A program made the position numbers and the translations under genes. Shown here piece after piece: positions 1-32,000 of a stretch of DNA of 32,000 nucleotides (positions are counted from its first letter, which is position 1; each line of letters starts with the position of its first letter). Source of the DNA: Edaphobacter aggregans (GTDB taxonomy: Bacteria; Acidobacteriota; Terriglobia; Terriglobales; Acidobacteriaceae); NCBI RefSeq assembly GCF_003945235.1, contig NZ_RSDW01000001.1, positions 5,670,001 to 5,702,000 on the forward strand. Reading direction: 5' to 3'. Below the pieces are notes generated by a model. The model was not told the DNA's origin and ran no database searches. It saw nothing but the letters and a program-made list of their open reading frames with translations.

Positions 1-1
1 C

Positions 2-253
2 TGTCGCTGCGACACACTGCGCCTCTCCAGAACAATCTTTCAGAATTACGAAAGTGGTCTTACTGAGCATACGGAGTCGATAGACCCAGCCACGGAGAAT
101 AACCTCTCTTTGAGTGACTTCAGAAAGGGATTGAATGAAGATACGCGTGGTCGCCTTAGTGTGCATCGCAAAAACCTCCCCCAAAAGGAGCATCTTTGCT
201 GGAGCCACGTTTGCGGCGGTACCATCCAGCTTCCGGACAAAACCGGCGCTTGA
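2..253 (+). CDS. 3' end of an unidentified protein-coding gene running off the left edge (partial)
   Basis: Frame 2 is open from the window edge to TGA at 251-253 (...FRKGLNEDTRGRLSVHRKNLPQKEHLCWSHVCGGTIQLPDKTGA*). The listed antisense ORF 46..393 is Arg/Ser/Cys-rich and looks like its shadow. No family recognised. Confidence 0.3.
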   Translation, partial: CRCDTLRLSRTIFQNYESGLTEHTESIDPATENNLSLSDFRKGLNEDTRGRLSVHRKNLPQKEHLCWSHVCGGTIQLPDKTGA

Positions 254-612
254 TTAACGTTATTTCGTAACGATCCGTTTTCCCCTACTAGAGCCTGCTG
301 AAGACAGCTTCTTTTTCGAGGAAACCTCTCAGAGGGGTCTGTCCTCTTCGACGAGTTCTCTCTATTTTGGCATGAGGCGTCCACCGAATACAAATGGAAT
401 CAGCCATTGTGAGTCCATCAGCGTAAGAGCCGATCATCTATCCATAAGCTCACTAAATTGCTCTGGAGAGACGCACGCTTATGTTCTCCAAAATCCTGGA
501 TGGTCGGCAACCCGGAAGTAGTCTCACAGATCAGTCCTATGGAATCAGCTTCTCTTCGCTGATCGATGCCCCCCGAGAAGCGCATTACTCATTACCATTA
601 TGCGAAACGAGG

Positions 613-1137
613 CTATGATCCGTCTCTCCAATCGCGCGCCATAAATCGATCACCTTCGCCCGACAGAACACGCAGGGCTTTGGAGAGATTCCGGCTACGA
701 GCGTCCAACGACTTCAATTGTGAGAAGCAGCGGAGTATTTCCTTCTTTCGATTAGGGACCAGTGCCGTCCAATTCTTCAGTGCCCGTGGATTTTCGTCGA
801 GTGCTTGCTTGAACCATTGCGGCATGCGATGTTGTGGGCCGCTTCGATAATTGGCATCAAATGAGAGTTCCACGGATACACGATCACCCACGGATGTGCC
901 TGATGCCTTTCGGACAGTTTCATGGAGGTACAGATAGAAATCTCCATTTCCCGCCGGCATCAGGTTAATTCGCCAAGGAACCTGGGGCTTATCGTTTATT
1001 CGTACCAAAACAGGAAGCGGTTTGCGCCAGCCCGGTGTGAGAGCCTCCGCCCGAGCGGAACTGACCGCAACAAACGGGTTGATACCTCTTACCTCTATCA
1101 ACGCGCTGAAATGGATAGGCATCGGAGTTCGAATCAC
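613..1137 (-). CDS. DUF1905 / YdeI (OmpD-associated)-like protein
   Basis: The 174-aa ORF has an N-terminal DUF1905-like beta domain (FSALIEVRGINPFVAVS...PVLVRINDKPQVPWRINLMPAGNGDFYLYL). The C-terminal helical part matches YdeI-type proteins (WFKQALDENPRALKNWTALVPNRKKEILRCFSQLKSLDARSRNLSKAL). The start is GTG at 1137 or ATG at 1122. Confidence 0.85.
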   Translation of the reverse strand: MIRTPMPIHFSALIEVRGINPFVAVSSARAEALTPGWRKPLPVLVRINDKPQVPWRINLMPAGNGDFYLYLHETVRKASGTSVGDRVSVELSFDANYRSGPQHRMPQWFKQALDENPRALKNWTALVPNRKKEILRCFSQLKSLDARSRNLSKALRVLSGEGDRFMARDWRDGS

Positions 1138-1413
1138 AATCGGAGATTTGCCTTCTTCATATTGAGATTAATCAGCAACGGTTCAATTTCCCGCTAACCA
1201 ACTCTAACCATTATCCAGAAAGCAGATGAGAGATGCTTGACATATTCGTCCTAGGAATAATCATGAGTCTTAGTAAAAGTCGGCTTCCCGTCAGTAACTT
1301 TCTAGTTTGCCCGTTTACCCTCCCGGAATTTGCATATTGGATTGCGTCGGATGCGCTGGAACGCTCGCTGAGTGCGTTGACTATTTAGGCGCTCATTTAG
1401 AACCCTGTGCTAC

Positions 1414-3876
1414 CTAATCATGCCTCAAGGCAGTCACAGGATTCATCTTCATGGCCCTGAATGCTGGCAGGTAGCCTGCCAGCGTGCCCACCAGCAGCAT
1501 GGTGAGCGAAGCGCCTTCAAGAGTCACAGGATCGGCGGGCGAGAGGCCAAAGACCATATGTGCGATCAGGCGAGTCGCGGCAAGCGTAAAGGGAATTCCC
1601 ACAGCGATGCCTGCCAGCGTAAGCACGACCGCTTCGCGCAGAATCAGTTGCAGAATGCCTCTGCGCTGCGATCCCATCGCCATGCGAATTCCAATCTCGC
1701 GGGTTCGAAGTGTGACGGCGTATGACAGCAGGCCGAAGAGGCCAAATCCGGCAACAAGCAGCGTGATAGAAGCAAAAAATGTAGAGAGTGTCGCCGTCAT
1801 CTGCTCGTAGACAAAGGAGCGCTCGTTTTTCTCTTCGAATGTAGTAATGCCGGTCGCGTACTCGTGGCTAAAGGACCGTATCTTATCGACAGTGGCCTTG
1901 TTGATTCCGGCTGAGGCAGAGCCACGCAGCAGAAGCGTTCCTCCACCGGCAAAGTCGCGGAGCTGAAGAGCGGACGTATAGATGACAGGCGCATTGCCAT
2001 CGCGAATGTCCAGAATCCGCGCGCTTTGAGCAACCCCTACAATCTCAAGATCCTGAAAATCCGGTTGAACGCCAAAACGAATATGTTTCCCGATGGGATC
2101 GCCGGTGGGAAAGAGCTGCTTTGCGATGAGGCTATCGATGATCACCACCGTAGGATGTTGTTTGTCATCGAACCACGTAAAGTCGCGGCCCGACATCAGC
2201 GGAATCGCAAGTGTCTTGAAGAAGCCGGGGGAAACGGTTGCGAGGGTTGCGGTGCTGTTCCCCGCAGGATTGGGATCGGTTACGGCAGAGATCGTCTCCT
2301 TCCAGCCGCTATCGCCGTTTGGCACGGAGAGGTTTGAAAAGGCGGCAGATTTGATCGATGGCAGGTTTGCCATGGCCTCGAGAAGCTGCTTGCGGTAGGT
2401 GCCCGCGTGGAGTTTTTCGTTATCTTGCAGCTGTGGCGTAAGTTGAGCTTCCAGCAGACTCGCTCTCTCAAAGCCGGGATCGAAAGTGCGCAGACTCTTG
2501 AGTGTTCGCAGGAGCAGTCCTGATGCCTGAAGCAGCACAAGCGAGATTGCGATCTGCGCGATGATGAGGGTCTTGCCCAGCGAGCCCATTCCGTAACCGA
2601 GCGTACGTTGATCCGCACACAAGCTTGTGGCAGGATGTTGCCGCGAGAGCTTCCATGCCGGAATAAGGCCGATAAATAATCCGGTCAAAATGGCAGTCAT
2701 CGCAACAAAGGCGCAGATTCGCCAATCGGGTCTCAGGTCGAGCAGAACCGGAACTGCAACGCCCTTGGCCAAAAGACGAACCAGGAGCTTGCTGGCCCAT
2801 ACGGCGAGGAACAGACCTGACAACGCGCCCATCGTCGAGAGGAAGAGGCTTTCAACCACGAACTGTCGAACCGCCTGCCAGGGAGTGGCTCCCAGCGCGA
2901 TGCGAGTGCTGATCTCTTGGCGGCGTACGGTGGCGCGGGCCAGGGCGAGGCTTGCCAGATTGACGCAAACAACAAACAGAATGAGCGCGACGATGCCTGT
3001 GAGCAGATAGAGCGGCTTGAGAAATTTGGAACGGAGATCGATATTTTTGCTGCCGGCGGATGCCGGGTCAATGCGGAATCGCATGGCGAGAAACGACTGA
3101 CGCCTCGGGCCTATGCTCTGCGTGGGAACCGTGTCTTCAAGCAGCCTAGGCCAGAACGTCTGCAACTGGGTGCGCGCCTGTTCGATGCCCGTTCCCTCGT
3201 TCAGCCTCCCCGTCACGAAGACCCACAGCAGTGACCGGCTTTCGAGGTCAGACAGCTGCGCTGCTCCGGCAGGAATGGTGATCTCCGGCGGCGATCCGGC
3301 GATCATGCCCGTAAACCACTTCCGAGTGACACCGATGATGGTGAACAATTTGCCGTCGATGCGGATATTTTTGCCGACGACGGCAGGATCGCCACCGAAG
3401 CGCTCCTGCCATAGCTCGTAGCCGATAACAGCAACCTCCGATATTTGGTTTCCCTGCGTATCTCGGGGAGAGATCAGGCGGCCCATCAGTGGGTTTACTC
3501 CAAGAACGGTGTAGTAGTTTCCGGTGACAGAGTGCACCGCTGATGCGGTGACGCTGCCGTTTGCTTCTACATTGAAGTTCGCGCCCGCGCTCCATCCGCA
3601 GATGTCGGAGAAGACATGCTGCTCACGCTGCAGTTCGGCAAACATCGGATAGGAGATCGGGATACTGGAGCTGTTCCGGTAGATGCCGGAGAACTGGACG
3701 ATCTGTTCGGGATGAGCCAGCGGCAGAGGCCGGAACACAAGAGCGTTGAAGACGGTAAAGACTGCAATGGCGGCCCCAATACCAACGGCAAGAACAATGA
3801 CCACGATATAAGCGAAGCCGGGAGTCCGCGTGAACGCTCGAAATCCATAACGCGCATCCTGCCGCAACGATCCCAT
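1414..3876 (-). CDS. ADOP-family duplicated ABC-type permease (MacB-like periplasmic domain + FtsX, two copies), orphan copy without adjacent PadR
   Basis: 820 aa. The N-terminus MGSLRQDARYGFRAFTRTPGFAYIVVIVLAVGIGAAIAVFTVFNALVFRPLP is the standard ADOP/MacB-like opening. There are two FtsX 4-TM modules and a C-terminal MNPVTALRHD. SD GAGAGGA lies upstream of the ATG. Confidence 0.93.
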   Translation of the reverse strand: MGSLRQDARYGFRAFTRTPGFAYIVVIVLAVGIGAAIAVFTVFNALVFRPLPLAHPEQIVQFSGIYRNSSSIPISYPMFAELQREQHVFSDICGWSAGANFNVEANGSVTASAVHSVTGNYYTVLGVNPLMGRLISPRDTQGNQISEVAVIGYELWQERFGGDPAVVGKNIRIDGKLFTIIGVTRKWFTGMIAGSPPEITIPAGAAQLSDLESRSLLWVFVTGRLNEGTGIEQARTQLQTFWPRLLEDTVPTQSIGPRRQSFLAMRFRIDPASAGSKNIDLRSKFLKPLYLLTGIVALILFVVCVNLASLALARATVRRQEISTRIALGATPWQAVRQFVVESLFLSTMGALSGLFLAVWASKLLVRLLAKGVAVPVLLDLRPDWRICAFVAMTAILTGLFIGLIPAWKLSRQHPATSLCADQRTLGYGMGSLGKTLIIAQIAISLVLLQASGLLLRTLKSLRTFDPGFERASLLEAQLTPQLQDNEKLHAGTYRKQLLEAMANLPSIKSAAFSNLSVPNGDSGWKETISAVTDPNPAGNSTATLATVSPGFFKTLAIPLMSGRDFTWFDDKQHPTVVIIDSLIAKQLFPTGDPIGKHIRFGVQPDFQDLEIVGVAQSARILDIRDGNAPVIYTSALQLRDFAGGGTLLLRGSASAGINKATVDKIRSFSHEYATGITTFEEKNERSFVYEQMTATLSTFFASITLLVAGFGLFGLLSYAVTLRTREIGIRMAMGSQRRGILQLILREAVVLTLAGIAVGIPFTLAATRLIAHMVFGLSPADPVTLEGASLTMLLVGTLAGYLPAFRAMKMNPVTALRHD

Positions 3877-4261
3877 TAGTCCTCTCGGATACTGGTTAAA
3901 TTCTAAAGGGATTTTCGAGAAAGCAGAGCCGATCAGATGAGCAAAACCTTAGATGGCGATATAGCGTGTGTCCTGATATGTGTCGTTGCTCAACTACCTC
4001 TGGCCGCGGCGGTTGTCGCAAGCGATGATTGCAATTGGTAATGGACAGCAACCTGGGCCCTTATGAAATCACCAATGAACGGCTCCTTCCTACACGTCTC
4101 GATAAGCCACCGTGGACTGGCCTGTAAATGGAACCATCCGACATTGGTCGTCGGATGCGGCGGAAATAATCGAAGAGTAGAATGCGCTTGCTTCTTCGAA
4201 GTGCGCTCGTGATGTTCCAGGCACGTTGAGCAGTCTCGGCAGAAGCAGAAAGGGAGCCCCC

Positions 4262-7150
4262 ATGCGAAACGCAGGCTGTGCGGCCATACCCGATTGTAGA
4301 TTAGCGTTGCCTCTGGGAAATCGTAGCATCCGGATCGCCGAACGGGTGATTTTTGCGGTCCTATGTCTTGCTGGCATGTTCGCGGCAAGCCTCATGCGAG
4401 CGCAAAACATGCAACCGCCGGAGCCGGTTGATCCAAGTCCTCTCAATGGCGAGATGTATTACCTCATCAATCAACTCTCCGGTCTGCAAATAGACCTGAA
4501 TAACAACTCGGCCACACCCGGCGACAATATGGTAGTCAACAGGCGAAGTTTCACCAATCTGAGCCAGCGATGGGCATTTATCAAGGCGCTTAGCGGAAAC
4601 TGGAAGATCAGCAATATTCAGAACGGTCTCTGTCTCGACACTGCGGCCGCGCATGGTGTGACACATGCGGTACAGAATCCCTGTGCCATCAACGTTCCCA
4701 CACAGGAGTGGGCCTTCACCTACGTGACTAACGGCTATTACGTGGTCACGAACAGTGCCACGAAGCTTGTGCTGGACGTATCCAACGCAGGTGTTTCTTC
4801 TGGTGCCCAACTGATCGAATCCTCGCTCTCGGGTCCACCGACGCAAAGCCAGTTATGGCTGTTCCGCCCCACGTTTTTCCGCGGCAACGACTCGAGCCTC
4901 CAGGAGAAAACAGAATACGATCGAGCTGCCGTAAACAACTCTTCAATATACCCCTGGTGGCACGACGCCTATCTCCCCGGACAGGATGTGATCCAAATCT
5001 TCAAGAACAACGGGATGAACATGATCCGGGTGCGCCCCGCTTCCATCAACACCACTGTCACCCGCGGAAACATCAGTTTTCCTATTACAACCGGCCCATA
5101 TAACCACTACACGCTCGCATCCCCGCCAGCCACCCAGATTATTCCCGCCACGGCAACCGGGAGCGCCGGAGGCCCCGGGGACTACGCGGAAACAGATTGG
5201 TCTGGCGTCGACCTTGCTGTGCGGGCTAAACAACTCGGCATATCGGTCAACGTAACTCTTTTCTACGATGGCTGGAACACATCCGACACGCCCGGCAACT
5301 GGGCAGGCGCGACCATCGAGCAGTTATCGGGAGTGCCGTCCACTAATGATTGCACCCTTGCCGGGAATTGCCTGATGTACAACTACGTCAAGCAAGAGAT
5401 GGAGCTCTATCGGGCCATGGGCGGCTGGCCGGATGTGGTTGCGCTCGGAAATGAAGTGACCAGCGGTATGTTCAACACGGGTGGCACTGGCGGCTTGAGC
5501 GGCACAAACTGCAACACGAATAACAGTGGAGGCGGAACCTGTTTCATCGCCATACAAAAGGCAGCCATGCAGGCGATTCTCGATGCAGCGTCCGATACGT
5601 CGAGTCCATTGCTTGGCCCCCCGCTTCCGCCGCCCATCCGTTGCATTCACATCACCGGCGATCGTGACTTGTACACCTATTATTACGGAGCAACTGTAAC
5701 CAATGGGATCCCGCTCGACGCAATCTGCGAGAGCTACTATCCGGGCTGGCACGGACCCACGACGCAAGCACAATACAACTGGTTCCACTCGAGCGGGCAG
5801 CAGATTGCCGAGCCTAACTTCGCCAAGGAAGCCACCGAACTTGGTCTGCCGATCTTCAATATCGAGGATGGCGTCTCCTATGCATTGGCTTCTCAGTACA
5901 GCACCGCCAGTCCTCAGGATATCTGGTATGGGATCAATCCGCCCGGACCTTCTGCAGCGTTGGCACGCCAGGCGATGATCGATCTCAACAAGGTGCAGAA
6001 GGCCGTGCCCAATAATCTGCACATGGGCATGGAATGGTGGGCCGGCGAGGCCACGGGCGTTTCGGGCCCGGCGCTCACTTCACTCAATAACTACTGGTGG
6101 ACCGGTGGTGTAGGCATCTTCGACGCCCGGACCACGGCCGGCGATCCCCGTGACAACGCGGCGATGCCCGTTATCCTGGCGTTGGGCGGCAAACTGGATC
6201 CCACCTTGGCCTACAAATTTGTCAATGCCGCCAACGAGCGCGTTTTGGAAACCGCTAACGCCTCTACCGCTGCCGGCGCCGCGTTGAGTACCGGTATGGA
6301 TACGGGGTTAGCGGGCATCCACCAGCAATGGCAAATCGTCTCCCAGGATGGCGATGCTGAACAGAACAGCGCCATTTACCCCGCTCCAATGGATTACCGC
6401 GGAGATGGGTACTTCCAGATCATCAGCCTGAACCAGGCCAAGGGGCTGAACGTTCTGGATTCACAGAACGGAGCGTCAGGTAGCGCGGTAGTGCAAAATC
6501 CCGAGATCGTTAGCGCCGAGGCACTCACCGGGAATGCGAATCAAGAGTGGGACATCCAGTCCGCCGGAAACTGCGGCGATATCCCGGTAAATTGCGCCAA
6601 TCCACCCCTCACCGCAACCGGAAACTATTACACGATCATCAACAAGGCCACCGGAATGCTGTTGACAGCGAATGGAACAGGTCCCAATGTGACCATTGTA
6701 TTGCAGCCCCCAGCCGCTGCCCCTAATGGGGACTTTACGGTTCCTGCCAGCAAAGGCCAGTTGTGGCAGATCGTCCCCGTCCACATCACCGGGCGTGCGG
6801 TCTACCCATTTACTGGTTTCGACTCGCCCGTAGGCAACCCGCCCACAGTGAACGAGGAGAATGCCGGTCGCGCGATTCCCATCGCTTTCAGCCTGGGCGG
6901 CAATCAGGGTCTCGGCCTCATTGTTCCCGACTACCCCACCGTGACGCTGGTTAACTGCAAGAGCCTGTCAGCGATAGGCAGCGCCGTACCGGCGTCAACT
7001 GCAGGCAACAGTGGACTCGGCTATGATGCCGCGTCGAACGCCTATACGTACGTGTGGAAGACCGACAAGAGCCTCAGCGGCACGTGTCAGATGTTCACCC
7101 TTCTCCTGATCGACGGCTCGGACCACGAGGCTTACTTCCAGTTCAAGTAG
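4262..7150 (+). CDS. Secreted multidomain glycosidase: signal peptide - ricin-B/CBM13 - GH53-like endo-beta-1,4-galactanase - ricin-B/CBM13 - C-terminal beta-rich domain
   Basis: Two beta-trefoils each carry three QxW motifs (SQRWAF/TQEWAF/SQLWLF and HQQWQI/NQEWDI/GQLWQI). The central region aligns by eye to GH53: RGNDSSL, DVIQIFKNNGMNMIRVR, DLAVRAKQLGISVNVTLFYDGW, ALGNEVTSGM (acid/base GNE), CESYYPGWHG, IFNIEDG (nucleophile Glu), GMEWWAGE. The C-terminal ~115 aa (AGRAIPIAFSLGGNQGLG...YTYVWKTDKSLSGTCQMF...FQFK) resembles a widespread secreted-protein domain. ATG 4262 has SD AAGGGAG; the ORF-track start at 4226 is the alternative. Confidence 0.85.
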   Translation: MRNAGCAAIPDCRLALPLGNRSIRIAERVIFAVLCLAGMFAASLMRAQNMQPPEPVDPSPLNGEMYYLINQLSGLQIDLNNNSATPGDNMVVNRRSFTNLSQRWAFIKALSGNWKISNIQNGLCLDTAAAHGVTHAVQNPCAINVPTQEWAFTYVTNGYYVVTNSATKLVLDVSNAGVSSGAQLIESSLSGPPTQSQLWLFRPTFFRGNDSSLQEKTEYDRAAVNNSSIYPWWHDAYLPGQDVIQIFKNNGMNMIRVRPASINTTVTRGNISFPITTGPYNHYTLASPPATQIIPATATGSAGGPGDYAETDWSGVDLAVRAKQLGISVNVTLFYDGWNTSDTPGNWAGATIEQLSGVPSTNDCTLAGNCLMYNYVKQEMELYRAMGGWPDVVALGNEVTSGMFNTGGTGGLSGTNCNTNNSGGGTCFIAIQKAAMQAILDAASDTSSPLLGPPLPPPIRCIHITGDRDLYTYYYGATVTNGIPLDAICESYYPGWHGPTTQAQYNWFHSSGQQIAEPNFAKEATELGLPIFNIEDGVSYALASQYSTASPQDIWYGINPPGPSAALARQAMIDLNKVQKAVPNNLHMGMEWWAGEATGVSGPALTSLNNYWWTGGVGIFDARTTAGDPRDNAAMPVILALGGKLDPTLAYKFVNAANERVLETANASTAAGAALSTGMDTGLAGIHQQWQIVSQDGDAEQNSAIYPAPMDYRGDGYFQIISLNQAKGLNVLDSQNGASGSAVVQNPEIVSAEALTGNANQEWDIQSAGNCGDIPVNCANPPLTATGNYYTIINKATGMLLTANGTGPNVTIVLQPPAAAPNGDFTVPASKGQLWQIVPVHITGRAVYPFTGFDSPVGNPPTVNEENAGRAIPIAFSLGGNQGLGLIVPDYPTVTLVNCKSLSAIGSAVPASTAGNSGLGYDAASNAYTYVWKTDKSLSGTCQMFTLLLIDGSDHEAYFQFK

Positions 7151-7168
7151 TAAACAAACAAAAAGGCT

Positions 7169-7206
7169 CCTTCCCAGGCATCTAGTGCACCGGATGCATG
7201 GGAAGG
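7169..7206 (+). terminator. Stem-loop just after the GH53-like gene (possible terminator, no U-tract)
   Basis: CCTTCCCAgGCATC (7169-7182) pairs with GATGCAtGGGAAGG (7193-7206). That is 13 of 14 pairs with a 10-nt loop, 19 nt after the stop codon. No T-run follows. Confidence 0.3.
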
Positions 7207-7295
7207 CGCCACAGAAGGGCCGTTCAGAGCCACGTATGTTGCGTCCGCCCCCGAGAGTGATCAATGATTCGCCTCAAAATAGTCGGCCGCCTTAA

Positions 7296-7907
7296 AGTTT
7301 CCGTAGACTTCCGACTGCCGTGCGTGACTCTCGGCCTAGCCCGACAAGGCGTGCGACGGGTTTGTACCCCGGATTCAAGAGCCTTGGGCAAGGAATGCAC
7401 GCTACGTCGGATTTCGCGTTCCGTAAAACCGGCGAAGCCAAGCAGCACCCCTTCGACTGTGGTGGTCCAGACATCTCCGCGCAAGATGCCTCCGCTCAGG
7501 CTATCTATATCCTTCCCTCGGATCTGGTCAGCCAACAGGGACTTGACCACGCCGGCGAGCCCACCGGCGTTGGTCTGGGTTGGATTCACATCCTGCCAAT
7601 TGACTCCACCTCGCGCATTGTCGAAAAGACTGGTTGCGGAGCCGGCTTCGAAACTTATATCACCATCAACCACTCTCGCCGCACCGCCATCTTTCTGGTC
7701 GCCACAGACGGTTCCGTCGACACTCACCTGAACCTCTTCAATGCTGCGAACAAGCTTCTACTCGCCGTAGCCGGTCTGCCGCCGCCACTGCCGTCGCCCC
7801 CCAACCCGCAGCTAAACACAAGCACCCTCGTCGCCGAGGCTAAGCGAGTTAGCGTCCTCTGTGGTGGGGCTACCAGCCCTGCGGGTGGATTGCCATCCTG
7901 GACCTAA
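7296..7907 (+). pseudogene. C-terminal fragment of a class-C beta-lactamase / serine-hydrolase family gene (N-terminal half missing)
   Basis: GVGLGWIHILP...RIVEKTGCGAGFETYITINHSRRTAIFLVATDG...LFNAANKLL matches the AmpC-type C-terminus (GLGWE...HKTGATGGFGSYVAFIP...IVMLANK...ILNAL). The frame opens only at 7296, 146 nt after the preceding gene. The SxxK and YxN regions (about 180 aa) are therefore absent. Confidence 0.6.
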
Positions 7908-7972
7908 GGTCGGCAACTCGGACACTGATCCACTAAACCAGAGAACTTCCGTTTGACCGAGTCCTTTATCCA

Positions 7973-9604
7973 TTGGACAACATTGCCCATGGAGAACCGA
8001 TACCGCCCGATTCAGATATCGGGCGTTTTTCATTGGAGGAAGCAATGTTTCTGTGTCATTCATTATTGGAAGTGCTTGCCGGGCGAGGCATAGAGGACAT
8101 CGATGCCTTCCTGAAGGTGCCATCCTGGAACGATCTTCCAGATCCCTTTTCGATTTCGTCGATGGAGAAAGCCACGGATCGTGTACTTTGCGCCATCCGC
8201 GGATGCGAACGCATCACCATCTTTGGCGATTACGATTGCGATGGGATTCTTGGAGCCCACATCTTACGAAGCGTATTAACTGGTTTAGGTGCGGCACCGA
8301 GAATCTATCTGCCTCATCGGGACGAAGGCCTATGGCCTCAGTTCGTCCGCAGTCCACCAATTCTCGTGCAGGGGGGGCCGACCTACTTATCACGGTCGAT
8401 AACGGCATCAACGCGCGGGCGACCGTGCGTTTGGCAGAACGGCCGGGGATCGACGTCGTCGTGATCGATTACCACAGCATCCAGGAGCGGGCAGAAACCA
8501 CAGCAGTATGGTCTGATGCATTCTGCGGAGCGGGCCTCGCTGCAATGTTTGCGTGGGCCCTTGCTCTGAGCGCAAGGTGGACCGATATGAAGGTTGAGCG
8601 CCTATTAACCGGGTGCAGTCAATATGCAGCGATTGCTTCGATCGCCGATTGTGTGCCGCTGCTACATGGCACACGAACTCTCACCCGGTTGGGACTCGCC
8701 AAACTCTCGAGGTCGAGGCACAAAGGAATGCAAGAGTTGCTCAAAACCGCCTGTGCCGATCCATCCAACTGGACTCGCGTGACGTGGCCTTCGGCGTCGC
8801 TTCGCGGATGAATGCCGCCGGTAGAATGGCTCATCCAGCCGAGGCGCTTGCTGTGTTCGAGGCTGCACTCGACGAAGAGGCTGCGCGAAAAAGCGTTGAC
8901 AGGCTCAATCATTGGAATCTGGAACGCCGGCGCACCGTCAAGCTGCATTTCGAAGAACTCGTCGAGTCCATAGGAGTAAATATTCCAGCAGGCTTGGTGG
9001 TTCATCGCGAGGAATGCCCGAAAGGTACCGCAGGCCTCCTAGCGAGCAAATGTGTAGAGAGGTATTCGGTTTCCAGCATCGTGCTCGTCCCATCTACAAT
9101 TCCTGGTCAGGCAGTTGGATCAGGAAGAAGCGTCCCGGTGTCAACTGGTAGAGATTCTGCGACCGCTAGGGAAACTGTTTCTTCGTTTCGGAGGGCATGC
9201 TTAGGCAGTCGGTTGATCATGGCTGTTGATGAAATAGAGGAATTTCGAGAGCAGTTTGCTCGGTCGATAGAACCGATGGTGAGAGGAGACAGTCACAGAC
9301 CTGACGCCGAAGCTAAGCTAAATCTGTCGTTCGCCGGGCGCCATTTCTATCAACAGCTACTTCTACTCGAACCGTTGGGAGAAGGGAATCGCCCCCAACG
9401 TTCTCCATCCGCATGGCTGAAGTCCTGAGCGTCAAAAATAAATGGGTACGGATAGGGCAGGGAAGAAGCAGTGTCGAAGTACTCTGCTGGGAAGTGCCAG
9501 TCACAAAACAAATGAAAGGGGACTTCGTCGTTGAGTTTTACGGTAAAACGAGAATTTTGCGCGCATTCACTCCTCGACAAATGGAGAACGAGTCACATGG
9601 ATGA
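7973..9604 (+). pseudogene. recJ: recJ (single-stranded-DNA-specific 5'-3' exonuclease, DHH/DHHA1), heavily disrupted
   Basis: RecJ motifs occur in order but across all three frames: LLEVLAGRGI, ITIFGDYDCDGI, PHRDEG / YGLSSSAV / GADLLITVDNGI, GIDVVVIDYH (DHH changed to DYH, 8467-8475), DVAFGVASRMNAAGRM, NLERR, GSGRSVP / LVEILRPLGKLFLRFGGHA-TAG-AVG, LLLLEPLGEGN / PPTFSIRMAEVLSV...ENESHG*. Frame changes lie near 8328, at the G7 run 8371-8377, near 8770, near 9140, near 9210 and at the C5 run 9392-9396. An in-frame TAG sits at 9202-9204. Confidence 0.85.
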
Positions 9605-9613
9605 TAAGTCGGC
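9566..9613. repeat. Direct repeat copy A: last 39 nt of recJ plus 9-10 nt downstream
   Basis: ttcactcctcgacaaatggagaacgagtcacatggatgataagtcggc matches 30316-30363 at 44 of 48 positions. The final 15 nt are identical. Confidence 0.85.
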
Positions 9614-9867
9614 ATCTCGTACAGTTGCCGCGGCTCATCGTCCGGCGGATCTTGCTGATACTAGGGTTCCGAATAGGCGGTTTTATGTCCAACTGGACTG
9701 GATCGGTAAACACTGGCGGACTTATCATCAACAATGTTCTGCTGCGCCTCGAAGGGCTTACAGAATAAATTCAAAGTCACAGGATATTGATCGCGCTATT
9801 GTTGAGGCCAGTCCTACCTGTGCAGGTCTCTCTCCAATAAAATGAACCAACCCTGGAGAACAGGTCA

Positions 9868-10650
9868 ATGCGCATCGCAAGTGTTGGTCATACGGTCTTT
9901 TCGGTCAACATGATCGGTCTTGGAATTGTGGGTCTTCTGTACTGGGATTTCGTCCCGGTGTGGAATCCTGTTCCCGGCAATGTCCCCGCACGCGAACTAT
10001 TTATTTACCTCGGCGCCCTCATCTCCCTAACGTCTGGCATTGGTCTGTTTGTTCCGCGCATGGCGAACATCGCCGCGCGCTTGTTACTCGCCACTCTTTT
10101 ACTGTGGTTGCTACTTTTCCGGTTGCCAAACTTTCTTCATGAACCCCTTTTCGCAGCCTGCTGGACCGTATTTCCGCTCGCGGTCATGTTGGCCGCCGCC
10201 TGGGTGCTTTATGTCTGGTTCGCCGCTGACTGGGACCGTAAACATCTTAGCTTTGTCAGCAGCAACAACGGCCTGCGCATCGCCCGCGTACTCTACGGCC
10301 TCTCGTTGATCTTCTTCGGCATGGCCCATTTCCTCGCCGTGCAAGCCACGACTCCGCTAGTCCCTAACTGGCTACCGGCCCACCTGTTCTGGGCATACTT
10401 TACGGGCTCTACCTTCATCGCGGCGGGCGTCGCGGTGCTCATCGGCCTCTATGCGCGATTGGCAACAGCCCTCTCCGCCTTGCAAATCGGATTATTCTTG
10501 GTTCTGGTATGGATACCTATCGTGGCAGCAGGCTCCAAAGTTCCCTTTCAGTGGAGCGAGACCATCCTTAACACGGCACTCTTGGCCGCGGCCTGGGTGA
10601 TCGCCGATTCTTACCGAAACACCCCTTGGCTCGCCGCGAACAGCCGATAA
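9868..10650 (+). CDS. DoxX-like polytopic membrane protein (about 8 TM, internal duplication)
   Basis: 260 aa and very hydrophobic. The two halves are visibly related (PVWNPVPGNVPARELFIYLGALISLTSGIGLF... versus PLVPNWLPAHLFWAYFTGSTFIAAGVAVLIGL...). SD GGAGA lies 9 nt upstream of the ATG. Confidence 0.75.
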   Translation: MRIASVGHTVFSVNMIGLGIVGLLYWDFVPVWNPVPGNVPARELFIYLGALISLTSGIGLFVPRMANIAARLLLATLLLWLLLFRLPNFLHEPLFAACWTVFPLAVMLAAAWVLYVWFAADWDRKHLSFVSSNNGLRIARVLYGLSLIFFGMAHFLAVQATTPLVPNWLPAHLFWAYFTGSTFIAAGVAVLIGLYARLATALSALQIGLFLVLVWIPIVAAGSKVPFQWSETILNTALLAAAWVIADSYRNTPWLAANSR

Positions 10651-10956
10651 CAGCGGTGCTAACGCAGGACTCGGCTGCGCATGATGAGAGCCAGGAAGAC
10701 GGAATGACAACTTGATATAGGCTCTTTCGCTTTCTTTTTTCGGAGATGACGCTGAGTCGATAGGTATGAAGTCCCCGAAATCGCGCTTTACGGAAGTTGG
10801 CTGCGCTCGATCCGTCGTAACTGATCAGAAACGCGCTAGTGTTTTACTGATTTCCAGTGGGTGACTTTCCACTTGGCCGAGAAGCCGGTTATACACTCAA
10901 GTGGTTCTGAACGAGGAGGGGTGACCACCTGGGCAGTCAATGAGCGCTTTGGCCTG

Positions 10957-11090
10957 TGGCTGTTGAAAAACTCACTATTTACGAGAACAGCTTGATTTTG
11001 GGGGTCAATCATGCTCTACAAATCGTTTGTAGGGCATCCTGATGTGACTTTATTTTGAACCTCTTCCCCCATCTGAGTTTTCAACAGCCA
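10957..11090. repeat. 134-bp nested inverted-repeat element (MITE/REP-like element or structured RNA)
   Basis: Outer arms are TGGCTGTTGAAAAACTCA (10957-10974) and TGAGTTTTCAACAGCCA (11074-11090), complementary except for one A indel. Inner pairings are TGGGGG/CCCCCA and TCAA/TTGA, with a central hairpin ATGCtCTACAAAtcgTTTGTAGgGCAT (about 11011-11037). Confidence 0.5.
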
Positions 11091-11219
11091 CGCCTGATAT
11101 CGCTCATTGGCCTGCCTGTCAAATTCTCTTGACGTAAGCCGTGAGCTTCTGATGAGCTCTCATATTGCTGAAGTACTTCGGCAGAAATGTGCTCCCCTTC
11201 ACGTTCAGGAGTCAAAGCA

Positions 11220-12893
11220 ATGTCCAACATCCGAGCATCAATCCTTTTAGCCGTCCTCGCCTTGGCACTAGGAGGAGGTATTCCTCTTTTCGGCCAGGAA
11301 AGTCCGAATGCAGTTGCGGCGAGCAGAGATGCAGTTGCGGCTGACGAGGATAACAACGGCTTGCTCCAGGCGGACGTCGTCATCGACGGCAAGGCGCTCT
11401 TCTCAGTACGAGGCGTTCGAGCCCACCCGGCGGAGCGTCGTGCGGAGGAGATCGAAAATCGAATAAAGGCCGTGGCCAGGAACTCGAAGATTAGCGCGAA
11501 CTCACTCACACTTGAAGAGCATCCTGAAGGAACCTGGATCATGGCCGACGGTCAGCGCATCCTGGCGGTGTTGAACGAGGACGCGTCAATCGAAGGAATC
11601 TCTCCCCGCCCGCTTGCGGAGGTATACCGAGGCCGCATCGGCGAGGCGATCGAGGCATATCGCCGAGACAGGCGCCCCGGATTTCTATTGCGACGCGCCC
11701 TATACGCGCTCGGGGCGACACTTGTGCTAGTCGTTGTATTGCGATTTGGCCGCCGGATTGTCGCCTTTTTGCGAGCAAGATTCGAGCAGCGTTATCGGGC
11801 GCGTATTGAGGGCTTTGAACACAAGGCGCATCACATCATTAAGGTGAAACAGATCTGGGGGGTCCTGGCCGGCCTGCTGAATCTCACGTATGGTCTGGCA
11901 ATCGCGGTGGCAGTCTACGTTTACCTCCACTACGTCCTCTCCCTGTTTCCATGGACGCGAGCGTTTGCGAGCAGCATGTACCGAATGGCTGTCGATCCGC
12001 TGCGGACCATGGGCTCAGGACTGGTTGGCATCATACCCAATCTTATTTTTCTAGCGATTCTTGTCGTTGTCACGCGTTATGGGCTGAAGGTGATTAGAGC
12101 TGTCTTTGACAGTCTTGGTGCCGGAACCATGACGTGGAAGGGGTTTGACCCGGAGTGGGCCTTGCCCACCTACCGGTTGGTACGGCTGCTCGTAATTGCG
12201 TTCGCCGTCGTCGTCGCTTATCCCTATATCCCCGGTTCCGAATCAGGCGCTTTCAAGGGTGTTTCGCTGTTAATTGGCGTCATCTTCTCCCTGGGTTCCT
12301 CTTCGCTCATCGGGAACCTGGTCGCCGGCTACAGCATGACGTATCGTCGTGCGTTTCGGGTTGGCGAGTTGGTGAAAATCGGGGAGCACATTGGCAATGT
12401 CGAGCAGATCCGCCTTCTTGTTACGCACCTGCGCACCAAAAAGAACGAGGAAGTGATTATTCCCAACTCCTCTATTCTGGGCAGTGAAGTCATTAATTAC
12501 AGCTCAATAGCGAATGCGAGGGGCTTGATTTTGCACACGACTGTCGGTATCAGGTACGACGTGCCCTGGAGGCAGGTCGAAGCAATGTTGCTCGAAGCCG
12601 CGGCACGGACTGAGGGACTGCATCGCCACCCATCCCCTTTCGTGCTGCAGATGGAACTTCGGGACTTCTGCGTTATGTACGAAATCAACGTCTTCTGCGA
12701 CAAGCCACATTCAATGCTTGCATTCAAAACTGCGCTCCATAGAAATATTCTCGATGTCTTCAACGAGTACGGAATACAGGTCATGGTGCCGGCCTATGAG
12801 GGCGACCCGGATCAACCGAAGATCGTTCCCAAGGAACGGTGGTATGCGACCCCCGCGAAGGATGATGTTTCCACGAATAGGGCGTCGAAATAA
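11220..12893 (+). CDS. Mechanosensitive ion channel (MscS family) with signal peptide and a long N-terminal periplasmic/TM extension
   Basis: The MscS core is LIGVIFSLGSSSLIGNLVAGYSMTYRRAFRVGELVKIGEHIGNVEQIRLLVTHLRTKKNEEVIIPNSSIL. The N-terminus is MSNIRASILLAVLALALGG, with SD CAGGAG upstream of ATG 11220. The ORF-track start at 11187 is less likely. Confidence 0.9.
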   Translation: MSNIRASILLAVLALALGGGIPLFGQESPNAVAASRDAVAADEDNNGLLQADVVIDGKALFSVRGVRAHPAERRAEEIENRIKAVARNSKISANSLTLEEHPEGTWIMADGQRILAVLNEDASIEGISPRPLAEVYRGRIGEAIEAYRRDRRPGFLLRRALYALGATLVLVVVLRFGRRIVAFLRARFEQRYRARIEGFEHKAHHIIKVKQIWGVLAGLLNLTYGLAIAVAVYVYLHYVLSLFPWTRAFASSMYRMAVDPLRTMGSGLVGIIPNLIFLAILVVVTRYGLKVIRAVFDSLGAGTMTWKGFDPEWALPTYRLVRLLVIAFAVVVAYPYIPGSESGAFKGVSLLIGVIFSLGSSSLIGNLVAGYSMTYRRAFRVGELVKIGEHIGNVEQIRLLVTHLRTKKNEEVIIPNSSILGSEVINYSSIANARGLILHTTVGIRYDVPWRQVEAMLLEAAARTEGLHRHPSPFVLQMELRDFCVMYEINVFCDKPHSMLAFKTALHRNILDVFNEYGIQVMVPAYEGDPDQPKIVPKERWYATPAKDDVSTNRASK

Positions 12894-13198
12894 AGCACGA
12901 ACGTACGACGACTTAAGGGGAGGCCCTGCACTGCCAAATCAGTCATCGGACGCCCCGATAGCCATCTGTTTAAGGAATCCAAATGAATAGCTCTGGCTTT
13001 TTGGCCAACGCTACCTAACACGGCCATCCAAGATGCATCGTGAAATCTGAAGACGTTTCTCACCCTTTGCCACTGTCGTCGATCCTGGCCCACGTCGAAC
13101 CTACCCGGAACGCGATCATGCGTGGCGAGCTGTCTCCTCCGAGACCCAAACGGCTTGCGAAATAAATTGAACGCCCTGCGGTTCTACTTCGCCCTAGA

Positions 13199-13230
13199 CG
13201 GCTAGCAGTAATCACATAGCCGCTTTTTTT
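13199..13230 (+). terminator. Rho-independent-terminator-like hairpin with T7 tract, not attached to an obvious gene
   Basis: CGGCTA (13199-13204), a 12-nt loop and TAGCCG (13217-13222) are followed by c + TTTTTTT (13224-13230). It lies 300 nt after the MscS stop and 88 nt before the next start. Confidence 0.35.
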
Positions 13231-13317
13231 CAATCCCGAAGTCTGACCCGGCGTTCACAAGCCATGTAAGAACTGCTAGTTTCTTTCCTACTCTGAATTA
13301 ATTACACTGAGCACCGT

Positions 13318-13713
13318 ATGGGCGACATCTTCATCCGGCTGTGGAACAACCTCATGGGCCGTATAACCGGCCCGATGAACTTTCGGTTGATCATGCAGCC
13401 CTTGGTAGCAGCCGGCTTTGCGATCTGGTCCGGCGTGAAAGACGCGCGTGCAGGTCGCCCGGCTTTTCTCTGGACAGTCGTCAGAGATCCTGCTCAGCGA
13501 TCCGGCCTCCTCCGCAGCGCCTGGAAGGATGTCGGCAAGGTCTTCATGCTGGCGGTGATTCTCGACGCGATCTATCAGCTCATCCAGCTTCGGGCGGTGC
13601 ACCTGCTCGAGCTCCTGATTGTGGCACCCACCCTGGCTTTTGTTCCTTATGTCCTTCTACGCGGGCCTGTGACGCGCCTCGTCGCAAGGTTCACCCACCG
13701 CACGTCCACCTAA
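13318..13713 (+). CDS. Small conserved-looking membrane protein (3-4 TM), function unknown
   Basis: 131 aa with hydrophobic segments FRLIMQPLVAAGFAIWSG, VFMLAVILDAIYQLI and LLIVAPTLAFVPYVLL. The overlapping 227-aa ORF 13341..14024 is Arg/Pro-rich and looks like a shadow. Confidence 0.65.
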   Translation: MGDIFIRLWNNLMGRITGPMNFRLIMQPLVAAGFAIWSGVKDARAGRPAFLWTVVRDPAQRSGLLRSAWKDVGKVFMLAVILDAIYQLIQLRAVHLLELLIVAPTLAFVPYVLLRGPVTRLVARFTHRTST

Positions 13714-13850
13714 CAATCACTTTCGCAAACTTCAAGGAGAAGAACATGGCAGGCAATACCTGGGAACATCCCTGTCGCAATGGCGATCCCCAAGTCTTTT
13801 TCTCCCTCCTTCTGGAAGAATATCGCTACCTGCTGAGAACCGATCGACAT

Positions 13851-14921
13851 TTAATGAGATGGCTTTCGGATCGCAGTGCTGGTCGGAATTGGTTTTCCGA
13901 AATCAGGGGTTCCATCCGCATTCCAAGTGAAAGGCTGGATGCGTGGCGATCGTCGCTCCCCACATCCTTCTTTCGAAGCGGAATTAGCGTGATAGATGAT
14001 CCAGTCCTCCTTGCCGTCGGGTGATCGAAAGAACCCATTATGACCTGGCCCGAAAACACCCGCCTTTCTGTCTTGTTTGAAAAAAGGATGATCAAATTTT
14101 TTCCACGATGCGGGATCTAACAGGTTTGAACCAGATATTGCCCTAAGCAGACCGAGTTCGTAGTAGTCGGTCCAGCAAGCAGAGGCGGAGTATACGAGAA
14201 AAATGTCATTGCCATGCTGAAGGATCTCTGGACCTTCATTGACGTTGACATGCGGCATCTCCGCCCGGTCTAACAAATCACCTACCTGTTCCCAGGAATA
14301 CTTCGGGTAAGAGAGAACGACACGCGCGGAATCAATTGTCCAAGGATTTTTCAAATGGGCGATGTAGACGCGTTGTTCTCCGTCGCTATCCTTGTCCCAT
14401 CCCGACCAGACCAGATATTTCTGCCCCTGGTTTTCAAAAACGGAGGGATCGATTGCCCACTTGTCTGTCTTGTCCGCTACCTTCCCTTTGAAGACCCAGC
14501 TCTCAATAAGCGGATCCGCCGCCGTGTTCTCTAACACGTAGACGCGGTGTGATGCATTTGCTCCACCATCCGCGGCAAAGTAGATATACCATTTGCCGTC
14601 GAGAAAGTGCAGTTCAGGCGCCCAGATCTCATGTGAGTAAGGTCCCTCGGCCGGTGGGGTCCACACGATTTTCTTTTCTGCGTGAGCAAGGTCAGTAATA
14701 TCGCGAGTCTTCCATATAGTTAAGTTTCGCCCAGTCGTATTCATGTAGTAATAAAAGCCGTTGTGTTGAGTTACCCAAGGATCCGGCCCACTCGACAGTA
14801 AAGGATTGTGAAAGGTATCTTGCCCTAATGTGGGTTCCTGGGAGTGCCCCGCCGCAGAGATCAGCAGCAGATAAAGCGTGACGAGTAGAAACAGGTTTTC
14901 ACTTGTGACCCCTAAGGACAA
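13851..14921 (-). CDS. Glycoside hydrolase family 43 (arabinofuranosidase/arabinanase/xylosidase-type five-bladed propeller), secreted
   Basis: Signal peptide followed by FHNPLLSSGPDPWVTQHNGFYYYMNT...IWKTRDITDL...EIWAPELHFLDGKWYIYFAADGG...YVLE...WAIDPSVFENQGQKYLVWSGW. These are the typical GH43 catalytic Asp/Asp/Glu blocks. Confidence 0.92.
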   Translation of the reverse strand: MSLGVTSENLFLLVTLYLLLISAAGHSQEPTLGQDTFHNPLLSSGPDPWVTQHNGFYYYMNTTGRNLTIWKTRDITDLAHAEKKIVWTPPAEGPYSHEIWAPELHFLDGKWYIYFAADGGANASHRVYVLENTAADPLIESWVFKGKVADKTDKWAIDPSVFENQGQKYLVWSGWDKDSDGEQRVYIAHLKNPWTIDSARVVLSYPKYSWEQVGDLLDRAEMPHVNVNEGPEILQHGNDIFLVYSASACWTDYYELGLLRAISGSNLLDPASWKKFDHPFFKQDRKAGVFGPGHNGFFRSPDGKEDWIIYHANSASKEGCGERRSPRIQPFTWNADGTPDFGKPIPTSTAIRKPSH

Positions 14922-14984
14922 GATCTTGATTATCGTCGTCCAGGAAAGTCTGCAGCATGGGCTATCTTATAGCCTTTGATGCAT

Positions 14985-15926
14985 CTACTGTGGCTGATAT
15001 GGCTGCGCCGCCAGACGCTTTGTCTTCTGTCGGCGCGCATTCTCAGCATCGGCAAGACGGGCAGCGGTTTCGAACTCCATCGTCGATTCTTCCTTTCGTC
15101 CCAGTTTCGCCAGGGCAAGTCCATAATAGTAATGCGCTATTTGCAGATTCTGAGAATGTTCAATGGCCTTCTCGAGATCTTGCTCCGCTTCGTCATAACG
15201 CCTGGCGTTGTATGCAATCATGCCGAGGCCGGCCCAAGCTCCGGCATGAGCTGAATCGTGCTCAAGTGCCTGTTTGTAAAACTGCTCAGCTTGCACGCCC
15301 TGTCCCGTATTGCGGGCAATTTCGCCTAGTCTGTAGTAAGACTCGGCCTGATTCGGAGAGAGCGCGATTGACTTCTTGAATTCGTTGCGGGCTTCCTCAT
15401 TTCGCTGCATCATTTCGAGCAACAAGCCGTATCCGTAGTGCGCTGATGCGTCGTTCTGGCGCATCGCCAGGTAATCCTTCCATGCCTGTTCAGACGCCTG
15501 TACCTGATTCAGTTCGATCTTGTTGCGGGCGATGGCGTAGAGAATCCTTGGATCCCGAGGACGCAATTCTCGAGCTCGGGTGAGTGCTGCATCGGCATCC
15601 AGATTGAGAGTCATTGATTCTTCCTGGATACCGATGTCTGTAAGTAACTCGGCGTCGTCGTGCACCCAATAATTTGCCCTTAACAGAAATGCAAGTGCGA
15701 GATCATTGTTGGCCTTGCGGCGAGCGGTGAGGGCCTCCTCAATTGCTTCGGTTACTTCTCCATGACGGGCCATTTCATCCTTTGGATGCTGCCGAAGAAC
15801 TTCTTCAAATGCGTCCAGCTTGTCACTTTGGGGAGCGGGCCCGGCCGGCTCCTGCTGCGCCATGCAGACACACCAGAGGCTGAGAAAAACGACGGCGCCG
15901 CTCCAGATTGTCTTGCGCGGTTGCAT
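14985..15926 (-). CDS. Secreted tetratricopeptide-repeat protein
   Basis: 313 aa. The signal peptide is MQPRKTIWSGAVVFLSLWCVCMAQQ. Multiple TPR units are visible (AHYGYGLLLEMMQRNEEARNEFKKSIALSPNQAESYYRLGEIA..., AWAGLGMIAYNARRYDEAEQDLEKAIE...). Confidence 0.85.
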   Translation of the reverse strand: MQPRKTIWSGAVVFLSLWCVCMAQQEPAGPAPQSDKLDAFEEVLRQHPKDEMARHGEVTEAIEEALTARRKANNDLALAFLLRANYWVHDDAELLTDIGIQEESMTLNLDADAALTRARELRPRDPRILYAIARNKIELNQVQASEQAWKDYLAMRQNDASAHYGYGLLLEMMQRNEEARNEFKKSIALSPNQAESYYRLGEIARNTGQGVQAEQFYKQALEHDSAHAGAWAGLGMIAYNARRYDEAEQDLEKAIEHSQNLQIAHYYYGLALAKLGRKEESTMEFETAARLADAENARRQKTKRLAAQPYQPQ

Positions 15927-15950
15927 TGCTGATTAGCTTATTATGTGGGC
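15927..15950. promoter_or_regulatory. 24-bp divergent start-to-start gap with overlapping opposite-strand -10-like boxes
   Basis: TATTAT (15939-15944, + strand) and CATAAT (complement of 15940-15945) overlap. ATG 15951 lies 7 nt after the + strand box with no SD, suggesting a leaderless candidate. ATG 15926 (- strand) lies 13 nt after the - strand box. Confidence 0.3.
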
Positions 15951-17114
15951 ATGAAGGGCCGCCATTTCCAGTCCGGTCTCGGTAGGTTCTTTTGCCGTTG
16001 CTGTGCGGGACTGGCCGCTTCGAGCTTTCTGCTTGCTCTCGTACCCGGGACTTTGTCTGGACAGGATGCGCCGGCGATTCAATCGCTGCGCACCGGGATG
16101 CAGGCGATGCACGATGGCAGAGTTGATGACGCAGAAAGGGCGTTCCGGGCGGCGATTGCAGCTGCGCCGCAACTGCCTGATGCGCACATGGATCTTGGCT
16201 TGGCGCTTTTGCGCAAAGGGCGCCCGGCCGAGGCTGCGGCATCCCTGAGCAAGGCGATCGAGATTGATCCGGCAGCGCGAGGCGCTCATCTGTTTCTGGG
16301 TATCGCACAGTATCAGAACAATCATCTGGATGAGGCGCGGACGGCCCTTAAACAGGAGCTTGCGCAGAACCCGAAAAGCACCGAGGCGCTGACCTGGTGG
16401 GGAATCGTCGAGCTTGCTGCCGGGGATCCCGAAGCTGCAATCCTGCCTCTGGACGAAGCGGCAAAGCTGGCGCCCAACGATATCGACGTTCTCGACTATC
16501 GCGCCCGCGCGCATAGCCTGGTGGCAAACGAAAGCTATATCCGTATGCGCGAGATTGATCCCGAATCTTGGCATGTGCACCGCGCGCTAGGGCAGGCCTT
16601 TGCGGATATGGGTAATCCGCAGGCGGCAATCAAAGAGTACCAGGCGGCCATTGCGAAACAGCCGAAAAATCCCGACCTCTATGAAGCGCTCGGCAATGAA
16701 TACCAGAAGCTAAGCCGATTCGCTGAAGCGACGCAGGCGTATAAGACTGAGCTCCAACTGAGTCCTGACAACCCAGTGGCGCTCTACAATCTGGGAAAAA
16801 TAGACGTGGAGCAGGAGCGTGCTGCGGATGGCGTGGCGTTTCTCGAGAAATCTGTGCCGCTACTCCAACACCCCGAGCCTGGCTACTACTATCTCGGCCT
16901 CGGCATGGTAAAACTTGGACGCGACTCGGAGGCCATAACCTGGTTAGAGAAGAGTCTCAGGGGCAATCCTTCCAACTTCATCAAGCGGGGCGCATATTTT
17001 CAGTTGGCACGGGTTTACCAGCGCCTGCATAGGCCCGACGACGCAGCAAGAGCCCAGGCAGAGCTCAAGAAATTTGAGACTGATCCATCCGGCCTTTCGC
17101 GAGAAGATCAGTGA
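15951..17114 (+). CDS. Secreted tetratricopeptide-repeat protein
   Basis: MKGRHFQSGLGRFFCRCCAGLAASSFLLALVPGTLSGQ is signal-like and is followed by about 9 TPR units (PDAHMDLGLALLRKGRPAEAAASLSKAIEIDP..., PDLYEALGNEYQKLSRFAEATQAYKTELQLSP...). The ORF-track GTG at 15945 is the alternative start. Confidence 0.85.
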   Translation: MKGRHFQSGLGRFFCRCCAGLAASSFLLALVPGTLSGQDAPAIQSLRTGMQAMHDGRVDDAERAFRAAIAAAPQLPDAHMDLGLALLRKGRPAEAAASLSKAIEIDPAARGAHLFLGIAQYQNNHLDEARTALKQELAQNPKSTEALTWWGIVELAAGDPEAAILPLDEAAKLAPNDIDVLDYRARAHSLVANESYIRMREIDPESWHVHRALGQAFADMGNPQAAIKEYQAAIAKQPKNPDLYEALGNEYQKLSRFAEATQAYKTELQLSPDNPVALYNLGKIDVEQERAADGVAFLEKSVPLLQHPEPGYYYLGLGMVKLGRDSEAITWLEKSLRGNPSNFIKRGAYFQLARVYQRLHRPDDAARAQAELKKFETDPSGLSREDQ

Positions 17115-18130
17115 TCGGAAACTGCCGAGTTTGGGGATACATGCTGCTCCCGTTGCTCTGGCATGCAATGGGACAAGCGCAGAGCGCGCTCTACTCTCAG
17201 GGTCTGGCTGCCTATAACGCAAGACAGTGGGCCCAGGCAGCAGTCTTGATGACTCAGGCTGAAGCGAATTCACCGGGAGTTACCGATGCACTCCTGTATA
17301 CGGGTAAGTCCTATCTGCAGCTCAATCGCCTAGTAGATGCGGAGAAGTCATTGGCCGAATTTATTCGGACGCACCCCACATCGGCGGATGCACTGTACGC
17401 GTTGGGTCTTGCGCAGCAGCGCGAAAACAAACCTCGCGAATCACTTGCTACATTTACACGCGCAGCGAAGCTTCGCATTCCAAGATCAGAGGAACTGCGA
17501 ATCGTAGGTCTTGACTATGTGTTGCTCGGCGAATATCCGGACGCAATCCATTGGCTAGAGAAGGCAGTCGCTTTCGATGGCAACAATACGGAGGCGTGGT
17601 ATTCCTTGGGACGATGCGACTACACCCAAAGCCGGTTCAACGAGGCCGAGAAAGCCTTTGAGCGTGTCCTTGCCCTCGAACCCGAGCACATGAAGGCAGC
17701 GGAAAACCTTGGACTCACATACAGCGCGATGAATCGACTGGACGATGCGGAAAGGAGTTTTCGGCTAGCTGTTACGCTTGCCAAACAGAAAGGAAGTAAA
17801 GATGAGTGGCCCTATCTGGATTACGGCAGCTTTCTCGAAGACCAACACCGGTCTCAGGAAGCAATCCCACTACTTGAACAGTCCGTCAAGTTGAATCCCC
17901 AATGCACGGCCTGCCACGAAAAACTTGGCCGCGCCCTCGGTGACGCCGGGAAGCCGCAGGATGGGGTCAGGGAACTCGAACAGGCAGTAGCGCTGAACAA
18001 AAATGATGCACGCCTACACTGGGAACTTGGGCTGGCCTACCGCAAAGCCGGAATGCAGGTGGAGGCGAGAAAAGAGCTTGAGCTGAGCAGACGGCTCTAC
18101 GGCATAAAAGCCACAGGCGAGCCGAAGTAG
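17111..18130 (+). CDS. Secreted tetratricopeptide-repeat protein, translationally coupled to the previous gene
   Basis: The GTG start overlaps the upstream TGA (GTGA at 17111-17114). The sequence has a signal-like N-terminus and TPR units (ADALYALGLAQQRENKPRESLATFTRAAKL, TEAWYSLGRCDYTQSRFNEAEKAFERVLALEP, ...). Confidence 0.85.
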   Translation: MIGNCRVWGYMLLPLLWHAMGQAQSALYSQGLAAYNARQWAQAAVLMTQAEANSPGVTDALLYTGKSYLQLNRLVDAEKSLAEFIRTHPTSADALYALGLAQQRENKPRESLATFTRAAKLRIPRSEELRIVGLDYVLLGEYPDAIHWLEKAVAFDGNNTEAWYSLGRCDYTQSRFNEAEKAFERVLALEPEHMKAAENLGLTYSAMNRLDDAERSFRLAVTLAKQKGSKDEWPYLDYGSFLEDQHRSQEAIPLLEQSVKLNPQCTACHEKLGRALGDAGKPQDGVRELEQAVALNKNDARLHWELGLAYRKAGMQVEARKELELSRRLYGIKATGEPK

Positions 18131-18423
18131 TCGGCAGCCAAGTGCCTTTAGCTGTTGCTACTGGCTTCGAACACCGGTTTCACTTCGGTGGACCAGGCTT
18201 ATTGGCCGAGGTTGTGAACTCACGAATCCGCTGCTCTTCATGCTGACGGTAGCGGACTCTATCAGTGTGATAGATATCGTGAAACCAGACTGGAGGAGGG
18301 ATCAACACATACGATCGCTGATTGCGCGCAAGTCTAACTGATTCAGACAGTCCAGGCGTCTCTCCCTGCTCGGGGAATGACATAAGTTTATGAAAATATG
18401 TGCTATTGCATCATCTGTGTAAA

Positions 18424-18457
18424 AACGATGTTGACAATCGTTATTTCGTTCTATAAA
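18424..18457 (+). promoter_or_regulatory. Candidate sigma70-type promoter with a palindrome bracketing the -35 box, upstream of the TonB-dependent receptor
   Basis: TTGACA (18431-18436), a 15-nt spacer and TATAAA (18452-18457). AACGAT-N7-ATCGTT (18424-18442) is a perfect 6-bp inverted repeat centred on the -35 box. The spacer is shorter than the 17-nt optimum. Confidence 0.35.
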
Positions 18458-18471
18458 GCTTTCCAGTTTGT

Positions 18472-18524
18472 GTAATCGCTTCCATCAATATTTTGGTGGA
18501 AGCGATCCAATGTAAGCGCTTCCA
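18472..18524 (+). promoter_or_regulatory. 5' leader element: three copies of CGCTTCCA/TGGAAGCG able to form two mutually exclusive hairpins
   Basis: Segment 1 is ATCGCTTCCA (18475-18484), segment 2 is TGGAAGCGAT (18497-18506) and segment 3 is CGCTTCCA (18517-18524). Pairing 1:2 gives 10 bp and pairing 2:3 gives 8 bp, each with a 12-nt loop. GTAAtCGCTTCCA and GTAAgCGCTTCCA are 13-nt direct repeats 40 nt apart. Confidence 0.4.
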
Positions 18525-18618
18525 CCCCCGGAATTTAGAACCCTGTACCTCGCCAGACTTGGACGTTTGATTCCAATTGCGCACGGGAGCGAGGTCAGAT
18601 GATTTTTCAGGAGGAGCG

Positions 18619-21600
18619 ATGCTGAGGAACTTAGGAAGACTCACAACACAGATCGCTTTTGGAATTTGGATGATCACAGGCGGGGCTTCGCTGGCCCAGA
18701 CAGTCCGCGGAGGGCTTGCGGGCACCATAACTGATTCCACGGGAGCCGTGATCGTGGGTGCCCACGTCCAGGCAAAGAATCAACATACAGGCGACAGATC
18801 TACCGCCATCACTACGTCAGCCGGCACTTATCGATTTCCCGAACTTCCGCTCGGGACATATGACGTGACTGTTTCCGCTTCGGGTTTCAGGAATTCAGTG
18901 TCGACCGGAGTCCTGGTGCAGATCCAGCAGGTAACGGCGCTGAATATAACCATCGAAGCCGGAGCCACAACTGAGACGGTGACGGTGAACGCCAATGCAC
19001 CGACAATTCAGACGGAGACGTCTGACATGGGCGGCATTGTTGGCAGCAAGCAGATTGTTGAACTTCCACTGGCACTCGGTGGGGTAGGAGCGCTGCGCTC
19101 TCCGGAGGCATTTCAATTTCTGCTTCCGGGCACTACGGGGCCCGGTACTGCGAACAGCAACAACGGAATATTCTTGTCCAAAATCGCGGGCGGTCAGAAC
19201 TACGGCAATGAAGTGTTGATTGACGGCGCCAGCCAGCAGCGCAGCGAGAATGGATCGTCGTTTGATGAAGAAGCGCCTTCTGTGGAGGCGCTGCAGGAGT
19301 TCAAGATCACGACCGCCCTGCCGGAGGCGGAATATGGCCGTACGACGGGCGGAATTTCAAACTTCGTGACCAAGAACGGCACCAACAGTTTTCACGGCAC
19401 TGCCTATGAGATTTTTCGTAATCAGGCCCTGAACGCCAACACATGGTTCAACAACGGTGACCGCGCCTTTTTCTGTTCCGGCTCGAACGACACTCCCGAG
19501 TGCCGCTCTACATATGACACGCCGCAGGACAGGAAAAATGACTACGGCGTGACCCTAGGCGGTCCGGTATGGATACCTAGAGTCTTCAATGGCAGAGACA
19601 AGCTATTTTTCTTCTTTAGTTGGGAGCAGCTTGCCTACAAGCTTGGCGCTACTACTACCTCGAGCGTGCCGACGGTTGCGATGCGCAATGGCGATTTCTC
19701 TGCACCGCTCATTTACCGGACGGATCTGGCGCCAGTTGGGACCAATCCCTGCCAAGGCAATGCTTCAGTCTACCAAGGCGAGATATTCGATCCGCAGACG
19801 GAGCGCACGGTATCAACGCCCAATGGACCGGTCAGATGTAGAGATCAATTTTCCGGCAACAAGATTGACCCCAGCCGTTTCAGCTCGGCCGCCAAGAATA
19901 TATTGGCTTACTATCCCGCACCGACGAACAGTCAGCAGTTCAACAACTTTGTATTTCCTAGTTCTATCCCCATCAACAACACGACATATACGGTGCGAAT
20001 CGACGCAACCCTATCAGACAAGAGCCGAATGTGGGGTTCTTACAGTGCTCGTGAGAATAATCGCACCTCCGGTAATAGCCCACTCCTTCCCGATCCAGTT
20101 GATCCCAATACTTGGAAGCAGGATTTCCTGACACACTTTGGACGTTTCGGCTGGGACTATTCGTTCTCGCCTCACCTTCTGAACCACCTCAACTTCGGAA
20201 CCAACCGGTCCAACAGCATCAACTATGCACAAGCCATCTTCGCGAACAAGAACTGGTCGCAGGAGCTGGGTATCGGCAATGCTGATTCCCTTAATTTCCC
20301 TCAGATCGTGAATGGGAACGTTGTAAACTTAGGCAATCCGCCACAAAACGACGACAACATCGATAACGGTTTACGCCTCAACGAGAGCGTTGCCTGGGAA
20401 AAAGGCCGCCACAGTTTCGCCTTTGGTGTCGACCTTCGCTGGCAGCAGTATTCGCCGATTAACGGAAACAGCCCCACGATTAATTTCTGCGGGAATGAGA
20501 CTGCATCCTCTGCCGGCATTGCCGACGGATACGCATTCGCGAGCCAGATGCTAGGGCTGGCGTGCGGCGGTGGACAGAGCATTATTCCGCACCAGTCCCG
20601 CTGGACCTCGTGGTACTACGGCTTGTTTGCCCAAGACAATCTTAAGGTCAGCCAGAACCTGACCCTGAATCTTGGTCTACGCTGGGATGTCGACATGCCA
20701 CGTCATGAGGCGAAAAATTATACCTCGAACTTCAGTCCTACAGCCGTCGATCCGGAGTTTAATGTTCCGGGTGCGCTGGTGTTCGGCACAAACTGTAACG
20801 GTTGCAATACCGCATGGGCCGACACCTGGTACAAGAACATAGCCCCACGCCTTGGTTTTGCCTACACTCTGCCGGAGTCTCACGGAACGACTGTTTTACG
20901 CGGCGGGGGCGGAATTGTATACGGGCCACTTCAATATTCTGATTTCGGCGGGAGCATGAATTCAGGGTATCGTGCTAATCCGACTTGGCCGGATAACGGG
21001 TTCGATCCCTCCTTTATCCTCGATTCCGGATTTCCGGCATTCGCGCAACCTCCGAATCTTGATCCCGGAATCTTCAATGGTCAGGCTGTAAGCGGTTCCT
21101 ATATCGAACCGCAGTACGGCCGTCCGGCGATGATCAGCGAATGGACCCTGCAGGTGCAGCAGCAACTCGCGCAGGACCTGATTATGACAGTTGGGTATGT
21201 CGGAAACAAGGCGCAGAACCTGCACTCGAACATCCAGAACATCAACAACATTGATCAGAAGTATTTCTCACTCGGCAACCATCTGAATGATCAGGTCGTC
21301 GGCAACACCGTGGGGGTTACACAGCCATTCGCCGGTTTCGACGCCCTTTGGCATGGAGCACAGGTGCAGCGGGCGCTGCGCCCCTTCCCGCAATACGATT
21401 TCATTGACAGCGGCTGCTGCCTGCAAAACGTTGGTATGTCGAGTTATCACGCTCTGCTGGTTTCTGTTGAACGCCGATTCCGCGACGGCCTGAACTTGCT
21501 TGGCTCATACACATGGGCCAAGCAAATCACCAACTCTGACAGCCTGCTGCCCAACAACGGTGTTGGAGTGGCCCAGGTGCAGAATGTAAATAACCTGCAT

Positions 21601-22263
21601 GACGAGAAGGCCATCAGCGCGCAGGATGTGCCACACACCGTGGTTCTAAGCTGGCTGTATCAGCTCCCCTTCGGACCTGGCAGGCACTGGGTGAACCACG
21701 GTTTTGCCAGCTACGTTGTCGGCGGCTGGCAACTCGGCGGCGTCCAGCGATATATGTCTGGCCAGCCTATCTCCTTTTGCTGTGCGACCGGGATTCCGGG
21801 CTTCCAGAACCAGATCCGGTTTAATCGGGTGCTTGGTTCAGGGCTGAAGAGTCCGGCGTACCAACAGGGGCGCATCAATCCCATTGGCGCACAGACAGCA
21901 ATTCCGAACGAGAACACGCTGTTCAATCTTGATACGATCCGCCAGCCGCAAGGCGGCGCTTTCTTCGATCAGAATGCTGTCGCGAACCGCGGACAATTTG
22001 GCGCATTCAGCCTCGGCAATATGCCGCGCGTAACCGGCGAAGCGCGTACGCCGAGATACTATAACGAGGATTTCAGTATCCTCAAAAACACGACAATTCA
22101 CGAGAACATCGTATTCCAGCTCAAATTCGAGTTGCTGAATGCGTTTAACCGTCACACCTTCAGCATCCCGGATACAGCCCCGAACGACAACCTATTTGGG
22201 GTGCCGAACGGCACGTTGACGAATCCACGGAACGTGCAGATTACTGGAAGGATCAACTTCTAA
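18619..22263 (+). CDS. TonB-dependent outer-membrane receptor with N-terminal carboxypeptidase-regulatory-like domain (acidobacterial type)
   Basis: Signal peptide MLRNLGRLTTQIAFGIWMITGGASLAQ. The CarboxypepD_reg domain reads GLAGTITDSTGAVIVGAHVQAKNQHTG...TYRFPELPLGTYDVTVSASGF. Plug and barrel follow, with C-terminal ...FELLNAFNRHTF...RNVQITGRINF*. Strong SD AGGAGG precedes ATG 18619; the ORF-track start at 18577 is less likely. Confidence 0.93.
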   Translation: MLRNLGRLTTQIAFGIWMITGGASLAQTVRGGLAGTITDSTGAVIVGAHVQAKNQHTGDRSTAITTSAGTYRFPELPLGTYDVTVSASGFRNSVSTGVLVQIQQVTALNITIEAGATTETVTVNANAPTIQTETSDMGGIVGSKQIVELPLALGGVGALRSPEAFQFLLPGTTGPGTANSNNGIFLSKIAGGQNYGNEVLIDGASQQRSENGSSFDEEAPSVEALQEFKITTALPEAEYGRTTGGISNFVTKNGTNSFHGTAYEIFRNQALNANTWFNNGDRAFFCSGSNDTPECRSTYDTPQDRKNDYGVTLGGPVWIPRVFNGRDKLFFFFSWEQLAYKLGATTTSSVPTVAMRNGDFSAPLIYRTDLAPVGTNPCQGNASVYQGEIFDPQTERTVSTPNGPVRCRDQFSGNKIDPSRFSSAAKNILAYYPAPTNSQQFNNFVFPSSIPINNTTYTVRIDATLSDKSRMWGSYSARENNRTSGNSPLLPDPVDPNTWKQDFLTHFGRFGWDYSFSPHLLNHLNFGTNRSNSINYAQAIFANKNWSQELGIGNADSLNFPQIVNGNVVNLGNPPQNDDNIDNGLRLNESVAWEKGRHSFAFGVDLRWQQYSPINGNSPTINFCGNETASSAGIADGYAFASQMLGLACGGGQSIIPHQSRWTSWYYGLFAQDNLKVSQNLTLNLGLRWDVDMPRHEAKNYTSNFSPTAVDPEFNVPGALVFGTNCNGCNTAWADTWYKNIAPRLGFAYTLPESHGTTVLRGGGGIVYGPLQYSDFGGSMNSGYRANPTWPDNGFDPSFILDSGFPAFAQPPNLDPGIFNGQAVSGSYIEPQYGRPAMISEWTLQVQQQLAQDLIMTVGYVGNKAQNLHSNIQNINNIDQKYFSLGNHLNDQVVGNTVGVTQPFAGFDALWHGAQVQRALRPFPQYDFIDSGCCLQNVGMSSYHALLVSVERRFRDGLNLLGSYTWAKQITNSDSLLPNNGVGVAQVQNVNNLHDEKAISAQDVPHTVVLSWLYQLPFGPGRHWVNHGFASYVVGGWQLGGVQRYMSGQPISFCCATGIPGFQNQIRFNRVLGSGLKSPAYQQGRINPIGAQTAIPNENTLFNLDTIRQPQGGAFFDQNAVANRGQFGAFSLGNMPRVTGEARTPRYYNEDFSILKNTTIHENIVFQLKFELLNAFNRHTFSIPDTAPNDNLFGVPNGTLTNPRNVQITGRINF

Positions 22264-22637
22264 GCACCTTGGGGGGTAACCGCTTCAAGACATTAACGGC
22301 ATCACAGCGAAATTGAAACTTTGTTCTTTCGGTAATGGCGAAGTCACGGAAATCGACGCATCCACGTTTTGCATGCCCGGTCCGTTCAAGGTGTTCACTC
22401 GCAACGTGCCATCTAAACCACTAAGGCCAACGCCGGTGCATCCGGTGGTCCCTGAAGTGCAAAAGGCCGCCGGATCGAACCACTTGTATGGCGCCGCGCT
22501 CCTCGAAGCTATGCCTGTCGCGGGTCGCTTGCCTGTGGTAAGGTTCGGCCGCTGATTTGAGCTTGTATTTTGGGAGTAGTTGCTGCAAGTGTGAGACCAG
22601 CAATGGCAGCTAAAGCAAGAAATCTAATTGCACGCAT
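22257..22637 (-). pseudogene. Remnant of a second TonB-dependent receptor: signal peptide fused to a frameshifted piece of the C-terminal barrel
   Basis: On the minus strand, ATG 22637 gives MRAIRFLALAAIAGLTLAATTPKIQAQISG (receptor-type signal peptide). Two other frames then give ...YKWFDPAAF...GTLRVNTLNGPGMQNVDASI / RDFAITERTKFQFRCDAVNVL. This matches the C-terminal barrel consensus seen in the intact neighbour. About 1000 aa of interior sequence are missing. Confidence 0.6.
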
Positions 22638-22951
22638 ACGCAAACCTCAGTGGTTTGGATGCGAATTTATGAGTAATGTTGTGCCAACTCGTAGCTCAAC
22701 TAGGAAAAGAACAGGTTCTTACGAAATGCACATAGTGTGAGCAATTTGGGCCAGCTTTGCTGCAGCAGCAAAAGTTAGTATCTGTTTAGGCAGGAAACTA
22801 CCCATCAGCAAAACCAATTCGCCCTCTTGTCCTCAATGGGAAGAGTGCCCTTTTGCCTGAGTCTATGGGAGCGGCCAGATACTGGCGCAAGCGCCCCCGA
22901 CGAATGTTGTCCATTCTCTACACGGTACTCAGGAGGATTAATGAAACTCTA

Positions 22952-23612
22952 TTGAAGACTTCGACCTTTGGCGCGGTGCTTGCTTTAGTGACCGCTTTTG
23001 CGTCGGCAGATTCGATTCAACTAGGTAGTTACCAGACCGGTGGTTCAAACCTGGGTAATGGAAACACTGCTGTTGCTTTCGTGGGAGGATCTACCACAAC
23101 ATTTGCTCTCAACCCAGATGGTGTGTGGGCGTCTGCAGGAGCCAACTCATTCTGGGTCTCGAATAATGCAGGATCAGGCCCAGAAGGAAGCGTTGTTGAG
23201 CCCAACGCTGTCTATTCGTACACCACCACCTTCACTATCCTATTCAGCAATTACACCGGCTCCATCTCGATACTGGCCGACGACACAACCGATGTGATCT
23301 TCAACGGTCACATGCTGGATCCAGAAGGCAATCTCGGCAGCGACGCTCATTGTGCCACCTCCTAACTGTTCCGTTCTAACGTTGATTACCCTTCCAACGG
23401 GGGACTTTCTGATTGGCCTGAACACACTGCAATTCGATGTGCAGCAAGAAATCGGCGGGACGGGACTTGACTTTTACGGATCAGTCACGTCAGCCGTTTC
23501 AATCGCGGCCATTTCGGAACTAGGAACGCTGTTGCTCTTGGGGACCGGTCTGATCGGATTTGCCGGTGCATTGATGCGCAGGTCGCGAGCTAAGCTCCAA
23601 ACACGAGGTTAA
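22952..23612 (+). pseudogene. PEP-CTERM-type secreted protein, split by a +1 frameshift and with a degenerate sorting motif
   Basis: ORF 22853..23365 (signal-like KTSTFGAVLALVTAFASA from TTG 22952) ends at ...GSDAHCATS*. ORF 23352..23612 continues in another frame (PPNCSV...GLNTLQFDVQQEIGGTGLDFYGSV) and ends with a PEP-CTERM-like anchor, ISELGTLLLLGTGLIGFAGALMRRSR. In that anchor PEP is replaced by SEL (23514-23522). Confidence 0.6.
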
Positions 23613-24011
23613 AAACTTTAAGCCCCAATCTTCCTCTAATCAGGATGATGGGGCTTCAGCAATCGCTTCGTATCCCGGTAATCGTCCCTGATCGTCTCGA
23701 AGTACGGCTTTCGCGTATTGTACGGCCATGCGTCGCATGGACATCCGAACCCAACCCGAACTTCACTGCGGCTGCGAATCAATCGAACGCTGGTCCGGCG
23801 GTGCAATCTAACTTATCCGACGGTTGCACTCCTCACGATTTAGTCCCGACGATTCTCACCGAGTGTTTGGCCCTGTTAGCAATAGTTGTAGGGCTGGGCA
23901 CTTGTCCGGAAAATCGACTTTCGTCCAACTACAAACCTTTGGATTGGCTACCATCATCCGGAACACCCCAAGCCTCCCTTTTCAGGCTCAATGAGTGACT
24001 CGGTCGGATCT

Positions 24012-24383
24012 TTACTCGCTGAACGGAATGCCAAACGCAAGCATGGCCGTCGATGGTGGTCGATGTTGTGAGCCGATAACCGTTGGCTCCTTCCCCATAG
24101 CTTTCCAGACCGAAAACGCCGCATCATTCATATAAAGAAGTCGCACCTGATCGCTGGTTTCGCCTCTCTGGCTGTAGATGCTTACTGTTCTTAACAGTTT
24201 TGTCTGGTCTGATTCAGTAAGGAAATAGCTCATGCTTATAGCAGGCGCATTCTGAATATCCCGTACTTCGCTTTCACTTTGCGCGATGATTCGGTAGTTC
24301 ATGGAATCTGTGAGGTGCCTCGCCTCAAGCCGAAATAAGACCTCATTCGAGGTATCGCCGGATGCATATTGGACATCATTCAT
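24012..24383 (-). CDS. Hypothetical 123-aa protein, last gene of the small-protein cassette
   Basis: Its ATG overlaps the stop of the upstream gene by 8 nt (GAATATGAATGATG), which suggests translational coupling. No family recognised. Lower GC than the surroundings. Confidence 0.5.
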   Translation of the reverse strand: MNDVQYASGDTSNEVLFRLEARHLTDSMNYRIIAQSESEVRDIQNAPAISMSYFLTESDQTKLLRTVSIYSQRGETSDQVRLLYMNDAAFSVWKAMGKEPTVIGSQHRPPSTAMLAFGIPFSE

Positions 24384-24714
24384 ATTCTTCTTTTAGTGCG
24401 AGGGTCGTGCCAACTGGCAAATGTGAACGGCACATAGTGGCTTTATTCGTCTTCGAGAAGCCGTAATACCTTCGCCAACAATCTACACAGCGAATTGGAC
24501 GTAACGCTAGAAAAGATAAAGACCGGTCGAGAGGATGGAACTTCGCATCGGTAAACTCGATCGAGCTACAGACTGGGCACTCTTTAGGAGAACCTAGCAA
24601 TCTGGGAAATCCAGCCGGCCATCTAAAGTGCAGCGAGTTCATTTCCTTGACTCCATACTGAATCGTGACGCTGAACTCCATACTGCATTTGATGTCATGA
24701 GAACAGGCGCGCAC
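24376..24714 (-). CDS. Small 4-Cys zinc-ribbon protein
   Basis: CPVC-N26-CVDC (…SPKECPVCSSIEFTDAKFHPLDRSLSFLALRPIRCVDCWRRYYGF…). The likely real start is ATG 24642 (MNSLHF, with GGAG 8 nt upstream), giving 88 aa. The maximal ORF starts with GTG at 24714. Confidence 0.5.
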   Translation of the reverse strand: MRACSHDIKCSMEFSVTIQYGVKEMNSLHFRWPAGFPRLLGSPKECPVCSSIEFTDAKFHPLDRSLSFLALRPIRCVDCWRRYYGFSKTNKATMCRSHLPVGTTLALKEEYE

Positions 24715-24731
24715 GTTCCTGACGATGCTTG

Positions 24732-24941
24732 CTACGAGGAGACAAGAATAGGATTCACCACTAGCGAAGATTCATCCCCACCGGCTATTCGGGAAAGGGC
24801 ATCGTTGATGGTGTCTGTGGTGTTTTGCGCGACGATGTGAAGACGGCGAGTTGCCTTTGAGGTTGTTTGACACAGCTTGTACTTGTTATCGACCTTTTCC
24901 CGGGCACGAAAGATAAGTTCTGAGCGCACATTAGTCTCCAC
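24732..24941 (-). CDS. RNA-polymerase omega-subunit-like small protein (divergent, start uncertain)
   Basis: RSELIFRAREKVDNKYKLCQTTSKATRRLH aligns by eye with RpoZ N-termini (Thermus [25 protein letters not shown]; B. subtilis [25 protein letters not shown]). TINDALSRIAGG aligns with the downstream AL-EI--G helix at similar spacing. GTG starts at 24941 or 24929 give 65-69 aa, which is omega-sized. The 124-aa ORF-track version (start 25106) would overlap the unlisted gene at 25063..25236. Confidence 0.45.
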   Translation of the reverse strand: METNVRSELIFRAREKVDNKYKLCQTTSKATRRLHIVAQNTTDTINDALSRIAGGDESSLVVNPILVSS

Positions 24942-25062
24942 GTTCTTTGCGGCGTTCAGACTATGTTCTGCTGAGTTCGCGGGTGAAATGCAGGTTCTTG
25001 TTGCTTCGATCTTCGGACTCTTCGAAACGCAGCCGAGTCCAGATCCACGCGAGCAAAAAACG

Positions 25063-25236
25063 CTAATCGATTCGAACCATGCGCCCATTGAGTGAGAGGC
25101 AAACATGGATGCTCTCGGCTCGCTCTAGGTCTGCCTCTTCGCGGCTTTCCCCCACCGTTCTATAACATTCCGGGCAGATTGATTGCCACGTCCCATCAGG
25201 GTTGTAGCGGTGCGAAAATTTGATTTCAACCATCAT
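25063..25236 (-). CDS. 57-aa CxxC...HxC mini-protein (paralog B; below the ORF-track length cut-off)
   Basis: Manual translation gives MMVEIKFSHRYNPDGTWQSICPECYRTVGESREEADLERAESIHVCLSLNGRMVRID*. It shares HR-N-DG---SIC--C------R-EADL------HVC with the gene immediately upstream. Confidence 0.55.
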   Translation of the reverse strand: MMVEIKFSHRYNPDGTWQSICPECYRTVGESREEADLERAESIHVCLSLNGRMVRID

Positions 25237-25282
25237 CACGCCGCCTAAAGACGTTGTTCAGAAATGGCCAAGGCTGGATTGG

Positions 25283-25480
25283 TTAGCGCGGTGTCCGAGC
25301 GCGATCAAAAGCCTGTTGGGACAAGATGGAAGGAGTGCAAACGTGATCCTTGTCGTGCGCTGCCAGATCGGCTTCAATTCTTGCATTAGCAATCGTGATC
25401 AAGCACTTCAGACAAATGGAGTCGAACGAACCGTCTCGATTTCGTCTATGCGGGAAGAAGGGCGGAAGGGTGAGAACCAT
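25283..25480 (-). CDS. 65-aa CxxC...HxC mini-protein (paralog A)
   Basis: MVLTLPPFFPHRRNRDGSFDSICLKCLITIANARIEADLAAHDKDHVCTPS... SD GAGAGAGG lies 8 nt upstream of ATG 25480. The ORF-track start at 25531 is less likely. Confidence 0.6.
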   Translation of the reverse strand: MVLTLPPFFPHRRNRDGSFDSICLKCLITIANARIEADLAAHDKDHVCTPSILSQQAFDRARTPR

Positions 25481-25655
25481 CTTGACGCCTCTCTCTTGGT
25501 TATGCCTAAGCGTAGTCCTATACGAGTGCATTGTCTACGAGAATAGATAAACGCATGGTGCAACCCCCTTCAACTTTTCGCGACCTTCACTCTGGAATGC
25601 CGGGCCTCTTTTGTACCAGTTGAGATGAGACAATCTGGAACAAGAGGAGCTGTGT

Positions 25656-26098
25656 ATGGCACGAGGAAAGAAGCATACGGCGGAGCAGATCGTGAATCTG
25701 CTGCGACAGGTTGAAGTGGGTGTTGCGAACGGGAAGACGTTACCGCAAGCCTGCTAGGAAGCCGAGATTGTGGAGCAGACCTACTACCGGTGGCGCAAGG
25801 AATATGGTGGGTTGACGGTGGATCAGGCTCGACGGTTGAAGGAACTGGAGCAGGAGAACGCGAAGCTGAAGCGGTTGGTATCGGAGTTGAGCCTGGAGAA
25901 GCTGGTGTTGAAGGACATCGCCTCGGGAAACTTCTAAGCCCTGAACGACGGCGTTGTGCGGTGAGCCATGCGCGGCAAGCGCATGGCATGAGCCAGCGGC
26001 GTGCGTGCCGTATGGTGAAACAGCCACGCGGCACCCAGCGCTATCGGCCGACACAGCGAGACGACGAAGATAGGCCTACCCAGGCCATCGTAACGTTG
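25656..26098 (+). mobile_element. IS3-family (IS407/IS2-like) remnant: OrfA with an internal stop, an intact -1 frameshift signal, and the first ~55 codons of OrfB
   Basis: OrfA reads MARGKKHTAEQIVNLLRQVEVGVANGKTLPQAC-TAG(25755-25757)-EAEIVEQTYYRWRKEYGGL...LKELEQENAKLKRLVSELSLEKLVLKDIASGNF*. The slippery heptamer G_GGA_AAC at 25925-25931 is in the correct phase. The -1 frame gives LSPERRRCAVSHARQAHGMSQRRACRMVKQPRGTQRYRPTQRDDEDRPTQAIVTLA and then stops resembling OrfB. The left inverted repeat was not identified; it probably lies within 25565-25655. Confidence 0.85.
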
Positions 26099-26460
26099 GC
26101 CATCGTGGCCGCCATCGGCAACGGCGCAGCCTTCCGGAAGGGGCGCGACTTTGCCGCGTGGCTCGGTGTCGTGCCGCGGCAGTACTCGACTGGAGGCGAG
26201 GCGAGGTTGCTCGGCATCAGCAAACGCGGCAACGTCTACCTGCGAAAGATCCTCATCCACGGGCACGGGCACGGGCTGCGGTACTGCGGATCAAGCGGGA
26301 TCGGGCGCCCATCGGAGCCTGGCTGGATGCGCTCGATGCCCGCGCCGCGAAAAACGTCGTCGTGGTCGCCATGGCCAATAAGCTGGCGCGCATCGCATGG
26401 GCTGTGTTATCCAGCGGAGAAGACTACAGACCAAGCAGCAACATGGTCACAGCATCGTGA
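26099..26460 (+). mobile_element. IS110-family transposase 3' fragment (C-terminal ~120 codons), frameshifted
   Basis: IVAAIGNGAAFRKGRDFAAWLGVVPRQYSTGGEARLLGISKRGNVYLRKILIHG continues in another frame as ARAAVLRIKRDRAPIGAWLDALDARAAKNVVVVAMANKLARIAWAVLSSGEDYRP...*. The shift coincides with CACGGG x3 (26258-26275), consistent with a 5-nt tandem duplication. The N-terminal DEDD domain is absent. Confidence 0.8.
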
Positions 26461-26982
26461 GCTAGCGCGGAAAAGACGCCTGCGGCTTGGAAGCGCTGAC
26501 GCGCTCCCACTTTACCGCGCTACGGCGGCAGCTTGAAATTACCCACCGAAGTCTGCATGAGAACGGCAAGGATGAAAGAACAGTCACAACGGCGTGCCTG
26601 GAAACCTGCTGGACGAATTGGTTGATGACGACGACCGACTAATAAGGACAGATACGCGCGCAACTCATCCTGGCCAGGAGCGCAGTGCTCCACCAAAGGC
26701 CGAATACATTTGCGCAGACTTGTCTTCTCGCCCTCAGCTTTTTCCGTGCAGTCGGACGGCGGACCATACATATTCGGCAACTTGCCGAAGCAACAGGTCG
26801 ATCGGAACAAGCTCAAAGAGCGCGTTGCCCTGATATCACCAACCGAGGCAAATGACCGAGGTTTCCCTCATTCAGCGATCCCGACCACAACCCACCTGAT
26901 CACCCGTCGCATGATTCCGCGCCTCGCTGGGTGTGTCATACAACTAGCCCTAACGTCCACCTCAATTTAGGGTTGCGAGTGA

Positions 26983-29745
26983 TTACTCGTGCCGCAGGGC
27001 CTGCATTGGATCGATGCGGGAGGCCCGGCGGGCCGGACCATAGCCTGCAGCGATGACGACGGCGAGTAAGAGCAGAGCGGCAGGAATGAATGTGACAGGA
27101 TCTGTAGGTCGGAGTCCGTAGAGCATGGTGCGGATGAAGCGGGTGAGGCCGAAGGAGGCGGCGAGACCGATGGCAACGCCAAAGACCGCGAGCGAAGAGC
27201 TTTCACGAAGAACCATCCACAAGACTTGTCGGGTACGAGCACCGAGGGCCATGCGGACGCCGATCTCGCTGGTGCGGCGCGCCACATTGTAGGCCATGAT
27301 GCCGTAGATGCCGATGCAGGCGAGGATGAGAGCGAGGACACCGAACCCAGCGGTGAGGGTGGCGAAGAGGCGCTGCTGCGAGATGCTGTCTTCGATCTGT
27401 TCCGTCTGGGTGCGAATGTCGCGGAGGGGGAGATCCTTATCGATGGATTCGACGGCCTTCCGGAGAGCGGGGAGGATGGCGGCGGGAGAGAGTTGAGTCT
27501 TGATTGTGTAGGTGATGAACTGCTCTCCTTTGGCCTGGCGGTAGAGGGTGTAGAAGGTAGAGGGCGGGTTTCCCTGGAGCCGATCGTATTTGGCGTCGGC
27601 AGCGACGCCGATGATCTGGTAGATAGTCTCAGGATCACCCTGGTTCCGTTCCGTGATGAAGGTTTTACCGACAGGATCGACATTCGGGTAGACGCTGTGG
27701 GCGAGACTCTGGTTGATGACTGCGACGAGCGGGGAGCTCGCGGTGTCGGTTGGGCCGAAGCTTCGGCCATAGAGGATAGGGATGCGGTAGGTCTCGAAGA
27801 AGTTGCGGCCGACGGTGTTGACGTCACAATACCGATTGTCGCCTGTAGGTTTGGGCTGATCCGTGGGTTCAAAGGTGGTGTTGGAGATATTGTGGGCGAG
27901 CAGGGGGTTCTCGACGAGCGCGACATCCTCAACTCCGGGAACTTCCGCAAGGCGGTCTTCGATGCGTTGGTGGAGGGTGATGTTCTGTGGCGCGGGGTAG
28001 CGGGTGGGCGGGGCCTGAATGTTGAAGAGCAGGAGGTTGTGGGGGTCGAAGCCGAGGCTGGTGGTGTTGAGATTGATCAGCGTGCGCGCGAAGAGGCCGG
28101 CGCCGACGACGAGGAGCATGGAGAGCGCGACCTGGAAGACGACGATGGATTTGCCGGCGAGTCCCTTGCGGCGGCGGGTGGCGGCAGAGGCGGCGTCCTT
28201 GAGCGCAGTGTTGACGTCGGTGCGAGTAGCTTGCCATGCGGGAGCGAGGCCGAAGAGGATGCCGGTGAGGATGGAGATAGCGGCGGTAAAGGCAAAGATG
28301 CGAAGGTCGAAACGGGCGTTGAGGGGCGCGGGGCGCCAGACGGAGGAGAGCAGGTGGGGAATGGTGTTGCGCCCGAGGTAGCCGAGGGCGAAACCCGCGA
28401 TGCCTCCGAGCGAGGAGAGGAGGAGGCTTTCGGTTAATACCTGGCGAAGGATGCGGGAGCGGCTGGCCCCGAGAGCAAGGCGAACGGACATCTCGCGCTG
28501 GCGGGCGGCGGAGCGGGCGAGCAGAAGGTTGGCGAGGTTGGCGCAGGCTAGTAGAAGAACAAAGCCCGTGAGCACGGAGAGGACATAGATCGGCGCGGCA
28601 TAATCATGGGTGGCTGCTGCAAGACCCTGGCTGCCGGATTCGACGACGAAGTCGGGCATGCTCGCGTCCTTTGGTACGACGACGGTGGCGCGGATGTCCT
28701 GTTCTAGCCAGACAGAGAAGGCTGCACGGACGGCTTCGTTGGAGATGCCGGGGCGAGCGCGTCCCATGATCGACATCCACCATTGATTGGGGTCTTGGAG
28801 GAGAGAGGCATTCTGCGCGGGCATCAGGGTGGGTTGCATGCTGAAGGGAAGGAAGACGTCGGGCGAGAGCTGGACGCTGGCGGCTCCGGTGAAGCCGGGT
28901 GGGTTGACGCCAACGATGGTAATGGGGATGAGGTTAAGCTGGATGGTTTTGCCGATGACTGAGGGAGAGCGGCCGAAGAGGCGGGCCCAGAGGCCGTCGC
29001 TGATGACTGCGACGGGGCCGGAGCCGGGCGCGTCGTCGTCGGATGGCTGGATGGCTCGGCCGAGGGCGGGTTGAACGCCAAGTTGCCGGTAGAAGTTGCC
29101 GGAGACGAGTTCGCCGGTGACGGTGCCGGCGTGACCGTCGACGGAGGCGGTGAAGCGGTTGAAGTCGCCGAGATATTTGAAGGCGAAGAGGTCTTCGAGC
29201 ACAGGCTTGGCAAGGTTTTGCCGACGCATGAGCTGGTAGACGGGGTAGGAGACGGAGTGAGTTATCGACCGGCCATCGGGGGTTTTGTAGTAGTCACCCC
29301 AGAAACGGTGGAGGGGACTGTGGTTGTCTCTGACGATGGCGAAGAGGCGAAGCTGGTTGGGCTGAGGCACGGCGAGGTGATCGAGGAGGATGCCTTTGGC
29401 GAGAGTGAAAATGATGGTGTTGGCCCCGATGCCGAGGGCGAGTGAGGCAATGGCGATGAGCGTGAAACCGGGGCTGCGGCGGAGCATGCGAACGGCGTAG
29501 CGGAGGTCAGCACTAAGCTCATCGAGGAGTCGGAGCCCAAGTGAAGAGCGGATATTCTCTTTGTGGGTTTCGATGTGGCCGAACTCGCTGCGGGCGCGGC
29601 GGAGGGCTTCGGCTGGTGTGAGACCTTCGCGTTGGAGATCTTCGGCGCGGAGTTCGATATGGTTGCGGAACTCGGCATCGATGGCGGACTCTACAGAGCC
29701 GCGATGGAGAAGGGAGTTGATATAGGAGCGAAGTTGGGACTTCAT
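26983..29745 (-). CDS. ADOP-family duplicated permease with N-terminal cytoplasmic prefix domain, PadR-coupled
   Basis: 920 aa from ATG 29745 (SD AGGAG). It has an ~70-aa helical prefix (MKSQLRSYINSLLHRGSVESAIDAEFRNHIELRAEDLQREGLTPAEALRRARSEFG). Then comes LRYAVRMLRRSPGFTLIAIASLALGIGANT, two MacB-like/FtsX modules and C-terminal IDPMQALRHE. The ORF-track extension to 30024 runs through the PadR gene. Confidence 0.93.
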   Translation of the reverse strand: MKSQLRSYINSLLHRGSVESAIDAEFRNHIELRAEDLQREGLTPAEALRRARSEFGHIETHKENIRSSLGLRLLDELSADLRYAVRMLRRSPGFTLIAIASLALGIGANTIIFTLAKGILLDHLAVPQPNQLRLFAIVRDNHSPLHRFWGDYYKTPDGRSITHSVSYPVYQLMRRQNLAKPVLEDLFAFKYLGDFNRFTASVDGHAGTVTGELVSGNFYRQLGVQPALGRAIQPSDDDAPGSGPVAVISDGLWARLFGRSPSVIGKTIQLNLIPITIVGVNPPGFTGAASVQLSPDVFLPFSMQPTLMPAQNASLLQDPNQWWMSIMGRARPGISNEAVRAAFSVWLEQDIRATVVVPKDASMPDFVVESGSQGLAAATHDYAAPIYVLSVLTGFVLLLACANLANLLLARSAARQREMSVRLALGASRSRILRQVLTESLLLSSLGGIAGFALGYLGRNTIPHLLSSVWRPAPLNARFDLRIFAFTAAISILTGILFGLAPAWQATRTDVNTALKDAASAATRRRKGLAGKSIVVFQVALSMLLVVGAGLFARTLINLNTTSLGFDPHNLLLFNIQAPPTRYPAPQNITLHQRIEDRLAEVPGVEDVALVENPLLAHNISNTTFEPTDQPKPTGDNRYCDVNTVGRNFFETYRIPILYGRSFGPTDTASSPLVAVINQSLAHSVYPNVDPVGKTFITERNQGDPETIYQIIGVAADAKYDRLQGNPPSTFYTLYRQAKGEQFITYTIKTQLSPAAILPALRKAVESIDKDLPLRDIRTQTEQIEDSISQQRLFATLTAGFGVLALILACIGIYGIMAYNVARRTSEIGVRMALGARTRQVLWMVLRESSSLAVFGVAIGLAASFGLTRFIRTMLYGLRPTDPVTFIPAALLLLAVVIAAGYGPARRASRIDPMQALRHE

Positions 29746-29758
29746 GGTTAGAACTCCT

Positions 29759-30100
29759 CTATATCTCTTCGGGGGTGGTGGTGAGGATGCCTGCGATAAG
29801 GGAGGCCATGCGGTTCCAGTTGTCGGCTTCGGTGCGAAGGCGGGCTCGGCCGGAGGCTGTGAGGCGATAGAATTTCGCCTTGCGCTTGTTGTCGGACTCT
29901 CCCCACTCGGAGGCGATGAGGCCTTGATGCTCCAGGCGGAAGAGCGCGGGGTACAGGGAGCCTTGTTGAATTGATAGCTGGTCACCGGAAATCTGCTGGA
30001 TGCGAAGGAGGACACCGTAACCATGGAGGGGACCGAGGGAGACTGCCTTCAGGATAAGCATGTCGAGGGTTCCCTGGATGAGGTTGAGCTGGTCGGCCAT
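29759..30100 (-). CDS. PadR-family transcriptional regulator
   Basis: MADQLNLIQGTLDMLILKAVSLGPLHGYGVLLRIQQISGDQLSIQQGSLYPALFRLEHQGLIASEWGESDNKRKAKFYRLTASGRARL is a canonical PadR winged helix. The stop lies 13 nt before the permease ATG. SD AGGAG is present. Confidence 0.93.
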   Translation of the reverse strand: MADQLNLIQGTLDMLILKAVSLGPLHGYGVLLRIQQISGDQLSIQQGSLYPALFRLEHQGLIASEWGESDNKRKAKFYRLTASGRARLRTEADNWNRMASLIAGILTTTPEEI

Positions 30101-30107
30101 ACCTACT

Positions 30108-30153
30108 CCTAGAGGTTCTAGGAGAGAGTAGTGAGATTCTCCTAGATTGTCAA
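30108..30153 (-). promoter_or_regulatory. Candidate PadR promoter with overlapping inverted-repeat operator
   Basis: On the minus strand: TTGACA (complement of 30148-30153), a 17-nt spacer and TACTCT (complement of 30125-30130). The perfect inverted repeat CTAGGAGA-N12-TCTCCTAG (30118-30125 / 30138-30145) spans the spacer and the -10 box. A second palindrome, CCTAGAggtTCTAGG (30108-30122), lies between the -10 box and the ATG. Confidence 0.5.
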
Positions 30154-30315
30154 GGAGAAGTCCCTGTAGCTTTCTAATTGCCAGGTCAAAATGAGGCCGG
30201 CAAATGCTGGCTTCTTCCACACAGTCGCCGAACCTCGAAGCGCTCCTGTCGTCGGGTTATGTCCGGCAACCAAAGTTACACTGCATCTAATTCTCGGTGA
30301 GTGACAAATCGCCAG

Positions 30316-30363
30316 TTCACTCATCGACAAATTGAGGACGAGTCACACGGATGATAAGTCGGC
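30316..30363. repeat. Direct repeat copy B: displaced copy of the recJ 3' end
   Basis: ttcactcatcgacaaattgaggacgagtcacacggatgataagtcggc. It keeps the recJ frame and stop (FTHRQIEDESHG* versus FTPRQMENESHG*). The flanks are unrelated to recJ. Confidence 0.85.
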
Positions 30364-30378
30364 TTTCTTTCCGGACAA

Positions 30379-30814
30379 GTGACCCTTGGCTTAATTGCTG
30401 CCAATAGGCCAACGCACTCATCGAGCACCGATCCGATAAAGATGAGCATGGGCAAGTTACCAATGTGGAGAATTCAGCCAAGCTTATTTACGCCAGATCA
30501 TGGAATGCGCAGCGGACTAACAGTCTTACTACGTGGGGTGAAGACACAGCAGCGAGTGAAGCAGATCCGACCTTCTCCAGCATCACCAGCAACACTGACA
30601 AGTACACGACGGGCGTAATCCTTGTGACCCTTGAGGAACTTGAGGACAGCTATTTGATCTGGATTCGTTCATCAAGGGTGCATTTGGCCAGCGTCTCTAT
30701 CGTGGACTCGCTAAGAACATCTCGCAGGGCTCTGGAAACTTTGCCAGCTACATCAGCGGTGCAACCTCTGCTGCTCCGACTGCAGTCACCTACACGCACC
30801 TCTCGATATCCCAG
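30379..30814 (+). pseudogene. HK97-type phage major capsid protein fragment (central part only, at least 2 frameshifts)
   Basis: Three frames give ...DPIKMSMGKLP / NVENSAKLIYARSWNAQ...TTWGEDTAASEADPTFSSITSNTDKYTTGVILVTLEELEDS / LDSFIKGAFGQRLYRGLAKNISQGSGNFASYISGATSAAPTAVTYTHL. This follows the Phage_capsid pattern (W--E...-PTF--v-l---K----v-vs-ELleDs--dl-s-i...G-G). The N- and C-terminal thirds are absent. Confidence 0.6.
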
Positions 30815-30958
30815 TAAACTAAGTCCTCTCAATGGGATAGAAGAGATTCTGTGCAACATGTTGCGGGGCTGCCGTGAAATGTTTTCCCTATAAAACGGAA
30901 CGAGCAAAACAGCACCACATCCTTTCCTCTGCATTCCCATTGGTTCGGTGATGCTCTC

Positions 30959-31431
30959 CTAGGAGTGGGAGAGAAACTTGCGACGGGCTGCACCTGCTAG
31001 GCCGACGATGCCTGTGCCGAGCAAAACGAAACAAGAAGGCTCGGGAACCGGTGTGTAGTCCACATCAATTCGGACAGAGTATGGGACGACCACTTGACCA
31101 CCGCCGGTGATATAACCAGCCCAGTTATAGCCTTGAGTATTTACCGTACCGATGATGCTACCGCCCCCAAAAATGTAAGGTCCAAAGTTCCGGTAGACAC
31201 TTCGTTGCCGTTTATTATCGGAGTAGTGGGAATACCACTTAATGGAAAGCCAGTGGGATAAACATCAAAGAAGCTTGCGACCGCAGGCTCGTTGAATGTC
31301 GGCGGTATATGCACGTCATTCGAAACATAGTCGGGTGGGGGATGCCTTCTGGGGCAATAGAGGCAGACGCAGTTCCTTCGATTGGTGTTGCAGGAAAAAT
31401 AGCTTGCGACGGAATGCCCCCAGGGCACCAA
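30959..31431 (-). pseudogene. PEP-CTERM protein gene, frameshifted
   Basis: The C-terminal frame gives ...FGPYIFGGGSIIGTVNTQGYNWAGYITGGGQVVVPYSVRIDVDYTPVPEPSCFVLLGTGIVGLAGAARRKFLSHS*, with a canonical PEP-CTERM anchor and stop at 30959-30961. The upstream part (ORF 31141..31431, ...FDVYPTGFPLSGIPTTPIINGNEVSTG) is in a different frame. Confidence 0.55.
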
Positions 31432-31537
31432 GCAGGCCAGTCCCTAACAGCGCCAGAGTGGACGGCTCTGGGGTTGCGGCTGGCGGTGGGTCAAGTACCA
31501 GACTTCCAGTTTTGAAGATCGTAAATAGTCTCGTCAC
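31400..31537 (-). pseudogene. Isolated PEP-CTERM sorting-signal remnant
   Basis: LVLDPPPAATPEPSTLALLGTGLLGALGAFRRKL (PEP at 31463-31471). Only about 20 codons precede it and the protein body is missing. The reading frame runs on for another 28 codons past the usual end. Confidence 0.5.
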
Positions 31538-31545
31538 TATCCTGA

Positions 31546-31734
31546 CTAAGGCTGGCGAGATAGTGTCAAAATATTGGTCTTCGCCAGTTGGTGACGAATG
31601 TCCAGTGCCTCCTGGTAGTCGGTCTCAGCTTCCTTTAGTCGCTGTGTCTCGCTGTAGAGAAACGCTACCTGAGTGCTGCGTCGCAACTCTTCCATGTCAC
31701 CGACAGATAACGAAGTACGTCGCTTTTTGATCAA
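31546..31734 (-). pseudogene. TPR-repeat gene fragment
   Basis: AFLYSETQRLKEAETDYQEALDIRHQLAKTN is one TPR_10/12-type unit. No credible start is present, and it abuts the truncated transposase fragment. Confidence 0.4.
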
Positions 31735-32000
31735 TCAATCTTCATTCGGGGACTTGCCGGGAGTCGAAAACACGAGTCTCATCTTGAGGTCCATCGCAAC
31801 CTGCTCCAGGTGTTTCGAAGTGAAGTCAACGCCGTTATCGGTTGTAGAGAACGTCAGGGATGCCGCAGATCTGCTAGTGCGGCTCAGCCTTTGTCCAGAT
31901 CCCCTGTCTTAGGGCGAGCTAGGTTCGAAGCGAAGAAGGTGGACGGTGGTGCTTCCATCGCTACGGCTCAAAAATATATTGCCGTTTCGTATCGTTCCGG
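31735..32000 (-). mobile_element. DDE (rve/Mu/TnsB-like) transposase catalytic-core fragment, truncated and interrupted, running off the right edge
   Basis: The minus-strand translation ...LTFSTTDNGVDFTSKHLEQVAMDLKMRLVFSTPGKSPNED* matches the ...YTDHGSDFTS-HLEQV-ADL-I-L--S-PG-P-G-GKIERFF block. It stops before the catalytic Glu region. An in-frame TAA lies about 25 codons upstream. Confidence 0.65.

Follow-up and report, generated by a model that had tools for sequence, protein, structure and literature searches.

By its sequence relationships, the third gene, g3, of a cassette of small genes in Edaphobacter aggregans encodes a diverged paralogue of omega, the smallest subunit of RNA polymerase. 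The cassette lies within the window, by which we mean the whole 32,000-nt stretch of DNA analyzed here. Omega is usually treated as a single-copy subunit, and its roles in assembly, the ppGpp response, sigma competition, and processivity are debated. Our literature search returned nothing on bacterial rpoZ or omega paralogues. We found that the clade has one rho-linked locus for a housekeeping-type omega and that one to four further copies occur in some genera. These copies have diverged and are kept under purifying selection; a separate conserved control region accompanies each, and small, cysteine-rich genes recur beside them. This suggests that alternative omega subunits may exist in Acidobacteriaceae. 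The most likely role of g3, a diverged omega paralogue in a shuffling cassette, is that of an alternative omega taking the place of the housekeeping one on beta-prime, and we regard this as an even proposition.

Layout and coding evidence of the cassette

As stated in the original prediction, the five ORFs of the cassette all lie on the minus strand in the order g1-g2-g3-g4-g5 (Table 1), and every family is coding by pN/pS. Across these five families and a sixth, g6, pN/pS was 0.17-0.27 in frame vs 1.0-2.3 in the other two frames, and the third codon position was the most variable site. For g1, for instance, the value was 0.23 in frame and 1.16/1.43 in the other two; the in-frame values for g2, g3, g4, and g5 were 0.22, 0.25, 0.27, and 0.17, respectively. 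The five ORFs are real genes, and all six families are under frame-specific purifying selection. The g6 family is absent from the E. aggregans window and elsewhere is often inserted between the two units described below. The cassette adds five uncharacterized small-protein families whose coding evidence is solid.

Table 1. Positions of the cassette genes, their conserved upstream blocks, and flanking IS debris in the window
Feature	Positions	Strand	Description
Block upstream of g1	25481..25557	-	GTCTATCT..GTAGACAATGCACC.GTATAGGACTACGCTT, then 5' leader and Shine-Dalgarno sequence; cross-copy homology starts sharply here
g1	25283..25480	-	65 aa; ATG 25480 (MVLTLPPFF); Shine-Dalgarno-like GAGAGAGG upstream; putative zinc site
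g2	25063..25236	-	57-aa g1 paralogue with the same CxxC...HxC pattern
Block upstream of g3	24930..25002	-	CTGCATTTCACCCGCGAACTCAGCAGAAC..TAGTCTGAACGCCGCAAAGAACGTGGAG; conserved in an alignment of 27 distinct loci
g3	24732..24929	-	65 aa; RNA polymerase omega paralogue by homology (MRSELIFRAREKVDNKYKLCQTTSKATRRLHIVAQNTTDTINDALSRIAGG...); GTG start
g4	24376..24642	-	CPxC-N26-CxxC zinc-ribbon-type mini-protein; 88 aa in the E. aggregans window, family norm 70 aa
g5	24012..24383	-	123 aa; optional last member of the g3-g4 module
IS debris	25770..26263	+	Flanks the cassette, not a member; IS3-type HTH_Tnp_1 fragment (25770-25937) and IS110 Transposase_20 fragment (~26084-26263)

The GC content of the cassette (24005-25557) is 49.8% vs 55.0% for the whole window, which places it in the bottom 0.3% of windows of that length and about 1.7 standard deviations under the mean. 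The dip, though real, is modest. An AT-rich region had been proposed to run from 22.6 to 25.56 kb; the dip itself was confirmed, but blastn homology to other cassette copies ends sharply at 25557 (upstream edge 25549-25557) and at 24005, and therefore 22.6-24.0 kb falls outside the unit. Among Tunturiibacter, Edaphobacter, Granulicella, and relatives, the cassette measures 1.2-1.6 kb. The two transposase fragments just past its upstream boundary were recognized by Pfam (HTH_Tnp_1, E=2.4e-9; Transposase_20, E=4.6e-15), and the window contains no tRNA genes.

The cassette is organized as two apparent transcription units, g1-g2 and g3-g4(-g5), each with its own conserved upstream block. The g1 block, conserved in an alignment of 15 distinct upstream regions, is likely a promoter or operator; its hexamers were read by eye as TAGACA-N17-TACGCT, with a score under the scan threshold. 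The g3 block is likely its own promoter or operator plus Shine-Dalgarno sequence. DNA upstream of g3 is conserved among copies and could not be aligned with the DNA that precedes the rho-linked omega. A sigma-70 consensus scan returned nothing at either conserved block. For the g3 block, sigma-54 and ECF readings were weighed by eye but set aside. We also rejected a structured RNA ahead of g3: RNAalifold gave -3.67 kcal/mol and 0 compensatory or covarying pairs, and Rfam returned no match at E<=1.

Two conserved pairs of Cys/His ligands are present in each of g1, g2, and g4, which are putative small metal-binding-type proteins. The proposed paralogy of g1 and g2 held up: BLASTP aligned g2 with g1 at 48% identity over 40 aa (E=5e-13), and H11, C23, C26, H46, and C48, including the pairs C23-x2-C26 and H46-x-C48, are invariant across 16 g1/g2 family members. 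Homologues of g1 share 74-95% identity in genome and metagenome loci, and g2 comes after g1 in most loci. The best domain match for g2, Zn_ribbon_HMPTM (E=0.011, 15.7 bits vs a cut-off of 27), was not significant. A GreA coiled coil was considered for g1/g2 and rejected; the best PDB profile match (residues 30-63) had a nonsignificant E of 0.22, and the catalytic-tip E44 is not conserved.

For g4, the C4 zinc-ribbon pattern was read correctly in the original prediction, but the start is ATG 24642 (MNSLHFRW) instead of 24714. Across 15 sequences, the conservation of C22, C25, C52, and C55 is 90% or higher. The family comprises 14 protein clusters without a name or domain; its profile had no match in the PDB, and the AF2 model of g4 was unusable (pLDDT 51.6). 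The coordinates of g5 and its 8-nt overlap with g4 are as predicted. The overlap arises because the usual g4 stop codon is lost in the E. aggregans window, which adds 19 codons. Full-length copies of g5 with 85-86% identity occur in four loci (L013, L019, L023, and L026) and remnants in three (L005, L012, and L022), and g5 is also found in L064, L126, and L138. Neither g1 nor g5 belongs to a Pfam, NCBIfam, PADLOC, or PHROG family, and Pfam, NCBIfam, and the PDB offered no named family or solved structure for g1, g2, or g4. When the five proteins were scanned singly against Pfam and NCBIfam, nothing reached significance, the sole lead being rpoZ at E=0.04 for g3.

Homology of g3 to RNA polymerase omega

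The start of g3 had been placed at 24941. We corrected it to the GTG at 24929 (MRSELIF...) because MRSE opens every homologue and there is a conserved GGAG 6 nt upstream of this GTG. The identification of g3 as omega-like, made by eye in the original prediction, was borne out by two lines of evidence. First, g3 is 56% identical over 48 aa (E=1e-17), colinear from Met1, to an Acidobacteriaceae protein of ~75 aa that NCBI names omega by computational annotation (the P0157 type). The g3-family HMM reached this type at 6e-13 in a search of 1.84 billion representatives. Second, when the PDB was searched with two broader profiles, A3 and A7, the best 20 and best 21 matches, respectively, were all omega chains from several species, with best E-values of 0.009 and 0.0049. 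Positions 6-52 of A3 align with E. coli omega 6-58 and positions 6-70 of A7 with 6-77, spanning the NRY.L...A.K.TR.L helix and the second helix. The narrow g3-family profile retrieved no omega from the PDB; omega chains were recovered by the broader profiles only. With the narrow profile, a 16-residue match (VRSRIFRAREAIDNKV) to the sigma-E region 4.2 helix was obtained at E=0.27 and judged to be chance.

A match of g3 to an RpoZ profile was found in TIGR00690, but at 14.2 bits (E=0.035) it lies under the curated cut-off of 23.6, and neither PF01192 nor any other Pfam family matched g3 itself. The P0157 type scores about 13 bits on TIGR00690 and is also under the cut-off; every family member, rho-linked ones included, falls below the curated thresholds. 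The best family member reached E=1.7e-4 on TIGR00690 and E=0.0056 on PF01192, and these two were the only recurrent family matches among members (51/57 and 38/66 for TIGR00690; 15/66 for PF01192). At the level of both sequences and structures, the homology of g3 to accepted omegas is demonstrable.

Conservation within the family is high, with 21 of the 65 positions of g3 invariant across 57 sequences. Residues common to the g3 family and bona fide omega (N15, Y17, L19, K25, R28, and L30) are invariant or nearly so, as would be expected if the contact with beta-prime were kept. Cys20 and His31 are invariant in the g3 family and absent from E. coli omega. AF2 modeled g3 alone as one continuous helix over residues 2-49 (pLDDT 81, pTM 0.48), a monomer model that cannot show a bound conformation. 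This single helix is not recognizably the helical bundle of omega and is too featureless for a fold search.

The two types of gene also occupy different loci. In all contexts read, the gene immediately 5' of rho is the NCBI-named omega, whose own upstream neighbors are of at least three kinds, and rho is absent from all g3-type loci. This agrees with the original prediction that g3 sits away from the housekeeping locus. In many other bacteria, rpoZ is linked to gmk. Unlike a core gene kept as one copy at a conserved housekeeping locus, g3 is present in up to four copies, without rho and with variable flanks. Copy number ranged from one to four, with four copies in one chromosome (T. gelidiferens M8UP28, NZ_CP132939.1) and two in each of three MAGs; g3 is also carried by the complete genome of T. 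psychrotolerans X4BP1 (NZ_CP132941.1); copies within one chromosome differ in sequence, and flanks differ between loci. We found g3 only in Tunturiibacter, Edaphobacter, Granulicella, and relatives, in 144 close clusters that are all Acidobacteriaceae, and the rho-linked type in 3664 clusters. The wider omega-like profile family has 526 representatives at E<=1e-3. The best explanation is that omega-like genes underwent a lineage-specific expansion in Acidobacteriota and that g3 is part of it. We infer that a housekeeping omega is present alongside g3 in the same genome.

Linkage, shuffling, and mobility

Recurrence of the five-gene order was confirmed. The exact order g1-g2-g3-g4-g5 occurs in three metagenome contigs (L064, L126, and L138), and g4 comes directly after g3 in 23 of 35 genome loci, but the cassette is not a fixed unit; its modules shuffle and occur alone. 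One or both of g1 and g2 are present in 17/35 g3 genome loci. When loci were anchored independently on g1, g3 was present in 12 of the 33 informative metagenome loci. In two loci (L023 and L026), g1-g2 is inverted and downstream with linkage kept. In three others (L073, L077, and L120), g1-g2 lies upstream of a diverged omega-like gene, which in L073 and L077 is directly preceded by a g5-like ORF (38-59% identity to g5); L120 has a C-terminal remnant of g5 only. Duplication and reshuffling of the cassette, often near IS elements, is the best explanation of these arrangements.

An alternative is that clustering reflects descent only, with unrelated lineage-specific small genes sharing a duplicated segment, g3 perhaps redundant or decaying, and its neighbors unconnected to transcription. 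The modules do occur apart (g3 alone in 12/35 genome loci, g1 alone in 12/33 g1-anchored metagenome loci, and g1-g2-g6 without g3 in 5/33), signs of decay can be found (a g4 fragment in L011, the three g5 remnants, and the loss of the g4 stop in the E. aggregans window), and no partner has a recognizable function. However, strong purifying selection acts in frame on six of six families, and therefore none is decaying as a family. Linkage is also kept after inversion and at greater divergence, as in the loci just described, which inheritance of one segment does not predict, and g3 itself is highly conserved. We consider this explanation unlikely.

Recent acquisition of the cassette by horizontal transfer was not supported. 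A tblastn search with g3 gave no match in 72,556 plasmids or 50,697 phages, IMG/VR contained no relative, and the family is confined to one clade. PADLOC defense models had no cassette match, PHROG matches occurred only at E>=0.12, and no terminal repeats or recombinase defining a mobile element were found. By phage, plasmid, viral contig, and defense associations, the cassette does not look like mobile-element cargo; only IS fragments are nearby. ORFs of the IS110 family occur near cassette copies in seven other loci, and the IS debris in the window is blastn-similar to those copies.

These observations also bear on the possibility that the omega fold was co-opted and g3 is no longer a polymerase subunit. 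As a decoy or inhibitor, it could titrate beta-prime or block the omega site, or it could be a small helical adaptor in some other process, and the cassette would be a selfish or conflict element spreading by duplication near insertion sequences. The multiple copies, patchy distribution, and variable flanks of g3 are in keeping with this, as are the IS110-family genes near the seven other copies, the IS debris abutting the E. aggregans copy, the C-terminal third of g3, which is unlike the housekeeping type, and the single long helix predicted by AF2. Against it, no PADLOC or PHROG match was obtained at E<=0.1, g3 is absent from plasmids, phages, and IMG/VR, the cassette is without terminal repeats or a recombinase, and the six residues shared with omega are kept as expected for a retained beta-prime contact. 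Co-option, too, appears improbable to us. If the paralogues do not bind RNA polymerase, the case would document the recruitment of a core-subunit fold to a new role. Lastly, it is very unlikely that g3 is the sole housekeeping omega following loss of the rho-linked gene in the clade, for although the samples of MAGs with the canonical type (four clusters read) differ from g3-type samples, g3 has one to four copies with different sequences in one chromosome and variable flanks near IS elements, and the rho-linked type is very widespread in Acidobacteriaceae.

Proposed function and comparison with known systems

The original prediction offered, as a hypothesis, that the cassette could retarget or modulate RNA polymerase. 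Under the reading of g3 as an alternative omega, a condition that activates its promoter or operator block would lead to expression of g3, which would then take the place of the rho-linked housekeeping omega on beta-prime. The swap would alter the core enzyme in its assembly or stability, its sigma preference, or its processivity or termination. Expressed together with g3, the small cysteine-rich proteins would act as its partners, and that they bind RNA polymerase is a guess. It is an inference that g3 binds beta-prime and trades places with the housekeeping omega, as is any part played by g1, g2, g4, and g5. A broader idea is that Acidobacteriaceae possess exchangeable omegas, in which cassette paralogues with their own promoters and zinc-binding partners reprogram the core RNA polymerase by swapping with the rho-linked omega; this is a tentative proposal that we lean against. 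Were it true, the exchange could influence which sigma factor is chosen, how stable the enzyme is in cold or acidic soil, or how Rho-dependent termination proceeds, and transcription would be controlled through a core subunit, duplicated and shuffled within genomes, instead of a sigma factor. The paralogues offer a natural experiment on which properties of the polymerase are changed by exchange of omega and on whether small zinc proteins act with it. The steady adjacency of omega and rho in Acidobacteriaceae may interest researchers working on termination.

Small zinc-binding factors of RNA polymerase include DksA/TraR and Gre, and g1, g2, and g4 resemble them in small size and Cys/His pattern and adjoin a homologue of a polymerase subunit. 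However, they have no significant similarity to DksA/TraR or Gre, and the C-x2-C-x17-C-x2-C ligand spacing of DksA/TraR differs from C-x2-C-x19-H-x-C in g1 and g2 and from C-x2-C-x26-C-x2-C in g4.

Among omega-like proteins, two other Acidobacteriota subfamilies (P0143 and P0173) are like g3 in profile family, length, MRS-start, and location away from rho. Unlike g3, they are solitary, in PEPCK/TetR and HAD hydrolase/MFS contexts, and their gene maps leave no room for neighbors of the g1/g2/g4 type. The P0157 type shares with g3 the MRSELIF start and the motifs NxY.LCQ, SKATR.LH, and DT.ND.L in the first 48 residues. It differs in length and in being rho-adjacent, whereas g3 is never beside rho and is accompanied by g4 and often by g1, g2, g5, or g6. 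The central HKPNTRLQ of the P0157 type also contrasts with HI(A/V)A(K/Q)NTT in g3, and the C-terminal tails diverge. Compared with bacterial omega in general (RpoZ; TIGR00690, PF01192 RNA_pol_Rpb6), g3 is similarly small and colinear from the N-terminus. The motif N-(R/K)-(Y/F)-x-L...A-x-(K/R)-x-x-R-x-L is present in its conserved first helices, and in the second conserved helix I-N-D-A-L-x-R-I of g3 corresponds to V-I-A-L-R-E-I of omega. Whereas RpoZ is single-copy and core, g3 is multi-copy and patchy and has its own conserved upstream DNA.

Gene content and boundaries of the cassette

The original prediction described five small minus-strand ORFs in a given order, and all five were located in that order at 24012-25480. 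These ORFs, g1-g5, are genes. In codon alignments of 5 to 27 distinct copies per family from other genomes, pooled pN/pS was 0.17-0.27 in the annotated frame versus 1.0-2.3 in the other two frames, and variation at third codon positions was about twice that at first and second positions. The frame pattern and third-position excess extend to a sixth family, g6 (63 aa, MSVTVHFKDTSTNK...SVLCAE), which is under purifying selection and in many copies occupies the space separating g2 from g3; it is reduced to its last few codons in some loci (e.g., L016), and no g6 codons are left in the window.

Coordinates of cassette genes, insertion-sequence remnants, and omega-like loci (window positions unless a locus is named)
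Feature	Position	Strand	Size	Remarks
g1	25283-25480	minus	65 aa	CxxC...HxC pattern
g2	25063-25236	minus	57 aa	g1 paralogue
g3	24732-24929	minus	65 aa	omega-like, start codon GTG
g4	24376-24642	minus	88 aa in window, 70 typical	zinc ribbon, CPxC...CxxC
g5	24012-24383	minus	123 aa	fold unassigned
g6	L005 5735-5926 and ~10 other loci			site empty in window gap 25062-24930
Composite IS scar	25570-26600			adjoins cassette; IS3-type orfA runs into IS110-family fragment
IS3-type orfA	N-terminus (MARGKKHTAEQIVNL) near 25655 (by eye); HTH_Tnp_1 25770-25937	plus
IS110-family Transposase_20 fragment	about 26084-26263
Omega-rho adjacency	L040 3870-5542; L041 5001-6610; L046, L047, L049, L051-L056
Other omega-like subfamilies	P0143, L057-L060; P0173, L061			neither rho-linked nor cassette-borne; e.g., beside PEPCK/TetR or HAD hydrolase/MFS genes

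The proposed paralogy of g1 and g2 was borne out (48% identity over 40 aa, E=5e-13), and H11, C23, C26, H46, and C48 are invariant among 16 members of their family. For g3 and g4, the genes stood while the starts had to be moved. Rather than at 24941, g3 begins at GTG 24929 (MRSELIF...); MRSE is the N-terminus of all g3 homologues, and 6 nt 5' of the start there is a conserved GGAG. The g4 start was corrected to ATG 24642. Since the usual g4-family stop codon is lost in the window copy (24376-24440; ...KATT-stop elsewhere, ...KATMCRSH... here), 19 extra codons run into the start of g5, which explains the 8-nt overlap of the two genes.

The GC content of the cassette (49.8% versus 55.0% for the window) falls within the lowest 0.3% of equal-size windows, so the predicted dip is real but modest. 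DNA similarity to other cassette copies ends sharply at 25557 and 24005, which places the 22.6-24.0 kb stretch, included in the AT-rich region originally described, outside the unit. Overlapping plus-strand ORFs of 170 aa and 86 aa at 22853-23612, both without a Pfam match, resemble a single frameshifted gene, and the 86-aa ORF closes with a hydrophobic segment and then RRSR, which by eye looks like a PEP-CTERM anchor.

Directly past 25557 lies IS debris, with fragments of IS3-type (HTH_Tnp_1) and IS110-type (Transposase_20) genes, and whole or fragmentary IS110-family ORFs occur a few kb from the cassette copies at L011, L014, L018, L020, L028, and L035. No g3 relatives were found on plasmids, phages, or IMG/VR contigs, and the claim of mobility holds only as intragenomic duplication near IS elements. 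Two T. gelidiferens M8UP28 loci ~680 kb apart (L034 and L035) carry a g3 variant whose C-terminus is replaced (...NEPNPDSSRTNTTSFWWEMR) and whose upstream sequence is common to both. The pair is identical over the region read, one copy adjoins an intact IS110 transposase, and the two appear to stem from a recent intrachromosomal duplication.

Homology of g3 to RNA polymerase omega

On its own, g3 scored 14.2 bits (E=0.035) against the rpoZ model TIGR00690, below the cut-off of 23.6, and a longer 69-aa g3 ORF scored 13.9 bits. No match to g3 was found in Pfam, and a profile from its 42 closest relatives did not recover omega from the PDB. The NCBI-named acidobacterial omegas themselves score just ~13 bits on TIGR00690, indicating that the entire acidobacterial branch is divergent; g3 is as close to this model as the housekeeping omega type is.

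When 1.84 billion representative proteins were searched exhaustively by HMM, a wider g3 family of 526 representatives (clustered at 50% identity) emerged at E<=1e-3. The g3-family HMM recovered P0157, a ~75-aa rho-linked protein, at 6e-13; its branch comprises 3664 clusters at 90% identity, many of which NCBI names 'DNA-directed RNA polymerase subunit omega [Acidobacteriaceae bacterium]'. The two proteins are colinear from Met1, with 56% identity over the first 48 residues (E=1e-17). Searched against the PDB, wider-family profiles retrieved solely omega chains, with E. coli and several further species among the sources (best E, 0.009 with profile A3 and 0.0049 with A7); the alignments begin near position 6 and cover both conserved helices. 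Among 66 diverged family members, 38 matched TIGR00690 (best E=1.7e-4) and 15 matched PF01192 (best E=0.0056), with no other recurrent family. These comparisons support the original omega reading, and we consider g3 homologous to omega with high confidence. Residues N15, Y17, L19, K25, R28, and L30 are common to g3 and bona fide omega and are invariant or nearly so in the g3 family, which would favor retained polymerase binding. A likeness of g3 residues 2-17 (RSELIFRAREKVDNKY) to the last helix of E. coli sigma-E region 4.2 (VRSRIFRAREAIDNKV) reached E=0.27 in the PDB profile search and was judged to be chance.

Accessory g3 and the rho-linked omega gene

In all contexts read, the termination factor gene rho immediately follows the P0157-type gene; in Acidobacteriaceae, the ~75-aa NCBI-named omega sits 130-220 nt upstream of it. 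Its own upstream neighbors vary (Mg-chelatase-like or MacB/FtsX pairs, among others), and it has its own conserved upstream DNA (GCGCGTCTAAA...AAAAGCAAGGAGAC). A search for g3-specific peptide patterns across 185,579 species, each represented by a single genome, gave 35 loci in 29 genomes, every one from Acidobacteriaceae (Tunturiibacter, Edaphobacter, Granulicella, and uncultured relatives). The T. gelidiferens M8UP28 chromosome holds four copies, and three MAGs hold two apiece. When rho was sought in these 35 loci, it was found in none, and the genes flanking g3 are not constant between loci. The 70 nt 5' of g3 (CTGCATTTCACCCGCGAACTCAGCAGAAC...GGAG) are conserved among copies and cannot be aligned to the DNA preceding the rho-linked gene. 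This block, for which no RNA structure, covariation, or Rfam match was found, is most simply a promoter or operator. We read g3 as an accessory copy distinct from the housekeeping gene and infer from the distribution that the two occur in one cell. The P0143 and P0173 subfamilies are likewise away from rho, in other contexts still, suggesting that omega paralogues have multiplied broadly in Acidobacteriota.

Linkage, partner proteins, and interpretation

Among the 35 g3-anchored genome loci, g4 follows g3 in 23, g1 and/or g2 are present in 17, and g5 is intact in 4 and survives as a remnant in 3; the 12 solitary g3 genes are chiefly more diverged copies. Independent anchoring on g1 in metagenome contigs (33 loci with enough downstream sequence to judge) found g3 in 12, 11 of them also with g4, while g1 was solitary in 12 and g1-g2-g6 occurred without g3 in 5. 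The commonest full arrangement is g1-g2-g6-g3-g4, and the exact g1-g2-g3-g4-g5 order of the window recurs in L064, L126, and L138. At L023 and L026, g1-g2 are inverted and downstream of g3-g4-g5, so that linkage is kept despite rearrangement. At L073, L077, and L120, g1-g2 lie upstream of a diverged omega-like gene (family HMM only 4e-4 to 2e-9), directly preceded at the first two by a g5-like ORF (38-59% identity to g5); L120 keeps only a C-terminal g5 remnant. Linkage that survives both rearrangement and deep divergence favors functional coupling over mere co-inheritance and argues that the cassette genes are coupled, but facultatively. Since g1 has a separate conserved upstream block, from ~75 nt 5' of its ATG, the cassette appears to be organized as two transcription units, one of g1-g2 and one of g3-g4(-g5).

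Searches of Pfam, NCBIfam, PADLOC, and PHROG gave no meaningful family match for g1, g2, g4, g5, or g6. With its four conserved cysteines, g4 has 14 protein clusters in 5.8 billion, all unnamed, and no relative in the PDB; its AF2 model was unusable. The top PDB match of g1/g2, the GreA coiled coil, is non-significant (E=0.22), and the key acidic tip residue is unconserved, leaving a lead only. At L018 (2602-3024), ~3 kb off the cassette, a 140-aa ORF ends in a g1/g2-type domain (FSHRHNPDGSFDSICKLCFATIASS...HEC); should this ORF be genuine, the CxxC...HxC module would also occur fused to another sequence.

The best explanation is that g3 is an alternative omega-like subunit, which would be made from its own regulated promoter, with a small zinc-ribbon protein as its most frequent companion, and would replace housekeeping omega on beta-prime to give a modified core enzyme. 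The original proposal of a mobile module retargeting RNA polymerase is a plausible hypothesis. As a rival, omega may have been recruited into a selfish IS-associated cassette, where it would act as a decoy or take on a different function; the neighboring IS elements fit this, but the omega-shared residues of g3 speak for retained polymerase binding. Clustering of unrelated small genes solely through segmental duplication would suit the occurrence of modules apart from each other, but the retained linkage argues against it. Least likely, given the distribution of the two gene types, is that g3 is the sole omega of the genomes that bear it.

We regard this as a case of accessory paralogues of a core polymerase subunit within a recombining small-gene cassette; the literature searched held no report of bacterial omega paralogues. 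The omega-rho adjacency of Acidobacteriaceae also differs from the gmk-rpoZ arrangement familiar in other bacteria.
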